DNA of 64,000 nucleotides from Somniosus microcephalus. Taxonomy: Eukaryota. Below are positions 1-64,000 of this stretch, piece after piece. The position numbers were made by a program, and so were the translations under genes. Below the pieces are notes generated by a model that saw only the letters and a list, made by a program, of their open reading frames with translations, did not search any database and had not been told where the DNA came from. Location: contig CM126210.1 of the NCBI GenBank assembly GCA_052327205.1, positions 38,316,001-38,380,000 on the forward strand, read 5' to 3'. Position 1 is the first letter of the stretch; each line of letters starts with the position of its first letter.

Positions 1-845
1 ACTCGGGGCTTAACAGGACAATGCACTAAATCAGATCCCACGTTCCTCATCATGGATCCTCTTTATTTGACTGCATTCAAGTTTCACAAACAGTTGCTCA
101 ACATTTCAGAACCATGGCTTTAAGAAAAAAATAATCTGCTTCTTTTCTTGGAGGTATATGAATCCTTCGCCCTTCACCCACCACAGTTTGGCTAGTGCCA
201 CACGCTATTGGCTAGTGCCACACACTATCAGTAAAAGGAGCTCGGAACAAGGTCCCTCAGATTCCCCTTCCTTGAATTCTCAGCCAACACTCACCGTCCA
301 AGTCCACATACGAAGAAGGGCCACTCAAGCAAGGTGGGGGTGGTGTCCCAGCCAGAGTAAGGCAGCAGGACAGGAGGGGAGAAAACCGGGGGAAAAAGGA
401 AATTCAGGGCACCTCTAATGACAGCCTATCCATGACTGGAAGATTGCCGTGTAACAAACAGCGATAAGGAAAGCAACAGGCCACCTTTCTGAGGCACAGT
501 GTGATAGGACGCCAACACGCTGTGCCAATGGATCATTCATTCTCAACACTGCAGTACAAAGTGGACCTACTGCTGATACGATTTGCTGTATGTCTCCTTG
601 CAAACTCTCCAGCATCCATTACCCCCACCCACCCCAGTATTACCAAATATAAAACATGCCCCAGAAGGCCTCGCTATCATGAGTTACACACAAGTTTTGT
701 GGCAGCAGTGGTTTAAATCATGGCTATAATCTCAGTTACTCCAAAACCTTATCGCTTTGTGCTCTGTGTTACTCAAGTCCCAATAAGTCTTATTTGGTAT
801 AAATCATTTTAAAAGCCTATTTTATCTGTTCAGCCTCTTTCCAAC

Positions 846-974
846 CTTGTGCTGATCTAGAAGTGCACGGAGAGCCTCGTCATCATCTGGAAGAACGCCA
901 TGGAAACGAAGGGTCTGTTCAGCTTCAGCCAGCCATTCCAGCAATACATGTACAGCAGAGTGGAATTCCTCAGC
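846..974 (-). CDS. DST: DST exon, 129 nt: [43 protein letters not shown]
   Basis: ttacag|GCT...AAG|gttgga; phase 0/0; spectrin-repeat helix A with the conserved W. Confidence 0.95.
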
Positions 975-1782
975 CTGTAAGTGCAACATATATCTCTCAG
1001 ACCAGTCACTACTTGACAGCCAAAAGTCAACATGTATTTTTAACTTACTCAAATTTTGAACAAGAACAGGAGAGAAGAAAAAAAATTAATCTCAAGAAAA
1101 ATAGCCAGCTTGCTTCAAACTGAACGCAGAGAGTTGCCTCAGGGCTCAGGTGATTAAATGCACTGCTGAGGGTGAAACTCAGTCCTCCAGTCCGAGAAAG
1201 ACGTGAAGTTCAATCCTTGGACTGTGGTAAAGTGAGCTGATCTCAGGGCAGTTGGGGTGTGACAATTGATGGCGGTGCTCCTGGACTAGAAATGAGATAA
1301 AAAATCTATACTTGAAAAGGGAAAACAATTGCAGGGCTATGGGGAAATAGTAGGGTGCTGTGGGACTAATGAGAGAGCTCTTTCAAAGAGCAGGCACAGG
1401 CACGATGGGCTGAATGGCCTCCTTCTGCACGGAGAGATTCTGATTCTATTCTTGCTGTCTAGTGACCCCTAGTGGAAAGTGTGCACATGTGCATGCCAGG
1501 TGAGGACATGATCAGGCTCAGCAACAGAAGCCGACCACACACGCACGCACACACACACTTTCTTGGCTGACATGTAGTAAGTGACCATCTGGATGAGATG
1601 CGGGGGCGATGGGTGCTTCTGCAATCGTGAAGAGTCAGCACCCACAGGAGGGAAGGAAAGTGGGGGGGAAAAAAATCAATTAACTCATCTTTTTTTAAAA
1701 ATATAAAAGGAAATTTAAAAATCCCACTTTATTGTAATCTGATACACACGGAGGTTATATTTTGGTCCTGAAGCTCTTTTAC

Positions 1783-1977
1783 CTGGTTCAGGGCTTGCTC
1801 CAGTCGGGCTTGTTTGGAGACAGAGAGGGCACACACCGTCTCCCAGCGAGTACTGAGCTCTTGCATCTGCACTTTGACCCAGGACGAATCGTCGCGGCTG
1901 GCCTCAACTAGTTCGCGGGCGGAGCGTTTCAGAGCCTGGACACCGCTTGTCCGTTTGCCCAGCTCCTTCTGGAAGAC
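1783..1977 (-). CDS. DST: DST exon, 195 nt: [65 protein letters not shown]
   Basis: tgtag|GTC...CAG|gtaaaa; translated by hand, not in the ORF track. Confidence 0.95.
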
Positions 1978-2569
1978 CTACACAGAAAATAGTTCCACCC
2001 CATCATACATTCAGAATTGCTCTGCAATTGGGAACACAGTACACTCAGCACAGTGCAATGGGCCAAGGACAGTCACTGAATGCCATTGGAAGCAGTTGCA
2101 TAAATGGTGTATGAAACAGAGCAACGCGCCCAATATCCCAACTGCAATAAAGATATAGTTGAAATGTGAATGAATTACATAGAATTATACACAGAGACAG
2201 GCCATTCGGCCCAACTGGTCTGTGTCGGTGTTTATGCTCCACACGAGCCTCCTCCCACCCTACTTCATCTCACCCTATCAACATATGCTTCTATTCCATT
2301 CTCCTTCCTGTGCTTATCTAGTTTCCCCTTAAATGCACCTATGCTATTTGTCTCAACTACTACATGAACACTAACAAGTGTGTGTGTTGACCACCTTTCT
2401 CCTCCCTACTCCCTTTACCCCCACAACTTTGCTTCCTATTTTCACCTCAGGAAAACAGGTTCTTCGTTAGCGCTGTGATGTAAAATACAATTTTGTGATG
2501 CGTGCGCTAAGACTATTCCGGTCATCAGTTTCTCTCTCTGAGACTGCCCCAGTCTGTGAACTGCCTCGA

Positions 2570-3040
2570 TTTTAAAATTCAATTCCTTGCTTTCAAATCC
2601 CTACATGGCCTCGCCCCCTCCCCATCTCTGTAACCTCCTCCAGCCCTACAACCCATGGTGGCCATGCTTTCAGCTGTCAAGGCCCAAAGTGCTGGAACGC
2701 CCTCCGTAAACCTCTCTACTTCTCTACCCTCCATTAAGCCTCTCCTTAAAACCTACGAGCCCCACGTCCTCAAACTTCTGTTAACCCTTTCAGTGGTACA
2801 AAGAAATGTACAAGTTGGAATTGTGTTTTGTCCTGAAAGTCTTGTTTGTGTGCAATTCCCTCCCTGAACCTCTTTACCTCTCTCCTTAAAACCTACCTCT
2901 TTGACCAAGCTTTTGATCACATGTCCTAATATTTCCTTATGTGGCTCGTTATCAAACGTTGTTTGATAACGCTCCTGTGAAGCGCCTTGGAACATTTTAC
3001 TACGTTAAAGGCGCTATATAAATGCAAGCTGTTGTTGTTG
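2570..3040 (+). mobile_element. L2-type LINE 3' fragments, including an L2-tailed SINE-like segment
   Basis: Typical L2 tail (cctgtgaagcgccttggaacattttactacgttaaaggcgctatataaatgcaagctgttgttg); similar tails at about 18030, 32560, 41705, 52000 and 56880. Confidence 0.7.
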
Positions 3041-3044
3041 TAAT

Positions 3045-3322
3045 GGGAGAGCCATTTAGGACAGAAATGAGGAGGAATTTCTTCATCCAGAGAGTGGTGA
3101 ACCTGTGGAATTCTCTACCACAGAAGGCAGTTGAGGCCAATTCATTAAATATATTCAAGAAGGAGTTGGATATATTTCTTAAGGCTAAAGGGATCAAGGG
3201 GTATGGGGAGAAAGCAGGGACCGGGTACTGAATTTGGATGATCAGCCATGATCGCATTGAATGGCGGGGCAGGCTCGAGGGGCCGAATGGCCTACTCCTG
3301 CTCCTATCTTCTATGTTTCTAT
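3045..3322 (+). mobile_element. CR1 LINE 3' end fragment
   Basis: RRNFFIQRVVNLWNSLPQKAVEA...FKKELD C-terminal ORF2 motif and 3' UTR ggccgaatggcctactcctgctcc. Confidence 0.9.
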
Positions 3323-4157
3323 GAGAGGGCTCTCAAATTTTAACTGGGATAGGTTATCTGTGCTACCTGTACTAAAACCAAAAGTGCAGACAGATGAGCT
3401 ATGGGGGCTACAACTCCTCCAAGCTGCACAAAAATTAACAGGATCACCTCCCCCTGCCCTTGCGTGCCCCCCCACCCTCCATACAACACCTAAACTGTCC
3501 CTATTGAAACCAATCTCGGCGAAACCAGCAAGTATTACCTCATTTAACAGAGTTATGGGGAGTTAGGAGGGGGGGATTTTCCCCTTGTGATCCAGCCTGA
3601 TGTGGGGGAGAAATATTGTTCCTGCTCAAAAATGCTTGAGAGCAGAATTAAATTTTTAAGAAATAGAGATGCAAGGAAAAGAATATGAGAGACTAAGAAT
3701 ATTCTCCTCATTTTCTGCCTTTCACAGCCTTTGTCCTGTGAGCTGGGCTGCTAAGCTAATGACTCAGGATTTCAGGACTGATTTTTTATTTAAATATAAA
3801 CATGGGGCTTACTGTCCTTTCTAAAGACACCAAGTTTTAAAAGACCCAAAATAACATTTGCTGCAAATCCACTGGTAAGTTCGATCCATCTGGCTCCATG
3901 TCAGATATTTCTTAAAAAAAACAAGCTGCACTTTGAGCAGCGACTGAATTAAAGTTTTGGAGACAGAAACTTCTACAATGTAATGACCAAATTAACTTGT
4001 GGAACAAAGCACAAGTCACTCAAGGGGAGATCTGGGCTCTGTAAATTATTTTTAACATATGAATTCAGACGATTGGCGATGGAGGTTGCGATGTTTGGGG
4101 GTGGGGTGGAGAGTGCGCCTTTCAGTGTCCGACTTTGGTAGAAGCAGTTGGCAATAC

Positions 4158-4317
4158 CTTGTGAGCATCAATCAGGTTCATCACCAGGTCAATGTCCCCA
4201 TGCACCGGCTGATCTTCAGCCAGCATGGGCTCGATCTTGTACAGCCAATCAATCAGAGCTTGCAAGGCATCTGTAAACTGGCCTGAAAACAGCAGTGCTT
4301 CCTCCAATTTGTTCTGT
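4158..4317 (-). CDS. DST: DST exon, 160 nt: (R)[53 protein letters not shown]
   Basis: ttcag|ACA...AAG|gtattg; phase 2/0, matching the exon at 13209-13378. Confidence 0.95.
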
Positions 4318-5329
4318 CTGAAATGGAAACGCAGAAAGTATATACTCAAGATTAGCCAGCGATAGACATAACTGAACCTTCTTCAAACTGAACATAAGGT
4401 TGGCTTGCTAATTTGAAAATTCATTCCTGCTGTCTCAAGCAATGCTCACAACATGGCTGCCAATATATTTGTTAAAAAGTGTGAATGCCCTAGAGTGATG
4501 AGTTAAAAATCTAATCACGAGGCTCTCGTGCGGGCTCCCTGATGGGTCAGTGGCTAAAGGACACAGCCAGGTGTGACATTGAGCTACACAGACTAGGAAG
4601 GGCCAAGATTCCAGCTTTAGTCTGCATTAGCGTTAGCTCAGCCAGGCTGGAAGGTGGGCTTCCAGAATTGGTTTCCGCGATCTGACGCAGGGAATAGGTC
4701 AAATGAGCCAAGATTCCCACTCCTGAAAACTATCCCAAGTGGCCCTTGTTGCGAAGTGCACGTTAAGAGCGGACAGGGATCAAGCTCAGGCTCCAAGGTC
4801 TTGCAGACACTGACTGCTGAGGCTCTCACTTGGGTGGGACAGCTGGAAGCTTCCTGCTCACCCATGGAACTGTTTATAATGCAGAATCAATGGGCAGAAT
4901 TTTCAAATTTGGCATGGGCGCAACACGGGCAATATCGGCTCGCCGGCCCATTACACACCCTGCCAATGGAAAGTACAATCAGGCATGGCATGTAATGGCC
5001 GGCCGATGCCCAACCACCCATGTTACGACCCACCAAACTTGTACGTTCCGCTTACAATGTCCAGGAGAGGGAAGAGAAAATTATGGGGATATAAACTGAT
5101 TCAGCTGATGTCATAAGCTGCAAAGAGTGAAATCATAACAATCCTATGAATCCTAGCGTCAGATTACAGTTTTCTATATTCAATTGTTTTTTTCTGGATA
5201 TAGAATTTGCATACTTTTCAATCCATACCCAAGCAGTGTTTTCTTTGCAAGCAATGATCTACAGTGCATGCATGTCTGTGATACATGATATTCACCAAAG
5301 GACATTTAATTGAATTGGTTGCTAAAGAT

Positions 5330-5610
5330 TTCATAGAATCATAGAATAGTACAGCACAGAAAGAGGTCATTTGGCCCACTGAGTCTGTGCCGGCTCTTTC
5401 GAAGAGCAATCCAGTTAGAGCCACTCCCTGCTCTTTCCCCATATCCTTGCAAATTTTTCTCGATCAATTACTTATTCAATTCCCTTTTGAAGGTTACTAC
5501 TGAATCTGTATCCACCACCCTATCAGACAGTGCATTCCAAATACTAACCACTTGTTGCGTAAAAAAGTTTTTCCTCAGGTCGCTTTTGGTTCTGTTGCCA
5601 ATCACGTTAA
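5330..5610 (-). mobile_element. CR1 LINE 3' end fragment
   Basis: RKNFFTQQVVSIWNALSDRVV motif and (ATTCTATG)n-type tail. Confidence 0.85.
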
Positions 5611-6929
5611 AGCTGCTCATACTAAACAGACCACTAGAACACACCTTAATATTCAGCATTACTCTGATGTTATTTATTTGGTATGAACCACTTTGTAATA
5701 TCAGAAAAAAATATACATTATGGATCATGAAAACCTTTGCCTTAGTCACTTTTGGAACATGTCATCTTCAATTGCAACAGAAAGCAGTTTTAAGTACTTG
5801 GTATCATCTATTATGTTCATTAAACAGGACATCAACAATTGCAAACATTTTATGAATGAGATACTAATTCACTTGCATTTTAAAAGTGATCTAGGAGAAC
5901 TACACGATGTAATCCAAACTTGTGATGTTACTGCAGAGCAATGTGGAAGCAGTCCAATTAGAAGCTTACACACAAGGGTGATAGGCACTGCATTCATTGC
6001 CAGTCTGAAGCCATCAGCATGGTAACAACCAGTGTTACTCTTGGCAGTTTGAACTTTCACCCTCAGCAGAGTATAGCTTCATTTTTTACTCTGTCCTCTT
6101 TCAAGCTTTCAAAACATTTTGTATGTGTGCGAATGCGATACTTTGCAAATCACATAAACAAGGACAACTGTCCATTTAAACCATCACATGACAGAACTTA
6201 GACTAATCAGGTCGGAGAGCCCACTATCCATTCAACCAATCTCAACCATGTCACCAGAGGCTAGTCAGATTCCAGGACCAACTCTGCCGAATCATTTCTA
6301 ATTTGCATTTTTGTGGCTGAACCAATCATATTCCACCAAAATTATTTGTGGTATAGCTATATGACAGTCCCTCACCCATCCCAGTACAGTATAAAATATC
6401 ACAAATAACAAAAAAAACTACAAACAAAGCTCACAAGCTCACTCAAAAATTTCCCCATTCCCTCTTAGTATTCCTTTGTTATCTTCCCCTCTCCATGACA
6501 CAAATTTAACAGCTTTGAACCGATGTACACTCCTCCCCACTAGCAGATGGCACCACATCCACTCATCACTGTACTCAAGGATTATGTCCTGAAGCCCAAT
6601 GTGAACAGCACAAAAGCAGCAGACCAAAGACAGGAACATACCGGTGACAAGATCCCTTCCCACTTCCCATTGCTAGCTACAGTGGCTTCGCACTCCTACT
6701 CCACCCCTCCTGCAGTTCTCTGCCAGCACCATCTTTACTGTGGCACCATCATTCTGATCCCAGCTCCCATGCTCGTGCCTACCTGCCTCTGTTGCACTGC
6801 CCGGGGGTGGGCCTGACCTCTACTCTGTTCACTGGGCTTGGAACTGGCCCTTTCTTTAACCACCCAAGCCCAGAGAAAAACATTTCACCTCACACAGCCA
6901 AAGACAGCGGAAAAAAGATAGAGAGGTAG

Positions 6930-7062
6930 GCAGAAAGCAAAGATAGAAAGTAAAATAGGAAAGCAAGAAAAGAAAGAAGGAAAGCAAGAAGGCAAGAAGG
7001 AAGGAAAACAAGGCAAGAAGGAAGGAAAGCAACAAGGAAAGACGGCAAGAAGGAAGGAAGGC
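6930..7062 (+). repeat. (AAGG/AAAG/GCAAG)n purine microsatellite, left half
   Basis: Visible directly; continues at 9502-9665 on the far side of the CR1 insertion. Confidence 0.85.
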
Positions 7063-9501
7063 AAGAACATACGAATTAGGAGCAGGAGTAGGCCACTCGG
7101 CCCCTCGAGCCTGCTCCGCCATTCAATAAGATCATGGCTGATCAGATTACTCCACATTCCTGCCTACCCCCGATAACCTTTCACCCCCTTGCTTATCAAG
7201 AATCTATCTAACTCTGCCTTAAAAATATTCAAAGGCTCTACTTCCACTGCCCTCTGAGGAAGAGAGTTCCAAAGACTCACGACCCTCTGAGAAAAAGTTT
7301 CTCCTCATCTCTGTCTTAAATGGGTGACCCCTAGTTCTAGATTCTCCCACAAGAGGAAACATCCTCTCCACATCCACTCTGTCAAGACCCCTCAGGATCT
7401 TATATGTTTCAATCAAGTCACTTCTTACTCTTCTAAACTCCAGCGGATACAAGCCTAGCCTATCCAACCTTTCCTCATAAGCCAACCCGCCCATTCCAGG
7501 TATTAGTCTAGTAAACCTTCTCTGAACTGTTTCCAACGCATTTACATCCTTCCTTAAATAAGGAGACCAATACTGTACACAGTCCTCCAGATGTGGTCTC
7601 ACCAATGCCCTGTATAACTGAAGCATAACCTCCCTACTTTTGTATTTAATTGCCCTTGCAATAAACGATAACATTCTATTAGCTTTTGTAATTACTTGCT
7701 GTACCTGCATACTAACCTTTTGCAATTCATGCACGAGGACACCCAGATCCCTCTGCATCTCAGAGCTCTGCAATCTCTCACCATTGAGATAATATGCTTC
7801 TTTTTTATTCTTCCTGCCAAAATGGACTTCACATTTTCCCACATTATACTCCATTTGCCAGATCTTTGCCCACTCACTTAACCTATCTATATCCCTTTGT
7901 AGCCTCATGTCCTCTTCACAATTTACTTTCCTACCTATCTTTGTGTCATCAGCAAATTTAGCAACCATACCTTCAGTCCCTTCATCTAAGTCATTTATAT
8001 AAATTGTAAAAAGTTGAGGCCCCAGCACTGATCCCTGTGGCACACCACTCGTTACATCTTGCCAATCAGAAAGTGACCCATTTATGCCTACTCTCTGTTT
8101 CCTGTTAGCTAGTCAATCTTCTATCCATGCCAATATGTTACCCCCTACACCATGAGCTTTTATTTTCCACAATAACCTTTGATGTGGCACCTTATCAAAT
8201 GCCTTCTGGAAATCTAAGTACAGTACATCCACCGGTTCCCCTTTATCCACAGTACATGTTACTTTCTCAAAGAACTCCAATAAATTGGTTAAACATGATT
8301 TCCCTTTCACAAAACCATGTTGACGCTGCCTGATTACCTTGAACTTTACTAAGTGACCTGCCATAACGTTTTTAATAATAGCTTCTAACATCTTCCCTAT
8401 GACAGATGTTAAGCTAACTGGCCTGTAGTTTCCTGCTTTCTGTCTCCCTCCCTTTTTGAATAAAAGTTACATTCGCTATTTTCCAATCTAATGGAACCTT
8501 CCCCAAATCTAGGGAATTTTGGAAAATTAAAACCAACGCATCAACTATCTCACTAGCCACTTCTTTTAAGACCCTAGGATGAAGTCCATCAGGACCCGGG
8601 GTCTTGTCAGCCCACAGCTCTAACAATTTGCTCAATACCACTTCCCTGGTGATTGTAATTTTCTTGATTTCCTCCCTCCCTTCCATTTCCTGATTTACAG
8701 CTATTTCTGAGTGTTACTTGTATCCTCTATAGGTGAAGACCGATGCAAAATATCTGTTCAATTCAACTGCCATCTCATTTTCCATTATTAATTCCGCAGA
8801 CTCACTTTTTATAGGACCAACGCTCACTTTGTTAACTCTTTTTTAAATATCTATAGAAACTCTTACTATCTGTTTTTATATTTCTAGCTAGCTTTCTCTC
8901 ATACTCTAATTTTTCTCTCCTTATTAATCTTTTAGTCATTCTTTGCTGTTTTTTATATTCTGTCCAATCTTCTGACCTGCCACCCATCTTTGCGCAATGA
9001 TATGCTTTTTCTTTAAGTTTGATACTATCTTTAACTTTTTTTTAGTTAACCACGGATGGTGGGTCCTCCCCTTGGAATTTTTCTTTCTTGTTGAAATGTA
9101 TATATTCTATGTATTTTGAAATATCCCCTTGAATGTCTGCCACTGCAACTCTATTGATCTATCCCTTAACCTAATTTGCAAGTTCACTTTAGCTAGCTCT
9201 GCTTTCATGCCCTCATAATTGCCTTTATTTAAGTTTAAAATACAAGTCTTGGACCCACTTTTCTTTCCCTCAAACTGAATGTAAAATTCAATTATATTAT
9301 GATCGCTGCTACCGAGGTGCACCTTCACTATGAGGTCATTAATTAATCCTATCTCGTTGCACAATACCAGGTCTAGTATAGCCTGCTCTCTGGTTGACTC
9401 CAGAACGTGCTGTTCTAAGAAACTAGCCCGAAAACATTCTATGAACTCCTCGTCTAGGCTACCTTTGCCCATCTGATTTTTCCAGTCTGTATGTAGATTA
9501 A
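7063..9501 (-). mobile_element. 5'-truncated CR1 LINE (about 2.4 kb) with frameshifted ORF2: end of endonuclease, linker, reverse transcriptase, 3' UTR
   Basis: ORF pieces ILDLVLCNE..LGSSDHN (EN), PGPDGLHPRVLKE, QHGFVKGKSCLTNLLEFF, YLDFQKAFDKVPH, PQGSVLGPQLF..KFADDTK (RT), split over four ORFs, so non-functional. Confidence 0.96.
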
Positions 9502-9665
9502 AAAGGAAGGCAGGAAGGCAAGAAGGAAGGAAGGAAGGCAAGAAGGAAGGAAGGAAGGCAGGAAGTAAGGAAGGCAAGAAGGAAGGAAGGAAGGCAAAAA
9601 GGAAGGAAAGCCAGAAGGAAGGAAAGCCAGAAGGAAGAGAGGAAAGAAAGGAGGAAGGAAAAAAG
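9502..9665 (+). repeat. (AAGG)n purine microsatellite, right half
   Basis: Visible directly. Confidence 0.85.
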
Positions 9666-11355
9666 AAACAAATAAACAAATAGGAAATTAAAGAGAAAGA
9701 CAAAGAATTGTAGAGTGGGAGACTCGCAGAGAAACAGTTACAAGAAGAGGGATGAACTTTTTTTTTAAATTGGTCCAAGAACATGGAACATCAACTGGTT
9801 TTATTTTAAAGTCACAGTGGACTATGTGACATTGGCAGACATACTGCAGTGACAGCAGTCAGTGGTTTCTGGAGAGAGAATTGGAAAATAAAAATAAAAT
9901 GATATAGAATGGGTACAGCAGAGATGGACACCCTGCTCAGGACAAAGATTGAGGCTGATACCAGTGACTACTGAAGCCAAGACAGATACTCAGGGGCTTG
10001 TATAGATTGGGTGGAAAAGCTACAAGGAACGTCAGATTTTTAGTAACTAACAATATTGAAACAAATGTTTCCACAGTGAAAGATTTCATGGGGATGTCCC
10101 GTGCCAACGACACTAAATCTGAGAGTTGTGATCTATGAGCTTCGATGCAAAGGTGCTTCAGCCAAATGAATCCTGGATGTTGGCAAACTGCAGCAAAGTG
10201 GCCAAACATTCCTACTAATAGACCATGTACAACACAGCCAGTTATCAGGGACTTCCCCCAGTATAGTTAACCACACCTAAAATAATACACCTATATTTCT
10301 CCCCAAAAACCACAGACCCAACATCACAACTAAATTATTCAACTCTCACCAGCTGCATCTGACAGACAAATTCCCATGGTCCAAACAGATATGAAACCGT
10401 CACATTTTTATGCAGTACTTTTTATTAGTCCCCATATTTAAACTTTATAACCTTCGATCCAATCTCAACGAGATATTCACCCAGCTCATTTTTGAAGAGT
10501 TAACTGACACGGCAATAGCTGCCTTTGATGGAAGTTTACTTTACATAGCTTGGACTCAGAATGGGGGCGGTGGAGAAGAGAGAAAGGTGAATCTAATCTT
10601 TAAACCTCTGACGGTGCTTCTGGCCATTAGGCTGTTGGTCTACAATTAACAACTCAAGTGCTGTTTGAAACTATTTGTTGTATCCCTGAGGTGAGGGGCT
10701 CCCAAGTCAATAACTGCTGTTTTAAGCAGGCTGTTGGTCCAGCCAGGAAGAACTGAGATGAGATTTCAGTTGCCCTCCATAGGCGCTCCCATTTCACCCA
10801 CCCAAGACTTCAAGACCAGTGGCCCAGTAACATGAGGAGTTTGAAAGTCAAATACTGAGGATGAAAGGTGGAAAAAGGCAACCTGACCTCAAGGTGACAT
10901 GCAGTTCACCCCCCACCCCCCTCAAAATCAGCGCCTCCAAACTCATCAGTTCCATGACCAAGTTAAATGTCCTTCAATATACCAGGAGATTACATGGTTG
11001 CAGGGATGGATGGGTGGGAGGGAAGGAAGTGTTTAGTCATGATGGTCCGGCCATCATGGTGTGGGGCAGGCTTGATGGTCTTTTCCTGCCCGCCAATTTC
11101 GTATATTGGTAGTGCTGGATGATTCTCAAAAGTAAAGTGCCTGTACTTGTGCTTATATTTAAACTGCAGCCCGAGTTCCACGGGCTGATCCCTAGTGAGT
11201 AGAGGAGCATCAAGCAAAGCTCCCAACAATCCACTCCCTGCTGGCACAGAATAAAACAAAACCCTACAAAAAAAAAAAATCCATATTCATCAAAAATAAT
11301 AGCAGACATCAAGATGTGCTCAAAGTTGTAATCTGATCTCTTGACTGGTGGACTG

Positions 11356-11504
11356 CAATGTTCCCTTTAAGCTGCGCAGCCGCACTGCGCTCCAGGGTTT
11401 GTCGGCTTTTCAATGTAAAAACCACGCATGTGCGGTATTTTGAATGGCCCGCTCAGCCCCTTAAAGGGGCAGCGCAGGGCCAAAATAAATCACAGGGAAC
11501 ATTG
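11356..11504. mobile_element. hAT-type MITE (about 150 bp), copy 1
   Basis: TIR CAATGTTCCCT / AGGGAACATTG; 8-bp flanks gtggactg / gttgactg (7/8 TSD). Confidence 0.8.
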
Positions 11505-12625
11505 GTTGACTGTTTGAGTTGAGCACACCATTTGAAATCTTTAACCAGATGACTGTCTTATATTCATGACTATGTATTCACTTTTAAGTAATAAAAATGT
11601 AAAATAAATGTTTTTTAATTAAATCAATAAAGAATGAAAGCTTTCTACCTAAAAGCGATTCACAAACAGAACTATCAGCTGACCACTATGGCCACAGTAA
11701 AATCATAGTACTGTTGATTCTGAGGCCAACTGAGCCAAACAGGCTCAAGAACTATCTAAATATAACCAAATATAGCTGCAGAGAAGGATGTGGAAATGTT
11801 TTAATCCTAAAGTCTTTGTACCTATTACTGTGGTGACCATATGGCATCATATTTGAACCACACCTGTGTAACTAAGCTAATTGGTTTGTAATTGATTTTA
11901 ACCTAGATATATTTACATTCTATAATTTATTTTCTAAAGGAGGCTTGTTAAGATTAATTGACAAAGTCCCTTTTAAATTAGCAGCTTTATACACATATGT
12001 ATGAGAAGTAATACTCTGCATTAATTATCACAACAGGACATCTCAGCTAATCCTGTTTATAGTCCTCCAATAAAAAATATTACAATCCTCCTTTGTGATC
12101 CAAACATTTCTGGCTCATTATAAACAATCCCTAGTGTGCTTATCATTAGATAATTGATTTTTCTTGTATTTCCGCAATGGGATTTCTTCCCGAAGGAGCT
12201 GTAGGCAGATAACATGACAGGCTCTCACATTGTACAAGGACAACATGGATATCTGGTCAAGCACCAGGAAGTTAACTAATGACCTATTCCGAGCAAGAGT
12301 GCGAGGGCTATAAAGTGGGCAATGTCAATCTTCCCAGTAAATCATCAACAAAGGTCCCAGACAAATTCATCATTCCAGCAACTACATGTTGACTCGGTCA
12401 AAGGCACTGAAGCACTTATATTTTGAAGAGGATATTTCACAGTCAGACCTGAACTTTGCTCTGAATTTGGATAGTTGTGACCATATTTATGACTTTGGGT
12501 AGCTTCATATATTGTCAACTTGAGATAGGAAACGAGTTAACACGTCACAAATTCACTGCTCAGAAATGCCAGTTTTTCTCACTTTTGAAACTTTCAAAGA
12601 GAAATTATATTTTAGGAACAAATTA

Positions 12626-12931
12626 CAGGAAACTTTGTGCTATCTGGAGGTGAACCATCCGGCAAACTGGAGCCACCGGCAAAAATCAGGAGCCGTTTTT
12701 TATTCTTTTTGTTTGTTTTCTTTGCTTTTTTCCCCCCCCCACAGTCAAGCAGTGCAAGGTCTGTAGCTATAGCAACAGCTTTAGCTACAGAGGCTTGCAG
12801 CCACACCCGAGAAGCTGTTGCTAAGCAACAGTGTTTGTTGTCAGATCAACATTAACTCTGGAGTGTCTGGCAGTTTTGAGGGAACGGCAGCAGCTCGGTC
12901 CAGTCGGTGCCGGATAGCACAAAGTTTCCTG
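12626..12931. mobile_element. Tc1/mariner (Tigger/pogo-like) MITE
   Basis: Perfect TIR CAGGAAACTTTGTGCTATC / GATAGCACAAAGTTTCCTG, with TA on both sides. Confidence 0.8.
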
Positions 12932-13208
12932 TATTGAGCAATAGAAGGAATGAAAATAAGTAATAAAGACACAGTTATGATGCAACTGAAGTGTTTGAAT
13001 TCTTGACAAGTCACATTTAAACCCTCTACTTAACTTTTGAGCTCGAACACTAACTATTGCCATGTTCGAGTATTTATTCAGTGCTGTGCTCAGGGGTAAT
13101 AATTGCCACCGTCATTAACTCTTATTTCAGAGAGAATAACTGTTAAAATTCAGACTGAAAAAGTACAACCTGCTTTGGGTTCAAAGCTTTCTGGATTGAC
13201 TTCTTTAC

Positions 13209-13378
13209 CTTTCCACTGACTTTCCGCACACCGTATCCCACTTGTCCCTCAGCTCACTCAACATGTCATCGAGTTTCTGGTGATCATCGGCCAAAGTTGT
13301 CTTCTCTTTCAAGGAGCGGCCAGTCCGAATTGTGGTGTCGGACACAGAATGTTTTGCTCCTAGCGCTTTCTGGAACTC
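13209..13378 (-). CDS. DST: DST exon, 170 nt: [56 protein letters not shown](R)
   Basis: acgcag|GAG...AAG|gtaaag; phase 0/2. Confidence 0.95.
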
Positions 13379-13761
13379 CTGCGTTTTGAAACAGATAAAC
13401 GATAAAAGGTTTTGTTAGCTGGATATACTTTTCATAGCAAGCCACTAACTCAAACTGTTCTTCGCCGCCATCACGCGTGGATTAAAGTCAATTGTCACTA
13501 TTTCTTTCAAGTTGGCTGTCCAAAACATTCTACAGTAAAATGTAAATTGTACTCCAAAACTTCTCCCTAGAAAATATGTTAATGCTGTTTCTGGGACTTG
13601 GCTGCCATGTTTGCATACATAATCTTTCTGACAACACTTCAAAAGTAGTTCATTTGTTGGCAACGTCCTGAAGATGTGAACTGTACATTATAAATGCAAG
13701 TTCATTCTTTCTTTTTTATTTGAGCTGAGGAAAAGGTGGCAACCAGACATGCAATAAAGAC

Positions 13762-14068
13762 AGAAAGAACTTGCATTTGTATAGCGCCTTTCACGACCAC
13801 AGCACATCCCAAAGCGCTTCACAGCCAATGAAGTACTTTTGAAGTGTAGCCACTGTTGTAATGTAAGAAATGCGGCAACCAAATTGGGCACAGCAAGTTC
13901 CCCAAAAACAGCGATGTGATAATGACCAGATAATCTGTTTTTGGGTGTTCGCTGAGGGATAAATATAGGCCAAGACACCGGGGAGAACTCCCCTGCTCTT
14001 CTTCGAAATAATGTCGGGATCTTTTACGTCCACCTGAGAGGGCAGACGGTTTAACGTTGCATCTGAAA
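13762..14068 (-). mobile_element. Deu-domain SINE (SacSINE1-like) with L2-type tail, head missing
   Basis: Minus strand reads ctctcaggtggacgtaaaagatccc..tttcgaagaagagcaggggagttctccccggtgtcttggcctatatttatccctca, the Deu core. Confidence 0.8.
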
Positions 14069-14107
14069 AACATATATGGGTGATGTATATATATGGGTGA
14101 TGGACAT

Positions 14108-14261
14108 CAACGTTCCCACTAAGCTGCACGGCGGTCTGGCGGTCTCGCACAGGCCACTCATCGGCTTTTAAGTGGGAGAAACCACATACGCGCGAAAATT
14201 TGAATGAGCAACACAGCCACTTAAAGGGACCACGCACCCCAAGAAAATGAGAGGAAACATC
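14108..14261. mobile_element. hAT-type MITE, copy 2 (degenerate)
   Basis: CAACGTTCCC...GAGGAAACATC ends; internal similarity to 11356-11504. Confidence 0.65.
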
Positions 14262-14298
14262 AATATGCATATGTATACATATATGATGTATATGTTAC

Positions 14299-14418
14299 CT
14301 TGTGGTTTGCAAGTTGCATTTTCACTTTGTCCGGATCGTTTGCAATTTCAAGATCCGAGTCCAGGTTTTTTTCCGAATCTTCTAACCATTCCATCAGTTT
14401 CTTCCAGGCCTCTTGGAA
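14299..14418 (-). CDS. DST: DST exon, 120 nt: [40 protein letters not shown]
   Basis: caatag|TTC...AAG|gtaaca; translated by hand. Confidence 0.95.
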
Positions 14419-15124
14419 CTATTGCCAAATAATAAAAATCACCAACATTCAATGCTTTAATATCCATACACTTGTCCTTAAAATAACGTCCTATTTTACT
14501 TGAAAGACTCCTGTACCTCTCAGAAGATTGCACCACATTATGGAAGATTAGAAAGGACAAACAATTAGCAGGAAAATTAGAACTTCAACTCGTAAAATGA
14601 GCAATAATTTAAATATATTAGAAAATTATATATAGTAGAAAATTATAACAAGACTGATCTGAGAGTTTTTTTCTAAAATAATAAAGTCTAATAGACATCC
14701 ATATTATAAAGTTTATATGTATTGCCAAAAAAGCGAGGCCAGTAATAGGATCAGTCTTTTCAACTGCATAATCACATGTAGTGTTTTTAATTAAATTCTT
14801 GACTCATCCAGAGGACTCTAAATATTTGAGCAGGTTTTGCTGGAGCGGGACAGCTCATGACATGCCCTGCTAGTTAGAGTTGTCCGTACACATTTGGGTT
14901 GTAAAATTTTTTGCCCACAAAGTTGCTGGAAGTGCGAGCCGATAACGGTGTGGCGAGGGCAATGGGGCATCTGGGACCTTGGTGAACGATGGGACCAACA
15001 ACCTGCCGCCACAACTAATGAGATTAAAAGATGGAGAAAGAACCCGAGGAAGGACTGAGGAGGAGGATGAATTCAATGGCCTAGAAATCGCGGTCGGAGG
15101 TGTACCTCCGGAGTACACATCTGA

Positions 15125-15748
15125 CCCGTGAAACAATTCCGAAAGTACCTCCGTCTGCCCAGGCTGCGAAAAGTTGCAGTCTTGGGCCTCGAGGTGGAAG
15201 GCAGCGTAATGGTGCACAGATCCCAGGGACGCAGGTGGTTCAGAAGCATACCTGGGATCACGTGGGCCTGGTCCTCCAATGACAAAAAGGAGAATTCCAT
15301 TGCAATCATTTACAAAGAGAATACCCTAATGATATGCAATGCAATCCCAAAATGTAAAAATTATACAATTGACAGAATTTAAAATTTTAATCATAATTAC
15401 CTTCATTCCACCAAACTCAATAAAAATTTAATTTTTTGATAATTTCATACATTAAAACTGTGAATGTGCATAACTTTGGATATGTAAGTGTACAATTTAA
15501 GCCTTAGATATTCCCTTACGCTGATGCAAACAAGCCCAGCCTGCTTGCATCAACTGTAAGACTTATGTGGGCAATTGCTGGCCAGTCGCTGGGCAAATAG
15601 CCCAATTCTGCATCAGGGATTGCCTTTTCAGAGCCCCCACGGATAGCCGGTCAATGCAAGCGCATGCGGAAATCCGGAACTTGCGGGATGTTTTAAAGGG
15701 ATTACGACGGTGAACTCTCGCCATCACAGACACTGCAATTTCAGGGCC
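15125..15748 (-). mobile_element. GC-rich-armed non-autonomous DNA element related to 21481-22219 and 62555-63260, inverted and partial
   Basis: Shares the gggatcacgtgggcc motif (reverse of ggcccacgtgatccc), an AT-rich centre and an aatttcagggcc end. Confidence 0.55.
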
Positions 15749-16394
15749 AATATCAAATCAGGCGTGCAACATTGAGACGTCATTATTTTTTTCAGCAAAA
15801 TCTGGGCCATGAAATCAAAAGTCAATGTTGAACTGATATGTTTGTAATGTTCCAGGTGAAAGTGATTGTGACAGCTCCGTAAGAGAAAACAATCCTATTA
15901 CTTCACTTCTGATTTCACTGTTTCCTCTCTAGTTTATTTACTCTTCCTCCATGCCAAGCTGAAAGGTCAGGCATACAAGAGGTCAAACTGAAAGGTCAGG
16001 CATACAAGAGGTCAAACTGAAAGGCCAGATAAGGAGCCTGCACCCAGGTCTCGTGGGGCCAGTTTGCTATTGAGAGCAGCCTGATTAACTCATCCCATGA
16101 TTTTGCTTGTTTCTCTGTACGCATCAACTCGTCCTTGCTTGATGCTTTTCTCCTTCACTTTCCCAAAGGACCCCGAGAAGCAGCAATGGGGAATGCTGGG
16201 TGTGGACTCGCACTCTGCTGGTGAACAGACACACAGACACCTGGCCTCTGTCTTTACATTTGTTCCACTATATAGATCCAAATGGAAAGTAAAAATGTGA
16301 ATAAACTTTTCAGGCTAAGTATTCCCATTAACGAGCAAAGATATTTCATGGTCTTTACTCTTTGGCAATTATAACTGCATCAATAGTCATAAAT

Positions 16395-16685
16395 AATCAT
16401 AAATATACAACAGTCACTAATAAATCCAATAAGAAATTCGGAAGAAACTTCTCTATTCAGAGAGTGGTGAGAATGTGGAACTCGCTACCACAAGGAGTAG
16501 TTGAGGCGAATAGCATAGATGCATTTAAGGGGAAGCTTGAAAAACACACGAGGGATAAAGGAATAGAAGGGTATGCTGATAGGGTCAGATGAAGAGGGGT
16601 GGGAGGAGGCTCGGGTGGAGCATAAACAGCGGTGTGGGCCAGTTGGGCCGATTGGCCTGTTTCTGTGCTGTGAAGTCTATGTAAT
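16395..16685 (+). mobile_element. CR1 LINE 3' end fragment
   Basis: GRNFSIQRVVRMWNSLPQGVVEANSIDAFKGKL; same subfamily as about 2175-2365 and 43830-44330. Confidence 0.9.
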
Positions 16686-16971
16686 AGCGGAGGCTGTAGA
16701 GAGCAAGAAGATCTCAAGAAGAAGTGCACTTCAGGGGCCAGTTAGTGAATTTTACAAGATCAAAGTCACAGCAGTTCATACTAAAGAACATTTAAACCCT
16801 AAACAACTTTACAAGCTCGCACCTCTAGAAATTTTGATTTTATTCCACCCATTTGGCAAAGAATGATACAAAAAACCTCACAATTTGACATCACAATTGC
16901 ACCTTGTTCCGATACAACCACACCAGGTTTTTGCTGCTTTATTATTTTCTCTAGCGATGAGATCCTTTTAC

Positions 16972-17178
16972 CTGTTTAGCACGTTTCCTTGCATCATCTA
17001 GTCCTCTTCCTCTATCAACAGAACGCTGCACAACCTTCTCCCATCGAGCTTGAACACTGATCAGCAAGTTCTTAATGAGCACCACGTCCTGCTTCTGACT
17101 GAAGTACTTCAGGTGGGTACCCGTCTTATCCAGTTCAATTATTTTCTCACGGTGCGAGGTGACCCCATTGGCAAAAAC
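16972..17178 (-). CDS. DST: DST exon, 207 nt: [69 protein letters not shown]
   Basis: tttcag|GTT...CAG|gtaaaa. Confidence 0.96.
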
Positions 17179-17291
17179 CTGAAAATGTGGAAAACACAAT
17201 AGCAAAATGCATTTGCTCAATGTAAGAAAGATCAGTATGCTTTGGCTCAAAGATATTTAGAAATTTCTAAATGTCTATTCAGGTCAAATAC

Positions 17292-17447
17292 CTTGTGTTC
17301 GTCAATCTGGAACAGAATAGTGTCCAGAATGAGACTTGGTGATGAAGCTAATGTCAAAGTTTGCTCTGCTTGAGTCAGCCAGTTGATGAAGTCTTGAAGG
17401 GAATTGTGGAACTCGGTGGCCAGATTCAGGGCCTCCTCCAGTTTAAC
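17292..17447 (-). CDS. DST: DST exon, 156 nt: [52 protein letters not shown]
   Basis: gtgcag|GTT...AAG|gtattt. Confidence 0.96.
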
Positions 17448-18233
17448 CTGCACATAATGAGGTGATCAGCTGTTTCATCCTTAAATGAATGCTACACATC
17501 CATTGAAAGTGCTCATTATTCTTTCCCCAAATTACAACAGGGACTACTCTTTACAAATAGCACCTTGGGACATCTAGAGGTCGTGAAAGGCGCTGTATAA
17601 ATGCAAGTTCATTCGTTCTCTCTTTGTGAATTTTGTGTTCAAAGTGAAGGGCATCAGTGCTGGGGAGTGGAACACTTTCCATTTAGGCATCCAGTGTCAG
17701 CATCAAGGGCTCCCAGGTTAGGTACAGCACTGCGAGTTGCAGAGTAAAGCTCCTTCTACTCTGCCCCAACAAACTGCCTCAACCCAATCTTCAGAAGACC
17801 ACTCTCTCTCTCTATCTACCCCATCAGTGTGACACTTTTCCATTTCCTACACTTGTCACATCTGTGGTCTCCAACTGAGATTGCCCACTTATTGCCAAAT
17901 TTTCATAATCATCATCTTTGGAATTTCCACTCTTGCATTTTGACCCTAGCACCATTACTCAGCACTCAATGTCCTCGCTCATGTTCATATCTCCTTCTGT
18001 CGCTCGGTGTCACATTCTCTTCGATAACACTCCTGTGAAGCGCCTTGGGACGTTTTATTGTGTTAAAGGTGCTATATAAATGCAAGTCGCCGTTGTTGTT
18101 CTGATTGGACTCGCAAATTATTCAGCAAAACAAGGGCTAAAACTGCTCCAACATACTAAAAGGTGACAACATTTTTTTGATTAAAAAATGTTTTTCGCAC
18201 TAGTTCGCATTAGAAAAATACACAATGTTGTAC

Positions 18234-18395
18234 CTTTCGTTCAGTTAGTTTTACTTCAACAGATTCCCATCTTTCTTTCAGGTGGTTGATGCCTCGCTCC
18301 ACATTACCATCACCAGCTCCCTCACAACTCAGCCGCCCCTTATTTATCAGGTTCTTGTAGATCTCCTCTTTGGCTTCAAACGCAGCACAGAGCTC
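18234..18395 (-). CDS. DST: DST exon, 162 nt: ELCAAFEAKEEIYKNLINKGRLSCEGAGDGNVERGINHLKERWESVEVKLTERK
   Basis: acgtag|GAG...AAG|gtacaa; translated by hand. Confidence 0.92.
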
Positions 18396-18484
18396 CTACG
18401 TGAAAGCAAACATCACTTCCTTGTTAACAGTGAGTGTTTACACATATTCATATACATTTATATATGGCAGACCACTAGAGACAA

Positions 18485-19220
18485 GTTGGTATGCTTCAGT
18501 TGTACAGAGCCGTAGTCAGATCCCATCTACGTTCAGTTTTGGTCTTGGATGGGATACAGTGCAAATTCACCAGAATTACACTGGAGTTTAAAGGGTTAAA
18601 TTACAAAGACAGGTTGCATAACCTTGGTTTGTATTTCCTTGAGTTTAGAAGGTTGAAGGGTGATCTAATTGAGGTGTTTAAAATGACAAAATGATTCAAA
18701 AGGGTAGAGAGAAACTATTTGCCTCTGGTGGGGGAATCCAGAATAAGGAGACATAATCTTAAAATTAGAGCCTGGCTATTCAGGAGTGACATCAGGAAGC
18801 ACTTTTTCACACAAAGGGTGGTGGAAATCTGGAACACTCCTCCCCAAAAGGCTGTTGAGGCTGGGGGTCAATTGGCGTTTTCAAGACTGAGATCGCTAAG
18901 ATTTTTGTTGGGCAATGGCATCAAGGGATATGGATCAAAGGCAGGTAAATGGAGTTAAGAGACAGATCAGCCATGATCTACTTGAATGGTGGAACAGGCT
19001 ACAAGCTAATGTCAAAGCTTGCTCTGCTTGAGTCAGCCAGTTGATGAAGTCTTGAAGGGAATTGTGGAACTCGGTGGCCAGATTGAGGGCCTCCTCCAGT
19101 TTAACCTGCACATAATGAGATGGTGATCAGCTGTTTCATCCTTAACGAATGCTATACATCCATTGAAAGTGCTCATTATTCTTTCCCCAACGGGCTGAAT
19201 GGCCTCCTCCTGTTCCTAAT
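18485..19220 (+). mobile_element. Degenerate CR1 3' fragment interrupted by a DST exon copy
   Basis: MLQLYRAVVRSHL, LEFRRLKGDLIEVFK, RKHFFTQRVVEIWN; 3' UTR split at 19002/19191. Confidence 0.9.
19003..19190 (-). pseudogene. Duplicated fragment of DST (copy of 17345-17530: splice acceptor, flanking intron and first 103 nt of the exon)
   Basis: Near-identical direct copy with about 4 substitutions and 2 small indels. Confidence 0.95.
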
Positions 19221-19334
19221 TCAGTTAGCTATTGCTACATGGGTGCAGCTGTAAGGATCTGCGACTAATACCAAATTAGCTCCACTGCCAAGGGTAACCC
19301 GGAAACCAATGGCAAACCTGGCAAAGTAAACAGA

Positions 19335-19696
19335 GAAACATAGAAGATAGGAGCAGGAGTAGGCCATTCGGCCCTTCGAGCCTGCTCCGCCATTCAACGA
19401 GATCATGGCTGATCATCCAAACCCTAGCACCCGGTCCCTACACTGACAGCCATCCCACCCAAGCCCTATCCCTGTAACCCCACGTATTTAATCCCCCCTA
19501 ACACTAAGGGCCAATTTTTATCATGGCCAATCAACCTAACCCGCACATCTTTGGACTGTGGGAGGAAACCGGAGGAAACCCACGCAAACACGGGGAGAAT
19601 GTGCAAACTCCACACAGACAGTCACCCGAGGCCGGATTTGAACCCGGGTCCCTGGCGCTGTGAGGCAACAGTGCTAACCACTATGCCACCGTGCCG
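19335..19696 (-). mobile_element. V-SINE (HE1-like): tRNA-derived head, V core and CR1/HER1-derived tail
   Basis: Head ggcacggtggcatagtggttagcactgttgcctcacagcgccagggacccgggttcaaatcc (A/B boxes), core gtctgtgtggagtttgcacattctccccgtgtttgcgtgggtttcctccgg. Confidence 0.88.
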
Positions 19697-20074
19697 ATGC
19701 CTCCCCACCGGATAATGAGGCGCCGGTCTGTGTCTCTGAACCGCAACATAAACGTGAAGCAGGATACCGCGGGACGCAGTTCTGGCTCTGGCTACGGGCA
19801 GGCTGAGCATTTGAAGTGTTCACACCTGCTGCATTGTGGCCAGTGAAGCAGTTTTGCCTCCCACTGGCTTGAAATGAACTTCCACATCAAATGGGAAATT
19901 GTCACAACAACCCTTTAATCTGCTTCCAGATGTTGTAGGAAGCACCTCACTATAAAAACGGAGTAAATGCTCACTGCCACTGGGCAGGATGGACACAGAT
20001 TGACTCCGGCTCATTTACCTTACTGATCTGATCCGCGTTGTGTGCAGATGCGAGTCTATGGCTGTTGTTGTGCT

Positions 20075-20405
20075 GGGAAACACAGCAGCTAATTTACGCA
20101 CAGCAAGGTCCCATGAACAGCAATGAAAGAAATGACTAGACCATCTGATTTAGGGATGCTGGCTGAGGGATAAATATTGGCCAGGACACCAGGGAAAACT
20201 CCCTTACTCTTCTTTGATATAGTGCCGTGGGATCTTTTACGCCTCCCTTGCTTTAACATCGCATCCAAAAGACAGCACCTCCGACAGTGCAGCACTCCCA
20301 GTACTGCACTGGGAGTGCCCGTCTAAATTTTGTTCTCAAGCCTCTGAAGTGGGGCTCGAACCCACAACCCTCTGACTCAGAGGTGAGAATGCTACAACTG
20401 ACACC
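20075..20405 (-). mobile_element. Deu-domain SINE (SacSINE1-like) with tRNA-derived head
   Basis: Head ctctgagtcagagggttgtgggttcgagcccc (B box) followed by the Deu core also seen at 13762-14068. Confidence 0.8.
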
Positions 20406-20852
20406 TTGGGTCACAGGCCTGCTGCTTTGCCAGGATAAAATTCAAGGAACTATAAAGAAAATTCAATTAATGAAAATAAATGCTTCAGTTTCTACCATAA
20501 CAGGAGCTGCAGCGGACTTTGCAAAGCTGTTCCTTCAGAAAGAGCAGCTTTCTATGCTGTATAAAAGCAGCTTAAAACATGGGGATCTGCTGAAGCCAGT
20601 GCTAGGTGCTTGGAATTCCTTTAGTCACAAGTCAATAAGATGCATGAACATTAGTCGGGATTCACAAAAACAATCAAGGCTTATCACCAGAACAATGGGC
20701 CACAATTTAATGAAGTAATATTTTCATAACAAGAGTCTTTTGTTGTCATTAAGCAATCCTACTTTGTTCCCTCTCGTTACTTTGATACAGAAACTTCTCC
20801 CAGTTCTGTAAGTAAACCATCTGTGCAGCCTTCACCACTGAACGATACGTAC

Positions 20853-20981
20853 CAGATGGACATTAAGCTGCTCCCTGGCAGTTTCTGGCAGACCTCCAAC
20901 AGGTTTTGATGCTGACAGCTGACGTTCAGTTTCTACCAGCCACCGCTGCATATCTTCAATCTCACTCTGGAAACCTTGAGC
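20853..20981 (-). CDS. DST: DST exon, 129 nt: [43 protein letters not shown]
   Basis: atgtag|GCT...CTG|gtacgt; GGLPETA motif. Confidence 0.95.
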
Positions 20982-21480
20982 CTACATCATACAAAGAATT
21001 GACATCATCATCTTCTGCTGACCAGAACAAGGACAACTCCCCTCCCCCAAGTTTGCGCACCCTGGTGGCATTTTCTTCCCAACCAATTTAATTAAGGACT
21101 TCTTACCAGATCTGCAACACCAGAGGCAGTCAAGGCTCAGTAAAAGCAACTTTCATTAAAATTTGATGCGGCTCCGAGCAGCACGCAAGTGCACTGACGC
21201 AGTGTCACAGAAAAGTGCAACAGGTAATCTCATCGCAATTCACCAACTGAAGCCAGGCCTTGGTGGGGAGGTGCTCTTGACCATGAGAGAAGAAAACTTG
21301 ACTCATGTTGCCGTCATGAGTGGCACCTGCAGAGGAACGGCAACAGATCACAAACAACACCTGCTTGCTCTCTCGGCCAAGCATTCTTGAGTGGCATGGG
21401 GAAGCCCTCAAGGAGGCTGGTGAAAAGTAGCTACATTGCTGTTCATCCCCTCACTACAAGGGACAGAAATTTTATTAATA

Positions 21481-22219
21481 GGGGCAAAAATTCCGATCCC
21501 TACAGGTGTGCATGCGCTGTGTACTCACCAGTAGGGACATCGGAAATGCCGGTTTCAGGCATGCACTGCAAACCGGCATTTCCGATCTGTCAAGAAAGCT
21601 CTTGACAGATCCTCCAGCTGCCCTGGAGAAGGGCCTCTGCGGGCGGAGAGTTCCGCTTTTTGGAGACCCTCCGCCCGCAGAAAACACTTACAATTCTTGT
21701 GCCTGGTAAAAGCAGGTGTAAGACCTGCTTTTACCAGGTTAAGAGTTGAAAAAAGTTTTTTTTTAAATTCCCACTGAATTATCATTTAAAAATACTTTAA
21801 AGAAAGGTAAGTTTATTTTTAGCCCTGTTAAAAACTTTAATTTTTTTTTCAAAAATTTAAATTTTTTGTTTAAAATAGTTAATTTATGTAATTTCAAGTC
21901 ATTTTAAAAATGTGATTTTTTTTTTTTAAATGTATTTGAAGATTTACTATGTTTTTGGGGGTGATCTCCATTCATATATTTGACAGGTCTTCCTGTCAAA
22001 TGTATGAAGGGACATTCCCTTCTCTGATTGGCTCCCCGTGATCCCAGGGAAGCTGCGAACTACCTGCGCCTCTGGGATACGTGGGCCCTGCGCACCGGCA
22101 GTTTGGAGAAGCCCAGCAGCGGAACTCTGTGCCTCCCGGGAGCCCTCAGGTAAGGGCGTAGATTTTTTCAGATCGCAGGCCTCCCACGGGCGGAGGGCTG
22201 TGATCGGAAAATCTGGGCC
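21481..22219 (+). mobile_element. About 740-bp TIR-bounded non-autonomous DNA element (possibly Harbinger-like), copy 1
   Basis: Ends ggggcaaaaattccgatc / gatcggaaaatctgggcc; colinear with 62555-63260. Confidence 0.75.
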
Positions 22220-22621
22220 AATATGTCTGTGGGGATCCAAAGAGAAAAAAAAAACACGGAAGAATATTCCCAGGTAGGAAAAATCAACACTGAGAAATGT
22301 AACATTTCTCCTTATGCAGGTAATTTTGCTTCTATAAGTTTATTTCAGCCATTTCCCCAGAATGGCTCCAACATGGATGTAACTCGAACAGAACCTGTCG
22401 CTCCTATTTGCCACTGGTGTACCAGCATAAAACTAAGGCCTGCAAATTAATTTTGATCTGCATTGCTGGTCTCCAAGGTCTCACAGGATACTATCCTGTT
22501 GTTGTTCATCTGGGAGGCTGGATTCTAAAAAGCCCCAGTTAAGCCTGTCGCCATTGCAGTTAGCTGCATCACTCAGTCTGGGCGCAAGGAAGCCTGAAAC
22601 TAATTCTCGGCCTTGCCTTAC

Positions 22622-22819
22622 CTGGATGAGAGAGACACTCAGTTGCTGCTGCCGTTGGCCGGTTTGTTCTAGCACATTCTTCCAGCGCTGGTTCAGACTT
22701 TCCAGCTTGCTTTGTAGGCTGCTGGCTTCCTCCACATCGCTCGATTCAAGCAGATCATTTCCAGCTTTGCTCACAGTCTCCACTGTGGACTTGTGGGCTA
22801 GAACATCATTTTGCAGAAC
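22622..22819 (-). CDS. DST: DST exon, 198 nt: [66 protein letters not shown]
   Basis: ttttag|GTT...CAG|gtaagg. Confidence 0.95.
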
Positions 22820-24367
22820 CTAAAATACAAACTACACTTTTAGAAGATCTTGGTTAATCTTGGTCATCCTGTGAGGTGAGCCACACAAGTCAAGGAAGGC
22901 ATTGGATTGTGTGCTGACTTAACTGCTCCAAAGCAGGGCAGTGGTAGAGGTGATGCAATTGGTCTCAGTGAAGAGGCAAAACCAGCCAAGATTCCCTGGA
23001 TCACTGTCCAGTAACTCCTGTCGGGCGCATGTGTGGACAACTACAATCCCAGGTATTGGGCTCATGGGTGATTAAATAGCCTGTCACCACTGAATGCCAA
23101 GGCACACATTAACAATGTTCATTTGACAGGGCCCTGCAGTATCCAAGGAGAAGCAAACTAGACAAAGGGCAGGAGGGTGGCAAAAATTGGTGATAAAGGG
23201 AACAGACCGTTAATTAACTAAGATTCACTAGGGGGATATTCACAGTCCTAGTGCTGGTGAAAAGTAGCTTTAGTTTTGCACACATGCTAAACTTGTGCGA
23301 TGTAAATCGAGTCTTACGACCCGAACTGACACCAAAGTGAAGCAGAATAATACGGCCTACACTCCAGTGTCAGCTCAGGCCCAGACTCCAGCTTCAGGCT
23401 GAGTTTACGTGACATAAAAGCATTCTGTGTCAATGCTACAGCTGGGAGTGTAAAATATCATTATTTAATGTAAATGCAATGCAAGCAATACTGAACCTGC
23501 TTACTGAAACTCTGCACACTAATTTGTAGTAGAATTTCTCCATTTAAAAAAAGTATGCCCACGACAGATATTAGTAGATTACTCATTTGCCATTGCGTAG
23601 TAACATTCTCCCTTCCTACCATAAGAGTGAGGCCTGAGTCACTCGCGTATTCTTAAATTAAGCCCATAATCTGAATTACAAAGACAAATTATTCCAAGTT
23701 GATAACTGGCGCCTTGTTAAAATGCATAATTTGCATTACCAAAACATCATCAATGGGACAGAGAAAAAAACTGCAAATGTAGGTCAGTCAGCATCCAAAG
23801 TTAGGTCAATGTTTTGCATGGGATTCTTCGTCAGAACTTTCAGTTCCTGTAGTGTTGATGCAATGTCCCACCCATTACGTGAGAACCTCCTCTTTCAGGT
23901 ACTGAGTGACCTGCTGTGTATTCCCAGCGGTCTGTGTTATTCTGTGGTGCCAACAGGATCATGGATTGAAGCTCAGCAATGCCCCTTTCATCCATTGCTT
24001 GGCCAACCCTTAAGGTGATCCTGCCACACAGCTCATTTGAAAAGGCGGGAAACAACACGATTTTAATCAATGAAATTCAAGCTGTTGATTCATGATCTCT
24101 GACAGGTTCCTTATTAAACCTATCAGCAATCAGATTTTTGGTTTTAAAAAGCACATTGAAGGGGAGAAAATTGCAGGGCTATGGGGGAACGAGCAGGGGG
24201 GTAGTGGGACTAAGAGCCGGCACAGGCACGATGCCTCCTTCTGTGATGTAAGATTCTATGATTAGCTGATTATATAAATAGCATGTGAACTGCACGTCTC
24301 CCTGAGAACTAAAAGGCTTAAAAAGTAGAATTGAAAAACGAGCAGTACAGAATGTGGCATTACGTAC

Positions 24368-24523
24368 ATGATGTTTGGCAATTGCAATTTCAATAGCTTT
24401 AGGATCTCTGCCAACAGCTTTTTGTTCATTTAGCAGCTCCTCGGTGTGGGTCAACCACGTCATCAGTTCATCCAGGGCATGCTGGAACTGCCCCAGAGCT
24501 AACAGAGCACCTTCCAGTTTATG
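24368..24523 (-). CDS. DST: DST exon, 156 nt: [52 protein letters not shown]
   Basis: ttgcag|CAT...CAT|gtacgt. Confidence 0.96.
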
Positions 24524-24841
24524 CTGCAATTACAAAAGGATTAGTAATTTTACTCAACACTGGAATAAATGCCACTTAAACAATGCAGTCCTTCTATAAA
24601 ATCAAAACAAACATGTTCAAGTCTTCTCTCTGTTGAAGTTAAGACGACTGCATTTCAAGGGATAATTCCATCCTCCATTTACTAAATCACTCACACACCA
24701 GGCGAAGAGCTGGCGATCATTCCGGATTCTGTTTGATGCACAATTTTAAAAAGGCAGAGTTTGGCAAAAGATCAAACTGTAGGCAATGGCTTTAGGCTGG
24801 GTTAGCATTCATAGGCCCTTCAGCCATCACAGATTTATTAC

Positions 24842-25015
24842 CTGTCTGTTGACGATTTTCCCGTCCAGATTTTCCCAGAGATGTTTCAGCTCGTGAAGAG
24901 GCTCTTGTACGACACGCTTGTCATCATCTTCGCTCACCTTCTTCAGCAGCAATTCTCCCTGATGATTCAGTCGCTCCATTTCTATCTGCTGCTGATACGC
25001 CTCAGTCTTAAAGTG
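24842..25015 (-). CDS. DST: DST exon, 174 nt: [58 protein letters not shown]
   Basis: taacag|CAC...CAG|gtaata; translated by hand. Confidence 0.95.
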
Positions 25016-25169
25016 CTGTTAAAGGTCAGAAATACACAAACATTGCAGGGTCAGACAACACTCCTTACAGATTCGTACAAATTTAATTAGTGGCTTTGCA
25101 AAACCATAACTGATAACAAACTTCAATTCTGCTCATCCGCAAAACTTTAAAAAATGCAGATTTATGTAC

Positions 25170-25271
25170 CTTGAGCTCAGCAATTTGTTGTTTCACCGTC
25201 TCCAGATCTGTACCAACCGGGGGCATTGTATTTAATTTACTCTCTGCAATGTCCATCCAGTCAAACATAGC
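25170..25271 (-). CDS. DST: DST exon, 102 nt: AMFDWMDIAESKLNTMPPVGTDLETVKQQIAELK
   Basis: attcag|GCT...AAG|gtacat. Confidence 0.95.
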
Positions 25272-26888
25272 CTGAATTTAAAAAAAAGACACACACACAA
25301 ACTGTTGATGTATTTTGTAGTACAGCACATCCAACACAGCATCCTGGGACTCCTGAAAACCACACAAAAATACTGCTTAGACTTCCATCATTAGTATTTG
25401 GTTGCTTTACGTTAATGGCTGTGCGGCGGAGTTGCTTAAAGTGGGATTGCCTACTCAGGTTACAGATACAGATGTTGAAATTAAATTGTTTGCAAATGTT
25501 CAGTCTTTGGGGGGTGAAACTAGAAATGGGACGGGGACACAGAACAGCCGGATTCGCCTTTGCCGCCCAATACACCACACGCCCAATCTTCGGTTCTACT
25601 GAAGGTACTGAACATTGGGTGGGGCGCTTAACGGGAGACCAATACCACACCGTCTGTTTGGTATGTTCGCCCGTGTCCAATTTCAACCCCCTTTGTGTTC
25701 AGGGGGTTGCCGGATGGCGGTTCTTCACCGTCCCAAATTATATTGTAAGACTATTGTGGTGATTATTCTTGTTTTATAAGAAGCATTGTAATTGGTTGCC
25801 TGTTTTCCTGCCTTGAGATATATGCTGTAAACTTATTGGTTAGTTGATTCCATGTGACCTGTGGTGGCCATCTTAAATTCAGTTCTCTACAGCTTGGTTG
25901 AGACTGGGTGCTTAACATGTACTGCTGGTTTTTTAAGGTTAATAAAGCCTAGCTTTTGAAAGGCAAGCTACTCTTTATTTCAACTATGTAATGGAGCGCT
26001 CACCGGAGCTCACCTCAGTAAAAGCATGCTGAATGCTGCTCTCTCAGGAATCGACAGAAAAAAAGAGCACAGCGTGAATCTTACAAAGTCTCACCTATGT
26101 GAAAATATCAAAAATTCGACTGAAATTGGGTTTCACAACACATCACTTGATTACTGGGGCCATGATTATCTAAAGTTCCTTTATCCATAGATGCAATTAC
26201 CCAAACACTACGGTCCAATGATTTCTATTTCACTTACTCCTCCCCTCATCAGTTACTATTTTAGAGCTTTTCCTGTTCCCTATTTCAGTTAAAGTCACGC
26301 AACTTGGGAGACTGGAAATACCTATTGTTCACACGCTGCATCACCCCAACTTCTAATACTGTTTGCAGAGATTACTCTGAAGGGCTGATTGCCCGATCAG
26401 GCGTTCCAGAGGCACGTTGTGGAAGGGCCGGTTGGAAAACTGTGGGCCTGCTGTAGCCCCTAATTTAGCATCCAGTAATTTAAATGGAGGCAAAATTAAT
26501 GGAAGTGGGCTTGTGATTTCTCGATCAGCGTCAGGAGGCCAGATTACCTTTAATATGCAGTTTATTTTATAATTAAATGGAAAACTATTGTTAATTCAAG
26601 TGATCAAGCAAGAGGCTTCAAGCATTATAAACGAATTTTAAAATGAGAACACTGTCATGAATCTTAGCATTCATGGAGAAATGACTCATGAAATAACACT
26701 GGGCGGCCAGCTGGTGGCGCCGTCCAAGGAGTATAAAAACTCGGGCGTGGGCCCAGCTTGCTCAGGATGTTTCTGTAACCAGGAACTAGTGATGTAACTA
26801 GAATCTCATGGTTGTGAAACAGTTGATTAAAGCCTCGTTTTATACTCAAACCAAGTGCTCAGTAGTCTTTTTACATCAATCAGGATAC

Positions 26889-26990
26889 CTGCAGTGCATC
26901 CTGGAACTGAACTGTCTCCTGCATTGCATCATCCAGCCTGTCAATGCGATCTTTCCACGCCTTGTTCAGATTGTCCCAGGTACAATTCAG
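26889..26990 (-). CDS. DST: DST exon, 102 nt: [34 protein letters not shown]
   Basis: ttgtag|CTG...CAG|gtatcc. Confidence 0.95.
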
Positions 26991-27812
26991 CTACAAATAG
27001 AAAATAGGAAACAAACATATTTATGACAGACCAACAAACTAGGATCCTCCCTTAAAAACCAAAATAACACATTCAATAAACTTGCCGATAATGATGCTCC
27101 AACAATTAGGATTATAAAATGTACACAATTAAACATAATCTGCATTGCTACTGAAAAACTAATGGACACATTTTCTTCCCCGTTTCCTACCCCATTCCAA
27201 TGTTATCCCCTTACCTCCTGAAAATGCTGACTCTTGCTGGGAACAGTTCACAGAATGCCACACACCCTCCTGTACCTCACCCAAGTGTCCATTCTTCCTA
27301 TTGCAGTTGACCAGGGGGACATCACAGTAGAGGCTGCCGTGTTTTCTACATTACAATAGTGACTGCCCTTCAAAAGTACTTCATTGGCTGTAAAGCACTA
27401 TGAGGGAAATCCTGAGGTCACAAATGGCGCAATAAAGTGCAAAAAAAGACAAACGTGCCATTAGCAAGAGGTGCACAGCACTCCCATCACCACCTGGCAA
27501 AACAAAGAGGAACTCAGCACTTCGAACTGCTTCCAGAACCTGCTCTGTCACAGGTCCCAAGAGCTGCCAGATGCAATACGCAGACTGCCATCCCAGTGCC
27601 CCCTCTAATAGGCCCATCATGACCAACAGCATGGTGCCCACAAGAACGCAGAGGGAGCCAATCGTAGGTTGTGGATTCCCACTCGACTGCTGCCTTCAGT
27701 CATCATAACCAACGCAAAAGTGGCTGTTAAAAATGTTTGTTTCTGCACACGAATGAACTAGGGCCTGTCCCTGAACACCCTATCTCAACATTCAAATAAA
27801 GATGCTGACAAC

Positions 27813-27967
27813 CAACTTTCCCCCTAAGGTGCGCGGGCACATCGCCGCACATCGACCGGGAGGTCCCACACAGGCCGTTCACCAGCCATTGCCGCTGGAA
27901 AGAATACCGTGCATGCGTGGCCGCAAAAAGGAACCTTGCACAAAAAAGAAAATTAGAGGGAACATTC
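27813..27967. mobile_element. hAT-type MITE, copy 3
   Basis: CAACTTTCCC...AGGGAACATTC; flanks ctgacaac / atgaaaac (6/8). Confidence 0.65.
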
Positions 27968-28129
27968 ATGAAAACTAGCCTTCACCCATCACGTAGCATT
28001 GTAAAGTGCGTACAGTTTAAAACTCATCACCAGGCTAAGCATCCTAACAGATACATTATTGAAAGGAGGGTTTCAATGGACAATGGCTCTTTAGCCTGTG
28101 TGTATAACTAGACACAGATCTTTGCACAC

Positions 28130-28252
28130 CTCGTCTATGTTTTTCTTCACTACGGGCTTATCTGGCTCGCCACAGGCTGAGGTCAATTCGGCTCCAAGGT
28201 TCTGAACAATCTCCAGCTCCTCCTGAAGCCCGTCTATTTCTTCTTTGATCGT
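28130..28252 (-). CDS. DST: DST exon, 123 nt: [41 protein letters not shown]
   Basis: ttctag|ACG...GAG|gtgtgc. Confidence 0.95.
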
Positions 28253-30595
28253 CTAGAAAGAAAAAAAAGTCAAATAAAAATAACAGATCCATAAAATGAT
28301 TAAACAGAGAAAAATCTTACAAAACGAGAAAAATCTCACAAAGTGAACAGTGGTCCCTCTAATGACTCTTCCCAAGATAGCCGACATTTCTCAAACACCT
28401 TTCTCTTACACTGCAAGATAAACATTTTCTCCAATCCCCTCTTGAAGGCTAGATTATGGTTCCACAGGTACCTGTCACCCCCTTACCCAGTCGCCAGTAT
28501 TCATGTCTCAGCTTGGACAATGCATGTCAATGGACTAATTGACTGTGGGGCGTGTCACAGCGGAACTTGAATCTGTCCTCCCAGACATCCACAGACACGC
28601 ACTGCTAGCAGGGGTCGTTGGGCGGTGATGTAGGAGCAGGAAACCTGGCCAGTATCCCCCTCTCTAACCTGGAACACGGAGTCCGATCAATGCACCTCGA
28701 CCACCACCCCAGCTCAGATCTATTGGCTCAGCACTGACCAGTGAGAATTCATCTTTGCTGTGCGTTTCCAGTTAATTCTTTTAATTAAGGAAACATAACA
28801 AGATGTGTGAACTAATGGAAGCTATATTCATTGAAGCTTCCCATCAGTGTTCCAAACTTTTGGTCCTACACCTGTACAAAGTAAGAAATTGTTCACACAA
28901 TTCAACAATGATAAATGATGTTGCAAAAATTTAGCGGTGTTGCTTTGCAAACTGAAGGCGCTGCACGACTCAAGAGCCTGCTCCACCATTCAATGAGATC
29001 ATGACTGATCTGATAACAATAAAACCTTCTCAATGGGAATAGTCTCAGGACAGGAATACACACGTCATCCAACTGTGTCTATTAAACACACTGGAAACTG
29101 TATGAGGATTAAATAGTTGCCCAGGAATATGTTGCCACGAACTGTGCTTTTATTAGCCAGGGACAAGCACCCCGCGTTTGGATTCAGGTTCAGATATAAT
29201 TCAAACAAAACAAATTCAAACATTTTATATGAAGTTTGGACCGTTCCCTGTAATTTAGACACCCTCACAGTGCTGTCTCTGTAATATGAATGAGGCTATG
29301 TGTGTGATTCCAGAACAACACCATGAGATGGTTGCATTACCTGCCTCTGGGGTAAAATGGTGGCTGGACAACGATAAATGGGAACTTCCGGTACCCATTA
29401 TATACTGACTGTAGCCAACCCAACTCCCAGCTCACTCTTCACATCAGCAATGTTGTTTTGACATTACTAACCTGTAGAGACTTGCCTCTTCCCCCACCCT
29501 AACAGCTACTAATGGTCAAGTTGGGCATTAACAAAACCTCCTCTAACTTCATATACACAATTGATTAAACCTATTTTTAACTAGGATAACTTTGCTACAG
29601 CATCAGCTCCTTAGGTTACCTCAGTGACGTGAGGTAACTTTTGCAGAGAGTCTGGATGACACAATCATGGATAAAAGTGGAAAGCTCAAAGACTATTTGT
29701 TAAGTTATTGTTGAATTGAATTGGTATCCAGAATACATCACAACTTCTTGAACTAAAAGCACTCATCCCAAAGTTAAACTTAAAAATAAAAATTCTTCTT
29801 CATTAATAAAACAAACTGCAAATGTTGAAGTCTGAATTAAAAACAAGAGATTGCCAGAAATACAAAAGCATGTCAATCAGACTCTGCAGAGAAAATGGAC
29901 TGGTTACGGCATTTAGTGTGTTTACCCGTCACTATCCTTCTTCACCGAGTTCCCTTACAGAATCCTCTCTTTCAGCTATCAAACGGTGTACCTCCACACG
30001 GTTGAACATCCAATTTAAACCTTTGAAACTCGGTGCGATTCCACAGCAATGAGAGTGTGCAATTAAGATTGCGGTAATCCAAAATGGTATCCAAATGAAT
30101 ACAGAATTCTAATCTTCTCCAACAGCGAGAGTAAAAGCAAAAATAAATCGGAACGCCATCAGTTTATAGTTCTAGATGATGTGAAACATTCGGATTGCTG
30201 TGTAGACTTCGGGCTTGGATGTAAACCCAGACCAATTGTCACAGCAGGTGACAGTCATCAACCTCACTCCCGATGAAGACCCTTGATGACTCATTCAGGT
30301 CTGTAGCATCTACATAACATAACCTCCTATGGACCTGCCATCCCCATTTTTTTCAGACTGGGGAGCTACAGTTCAAAAACAGTAATGCATCATTCTACCA
30401 CATTCACCATTTCTGTACTGTTAATACTACCAAGCTACATATTATAAAAATTTGGGAGCATGAATTCCTCTGTGTGTGTTGCATGTATACACATTTACAG
30501 AACATAGTTACATATAGCACACTAAGGATATCTTCCCAATGGAGGGTACAAGAACCTGGAATACCAAAAGCCAACAATACAACAGGTTTCCTGAC

Positions 30596-30822
30596 CTCTA
30601 CAGCCTCTTGCTGCTCTTTAACAACAGATGGATCTATTCCGGGATCCTCCAGTTCTCGGATCAAGTCCTGAGTGTCCTTAATAGTGACAATAAGGGCGGA
30701 ATGATCACACCAGAATTTTTCCGCCAGGTCCATCACGTCAAGCAGCTTGGCCTCCCGTTCCTCCGCCCGGGCTTTGATGTCCGCCCAGTAGAAAACCATT
30801 TTGTCCAACTGGTCTTGAACAG
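30596..30822 (-). CDS. DST: DST exon, 227 nt: (A)[75 protein letters not shown]
   Basis: tttcag|CT...GAG|gtcagg; phase 1/0. Confidence 0.96.
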
Positions 30823-30884
30823 CTGAAAGACACAATAATCTCATCAGAAACTGTCCGTCAGTCCTGTCATGTTAATTTATAGGT

Positions 30885-31230
30885 GGGGTACGGTGGTGTA
30901 ATGGTTATGTTACTGGACTAGTAATCCAGAGGCCTGGACTAATAAGCCAAAGAACACGTTTGGGAATTTGAATTCAGTTAAAAAATCTGGAAGTAAACGT
31001 GACTGTGAAGCTGTTGAATTGTCTTAAAAAACCCAATGTCAGGAATGTCCTTTAGGGAAGAAAGTCTACTGTCCTTACCCGGTCTGGCCTAATTTTTGAC
31101 TCCCAACATGGTTGGCTGTTAACTGTCCTCTGAAGTGGCCTTGCAAGCCCCTCAGTTGTATCAAAACTCATGGGATGGAGAGTAAATGCCAGCCTTGCCA
31201 GCGACACCAACAGCCGGAAAATGAATTTTA
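30885..31230 (+). mobile_element. tRNA-derived SINE (degenerate)
   Basis: A-box-like head ggtggtgtaatggttatgttactggactagtaatcc; body resembles a common elasmobranch SINE (from recall). Confidence 0.6.
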
Positions 31231-31297
31231 AAAACTGTCTGGAAGGACAGATTTTTAGCATATGAAGATTTTCACTCGCACTTCAATTTGAGACTTT

Positions 31298-32122
31298 GGG
31301 GGAGAAATTCGGTATTGCCTCGTTTGGGGCACAATTATTGGCCAGGCACAAAGTTTAGTGCCTGCCGCTAATTATCGCCTCCGACTGCAAACTTGGCTTC
31401 TATCGCCCCTGGAGGTGATTGGAGCGCTAAATCAGGCGCTAACGCCGAGGAGTGAGGCGCTACTTCAGAGCGCTGGCGAAGCTCATGTGATGTCAGTTAG
31501 CAATGGAACACAGACATACTGGCGCCGGCCAGTTCTTAAAGGGGAGGGTCGATCTTGCTCTCCATCCACACCCTACTCATTGCAACCTTGAATCTCGGCC
31601 TGGAGAGACCTGTACATCAATTCTGCTGGAAAGAACAATGGAGAGAACCAGGGAAAGAGCTCAGAGTGCAGCCCCCAAAGTCTCTTCTAAATCAATGCAA
31701 GGAAGGTCAAATCAAAATGAACCTGCAAAGTGCTGCTCAGTACCCAAAACTCCTTCACACAGCGTTGAATCTCTCCAGAAGTCTCTCTCTCTCTTTCTCT
31801 CAGAATGCATTCTGCAAAAATATCACCGACAAAAAAAGGCAGGAAGCGGCCGCCTTTAAATAGCGCTCCCCAGTCCCTTCCCGACTGCAAAATGTTCCCC
31901 TCTACCGGTTGTTGATAGCGGCAGGCGGAAAGGCAGGGGGCGCCACTCAATATCTGGTCCAGGGCGCTACGGAGGCGTTGCGCTCTCGACTGACGTCACG
32001 ATCTGTCTGGTCAATTTCGTGAGCGGCGCAAACATCGCCGCACCCGGGCGTTAGTTGCTTTGCGCCCTGTTAGCACCCTCTTAGGGCGCTAACAGGAGGT
32101 GCTAATCAGCCGAATTTTTCCC
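31298..32122 (+). mobile_element. GC-rich TIR-bounded non-autonomous DNA element (possibly Harbinger-like)
   Basis: Ends gggggagaaattcgg / ccgaatttttccc; arms homologous to 33310-33925 in the opposite orientation. Confidence 0.7.
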
Positions 32123-32192
32123 ACTTACATTTTTATCAAAAATGATTTTTTTTTTAAAAGGGCTATTTCTACCTCTGTTATATCAGAATTAC

Positions 32193-32424
32193 CTTTTGCA
32201 CAAAAGTCTTTGTCGGTTCCTTCAGAACGCCCAATCAGCTCATCGCCTCGCTGCTTAAGGGTTTCAAACGTTGGCTGCAACTTATCGAGTTCCATGGTCA
32301 CATTTTTGTTTTCACTGATCTGCTCTCGGATTTTCTCCACCTCGGCCGAGATGGAAGGCGGTTGTCTTAATCGGGCAGCGATGCTTTCCAGCGCCTCGAG
32401 CATGGGGCTGATCTTGTCATGAAA
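32193..32424 (-). CDS. DST: DST exon, 232 nt: [77 protein letters not shown]
   Basis: ttacag|TTT...AAAG|gtaatt; phase 0/1. Confidence 0.96.
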
Positions 32425-33309
32425 CTGTAAAACAGTCAGAATACCAGATCGATCAGTAACGGCACATCACAGACGAGCAAGATTACTGCTCTTCAACAGG
32501 TGTCCGAGGCGAAAATCAGGCACCACGGTTTTCAGTTACTTACAGACAGCAACATCACCATGCATTCATATAGCGCAATTAACCTAGTAAAATGAACCAT
32601 GGTGCTACACAGGAGCGTTATCAGACAAAATTTGACACCAAGCAAATGAGATATTAGGACAGGTGACAGGATTTAAGGAGCGTCTTAAAGGAGGAAAGAG
32701 AGGTGGAGAGGTTTAGGGAGGGAATTCCAGAGTTTAGGGCCTAGGTAGCTGAAGGCACGGCCACCAATGGTGGAGCGATAGAAATCAGGGGTGTGCAAGA
32801 GGCACGTTTATAAGGAAGTCTGCAGAATCAAAGATTACAGCACAGGAGGAGGCCACTCAGCCCACTGTGCATGTGTGCATGTGCCAGCTCTTGAAGTGGA
32901 GCTCTTGAACTCTACTCCCATTTTCCTGTATATTCTTCCTTCACTAATTTCTTTCAAATTATATTATAGCCTCTACTTCAATAGACACTTGTGGGAAAAC
33001 AGTGCATGTTCGAATAATTATTTGTGTGAAAAATTTCTTCCAGCTTCCCCCTTCATTCTTCTCATGCTAATCCTGAGTTTATGGCTCCTTGTTACTGATT
33101 TACTGCCATTCACTCTCACAATTGTGAAAATCTGTTAGATTTCCCCCCACCAAATCCATTCCAGTCTAAGAGGCCCAACTGTTTTAGTATTTCTTCAAGA
33201 ATTGTAACCTCTCATTTCAGTCATCACTCTCCTGAATCTTTGCTATACCACTTTCGTGATTCCAATATCCATCTTTAAATGAAGTGCCCAGAATGCACAT
33301 AATACTCCA

Positions 33310-33925
33310 GGGCCTAGAAATTCAGGTGGCTGTGCCACCCGTTAGCGCCTTAAGAGGGCGCTAAGTGGGTCGCAAGCCACTGGCCATGCCTCCCGCTAAA
33401 TTCTGCGGGACGCTAATGGTGGCGTTAGCCGTTAGCGCTGCGCCGCTACCGATGATGTCACCGGTGTGCGCAGCGCCCCGCTGACGGCCCGGCCGCGATA
33501 TTAGGAAACGCCCCCTGATTTACCGCCGGACACTATGTGCGACCTGTTCAGGGGGGCCTTCCTGCGGCGGTAGAGGTGCTAATTAAAGGAGGTGCCGGGC
33601 TCTTTTGCCGGCACTCGCGATCCTCGGGGGCCCAGCTGGGCCCCAGATCGCGCAGAACAAGGCCCCTCCCCTTTAAGAATGGGAGGAAGGCCTGCAAAAC
33701 CGCAGCGCAACGTGCTGCAGCGTGTGGCGCTGCGGCACGTTGCACAGCGACATTCAGTCGCAGCGCCCCAAGAGGGATGCGGGGCGCCTCCAGTCGTGCC
33801 GCGCTTCCCTTTGGGGCGCTCCAATTGAATTTCCGGCGGGTGGCTGCGAATGCTTCCGGGGCGCTACTTTTAGCGCCCTGGCGAGGCTGGCGCCCCAAAC
33901 GGGGCTATAATCAATTTCTAGGCCC
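33310..33925 (-). mobile_element. GC-rich MITE with perfect 13-bp TIRs, nested in an old minus-strand CR1 (about 32830-34450)
   Basis: GGGCCTAGAAATT ... AATTTCTAGGCCC; CR1 sequence resumes on both sides. Confidence 0.8.
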
Positions 33926-35437
33926 AAGTGTCTTGTACAAATTCAGCAGCAATTCCTTATTCTTTTTCTTTCAATGCCTTTGCATATAAAACTCAGTTTA
34001 ACATTTGTTTTTTCTATTGTCCCTCCAACTTTGAAGATCTCCCTGTTCTTTAAGAATCTTACAAGGTGGGTAGCTTTCCTTTCACGATTTTACATTTCTC
34101 CACACTGAACTGCTTCTATTACCTATCTGCCCATTTTGTCCTCCTGCATTCTCCCTCAGATTGCCACGCCCCCAATCCTTGTATCTTCAGCAACTTCAAA
34201 TCATTCCTTTAATGCCCATGTCCAAATCATTAATAGAAATGGAGGTAAGTAGGGCCCCCGGTACAAATCCAAAGATGTTTTCCCTATACTCTGTCCCCTA
34301 TCCATGTAGCTACATTCCCTTCAATACCATTTGCCTTCATTTTTGCAATGTCTTTTTATCAAATGCCTGCTAAAAATCTATATAGAAAGCCTCCACTGAA
34401 ATCTCTTTATATATTCGCCAGATGATTTGCTCAAAGCACATTATCTCTTTACAACTTCATGCTAACTGGGCCTGACTGGCCCAGGCTTTTGGAAGCGTTT
34501 ATTAAATCCATCCCGTATTATGAGCTCTAGAGCCAACAATTTCGAGGTTCCGCTGGTGTCGCCACATTTTAAGAGCCAGGATTTCGGAGGCTGCGCTCGT
34601 GAGTAGCGCTGGCCTTGTTAAGGGGTTTAAACATATTTTAATTGATTCCATGCTGGATCCTGCAGCTGTCTCACTGGCCATGATACTCACCCATTTGTAC
34701 CAGCAAGTGGATGACCAAGGCTGAGGGAGTTAACTTTGTGACAGTATCACTTGATTCTTGGTGGGAGAGCTAGATGGCTTTTGCTCATCTTATTGCTTTT
34801 ATCCTTATTTTATTAGTGCTTTTATTTTTTGCATTGCAAGACTTTTAATGCCAACTCTTGCTTGCAGCAACTAAAGAATTGGAATTCCTATGGGAGATGG
34901 GGAGTGGTCCTAAATTTGGAGGAGGACAGGCAGATCTCGAAGAGACAGAAAGACAGGTGCGACTGTACTTCACACGTTATGGGCATACCTATCCTTAGTC
35001 CAAGACACAAATTTACTACCCAGTGGCCACTGCCTTTCTTGTGCAAGCCAGAGGAAATCGGTCTTCAGTGCCTCTGCTTTACAAAGGGGGCTGTCACATA
35101 GATATACCATCTCCTGAAGACCAACCTACAAAGATGGCTCTTCCCTTGGGCGTTAAGGTCATAGCTGCATTGATGCCGTCACCATCGACATGTGCCGAAT
35201 CAAGTCAGTTGGCCGCCTGCAGATGCATCAAAGCCAAGTGATGGGAGCAACAAAGGGGCACAACTGCCTTGTGGAATGGAGGCACCGGCTCAACAAGGCA
35301 CAGAATTTCTCCTGGGCACAGGGCTCCCAAGGGTGCAGCTGGTGCCCGACAGGCACGATGCGCGGCTATGGTCTGGAGACGGGTGCCAAACAGGGCCACG
35401 GAGATCTCAACATGCTGCCTTTGCCATATAAATAATA

Positions 35438-35650
35438 GGAAATACTCAGCAGGCCAGGCAGCCTCAGTATAGAGAGAGAAACAGAGTTAACGTTTCAGGC
35501 CAATAATCTTTCATCAGTTCTGATGATTGGTCATTGACCTGAAAAGTTAACTCTGTTCCTCACTCTCCATAGATGCTGCCTGGCTTGCTGAGTATTTCCA
35601 GCATTTTCTGTTTTTATTTCAGATTTCCAGCATCCGCAGTATTTTGCCTT
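35438..35650. mobile_element. Penelope-like palindromic element with CTGATGA...GAAA motifs on both strands
   Basis: Inverted repeat with about 80-bp arms centred at about 35518 (ggaaatactcagca...tgctgagtatttcc). Confidence 0.7.
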
Positions 35651-36734
35651 TTTGTTAATGTTCACTTGGCCAGCCGTTTAACTGGGAAAGGAGTGGGATA
35701 TCTGTTGCTGCAGAACACACCCACAGATTCTTCCACGCCTCCACATCGGGCTTCCTTTCACTGGGCATTACTTCTCCCTCAGCCCCACCTTTAAACTTGG
35801 CAAAGGTTGACTAGGTATTACAACTCCTTTTATAATGGCGGAGACAATATTTGTCCCCACACGCAACAAATAAGTGGCAACATCCCTTTAAATTTAAAGG
35901 CGCTGGCCTAATGTTCCACTTGCCCCACTTGGGCTCGCAGCTGGGACAAGACCAAGGCTGTGCTTGGATCTGATGCCAATTGTTCGACTAGCCTGACCAT
36001 GTAGAACTATGCGCAGTCAGCCCAGTGCATTGTGGGCTATCTTGGCTCAAGCAGCCAACCCACCTTGGCACAGACATTGTCAACATCACAAAATTGGGGT
36101 GTAGAAGTTTTTCCACCAATGAGGTAATTTCCTGGCTTATTCTCTTGCTTTTTGCCTTTATTAGGAATTTTTAAAAATTGTTCTTGAATAAAAACAATAA
36201 ATGTCTCCCTTCCTCTATTTATCACCTAGCAAAGACTACGACTCACACTGGGATATAGCTTCACGCGCGCTAGCAGCTCTCCCATACCTTACCCAAGTGG
36301 GCATTCCAGGTAGAATCCTAAAAAGATACAGCACAGAAGAAAGCCATTCGTCCCATCGTGCCTGGGCAGGCTCTTTGAAAGAGCTCTCCAATTAGTCACA
36401 CTCCCCTGCTCTTTCCCCATAGCCCTGCAACTTTTCCCTCAGTTCAGTAGCTACTGGCACGAATACCCTAGATTCCCCCGTGAGCCATGGGATTGAGTGC
36501 CAGCTGCTACTGGACTGCGGGGGCTTGGCACAGACGAGCCCAATCCCAGCTCCTGCCAACGGCCACCCAAAGTGCACTTTTCAGCAAATGGTCACTGAGG
36601 AGCAGGTTTGTGAAATTGAATTGAACAAATCTGGTTAATTTGCGGGCTACATCAGAAAAAAAACAGCCGCTAATAAAAAAAATGAAGGTGGGACTCATTG
36701 GAAAAATAAACGAGAGAGACACAGAGACAGAGTG

Positions 36735-39700
36735 GGCGGCGGGGAGCGGGAGGGCGCGGTGCGCGCGACAGGGAGCGGGAGGGCGAGCGAGCGAGAGACG
36801 GCGCGGGCGAGCGAGCGACGGCGCGGGCGATCGAGCGAGAGACGGCGCGGGCGAGCGAGAGACGGCGCGAGCGAGCGAGAGACGGCGCGAGCGAGCGAGA
36901 GACGGCGCGAGCGAGAGACGGCGCGAGCGAGCGAGAGAGACGGCGCGAGCGAGAGAGAGAGACGGCGCGAGCGAGAGAGAGAGACGGCGCGAGCGAGAGA
37001 GAGAGAGACGGCGCGAGCGAGAGAGAGAGAGACGGCGCGAGCGAGAGAGAGACCGAGCGAGCGAGAGAGACGGCGCGAGCGAGCGAGAGACGGCGCGAGC
37101 GAGCGAGAGAGAGACGGCGCGAGCGAGCGAGAGACGGCGCGAGCGAGCGAGAGAGAGACGGCGCGAGCGAGCGAGAGAGAGACGGCGCGAGCGAGCGAGA
37201 GACGGCGCGAGCGAGCGAGAGAGAGACGGCGCGAGCGAGCGAGAGAGAGACGGCGCGAGCGAGCGAGAGACGGCGCGAGCGAGCGAGAGACGGCGCGAGC
37301 GAGCGAGAGAGAGACGGCGCGAGCGAGCGAGAGACGGCGCGAGCGAGCGAGACGGCGCGAGCGAGCGAGAGACGGCGCGAGCGAGCGAGAGAGAGACGGC
37401 GCGAGCGAGCGAGAGAGAGACGGCGCGAGCGAGCGAGAGAGACGGCGCGAGCGAGCGAGAGAGAGACGGCGCGAGCGAGCGAGAGAGAGACGGCGCGAGC
37501 GAGCGAGAGAGAGACGGCGCGAGCGAGCGAGAGAGAGACGGCGCGAGCGAGCGAGAGAGAGACGGCGCGAGCGAGCGAGAGAGAGACGGCGCGAGCGAGC
37601 GAGAGAGAGACGGCGCGAGCGAGCGAGAGACGGCGCGAGCGAGAGACGGCGCGAGCGAGAGACGGCGCGAGCGAGCGAGAGACGGCGCGAGCGAGAGACG
37701 GCGCGAGCGAGCGAGAGAGACGGCGCGAGCGAGCGAGAGAGACGGCGCGAGCGAGCGAGAGAGAGACGGCGCGAGCGAGCGAGAGAGAGACGGCGCGAGC
37801 GAGCGAGAGAGAGACGGCGCGAGCGAGCGAGAGAGAGACGGCGCGAGCGAGCGAGAGAGAGACGGCGCGAGCGAGCGAGAGAGAGACGGCGCGAGCGAGC
37901 GAGAGAGAGACGGCGCGAGCGAGCGAGAGAGAGACGGCGCGAGCGAGCGAGAGAGAGACGGCGCGAGCGAGCGAGAGAGAGACGGCGCGAGCGAGCGAGA
38001 GAGAGACGGCGCGAGCGAGCGAGAGAGAGACGGCGCGAGCGAGCGAGAGAGAGACGGCGCGAGCGAGCGAGAGAGAGACGGCGCGAGCGAGCGAGAGAGA
38101 GACGGCGCGAGCGAGCGAGCGAGAGACGGCGCGAGCGAGCGAGCGAGAGACGGCGCGAGCGAGCGAGCGACGGCGCGAGCGAGCGAGAGAGAGACGGCGC
38201 GAGCGAGCGAGAGAGAGACGGCGCGAGCGAGCGAGAGAGAGACGGCGCGAGCGAGCGAGAGAGAGACGGCGCGAGCGAGCGAGAGAGAGACGGCGCGAGC
38301 GAGCGAGAGAGAGACGGCGCGAGCGAGCGAGAGAGAGACGGCGCGAGCGAGCGAGAGAGAGACGGCGCGAGCGAGCGAGAGAGAGACGGCGCGAGCGAGC
38401 GAGAGAGAGACGGCGCGAGCGAGCGAGAGAGAGACGGCGCGAGCGAGCGAGAGAGAGACGGCGCGAGCGAGCGAGAGACGGCGCGAGCGAGCGAGAGAGA
38501 GACGGCGCGAGCGAGCGAGAGAGAGACGGCGCGAGCGAGCGAGAGAGAGACGGCGCGAGCGAGCGAGAGAGAGACGGCGCGAGCGAGCGAGAGAGAGACG
38601 GCGCGAGCGAGCGAGAGAGAGACGGCGCGAGCGAGCGAGAGAGAGACGGCGCGAGCGAGCGAGAGAGAGACGGCGCGAGCGAGCGAGAGACGGCGCGAGC
38701 GAGCGAGAGAGAGACGGCGCGAGCGAGAGACGGCGCGAGCGAGCGAGAGAGAGACGGCGCGAGCGAGCGAGAGACGGCGCGAGCGAGCGAGAGAGAGACG
38801 GCGCGAGCGAGCGAGAGAGACGGCGCGAGCGAGCGAGAGAGAGACGGCGCGAGCGAGCGAGAGAGAGACGGCGCGAGCGAGCGAGAGAGAGACGGCGCGA
38901 GCGAGCGAGAGAGAGACGGCGCGAGCGAGCGAGAGACGGCGCGAGCGAGCGAGAGAGAGGCGGCGCGGGCGAGCGAGAGGCGGCGCGAGCGAGAGGCGGC
39001 GCGGGCGAGCGAGAGGCGGCGCGGGCGAGCGAGAGGCGGCGCGGGCGAGCGAGAGGCGGCGCGGGCAGCGAGAGGCGGCGCGGGAGAGGTGGCGCGGGCG
39101 AGCGAGAGGCGGCGCGGGCGAGCGAGAGGCGGCGCGGGCGAGCGAGAGGCGGCGCGGGCGAGCGAGAGGCGGCGCGGGCAGCGAGAGGCGGCGCGGGCGA
39201 GCGGGAGAGAGGCGGCGCGGGGGAGAGGCGGCGCGGGGGAGCGGGGGAGAGGCGGCGCGGGGGAGCGGGGGAGAGGCGGCGCGGGGGAGCGGGGGAGAGG
39301 CGGCGCGGGGGAGCGGGGGAGAGGCGGCGCGGGGGAGCGGGGGAGAGGCGGCGCGGGGGAGCGGGGGAGAGGCGGCGCGGGGGAGCGGGGGAGAGGCGGC
39401 GCGGGGGAGCGGGGGAGAGGCGGCGCGGGGGAGCGGGGGAGAGGCGGCGCGGGGGAGCGGGGGAGAGGCGGCGCGGGGGAGCGGGGGAGAGGCGGCGCGG
39501 GGGAGCGGGGGAGAGGCGGCGCGGGGGAGCGGGGGAGAGGCGGCGCGGGGGAGCGGGGGAGAGGCGGCGCGGGGGAGCGGGGGAGAGGCGGCGCGGGGGA
39601 GCGGGGGAGAGGCGGCGCGGGGGAGCGGGGGAGAGGCGGCGCGGGGGAGCGGGGGAGAGGCGGCGCGGGGGAGCGGCGGAGAGGCGGCGCGGGGGAGAGG

Positions 39701-41425
39701 CGGCGCGGGGGAGCGGCGGCGCGGGGGAGCGGCGGAGAGGCGGCGCGGGGGGAGCGGCGGAGAGGCGGCGCGGGGGAGCGGCGGCGCGGGGGAGCGGCGG
39801 AGAGGCGGCGCGGGGGAGCGGCGGCGCGGGGGAGCGGCGGAGAGGCGGCGCGGGGGAGCGGCGGCGCGGGGGAGCGGCGGAGAGGGGGAGCGGCGGAGAG
39901 GCGGCGCGGGGGAGCGGCGGCGCGGGGGAGCGGCGGAGAGGCGGCGCGGGGGAGAGGCGGCGCGGGGGAGCGGCGGAGAGGGGGAGCGGCGGCGCGGGGG
40001 AGCGGCGGAGGCGGCGCGGGGGAGCGGCGGAGAGGCGGCGCGGGGGAGAGGCGGAGAGGCGGCGCGGCGGAGAGACGGCGCGGGGGAAACAGCCGAGCGA
40101 GGGGGGGGTGGGGAGCGGCCGAGCGAGGGGGGGGGGGGGCGGCCGAGCGAGGGGGGGGAGCGGCCGAGAGAGGGGGGGGTGCGGCCGAGAGAGGCGGGGG
40201 GTGCGGCCGAGAGGGGGGGGGGTGCGGCCGAGAGAGGGGGGGGAGCGGCCGAGGGAGGGGGGGAGCGGCCGAGGGAGGGAGCGACAAGAGAGAGCGCGAG
40301 AGGGGGAGCGACAAGAGAGAGCGCGAGAGAGGGAGCGACAGAGAGAGCGCGAGAGAGGGAGCGACAGAGAGCGCGCGAGAGAGGGAGCGACAGAGAGCGC
40401 GAGAGAGGGAGCGACAGAGAGAGCGCGAGAGAGGGAGCGACAGAGAGAGCGCGAGAGAGGGAGCGACAGAGAGAGCGCGAGAGAGGGAGCGACAGAGAGA
40501 GCGCGAGAGAGGGAGCGACAGAGAGAGCGCGAGAGAGGGAGCGACAGAGAGAGCGCGAGAGAGGGAGCGACAGAGAGAGCGCGAGAGAGGGAGCGACAGA
40601 GAGAGCGCGAGAGAGGGAGCGACAGAGAGAGCGCGAGAGAGGGAGCGACAGAGAGAGCGCGAGAGAGGGAGCGACAGAGAGAGCGCGAGAGAGGGAGCGA
40701 CAGAGAGAGCGCGAGAGAGGGAGCGAGAGAGAGAGCGCGAGAGAGGGAGCGAGAGAGCGCGAGAGAGCGCGAGAGAGGGAGCGCGAGAGAGGGAGCGAGA
40801 GAGAGAGCGCGAGAGAGGGAGCGAGAGAGAGAGCGCGAGAGAGGGAGCGAGAGAGGGAGCGCGAGAGAGGGAGCGCGAGAGAGGGAGCGAGAGAGGGAGC
40901 GCGAGAGAGAGCGCGAGAGAGAGCGCGAGAGAGGGAGCGAGAGAGAGAGCGAGAGAGAGAGCGCGAGAGAGGGAGCGAGAGAGAGAGCGTGAGAGAGGGA
41001 GCGAGAGAGAGAGCGCGAGAGAGGGACCGACAGAGAGAGCGCGAGAGAGGGACCGACAGAGAGAGCGCGAGAGAGGGACCGACAGAGAGAGCGCGAGAGA
41101 GGGACCGACAGAGAGAGCGCGAGAGAGGGACCGACAGAGAGAGCGCGAGAGAGGGACCGACAGAGAGAGCGCGAGAGAGGGACCGACAGAGAGAGCGCGA
41201 GAGGGACCGACAGAGAGAGCGCGAGAGAGGGACCGACAGAGAGCACGTGAGAGGGACCGACAGAGAGAGCGCGAGAGAGGGACCGACAGAGAGCGCGCGA
41301 GAGAGGGACCGACAGAGAGCGTGCGAGAGAGGGACCGACAGAGAGAGCGCGAGAGAGGGACCGACAGAGAGAGCGCGAGAGAGGGACCGACAGAGAGAGC
41401 GCGAGAGAGGGAGCGACAGAGAGCA
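36735..41425 (+). repeat. 4.7-kb compound GC/purine-rich satellite (20-26-bp units built from GA, GC and GCG motifs)
   Basis: Blocks: GACGGCGCGAGCGAGCGAGAGAGA (24), GAGAGGCGGCGCGGGGGAGCGGGG (24), GAGAGAGGGAGCGACAGAGAGAGCGC (26), GAGAGAGGGACCGACAGAGAGAGCGC (26). Confidence 0.98.
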
Positions 41426-41704
41426 AAAACAGACTATGGGTGGGTTAGGGAGCGATTACACTAAGTGTTTTGATCTCTGCATCATAGATTATGAAAGTTT
41501 ACCAATACCTTAATAATATTAGAAACTCACGCTTCATGATGTGCAAATGGCAAAAATAGATTTCCATATTAAAAAATCTTTGGTAGCAGACATTCAGCAT
41601 AGAACGCTCCAGATGCACCACTGCTAAACGGTACCCTTGGGACTTAATCAAGGCTTGAAACCCAAGATGCACATTAGCGATGAACAGAAGGTATTACAGA
41701 ACTA

Positions 41705-42510
41705 CAACAATAACTTCTATTTATCTAGCACCTTCACGGGAGTGTTATCAAACAAAATCTGACACCGAGCCACGTAAGGAGATATTAGGACAGCTGACTA
41801 AAAGCTCGGTCAAAGAGGTAGGTTGTAAGGAGCATCTTGAAGGCTACCGACCATAGAGCACATATACCAGAAACGCTGTCTACAGAGGTCACGGTCCATC
41901 ATCAAAGGCCCTACCCACCCCAGCCACAGTCTGTTCGCCCTCCTGCCATCTGGGAGACGCTACAGATGCATTCGCACCCGTACGACCAGATTTAGGAACA
42001 GCTTCTTTCCCAGGGCTGTCATCCTACTGAACTCCACAAATAAACTCTAAAGCCTGCACATCTGCCAATGCACTTTATTATGGTTATGTTTATGTTAATG
42101 TATGTGGAATGTTTAAATGTCTTAATCTAAATGTACACTCTCGGGAGCCGCAAGCCTACATTTCGTTGTACTGCACTTGTGCACTAACAATGACAATAAA
42201 AGTTGATTTGAGAGAGACGGTGGTATGGAGAGGTGGAGAGGTTTATGGAGGGAATCACAGAGCTTTGAGCCTGGGCAGCCGAAAGCACGGCCGCCAATGG
42301 TGGAGCGATGAAAATTGAGGATGTATAAGAGGCCAGAATTGGAGGAGCGCAGATATCTCCGAGGGTTGTAGAGCCGGAAGGGGTTACAGAGATAGGGAGG
42401 GGCGAGGCCATGGAGGAATTTGAAGACAACGACGAGAATTTTAAAATTCAGGCCTTGCTGGACCGGGAGCCAATGTAGGTCAGCGAGCACAGGGGTGATA
42501 GGTGAAGGTG
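41705..42510 (-). mobile_element. L2 LINE 3' fragment, interrupted by a Rex/Babar insertion
   Basis: ITPVLADLHWLPV..FKIL..FKFLHGLAPPYL..LRSS..GGRAF C-terminal L2 motif; tail at 41705-41843. Confidence 0.9.
41844..42210 (+). mobile_element. Rex1/Babar LINE 3' end
   Basis: Open frame 41844-42050 LPTIEHIYQKRCLQRSRSIIKGPTHPSHSLFALLPSGRRYRCIRTRTTRFRNSFFPRAVILLNS; 3' end atgacaataaaagttgatttga. Confidence 0.85.
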
Positions 42511-43331
42511 AACGGAACAAGCATTACAAGTAAAAAAAATCCTGTACATCCTGCATGATTTTGTTGGAATAACAATCTGCAGATCTACAGGCTAGTAGAA
42601 TGCATGCAAGTGTTGCATTTTCACTGCTTTCCATTATGTTTCAATACACACATTCATGCAGGTAGCTTAAAATATTAATGTTGTAGGCTAGCTGTTTGAA
42701 ACGGGGGTGGGGGGGGGGAAATGTGTGAAAGCAGTTATTAAAACTTTTGGCCTACTTCGACAGATGAATCTACCACACCTACAGCTAATTACCAATATTA
42801 ACCACCAATTTCTGTACAATCATATTATCTAATTTTGTAACTAAAAAAAATCTTAAATAGACTGCAAGCAGAAGTATTAAAATCAATCAAGGAGGCGGGC
42901 AAACACACACGCAAATCTATAGGCTCACCTCCATGACCTGGACGTTGCGATTTACAGCACAATACAATTTTGGGGAAGGTTAAAGTTTTAATGATCACAC
43001 AGGAGCAAAAAGGGGGTATTTGAGATGAAAGACAAAGAAACAAAAGTTAATTTCAGAAATTTGTATTTTAAAGTAATGGGGAAGAAAAAAAATGAAAAAC
43101 ATCGACAATGTTAACTACTCAAAATACTAACGGAAGAGGATTAGATAACAGAATGGACTCCAACAGCTGCTGCTGGTTTCATGATATACGGCATAACAAA
43201 CTCCTAATTATACCATTCTGGTTTTGTAGATTCAAGTTTAAGTGCTACCTGATTACACTGTACAGATAACAACGCTGTCATGTGGAAACTAACAGCAACA
43301 AGGTAATACTTAATCTTTACATAGTTTGTAC

Positions 43332-43535
43332 CTGAGTGGATTGAGAAATGGCCTCATCCAGTGAGGTGGCTCTTTGCTTGACATCTTCTTTGACCTTACT
43401 GTAAAGTGCGTCGGCTGCGGTGTACTTCTGCTGAATGGCCAGGCCTTCCTGAGGGCTTAGCTCCAGTAACTGAGGCCCGGTTTTATTCATCTTATCTATA
43501 TGGGGCTTGTGTTCGGCTATCAGCTCCCGCAGTTG
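43332..43535 (-). CDS. DST: DST exon, 204 nt: [68 protein letters not shown]
   Basis: ttgcag|CAA...CAG|gtacaa. Confidence 0.96.
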
Positions 43536-43829
43536 CTGCAATAGAATAAAGCATCAGTCAATAATTAAAACTAGCACTTTCCCATTAAAGCTGCCTGATC
43601 CTGGAAGCAGCATGTGTCACCACCTCAAGTATCCAGCCAGAACTTTACAGTACCTTTCCAGGTAGTGGTGCGAGAATAGGTCAGTCTTTAATACTAATGG
43701 AGGTAGGGTAACATTTCACACAAGGCAAGAGATTAGTTTTCTCAGTAAATTGCAAACTCTCTGCGTCAAATTCCTATGCTGTATTTTCGCAGTTCAATTA
43801 TTCCCTTTATATATTTATATATTGTTTAC

Positions 43830-44330
43830 ATAGAATTAGTGTACAGCATAGAAACAGGCCATTCGGCCCAACAGGTCTATGCCGGTGTTTATGCTCCACA
43901 CAAGCCTCCTCCTCCCACCCCTCTTCATCTAACCCCATCAGCATAACCTTTTATTCTTTTCTCCCTCAAGTGTTTATCTAGCTTCCCCTTAAATGTATTA
44001 ATGCTATTCGCCTCAGCTACCCAGAGAGTGGTGAGAATATGGAACTCGTTACCACATGGAGTAAAGAAGTTTCTCCTGAATTCCCTATTGGATTTACCAG
44101 TGACTATCTTATATTTATGGCCTCTAGTTTTGGTCTCCCCCACAAGTGGAAACATCTTCTCTAGATCTACCCTATCAAACCCCTTCAGAATTTTAAAGAC
44201 CTCTATCAGGTCACCCCTCAGCCTTCTCTTTTATAGAGAAAAAGAGCCCCAGCCTGTTCACTCTTTCCTGATGGGTATAACCTCTCAGTTCTGGTATCAT
44301 TCCTGTAAATCTTTCTTGCACCTTCTAAAT
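43830..44330 (-). mobile_element. CR1 LINE 3' fragment carrying a 40-bp internal inversion
   Basis: MFPLVGETKTRGHKYKI..FRRNFFT; compare with 16395-16685. Confidence 0.9.
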
Positions 44331-47300
44331 TTACTGCGTTCAATGTGTAACTCAGTTGGATGGCTCTCTTGTATCTAGTTATTCTGCCAGATCCCGATCT
44401 TCGGTTTAAATGACATGAGGATCACATAATAATGTGGGATCTTCTAACACATCCCCAAAAAAGGTCAGAAACATTGCTCGCTTCGCACGGAGCTTGCTGT
44501 AAATCCAAGTCCCAATAATCATGCTTCCTGACATGATTGTCAACACTTAACTGCTGTGAAACAAAAAAAGGTTTTTAAAAAATGTACAGAATGAACAAAG
44601 CACCCTTGAGAAATGTTTGCTCAATTCTCAAAGTCCACATTTCTGCCACATTACTGACCAAAAGATAAATGATCTTAAGCTCACATATTTAGTTAGTTAT
44701 ATCGACATGTCTGTTTCAATTGTGCTATTACTGAATTTTTTTAATGAAAAATAAACTGATAATCAGATTCAATAAAGGAAAGAAATTGCAGGGCTATGGG
44801 GAAGAGCAGGGGGAGTGGGAGTAATTGGATAGCTCTTCCGAAGAGCCAACACAGGCATGATGGGTCAAATGGCCTCCTTCTGTGGTTTATGACTATGAGC
44901 TCTTAACAAGCATCGTGAAAAACTTTTCCAACTGTTCACTTCAACTTGCCTTTAAGTTAAAAAAGGCATGCATCTAATCTGGGAGCTGACCCACAATTTG
45001 GAAAATAAAAGTGAGGATATGGGAACAGGACTAGGCCATATGACCCAGAGTGAGCACTGCCATTGTGTTAGCCACGGCAGCCATCAATTCCAATTTCCCC
45101 AAAAACATGACAGATTTCATTTAAATGTGTAAAACTTGGAGTAAAATAAACTTCTATTAGACCAGGATAGATGATTCCAAAAAGCCAAATAGTAAAAGCA
45201 CATTTAGAAAAAGGAACTTGGCAGTGGTCTTTCAATTTGTGTATTTAAGCATTATGTTGGCCAAACAAATTCTGAATATGCAAATTCCCTGACCTTTGAA
45301 CTCACTGGCTTAAATGTTCTGGTGAAACAATAATAATTATAGGCTGGCAATGATCCAGTTCCCTGACCCAGTGTAAAGCAAAAAGAAATTCAAACAAACA
45401 AGCCCTTTGAAGATGACATCATGGATGAAGGCTCTACCCTTGGGCCTAAAATCCAAAACCCAGTCATTTCCTGGAACGTGCACTGAGACAAGAGTTTTCC
45501 AATTAAGTTGAAGCAGGGAAAAGTATTGTATTGCGAAGAAAACAAAACCGATTCATTGACATGGGTTGTTACGTACAGTTCTTCTGTAAACCCCAATGCA
45601 TTCTATACTCCAGCTTTAGAAAACATACATATATCACTTCAAACCCTTGGGCACTTTGTCAATCCAGCTCATTTTTCAAGTGGTTAGAGTGTTATATAAA
45701 AAGGGAGAAATTAAGCTTGTCCACCAACTCATAAGTATGTGAAAAGTCAGCGGATGAGCAACGGCAATAGCAGAGAAACTGGAGAGGAAACTAGATAGCC
45801 ACGAACATCGCTCTGCTGGGAGATCAGATGCTGGTATCTTATTTACAGGTGCATGGTGCAACCTCTTTTTAAAGGCTCTGGAGAGGTCCAAGATAACGAC
45901 AAATAATTCAGTGACATTTTCAAGAGCAGAGTTTCAAATGTACATGACACAGATGAGAAAATCATCGGTGAAAACTATACTGGCAATTGTCGATTGGTAC
46001 AGAATCTGCAATGTGAAGGAGAGTTAGCAACAGTTTCCGTAACTTGAGACAGTACCAATGTGACGACAATAGGGCAGTAGTTGAAAGGGCAAGAGGAAAT
46101 CACCTTGCTCAGGGATAGCGTCAAAAAGCACATTTCCAAACAGACAGTAAGGTGGACTTGGACTGACAGCAAGAGATTAGTGTGATGACAAAGACAAATT
46201 GCACAGACAAATCATTCATGCAATGGTCCACAAATCTTTAATTCCAAGAAAATGGACATTTTCAAGTTAATTTAAATCAATTTCAGAGACTGATTAGGTC
46301 CAAAGAGGACAATGGTGTCAGAACATGTGCATATTGGACTATTGTTTAAGCAAGTAGACATGTTCGAAGCACTCATTTGAGGACCATAGAAGGGATAGGA
46401 GCTCTGGCGTTACAATTTTTGGGGCTTCTCCAGATACTTCTGCTCATAGCCAAAGTAAGATCCAGCTCCCACAGACAAACTGCCCCTTTCTATCAACTAG
46501 TGAGCTATTGTGTGCAGAATAATCGGGAATAGTGTGTCCTGGGCAAACAAGAAACCCAAGTGCTGTCATCTGGATTACATGGAAGATTTCTGCTACACGC
46601 TGCATCACTTCAATTAATATCAGTCACGCCAGACAGTTTCATAGCAGATTAAACTTTTACAACAGGTTCAGTCACAGCAGCAGTAACAGCAAGCTGCTGA
46701 AACCAGTTAAAGTAACACTGCAATTGTGAACTGGTTGAAGAAAGAGATAAACAGAGAAACCCCTCACTTGAATTTCTTTGACCGGCTTTATGAGCAGGTA
46801 TTTCAAGCAAAAGACAGAGTTCTCCGAAGGCAAGTAGCCACTCACTCCCCACCAGTTACAGTTGCTCAGAATAGTGTTGGCATCTTACCCACAGAGTGAC
46901 ATTTTGCTTTTACATCTGTTGCGGCTGGGTCAAAGCCTAACAAACGGACATGTCCATTCATATACCCACAGTACTGTAAAATACAGTCTTGTTTTTGAGA
47001 AGCCAATCTATCAAAAAAAAGGCATTTTACTCAAACAATAAGCTTCAAATGCATACACAAAGGTATGCCAATGGCCACCTATAGTGTCTGACAAGTGTTG
47101 TCTACGCTCCAACTATCTTGATTAGATTATGTCATCCCTTAATAGAGATGTACGTCAATTCTTTCTAGCAGCTGAGTGTGCTCAGTGAATACAGCTGGAG
47201 ATGTATGCATCTGGGAAAAGAAACAGATTATCACGTCTGGCTCCTTTTTGATCGACTAAATGCCATTAGATTAGAAGCCAATCTTGCAGCATGCAGTTAT

Positions 47301-47419
47301 AGAGGACATTGGAGAATGGGATCTTTCTCAGTAGACCTGCTTTTAAGATAAGAAATGCAGTTGATAGAAGAGATTCATAGGCTATGAACAAAAATACCCC
47401 CTAGAGCATAACAGATTTA

Positions 47420-47790
47420 ACAAAGGTGCTCAAAATTATGAAGGGTTTTGATAGAGTAAATAAGAAGAAACTGTTTCCACTGGCAGAAGGGTTGGTAACC
47501 AGAGGACACAGATTTAGATAATTGGCAAAAGAACCAGAGGGTAGATGAGAATTCTTTCACGTAGCAAGTTATGATGATCTGGAATGCAGTGCCTGAATGG
47601 GTGGTGAAAGCATATTCAATAATAACTTTCAAAAGGGAATTGGATAAATACTTGGATAAATAATTGGATAAAAGGGGTAAAAAAAAAAAATTATAGGACT
47701 ATGGGAAGTGAGACTACTTGGATAGCTCTCCCAAAAAGCTGGCACAGACACGATGGGGTGAACGGCCTCCTTCTGTGCTGTATGAATCTA
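47420..47790 (+). mobile_element. CR1 LINE 3' fragment
   Basis: aaaattatgaagggttttgatagagtaaat..accagaggacacagattt..; reverse of the 61260-61740 subfamily. Confidence 0.85.
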
Positions 47791-50426
47791 TGGTAAATCA
47801 TACAGAGCTCTTATTGGATTCCAGGGTGAAGAATCTAATATACATGATGAAGATAAAGCTCGGTGCCAGTCAGAGGCAGAACATAATGGAGCAATGAAGG
47901 GAGGGATTATTTTAAAACAAGGATCATCAAGACTGGAGTTAGGAGGAGAAAGAGGAGCCAAGCAGGTCAGCTTTTTCTTTGAGCGGGATGGATGAAGATC
48001 AAATTTATGCACTGAATTTAATGGCAACACTACCGGAGCCCCCACATGCTCTCTTTCCCCCATCCTTTTTTAAAAAAGTCAAATTTTAAATGCACGGGCA
48101 GCTTGTTATTGTCGTCAGTCTCGATGTCTGCACATCCAGTGCTGGACGCCTTATCATGTTATGAGGAACAGCACATGTAACACGATAACTCAAACTGTTC
48201 ATCTAACTCACTGCAGATTTACAACGTAAACATCTTCATTGGAAGAGATGAGCTGATAGTGACCAGAACACATGTACATCAGCAGAAACTGCACAGAGTG
48301 TTTAACAACTGCACTGAACTCTACACTCATCAAAGATGGCCGCAAAACATTTAGAAGAATACAAGTTTTCGCTGGAGGTGCTGGAGATGGGGAAAGAATA
48401 TTTGTCAATCTGGAATACGTAACCCTCATAACCCAAGCAGGTGAAGCCTGAACTATTTTGGAACCAGAGTATGGGTTCGATGACAAGTACGCTCATATTT
48501 TTTGGGGGAAAACAGTTCATCTTTTTAAGTCTAAACACTTCACGAAGTGTTGTGAAATGCACTGATCTTGACGCCAACCCTGGTTGCATGAGCCAGACTG
48601 TCAGCCCAAGCTCATGCAGAAAAAGGCCACGTAAACAAATCGCAAGTTTCAGAGTTGGCCATGCCGGTGTTAAGCCACCTTAGCCCAGCAGATCAACACA
48701 CAATGGTTTAATCTTCACATTTAAAAATGCCGGGACTCAAACAAGTTCAGAAAGAAAATTCTCAACTATGCACAGCACAATATACTCTCAATATAGAAAG
48801 AAAAAAAACATTTACTTTTTAAAATAAGGTTAAAAAGAAATCTGCCCCAATCATTCTGGCCATGGAACTCCATACAAGTACCAAAAGAAGTTGCACAATG
48901 AGTACAGAACTGGCTTAGATCTCACCTCAGCAATACTGAAGTGGAAGATTAGTTTTAATTTTAGTCAGGGTACTTTGGACACCTTGGAGCTAAGGTGGTT
49001 GGGTGGTGGTCTCATTAAAGGTTTGGGGATTCCAGTGCTGGGAAATAGAATACACAGTTTTGCACCCAAAGTCAGAATCTACCACTCTACTCCAAAAATA
49101 AAACAGTGTGTCAGTGAGTTGCAGAGTAAACCTCCTCTGAATGAGCCAACATTAAAAAGGCAGCACCTGCAATTTCCACAGACAACAACATACCATTTTG
49201 CCCTGTAAAGCAAGTCTGAAACGCAAATGTGGGTAAATTGTGATTACACACTGTATGCAAACATATAATTAAAGGAACAGGGCAATGCGTGCGCTGAGTG
49301 CACTAAATTATAGTGTTATACAGTAGCACTGACACCAGCAATTGTGGAATCCATTCGGAGGGGTGTCGCCAATCTGTGCCAAGTTTAATGAGACAGACAC
49401 ACTCTGGGCTAGCGTGAGTCCAGCAAGTTTGAAGTGACAATTACAGCTGGATTAACACAGTTGCTGAAAGCGTACTTTGTTTGTTTTGCATCCAATGTTT
49501 AACGCAAGAACTGTGTTAAACATATTATAAAAGAATTACGATACTTGAGATTCAGAACATGGAAAAGCTATTGGAAATTTTATGACCTTGACAAGTAGCA
49601 TGAAGGAACGGTGTACAATTAAACATACAAGTGGCCAAATATTGCCTTTTAAGGGTGTTGAAATATCAGTACTTATTGTCATTAAGCAGACAGCTTCTAG
49701 TTAGCTTTTCAAAAAAACTCCTTCATTGTGATGGTTACAAATGCTAACTGTAGATAATTTGTCTTTCTGCATAACTTGCGATAATTCAAACTTTTGATAA
49801 TGGGCCAGATGGTTCAACTAGATTCCCCATTTCCTAGAATGTTAATTGTTCATCTTGATTTTTTTTTTTCTTAAATTCTGTTCTTTTTTTCCCCTAACTT
49901 GCTTTCTTTATTCACCAGAGATACAACCTCATGCTGGGGGATAGAGGGGCCAGTTCACCGCCCAAAGCTCCCACTGGGGAGCCGCACTCAAAGTCAGAGA
50001 ATCAGCGCTGCAGTATCGGAGCCGCATCACCAACCCACACTACCTCCTGCTGGGAGTGGGAGATTGCTGAACTTACCCCTTAGATGCAAGAGTGTAGCCC
50101 TCACACATCTCTACTTAATGACCAGTCTTCACATAAGCCATGGAAGTAGGTGTCCGCGATGGGGGTCGGGTGACCACGGTGGGGGTCGGGTGAGGAGAAA
50201 ATCACTGCTAGGTTCAATCCTTTCCTCAGCTGATGTCCACTCATTCACTTTCCAGCTAGAATCACGGGATAGCAATCAGGAATAAGAACCCTTGTCAATT
50301 TGTCCTCTCCTTAGCCCAGGAGCAGCATCCCGACCACTGCCCCAGTGGAGATTAACTAACAGCAGAGACGGAGTGGGACGGGGCGGGACTATCTTGATCT
50401 CTAAGGCTCAGTACCACACTGGGAAA

Positions 50427-50576
50427 CAACGTTCCCTCTTTTTGTTTGTGTGCGCGGCCCCATTAGGGGGCTGCACGGCCCAATCACAGTTTCATGCATG
50501 AGTGAAACTTTACATTGAAAATGCAAGTCCTGGGCTGCGCGGTACAGGCAGAGAGCTGGCCAGATAGGGAACATTG
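50427..50576. mobile_element. hAT-type MITE, copy 4
   Basis: CAACGTTCCCT...AGGGAACATTG; flanks ctgggaaa / ctgggcag (6/8). Confidence 0.75.
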
Positions 50577-50624
50577 CTGGGCAGTGCATTTATCCAGGAA
50601 CAGCTACCACGGGAGCTCCTCTTT

Positions 50625-51732
50625 TCATAGAATCTTTCAGCACAGAACGAGGCCCATTCTGCTAGCATTTTGAAAGAGCGATCCAATTAGCCCCACTTCC
50701 CTGCTCTTTCCCCATTGCTCTGCAGAATCTTCCACTTCAAGTATTTATCCAACTCACTTTTGAAAGTTACTACTGAATGTGCTTCCACCACCCTTTCAGG
50801 CAGTGCATTCCAGATCACAGCACCTTGCTGCGTAAAGAAAATTCCCTCAACTGCCCCCTGGTTCTTTTGCCAATTATCTTAAATCTGTGTCCTCTGGTTA
50901 CCGAACCCCCTGCCAGTGAATACTGGCCCTACTGATCGGCGGATTCTCTAATATCCCTGGCGCCTCGGAGTTAGAATAGAAATCTATTCCGGTGGAATTG
51001 TGGCGGGATCGGAATGCGTAGAAGGCAGTTGCATCAGGTGTTCCTGAAAGGCTTTTAGCTTAAGGATGTACCTCTGGTAGAAGTGGTCGTTCATGCTATA
51101 TATCAGTATGCCTCCCAATGTGGGAGTCCAGACGGTTATTCCATTCCTGTGCAACCGTTTGAGTAGCTGTAGCAGGGTCCGATCTATAAATAGTGTAGAA
51201 GGAGGGAGGTGGTCCCTCAGGATCCATTGCCCAATAGCATCCCAGCGGTAGCATTGATGGGCTTGCCGTCTGATCCGTAGTCTGTGTTGATTGATCTCTT
51301 TTAGGATGTTTAAGTGGAGTAAAATGTGCACGGTAGTTGTTACATCTGCACACAGTTCGATGTCGGTTGTAGGTATCAATGATAAATCTAAGAACTCTTC
51401 TTTTGGTAGGGGTTCCAGAGGTGCCGAGGCGATTCTATGTACTAATCCGAGACTGTCCATGCTTAATCGGTGTGAGGGAGAAGCTCTGTCCAGGGTGGTT
51501 GTTCATGGTGTAAACTTTACCATTCGGTGGGTATGCTAGTTATATACTCGAAAGGCTTTGCGTCATCGTCTACCTCCTGTATAATTGGTGTGTTGTGAGG
51601 TCCTGCCCACGGTGTTGGTTCACTTGTCAAAAACTCCTCCTAATTTTGAACACCTCTGTTAAATCTCCCTTTAACCTTTTTTGCTCTAAGGAGAACAATC
51701 CCAGCTTCTCATCTCTGCACATAGCTGAAGTA
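50625..51732 (-). mobile_element. CR1 LINE 3' fragment split by a 706-bp foreign insert
   Basis: 50625-50920 and 51627-51732 are colinear with the uninterrupted copy at 61260-61740. Confidence 0.9.
50984..51460 (-). CDS. Orphan 158-aa ORF in the foreign insert; possible endogenous viral accessory gene, expression unknown
   Basis: Intact ATG-TAG, complex non-repetitive peptide, intronless, no resemblance to DST or to LINE ORFs. Confidence 0.45.
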   Translation of the reverse strand: MDSLGLVHRIASAPLEPLPKEEFLDLSLIPTTDIELCADVTTTVHILLHLNILKEINQHRLRIRRQAHQCYRWDAIGQWILRDHLPPSTLFIDRTLLQLLKRLHRNGITVWTPTLGGILIYSMNDHFYQRYILKLKAFQEHLMQLPSTHSDPATIPPE

Positions 51733-52341
51733 ATTTTGGCAATTATCTAATATGAACGATAGCTACAAGATTTTATTAAATGAACCAATTACTTAACATT
51801 AATATTTAAAACACAACACCATCATTTGTTGGCCTTACTGGTGGGTAGCTGTTTTTAAACTCAGCTGAAGATTTTCTTTTTAAAATGTAAGGATAACAGC
51901 TGTGTCTGTTCTGAATATTAGAACTGCTATGTCTCACATACCTGTCAGACTTCACTTGTCCCAGAAAAGTATATTTCTCTCACTCACAAAACAATAACTT
52001 CCACTTATAAAGCACCTTTAATGAAGGAAAGCATCCCAAGGAGCTTCACAGGAGCGATATCAGACAAAATTCAACAAGGAGCCACATAAGGAGATATTAA
52101 GACAAGAAGAGGTAGTTGCAATGGAGCAGAGAGTTAGAGAGGTTTAGGGAGGGAACTCCAGACCAACAAGACTTAAGACAAACACAATTCCAACTTGTAC
52201 ATTGCTGTACACCACTGAAAGGGTTAACAGAAGTGTTTGGACGTAGGGCTCGTGTATATTTGCCATTGAACAGCACCAGCTGAAGAAAATTTAGCCAAGA
52301 ATGGTACCGTACGCAGCGGGTCGATGTACCCATTCCCTTAC

Positions 52342-52560
52342 CCGAAGGTCTTCCTGCTGTTGCTTTAACATCTCAAATTCGATGGCTGGGGTGGGTAACT
52401 GCGTAATCAGTGCCCGGGTCTCTTCAAGCCACGGCCAGAGCTCCTCGTAGGTCTCACAAAACTGACTGACCAGAGACTGAGCCCGTTCCAGCTGCAGGTA
52501 TCTCTCCGCATTCATCTGGCTGATCACCTCGTACTGTTTCTGAAGCATGTCCAGCTTGTT
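52342..52560 (-). CDS. DST: DST exon, 219 nt: [73 protein letters not shown]
   Basis: ttgtag|AAC...CGG|gtaagg. Confidence 0.95.
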
Positions 52561-52754
52561 CTACAAATAAAAATCAAAGCATTTCTGTTAACTGGAATCA
52601 CAAACAGTCACCTTAAATAAATTAAAATTGTATCGGTTTCTCTTCCACCTTTCATTGCTCAAATAAGGATTTTTACTCATTATAGACTAAAGGGACTCAC
52701 ACATGCTCAAACCCAAGGTAGATTAATACTTAATTGCATCCTTCGTTCTTGTAC

Positions 52755-52862
52755 CTTCAGAGATGCTTTCTCCTCTTCAGTGCAGGAATTCATAATTTGA
52801 TCCCCATTTGCAACGAGCTCATCAATTGTATCTTTGTGTCGCAAAATATCCATTGAAAATGC
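52755..52862 (-). CDS. DST: DST exon, 108 nt: [36 protein letters not shown]
   Basis: tttaag|GCA...AAG|gtacaa. Confidence 0.93.
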
Positions 52863-53876
52863 CTTAAAACACAAGGAATAATACATCAGCACTGATGAAT
52901 AAATTACCCTTTTTTTGATTACAAACACACAGTACTGCTAGAAGCACCATTTTAGCAGCTTTGCACAGAATGGAATGTTAGTGTGAAAGTGGTATTAAGT
53001 ACACTGCTAGCCCCAGTCACGACTTCAGCTTTCCGAGTCCCGGCCAATGTAAAGTGCAGCCTGCTTTGAGTTTTAAGTGAAAGGTTGAGGTTGCAATAAG
53101 TTAGGAACATCGGAATTACTAGACAAATAAAGATCACGGGTCCATCTAGTTCGTCTTCTAACATCCTGGTAGTCACATGATACAATGATAATGGAGTTAT
53201 TGACTAATCATGGCAATCTATCTCTAACAATTAGTCTACAACAGACCCAGACATGAGGCGAGGAAAACCCCAGTGGTGGAGAGCTTTGGGAACCATAGAT
53301 CCAAAGACACCGGTTCCTCCCAAGCATGCTTATCACATGTCATGTCCCAAATTACTCTCACGCTGTATCCCAAAATATGTGATTGTCTGAAAGAAATCTA
53401 CTTAATCTGCATTTGAATTGATCAATGCTAACTGCCCCCACCGTCTACCTAGGGAGCCTATTACATATATAGACCACTCGCTCACTAAAATATTGTTTCT
53501 GCAGATTAGTTTTTGAATGTATTCCCCTTCAAGCGCAGGCTGTGTCCTCTGGTTCTGTGAATAATATATAAAATTCACGTATAAAGTTTTGACCGAATCA
53601 AACACCATCAATAGTGGGTTGTTTGCAGCGGCAGATATTGGGCAAGTGAAATATTCCTTTCCTATTGGTTCACTCGTTCCTTAAAGAAACCTTCTCATGG
53701 GCCATTCAGTGCGACTTGACCAGGTGAAGATTAAAAGTGCAGAAGTCAAATCCAGTGTACGATGGATGGGTTAACAATCCACTGGGCAAAACAAGAAAAA
53801 TGTCAACAAGTGTTAAGCCACAAGCGTAAACACTCAAAACACGATGCTGCAAGGTGTAGCAGATCACTGGGCTGAC

Positions 53877-54376
53877 CAGCACCCCTACACAGGTGGCACT
53901 GGGCAATGAGCAACGGGACCTCCAGCATCAGTACACAGGTGGCACTGGGCAATCGGCAACAAGACATCCAGCATCAGTACACAGGTGGCACTGGGCAATT
54001 GGCAATGGGACCTCCAGCATCAGTACAGAGGTGGCACTGGGCAATTGGCAACGAGACATCCAGCATCAGTACACAGGTGGCACTGAGCAATTGGCAACGA
54101 GACCGCCAGCACCCGTACACAGGTGGCACTGGGCAATTGGCAATGAGACATCCAGCATCAGTACACAGGTGGCACTGAGCAATTGGCAACGAGACATCCA
54201 GCACCCGTACACAGGTGGCACTGGGCAACAGGTAACGAGACATCCAGCATCAGTACACAGGTGGCACTGGGCAACAGGTAACGAGACATCCAGCATCAGT
54301 ACACAGGTGGCACTGGGCAACAGGTAACGAGACATCCAGCATCAGTACACAGGTGGCACTGGGCAATTGGCAACTA
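53877..54376. repeat. 46-bp minisatellite, about 11 copies
   Basis: Unit TACACAGGTGGCACTGGGCAATTGGCAACGAGACATCCAGCATCAG at 46-bp spacing from 53886. Confidence 0.97.
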
Positions 54377-54609
54377 GACCTTGTTCACGCGCAATATTCG
54401 CTTGAAGCAAGACAACCCAGAACTATCAAATATCAAAACGCTTTCAAACCTACAAACAAACGACTGAACAGTGTTCAGTCAAAAAACAACATACTCTAGA
54501 AGGATTGCACAGCTTTTTTTAATATAAATGCTCATAATGGACCCGAGATTATACTATAATACACGGATATTTGTGCAAGGGTCATTGGCTGTCTAATATG
54601 CTGCAGTAC

Positions 54610-54729
54610 CTTTTGAACTTGCAACTCAGCAGAGGTCTGGTCTTGCTCAAGCCTTATGTCACCAAGTGATTTGAGCTTCTTCTCGGTTTCCGCGATCCAG
54701 GCAATCTCTGCATCCGCCGCTTGTTCAAA
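54610..54729 (-). CDS. DST: DST exon, 120 nt: [40 protein letters not shown]
   Basis: tgtcag|TTT...AAG|gtactg; translated by hand. Confidence 0.95.
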
Positions 54730-57700
54730 CTGACAAGGAGGAAGACAGACATAAATTCAGACAGACGGTCACAGAGTGGAATCACTTCTGAAAATCCCAG
54801 CAGTCACCTCAAAGTCAATCAGCAGTTTTTGCTTTATTTTTACACCGACTAGGCTCCCTAAACAGTGAGTGTTTCCAGGTCATTAGTTCACTTGGAGGGG
54901 GGTGGAGGTTCGGGGGGGGGGGGGCGGGGCGGACATTGCTACACCCAAACAACAATGGGTTGCAGGACGGCGCCAGAAGCAGGAACCCTTTCTGATTGCC
55001 CCCTTCATTTAATTTTGACCAGATTTAACACCCCTACTACTGCTGTACCCATGATCACCATATACTGGCAAAGCTGGAGCCTTCTCATTTGTGTCTTTAT
55101 AGATAAAACTTGGTCCGTGGGATCTCCTGGACAGATTTTCAACTACCCGAGGGGGTTGGAGAGGAATTTTTCAGAATACCTTTTCCCTCATTAGCCCTGA
55201 GTTTTTCCACCTCTCGCAGGAGATTACATGACTGAGGAGGGGGGAGGGAAGAAGTCTTTAGTCATGATGGTCCAGCCAACATGGTGTGTGGGGCAGGCTT
55301 GATGGGCCAGCCGGTCTTTTCCTGCCCATCAGTTTCCTATGCTCACACTAACTCTTGGACACTCACTGCTTGAACCAGACAAACAGAACAAATTCACACA
55401 TTGGAAAACTTTACACCCACTAAACGACATCTTTCACTTTTAACATTCATGGTTTCCCCAACCCCCCAGCCCCACCTCCCACACAAAGGCTGTGAAAGTT
55501 ATTTTCGGGAACCTCGGATGCCCATTATCAGGTAGGATCCAAAACCTAAAGGCACTTCCTTAATCTGTAGTGATCACTGAATAAACAATTGAGAGTTTCT
55601 AGTGAAAAAAAGTTATTGGGCAACTCATGAAGTGTAAAAAAAAAATGGACTTTGTACTGGGGTGGGGGGAATACCGTTAGAAACCAAAACCACGTTCGAG
55701 GAACACGGACTCTGCGTCCCATATGACTACATCATTCTTCAGCATTTTGGAGCTCAAAGTGTGGATTGTAGATGGCTGAATCCACCGAGTTTAGAGTGTT
55801 CTTTCAGTAATTAACAGATACTAAATGGAAGGTCAGAGAACACCGGACACAAGGTAGGTTCACCTGAAAGTGGTCATTCTGGTCATGTGATCTCTTCCTT
55901 CCAGAACACCAACCATACGAACGTCCCATCAGAGTGTCTGGCTCTTTCTTCAATGAGTCCGGTACTCTGGAGAACCCATTCCATTTACTGGCACCCTCTA
56001 TATACAGAAACAATTCCTGGCACTTGTCCGGGGGTAGCTTTCACAGCACTGAGCCTGTGCCCGTTTCCCCAAATGCCTTGGTGTATCTGTACGCCACTAA
56101 ATACCCTACATAGCTCCAAAGTCCCCTCGAAGGCACCCCCTTTAGAGGTTTAGGAATCCTAGTTAGTCGTTCCTTATGACATAATCTCTAACAATGGGAG
56201 TCGGTCCTAGTGCTACTTTGCACCAGCTCTAGCATCTGGGATACCCCTTTCTATTGTACTGTGTGTAGAACTGCGCGTGGAGCCCAGCCGGTGCGCCCTG
56301 CGTGTGGAGTCCAGCCGGAGCACTGTACAGCCTCAGGGTGACTTCTGGGAACATGAACTTGACTAATCTGGCAGCACACTAGAATATAATTCGGTCAGCC
56401 TTCCCAGGAGTGATCCTTTAACCTTCAGTAATTTTGCTTGTATTTCAGCTTTCAACATTGCTCTCAGAAGCTTAGTATTACTGCAGTAAATAATGTGGCA
56501 ACATCATCATAAAAGGGGGGGTGATGCTGGTGTCCAGCAACCCCAAGGCACTGATACGTCTGGCGAATAATAACTGTCCTATCCAAACACAATTAGCTCA
56601 TCACCGATCTGCTGTCTATCTAAAACGGCAGCCAATGTTTAATGTAAATAAATGTGTCACTGTTCACCTCCGACCTCAACTAATGCTCCAGTAATTCAAC
56701 ATTTTAGAAAGAAGATAGACTTGCATTTATATTGCGCCTTTCACAACCTCCAGATGTCTCAAAGCGCTTTACAGCCAAAAAAATAACAATGGTTATATAA
56801 AAAGTGCAAAAAATATGATTAGACTCATCAATCGCCCTACATTACATCAGTGACTACACATTTCAAAAGGACTTCATTGGATGTAAAGCGCTTTGGGGCA
56901 TCCTGAGGTTGTGAAAGGTGCTATATAAAATGGAAGTTCTTTCTTTGGCTATACACAATATTATTTGCAATTCTGGGTTCTGTGCTTTTATGAATTCTCT
57001 TGGTGCTCTACGGTTTACACATCTGGCCAAACCCATGTTCATAGAGTGGTTGATCTACTGGTAATTCATAGAGTATTTACATTTCCTAGCGTCAGACCAC
57101 TGTTAGATGGCTATAGTTGGAATTACTCGATTAACACTATAATAAATATATCCACTGAAAACAATTGTAAGCCCCACTCTTTTGGGCTGCCAGCTCCAAA
57201 CCAACCAATTTGCTGAATAATTTGTGTCAGTGCTCGCTTTGAATACAAATAATTTCTTTTTATGTATAACTTCAGTTTCTGATGTTGCAGTGTGCCAGCA
57301 ACGGTAGATTTTGTTTGAAACATAGGCCCATTGTGTTACTATGGTGGTTTGCGATATTTGGGGTTACAAAGGGTGATTCCAAAATCTGGTGTTTTCAGCA
57401 CTCCGCTGTATGCCTGCAATTTACCCCCAAAGATCTTTCCCCGAAGCACCACTCCCTGTGCTGGAAGCTCAGGTCCGCAGAATCACCCCTACAAGTATCG
57501 ATGCAAGAGCACGTGACTGAAAGGGTTAACTGGACACCTGACTGAAATAGGGCAGTCATATAACCTGCACACAGCGAGTCGCAAGAACAGAGATCCAATA
57601 TCCAATGAAGCAAAAGCTTCACAAATCAAGTGGCTGCGACCTGGAACCCACCACCAGATATAGCGCGAGAGGGGCTCCAGGTGTAACTTATTAGAACTCA

Positions 57701-58454
57701 GGCACTCTATAATTCACGCTGCATTGAACAGTAGCACCGCACTGAGCACAGGTAATGAGCTACATATGACTGGGGCATCGATACAGACAAGAACTGGTGC
57801 TTGAAGGACTCAATGGGTTCCCTCATAAACTTCAAAAGCCTCTGTACTGATGGGATTTCAGAGTGCATGAACAGGCAGGGTTTACAATATGTTTTCCTCC
57901 CGAGTCAAGACGTTGAGAATTAGGCAAGTGAAGAAGATAAATGATATCTAGGAGTCTTTCAAGCCCCAAATTCCACCTCCCCCCACCTCCACCCAAAGGA
58001 TTCTTGACAAGCCATTTCAATAACTTTAAAAGTTAACTTGCGATGCTCTGAATACAAATCCTCATGTTTTCAGGCAAAAATTAAAATTGGGGTAAATGAA
58101 CATCAAAAAAAATCAAACATTTCAACATAAATTTTCAAATTTAACAGATCCCAGAATTAATACCCAGTAAGATTCAATTGACTTAATGCCTAAGAATAAA
58201 GCCCAAGTTTATTCTGTGGGACTGAGTCAAGCAAGGTTTGCTTACCTTTAGAGTGGTCAGTCAACCATGCCTGCATGTGGCTAGGATTGGAATGCGCGAT
58301 CTTATTCACGCCAAGGTTGACTGAGTTCTCGAAACCCAACCATAAATGACTAGACAGATGTAAATAAAAGGAATGGGGAACAGATTTCTTTCCAGTTAAG
58401 ATTTTATTTATAACTGGAAGATCTCCAAGGCATTGCTCAGGGATAATGAATGAA

Positions 58455-58760
58455 TCCTAGAAACTTACAGCACAGAAAGAGGCCATTCGGCCCATCATGC
58501 CTGTGCCGGCTCTTTGAAAGGTCAGTCATGCTGAGTCCCACATCCCCGCTTTTTGTCCGTAACCCTGTCAGTTCCTGATCCTCAAGTACCTGTTCAACTC
58601 CCTTTTAAAATGATTTATGGAATCAGCTTCCACCACCTTTACAGGTAGAGCGTTCCAGATGTAGACAACTCTTGGAGTGAAAAGATTTCTCCTCATCTCC
58701 CCTCTAGATCTTTTGCCAATGATTTTAAATCTGTGACCTCTGGTTATTGACACACTCACT
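58455..58760 (-). mobile_element. CR1 LINE 3' fragment
   Basis: TRGHRFKIIGKRSRGEMRRNLFTPRVVYIWNALP. Confidence 0.88.
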
Positions 58761-60249
58761 GGTCCATAGTGGTTTCTCTATTTCACCATGATCCAATCAG
58801 CAAATTCATGTGCTATGGACACTTTTCCATGCCCGAGACATGCATCAGGTGCAAATCCTTTACTTAGATGGAAGAAATTAAGTCCAAATGGGTGCACCAT
58901 CTTTAAAATCAGTGCTCATCACATCATTTCCCCTCTACCTCCTCATTTGTGAATGAGCAAACATACTTCAAGGTGAATTGCTTTATCATGCATCGTACTA
59001 ACAGATGGGGAGAGGGTCAATCTGATGAACACGAGAAGAGCTCGCAACAGTAAAAGTTTGCCAAACACTACTTCAAGACAGGGCCCTCTTAAAATTTGAA
59101 CAGCCTTCCCCACCCACCTCCTCACTTTACATACCTCGGGAAAACAGCTGCACATAGCTTCAACTTAAAGTTGCACTTTGCAAATGGAATCTCCCCAACA
59201 CCCACATTACCAAAGATTTATGCAGGTACCAACAAATGAGAAAGGAGTATTACAGCAAATAAAGTTCAGGAGATATTTGTTGGCTTTGTTAACCATTGAA
59301 GAATACAAGCAACATTTACAAATACCTCGAGCCTGACCCATGGTTTTAGTTAACTTGCAGTAATCTTTGTTCCTTTGTGAATTTTGCTTTGATGCGAAAA
59401 TAAAGTCATATATTGGCATGACAGGAAATGAATATCCCATTAAAAAAAGCATAAAACACATGAAAAGTTTTGCATTTCAAACAAAACAACAGATGGAACT
59501 TCCCCATTGACCGTCAACAGAGGCGGCAAGGAGAATTCCAGTCTTGGTGCGATATCGACAATAATTCTTACCTCAAAGCAAAGTACTTCAAAGCAACAGC
59601 TCACATTACAAGAAAGTTGGCATTTTGACAACAGTATAGATATCACCGTAAAGCAGGATTTTTGGAAATAGCAAGTTGATATGAAGACTGGAAACGGTGG
59701 TTGACTTTCTGTACAAGTGCGCTGTTTATGAAGCGCATGCAACCAATAGTGTGTGAAAATGTGAAATCTCAGTTGGAGGGCTTGGAATATAAATGGGATG
59801 GGTCGTGTCCAAATATGGAACTTATAATAAACAAGATTTATGTTTTGCTCACTTCAGCCTTTGTATAAACATGAACAAAGGTGTTTTTTAAAAACTGTAG
59901 TCTAATTTCATGTCGTTTTCTGTATCTTGCCCCTTTCTTCACACCTCAAAGTTAAAAGGGAAGTGAGTATTCTACTGAAAAGATTAAGAACTGCCCGTTT
60001 TACCCATGTTTATGATTTTAAAGTTCAAGTTAAATGTTGAATAGTGGAGATTTGAGGATGGATGAATACTCTTCATTTTGCATGATAACCTTTGGGGACC
60101 AAGGAGTATTTATGCAGAACTTATTGCCACAGATAAATGGGGTTCGCTAAAGTCGACATGATCAATGGAAGGATGGAGTTTGATGGGCCAAATATCTTTT
60201 TCAGATTTCATGCTTTATGTTCGAGCCTAGGAACAGACATTTTAGAGGA

Positions 60250-60670
60250 ACATTAGGAACAGGAGGAGGCCATTCAGCCCTTTGCGCCTGCTCTGCCATT
60301 CAATAGCTGATTTGTAGCTCAATTCCATTTACCTGCCTTTACTCCATATCCCTTAATACTCTTACCTGACAAAAATCCATTGATCGAAGTCTTGAAAGCT
60401 CCAATTGTCCAACAGCTTCCACAGCCTTTTGGGGGAGAGAATTCTAGATTTCCAAAACCCTTTGTGTGAAAAAGTGCTTCCTGACATCACCCCTGAATGG
60501 CCCAGCTCTAATTTTAAGATTAAGTCCCCTTTTTCTCGATTTCCTCACCAGAGGAAATAGTTTTTCTGTATCTACCCTATCAATTCCTTTAACATTTTAG
60601 GTCCGGTCACCCCTCAATCTCCTACACTCAAAAGGAATGCAAACCTAGTCTATATAACCTGCTCTCATGA
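60250..60670 (-). mobile_element. CR1 LINE 3' fragment
   Basis: Reverse complement of the subfamily at 18600-19000 (gtgatgtcaggaagcactttttcacacaaaggg). Confidence 0.85.
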
Positions 60671-61259
60671 TGGCATTAATGGTTAGTGCGAGCCGCTGCA
60701 GAACAATCCCAAACACAAATAATGTCATGTGATCAGAACGTAATGTCTCATCCTGGGTCGTTCTACAAAAAATGTTGTGCAACCGGAAGGCACTAATAGT
60801 GGTGATTAAGGCACACCAAATCTAAAGGAAAATGGAGAAATGGATTACAGTAGATAGCTCGAGTTGAAGAGCGAGCACCAGCACAGGAACAATGGGCCAA
60901 ATGACCCCCTTTTTGCATTGATTCGACCGATACCTCATCATCCATTTAGGTGATGACGTTATCATTCGAGTGAAAGAAGTGAAGTAAATCAATGGAATCT
61001 GGTTCTATTCAATGCCATCATTGGAATACTCCCACATCCACTGCTGTGTTGACATTACTTAATACACAGATTATAGAAGTAAGCTGCTTATATTTTCACA
61101 TATCATAATATTGCTAGGAAATGCCTGAACTACAACACTGGGACGTAGAAATTCATCTTGGGAGTCATTGGAGCTGAACGCCTGACAGGGAATATAACTG
61201 GCGGTCAACGTGATTTAGCCCAAGAATTTCTACCCCCAAAGTGTCAACAGGACCTCTTA

Positions 61260-61740
61260 GAAGTATACAGCACGAAAGGAAGCTATTCGACCCAATGTGC
61301 CAGAGCCGGCTCTTTGCAAGAGCTCTCCAATTAGTCCCACTCCCCTGATCTTTCCCCATAACCCTGCAGAGTCTTCCCCTTCAAGTATTTATCCAATTCA
61401 CTTTTGAAAGATACTATTGAATCTGCTTCCACCACCCTTTCAGGCAGATCACAACAACTCGCTACACAATTCCGCTCATGTCGCCTCTGGTTCTTTTGCC
61501 AATTACTTGAAATCTGTGTCCTCTGGTTACTGACCCTCCTGTTACTGGAAACAGTTTCTCCTCATTTACTCTATCAAAACCCCTCATGATTTTGAACACC
61601 TCTATCAAATCTCCTCTTAACCTTCTCTGCTCCAAGGAGAAGAACCCCAACTTCTCTAATCTCTCCACATAACTGAAGTCCCTCATCCCTGGTACCATTC
61701 CAGTAAATCTGCACCCTCTCCGAGGCCTTGCCATCCTTCC
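61260..61740 (-). mobile_element. CR1 LINE 3' fragment
   Basis: FSYVERLEKLGFFSLEQRRLRGDLIEVFKIMRGFDRV. Confidence 0.9.
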
Positions 61741-62210
61741 CACAGGGAATTCCGTCTTACAGGGAATCCAAAGACAACACTATTTGTACCAGCACCTCAC
61801 ATTAGCGCTTAGTGACCCAATGCCAATTATCCTTTTTAACATTCCTCTTTTTTAAAAAAAAAACAAACACACACCAGCTTTGAAATGGTGGAAGCCAGTG
61901 TAGCTGCTTTCAGCGAGTTAAATGTCTCTTCTAAAGCATTTGCGATGAATTTCCTGCTCTGTAGGAACCCAAGTAGAACAATTGATGGATCAGACAGATG
62001 GCTTTAACAATGAACAACTTAGCTCTGCTTCAGCTTCCACATAACACTTGTAGCCACATCAAACAGTGTCCGAGATGCATATTTAAAAAGCTCCTTTTGT
62101 CACTGGAGAATAATGAGGCGGCAGAGCTTTGTGCGTAAATATTTATCAAACATCTCCATTTGTGAAATAAAGAGGACATGCACCTTCCCCAACAGAGGAG
62201 TGTTACACAC

Positions 62211-62417
62211 CTGCTGAGATCTCTGTATAGCAGCATCGATTTCTTCCACCTTCTGCGCTATGGTGTCACTCGCTAATCTGTACCGCTCGTTGTCATCAGA
62301 CACCAGCTTGTCGAGTCCTTCTCTCGCTCTCCATGGGACCAGCTCCAACAGAGCGCTGCTGATCTCGTTAACAGTGTCCAGGCTCACCCGGTGTTCCATC
62401 ATCTCTTTCCTCAGCTC
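62211..62417 (-). CDS. DST: DST exon, 207 nt: [69 protein letters not shown]
   Basis: ccctag|GAG...CAG|gtgtgt; [14 protein letters not shown] motif. Confidence 0.95.
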
Positions 62418-62554
62418 CTAGGGATCAGCACAGAAAGCGAGTTACCTCAGCACACGCTTGTTGGGTTTACTGCATCACTGCGTCGTGCAACTGTGCACTG
62501 CACGAGACGACAAGAATATTTCAGTCTTCACTTGATTGAAGGTAATGCAATATT

Positions 62555-63260
62555 GGCCCATATTTTCCGACCCCCACGGGTGCGTACGCATCCAGAGGGG
62601 CCTCGCAAGAGCCGGTTTCAGGCATGCACTTCGCATGCCTTGAAACCAGCACTTCCGATCTGTCAAGAATCCTCTCGACAGATCCTCCGCCTGCCCTGGA
62701 GAAGGGCCTCTGTGGGCAGAGAGTTCCGCTTTCTGCAGAACCTCCGTCCGCAGAAAACCATTAAAAATATTACACCTGGTAAAAGCAGGTTTAAGGCCTG
62801 CTTTTACCAGCATAAGAGTTTTAAAAGTTTTTTTTTAATTCACTCATTTATAATTAAAAAAAACTTTTTAAAAAAAAGTTTATTTTTAGCCCCATAAAAA
62901 ACTTTAATTTTTGTTCAAAATATTTAATTTAATGTAATTTTACCTCATTTTAAATGTGATTTTTTTTAAAATTTATTTAATGTTGTGTGTTTTTTGCGTG
63001 ATCCCCATTCACGCTTTTGACATGTAGAGAGACCTGTCAAAAGTGTGAAGGGGGATTCCCTTCTTTGATTGGTTCCCCAGGGCCCACGTGATCCCAGGGA
63101 CACTTGCGAACTGCCTGCGCCCCTGGGATAGCTGGGCCTCTGCGCACGCGGACCAGGAGGCGCCCAAGAGCGGAAGTGTCGGGACCTACGGTAAGTTGGT
63201 AGATTTTCCCAGATCGGAGGCAACCGCACGCAGGAAGCCTCCGATCGGAAAATCCGGGCC
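62555..63260 (+). mobile_element. About 700-bp TIR-bounded non-autonomous DNA element, copy 2
   Basis: GGCCCATATTTTCCGA ... TCGGAAAATCCGGGCC; colinear with 21481-22219. Confidence 0.8.
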
Positions 63261-64000
63261 AATGTGTTTTTCAAATTGAGACCTATTGTCAAAAGTAAGT
63301 TTTAAAAAGTATAATCTTGTTATGTGAAATCGAGAGTATTTTAAAAGTGATAACATGATACATAATGAAACACCAAAATAACATATACCTGTGCTTGGGG
63401 TTGATTTTGACATTGTGCGATAGTGTAAATCGGGTAACAGCGAGTCAGCAGCCTGTCTCCTCTCTCTCCCCATTTTTATTGCCAATGGATGGGCCGATGG
63501 AACCAAGATGCAAAACGGGCTGCTGATTCGCTATCGTCCCTTTTACATTATTGCACAAAGTCAAGATCTACCCCACTGAGTCCAATGAATGCGGTTTGGA
63601 TGAAATGGTAAAACTACAATACCAAAGCTTCAAGTGGTTTCTAATCATAACCCCCACCGAGATTAGACAGCAGCCCCGGTCACGGTTTAACCATCTGAAA
63701 TGCTTTATTTCAGGAGAGGTCATTTTCCGTGGTGATGTCATTCTCCTTGGCTCCTGCAATGACTATCAGCGTGTTCCTGATGCACTGTGATGTTTACAAA
63801 AGAATTAGCAATTGTGTCATCGCAGCACTTTTTGAAGAAAAAAGTAACTTGTGGTTAATGACCGAAATGTTCTTAATTTAGCAAATAAAATGTAACCAAA
63901 CCGCAGTCAATATATCAAGTTGGCATTAACACTACAGCATACTATTTATTCCCCCCCAAAAAATGAAAGATATAGTTTTTAAAATAAGCCCAATTGTGAT

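Follow-up and report, generated by a model that had tools for sequence, protein, structure and literature searches.

Anelloviruses have circular, negative-sense ssDNA genomes of 1.6-3.9 kb that lack Rep; they are transcribed from one Pol II promoter placed in the non-coding region just before ORF2, and their classification rests on the capsid protein ORF1/VP1, a single jelly-roll with an Arg-rich N-terminus. They are described from mammals and birds, and their origin has been called enigmatic (PMC10266747). Their ORF2 is defined by the motif W-x7-H-x3-C-x-C-x5-H (PMC10266747, PMC12772153), and ORF2/3 is reported to initiate anellovirus replication, its N-terminal domain having been modelled with zinc bound (PMC12772153). 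In gyroviruses, VP3 overlaps VP2 and its similarity between species can be only 10-17%; in GyV11, VP2 bears the same motif with a CX5R signature 12 residues on, and the overlapping VP3 has 134 aa (PMC6950609). The untranslated region of chicken anaemia virus is described as containing CCAAT, ATF/CREB, SP1 and TATA sites (PMC10977075). With regard to integration, repair-mediated capture has been proposed for a somatic anellovirus integrant in SKNO-1, whose ORF2 carries an early stop (PMC13689230). A screen of eukaryotic genomes published in 2011 is reported to have detected nothing resembling an anellovirus (PMC3198968), and no anellovirus appears among the DNA viruses confirmed in elasmobranchs that were listed in 2026 (PMC13696692). 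Our literature search turned up neither a germline anellovirus nor one from fish, its scope leaving aside supplements and most subscription journals, which could list such elements.

Here, we describe a 706-bp insert in a 6.4-Gb shark genome (G000), found within an analysed stretch of 64 kb (G000:C9:38316001-38380000, hereafter the window). We consider it more probable than not, at a probability of roughly 0.57, that this insert is the germline fossil of a fragment of an anellovirus- or gyrovirus-like DNA virus, comprising a promoter and the first two overlapping genes. On this reading, the arrangement would function as the gene block at the 5' end of a gyrovirus does; membership of the Anelloviridae is unproven, since the capsid gene is missing from the fragment and the ORF2 score falls just below the cut-off. 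A viral origin had already been proposed from the sequence (hereafter the original prediction) and is supported here, on a different basis: the ORF2-like motif, the overlapping frames and the silent-site bias presented below are all new.

The insert resides in an intron of dystonin (DST), which is encoded on the minus strand. This gene was identified because the neighbouring exon (Table 1) is 84% identical to a dystonin-like protein of Callorhinchus milii, the other 24 matches showing 61-75% identity; other exons in the window encode spectrin repeats, supporting the assignment. In the intron downstream of this exon, and in sense orientation to DST, lies the 3' fragment (50625-51731) of a LINE that we take to be CR1 from its ORF2 C-terminus, and this fragment is interrupted by the 706 bp. 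Several other repeats were observed in the window. Another CR1-type LINE piece, on the minus strand at 7219-8466, bears a reverse transcriptase (RT) region, with a 297-aa open stretch and a match to RVT_1 over 7222-8112. A GC-rich short-unit tandem array of approximately 5 kb, an ordinary satellite-like repeat in which each strand has frames open over 1450-1650 codons, occupies 36500-41500 in a DST intron. To the left of the interrupted CR1, GC-rich repeat pieces at 49919-50600 (GC 0.51-0.55, with high contig depth at 50400-50547) gave 0 Rfam matches and are probably SINE-like, and a tandem repeat at 53860-54327, degenerate and strongly AT-skewed, yields a repetitive frame of 155 aa.

Table 1. 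Coordinates of the insert, its putative components and its surroundings (window positions).
Feature	Position	Strand	Basis or remark
CR1 LINE 3' part (ORF2 end and 3' tail), left flank of insert	50625..50920	-	69-88% vs other CR1 3' copies in the window
Foreign insert, 706 bp, likely fragment of an anellovirus/gyrovirus-like DNA virus	50921..51626	-	Single copy; bridged junctions; relative in organism C
Intact 158-aa ORF, +1 to the ORF2-like frame, VP3-like position	50984..51460	-	Starts 46 nt after the first ATG
ORF2/VP2-like frame	51060..51506	-	Stops at 51435-51437 (codon 24), 51096-51098 (codon 137) and 51060-51062 (codon 149)
F-x7-H-x3-C-x-C-x5-H motif, codons 41-61, with CX5R from first Cys	51324..51386	-	Predicted Zn-binding helical module
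Probable Pol II promoter and non-translated region of the virus	51507..51626	-	Motif words and spacing
TATA box	51546-51540 (-40)	-	40 nt before the first ATG
TGACG, CRE half-site	51565-51561 (-59)	-	
CCAAT	51588-51584 (-82)	-	
GC-box-like element	starts 51608 (-102 from ATG)	-	
CR1 5' continuation, same copy	51627..51731	-	In register beyond 23-nt gap; 84% vs copy 61576-61679
DST exon (neighbour)	52342..52560	-	Protein matches; splice sites read from sequence

The boundaries first proposed for the insert were confirmed, as the CR1 3' sequence aligns to another copy in the window up to approximately 50920 and resumes at approximately 51627-51630. Likewise, the reported loss of about 23 nt of CR1 and lack of a target-site duplication (TSD) held in comparison with the copy at 61529-61590, relative to which the interrupted copy lacks 23 nt and shows no duplicated target. 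The left junction is uncertain by a few bases and is straddled by a 6-bp inverted repeat (50912-50917 / 50922-50927). The stop codon (51517-51519), the ATG (51504-51506) and the 158-aa ORF (51460-50984) had all been annotated exactly. The insert contains neither AATAAA nor ATTAAA as a poly(A) signal, and with the 23-nt deletion and the missing TSD it thus departs from a processed retrocopy made by LINE target-primed insertion. An Rfam scan returned 0 matches, and the observed/expected CpG ratio was 0.70 in the insert and 0.62 in the window. When searched against G000, the insert matched only itself, as did the upstream 127 nt; the full-length source that the original prediction proposed to look for in the host genome was thus not found.

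We confirmed the presence of the insert outside the assembly by comparison with sequencing runs. A run index contained 13 runs with all (or part) of the stretch in 7 of them, from 2 studies, and 8 of the 13 were compared. In organism A (run X1, possibly the assembly's own sample), one contig covers 50881-51670 with 0/790 differences; in organism B (run X3), one contig covers 50882-51670 with 2/789 differences. Each contig bridges both junctions by at least 39 nt, at a depth like that of neighbouring single-copy DNA, demonstrating that the insert is not an assembly artefact. Both junctions, which the original prediction had wanted spanned, are therefore spanned independently of the assembly, subject to the possible identity of X1 with its sample. 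The insert is a chromosomally integrated, inherited germline element common to organisms A and B.

The informative frame is the one opened by the ATG at 51506, which the original prediction had passed over. Its open 112-aa middle part matched the Pfam family PF02957 (TT_ORF2-like) with an E-value of 5.2e-5 and 23.6 bits, below the curated cut-off of 24.3, and when all six frames of the insert were searched with X at the stops (7 sequences), PF02957 was the sole family matched (E 1.9e-4 and 2.8e-4). In a genome-wide PF02957 search of all 6.4 Gb, the insert was the best of 124 scored candidates, but with an E-value of only 0.34; the second-best match (L003), a stop-ridden CR1 frame, was rejected as a chance match. 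The first residue of the motif is Phe where Trp is expected in anelloviruses, while the H, C, C and H residues and their spacing are kept, and CX5R starts at the first Cys, 12 residues past the aromatic residue, the same offset as in GyV11 VP2. The core H-x3-C-x-C-x5-H has a single match across the six frames of the window. Among 20000 Markov samples, none had the complete motif with its first residue aromatic, and 24 had the core. The tail following the motif consists of 51% P/S/T/Q/E/D, and a T-Q-T stretch after the motif is a candidate dynein light-chain binding site.

Searches for relatives of this frame and for a capsid gene were negative within their scope. The 112-aa frame gave one candidate per search against 5.8 billion proteins, none of which scored, 278 pattern matches among metagenome contigs with 0 confirmed, and no usable match in the ESM Atlas. 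AlphaFold2 run without an alignment modelled the 60-aa motif piece as one unbroken helix with no visible Zn site, and a Foldseek comparison of this model with BFVD was uninformative (0/23 matches at E<=0.001). Across protein, contig and fold searches, neither insert frame had a protein homologue or a fold match. No capsid (ORF1/VP1) was found in the six frames of the insert, and a strict first look for PF04162 and PF02956 in G000, whose controls were silent and which would miss weak matches, returned nothing.

These negative results bear on the rival that survives best, unlikely as we judge it, namely that the fragment came by the same repair route from another, undescribed small DNA virus, such as a parvo-, papova-, adoma- or CRESS-like fish virus, with an ORF2-like module acquired by convergence or exchange. 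Such a virus would explain every observation without needing a capsid gene and would suit both the atypical first residue of the motif and the long overprinted ORF without a homologue; moreover, animal DNA viruses are reported to exchange genes widely (10.1101/2024.03.25.586562). However, the sole family signal is that of Anelloviridae, including CX5R at the gyrovirus offset, and in the literature searched the motif occurs only in reports on anelloviruses and gyroviruses.

The upstream part of the insert had been read as the C-terminal 36 codons of an ORF. This reading did not hold up well: the 36-codon stretch is more likely untranslated and more likely a promoter than an ORF end, because CCAAT, TGACG and TATA words stand at promoter-like spacing (Table 1) and because a relative of the insert in organism C, described below, has a -1/+1 indel pair inside it, at 51550/51561. 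TATA and CCAAT at this spacing occurred in 263/200000 Markov samples. In the upstream stretch of organism C, the TGACG site is altered and no difference is listed in the TATA box. The insert was covered over 361 nt by 5 RNA reads in run X8 (24% of the run read) and by 14 in run X9 (31% read), all in a single orientation, a comparison made without an intron baseline. These 19 reads displayed no joints and no start pile-up, and some lay upstream of the TATA box, so that the few reads fit an origin from DST pre-mRNA; no transcript of the insert's own was seen, and the run index listed no RNA run as carrying the insert.

The second frame, the intact 158-aa ORF, is the single match to its own protein in G000. 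An ATG-to-stop ORF of at least 158 aa arose in 30/20000 Markov samples of the insert. The faint resemblance to a deltaretroviral Tax segment that had been noted for it found no backing: the 158/172-aa frame had 0 Pfam families at E<=10, and no PDB match was better than E 0.13, that one being to an unrelated protein. No NCBIfam model matched it at E<=1, nor any of the three insert proteins (0/3). Against 1.84 billion representatives, one match was obtained, to the tandem-repeat protein P0002 (31 residues at approximately 33%), and was discarded as spurious. Among viral contigs, 9 pattern matches gave 0 confirmed, and the top score in the ESM Atlas was 0.86, with no homologue. Its AlphaFold2 model, built without an alignment, reached a pLDDT of 31.8, and Foldseek against BFVD was uninformative (0/184 at E<=0.001). 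Since VP3 similarity can fall to 10-17% between gyrovirus species, no match would be expected for a VP3-like protein; at 158 aa, the frame exceeds the longest VP3 named in PMC6950609 (134 aa). No Arg-rich, ATG-started capsid frame was found near the end of this ORF. The frame is still open since insertion, and nothing indicates its use by the host.

A relative of the insert was present in all four organism-C runs (2 samples) with 85-88% identity. Differences numbered 85/570 nt in X6, 45/333 in X5 and 48/343 in X7, and 52/441 and 32/218 in two contigs of X4. Sequencing depth over the relative approaches that of single-copy host DNA, which makes it likely to be endogenous in organism C. Host DNA in the organism-C runs differed at 16/473 sites (DST exon and intron) and 26/300 sites (left intron), less than the insert in the same runs. 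By subtraction across runs, divergence along the insert is uneven, with about 7/108 differences in 51177-51284 and about 33/129 in 51048-51176. The transition:transversion counts, 18:24 for the insert and 9:5 for host DNA, did not differ significantly (P 0.22). The 1371-nt X7 contig leaves CR1 beyond 51627 and continues upstream into approximately 255-295 nt of unlike, non-CR1 DNA, with about 500 nt unaligned downstream; in the 878-nt X6 contig, approximately 300 nt to the left of 51048 are unaligned. These extensions into unaligned DNA point to a separate, longer integrant in organism C. By contrast, contigs in three of the four organism-C runs (X4, X5 and X6) end at approximately 51617-51627, that is, at the 51626 junction of organisms A and B, which argues against a separate integrant. 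The two X4 contigs overlap over 51073-51290, which suggests that organism C has at least two copies or alleles.

The differences from organism C were used to examine coding constraint, with 40 of at most 45 X5 differences listed and classed by eye against the silent alternatives per site. In the motif region of the ORF2-like frame (51285-51386), 7/8 listed differences are silent (expected 0.23, P 2e-4); read in the 158-aa frame, the same 8 differences give 3/8 silent. Over 51285-51506, 13/27 listed differences are silent in the ORF2-like frame (P 0.006). Should the 5 unlisted differences all be non-silent, the counts become 7/13 (P 0.01-0.06) and 13/32 (P 0.03), and exclusion of one silent site with a polymorphism in organisms A and B reduces the listed count in the motif region to 6/7. 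Both ATGs are untouched in organism C, the sole indel in the ORF2-like frame is of 3 nt, and the stops at codons 24 and 137 have no counterpart there and were likely gained since insertion. The silent bias, the kept ATGs, the 3-nt indel and the unshared stops support the view that the ORF2-like frame was coding and under purifying selection. For the 158-aa frame, the ATG is kept and no indel is listed in 51048-51460, and the silent excess is not significant (6/17, P 0.24; 5/11, P 0.12, for a subset listed out of several dozen); this frame was probably also coding, judged by its length and its kept ATG. The claim that the ORFs are better preserved than the surrounding LINE is accordingly retained for the 158-aa frame and dropped for the frame from ATG 51506, with its stops at codons 24 and 137.

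The multiplicity in organism C also bears on the rather improbable alternative that part of a mobile element of the host, or of the env or accessory region of an endogenous retrovirus (ERV), was copied into the break and that organism C keeps a longer copy. In G000, we observed a multi-copy family of frames that we take to be ERV env-like from their sequence features (L006-L008 and L010-L014 on C40 and C73, plus a match on C39), with at least 7 near-identical copies on C40 carrying internal stops; in L014, what is presumably an integrase-like end lies upstream of the env-like frame. The ORF2-like frame weakly matches these frames (37-38% over approximately 67 aa, best E 0.175), and organism C seems to carry more than one copy or allele, as the overlapping X4 contigs suggest. 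However, the env match is not significant and does not extend, and DNA similarity is confined to words of 14-19 nt. The His-Cys-Cys-His residues are missing from the env frames, G000 has the insert only once, and the interior of env would be an ill-suited place for a TATA box located 40 nt ahead of an ATG.

As to the route of entry, the original prediction had favoured RT template switching from CR1 onto a viral RNA and named capture during break repair as the alternative. Our analysis reverses this order. In the form still to be weighed, which we regard as improbable, the CR1 RT would have jumped to viral RNA, either from a pX/Tax region like that of deltaretroviruses or from an N-X/P junction like that of bornaviruses, before returning to its own template. 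The orientation of the insert, sense to CR1, holds as described, and the upstream frame stays open over 36 codons; the spacing of 46 nt between the two ATGs also resembles the bornavirus X/P arrangement. The shared polarity is, however, a one-in-two coincidence. Moreover, the six frames have no Pfam match to Tax or bornavirus families, there is no poly(A) signal, no gene-end A-run was seen between the frames, and CR1 is in register on both sides, so that two switches would be required. The upstream stretch is promoter-like and has the indel pair in organism C; as a promoter would lie upstream of, and hence outside, any transcript, capture of DNA is favoured over switching onto RNA. Break repair fits better than two RT switches, given the 23-nt loss, the lack of a TSD and poly(A) signal and the inclusion of pre-transcript sequence, and the inverted repeat at the junction also fits it.

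The least credible reading, that the insert is ordinary host DNA whose donor locus was lost and whose motif, ORFs and promoter words are due to chance, would accommodate the sub-threshold Pfam score, the want of database homologues and a CpG ratio of 0.70 close to the 0.62 of the window, but it needs a joint occurrence of rarities (motif 0/20000, ORF 30/20000, promoter 263/200000, silent bias P 2e-4 to 0.03) and sits poorly with a divergence from organism C that is uneven and above that of host introns.

In summary, we propose a model in which DNA of an anellovirus- or gyrovirus-like virus, carrying a promoter and two overlapping genes, would have served as filler at a double-strand break in an old CR1 copy and been sealed in by end-joining repair. 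By analogy with known viruses, a single promoter with CCAAT, a CRE half-site and TATA would have driven the viral mRNA, from which the first ATG would have yielded an ORF2/VP2-like protein that binds Zn, ends in a disordered tail and acts in regulation or replication, and leaky scanning to the second ATG would have yielded a VP3-like overprinted protein. The downstream capsid gene would not have been captured. After insertion, the ORF2-like frame likely gained its two stops while the 158-aa frame stayed open; speculatively, the loss of the ORF2-like frame may have made fixation easier.

The insert bears on two open questions, where anelloviruses came from and how old they are. The broader interpretation, to which we give even odds, is that the anellovirus lineage (Commensaviricota) left this insert as a germline fossil, with a less decayed, separate integrant in a related species, and that gyrovirus-like viruses with a VP2/VP3-type block infected sharks. 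If true, cartilaginous fish would join mammals and birds as hosts of the family, which would point to an age equal to that of jawed vertebrates. Should the assignment hold, the insert would be a rare inherited fossil that can be dated and used as bait for living shark relatives in public reads, and fragments of this kind would be seen to escape screens based on capsid or Rep. If the family assignment is mistaken, the insert would nevertheless represent an undescribed lineage of shark DNA viruses, apparently integrated more than once.

Compared with known systems, the locus most resembles the gyrovirus VP2/VP3 block. Its CCAAT, ATF/CREB-type and TATA words resemble the promoter sites of chicken anaemia virus (PMC10977075), and, as in GyV11, the first ORF bears x7-H-x3-C-x-C-x5-H with CX5R 12 residues on and is overlapped by a second ORF (PMC6950609); as in VP2, a low-complexity tail follows the motif in the insert. 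It differs in having Phe for Trp, a 158-aa overlapping ORF without a match to apoptin and no capsid gene, and in its host, a cartilaginous fish, whereas the family is described from mammals and birds (PMC10266747). With mammalian anellovirus ORF2 (TTV/TTMV, and the N-terminal domain of Rip ORF2/3), it shares the motif but for its first residue, a predicted helical Zn-binding module followed by disorder, and an upstream TATA (PMC12772153); their overlapping frame, however, is the Arg-rich ORF1 capsid, while that of the insert is short and not Arg-rich at its start. Somatic integrants (SKNO-1 rDNA and TTMV::RARA) likewise show repair-type capture replacing host bases, with an early ORF2 stop in SKNO-1 (PMC13689230), but are recent and somatic, whereas the insert is a partial germline element in organisms A and B with a relative in C. 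Finally, like endogenous circoviral and other ssDNA elements, the insert would be a non-retroviral DNA virus fragment fixed in a vertebrate genome (PMC6372831), although the known ones are mostly derived from rep, unlike the insert.
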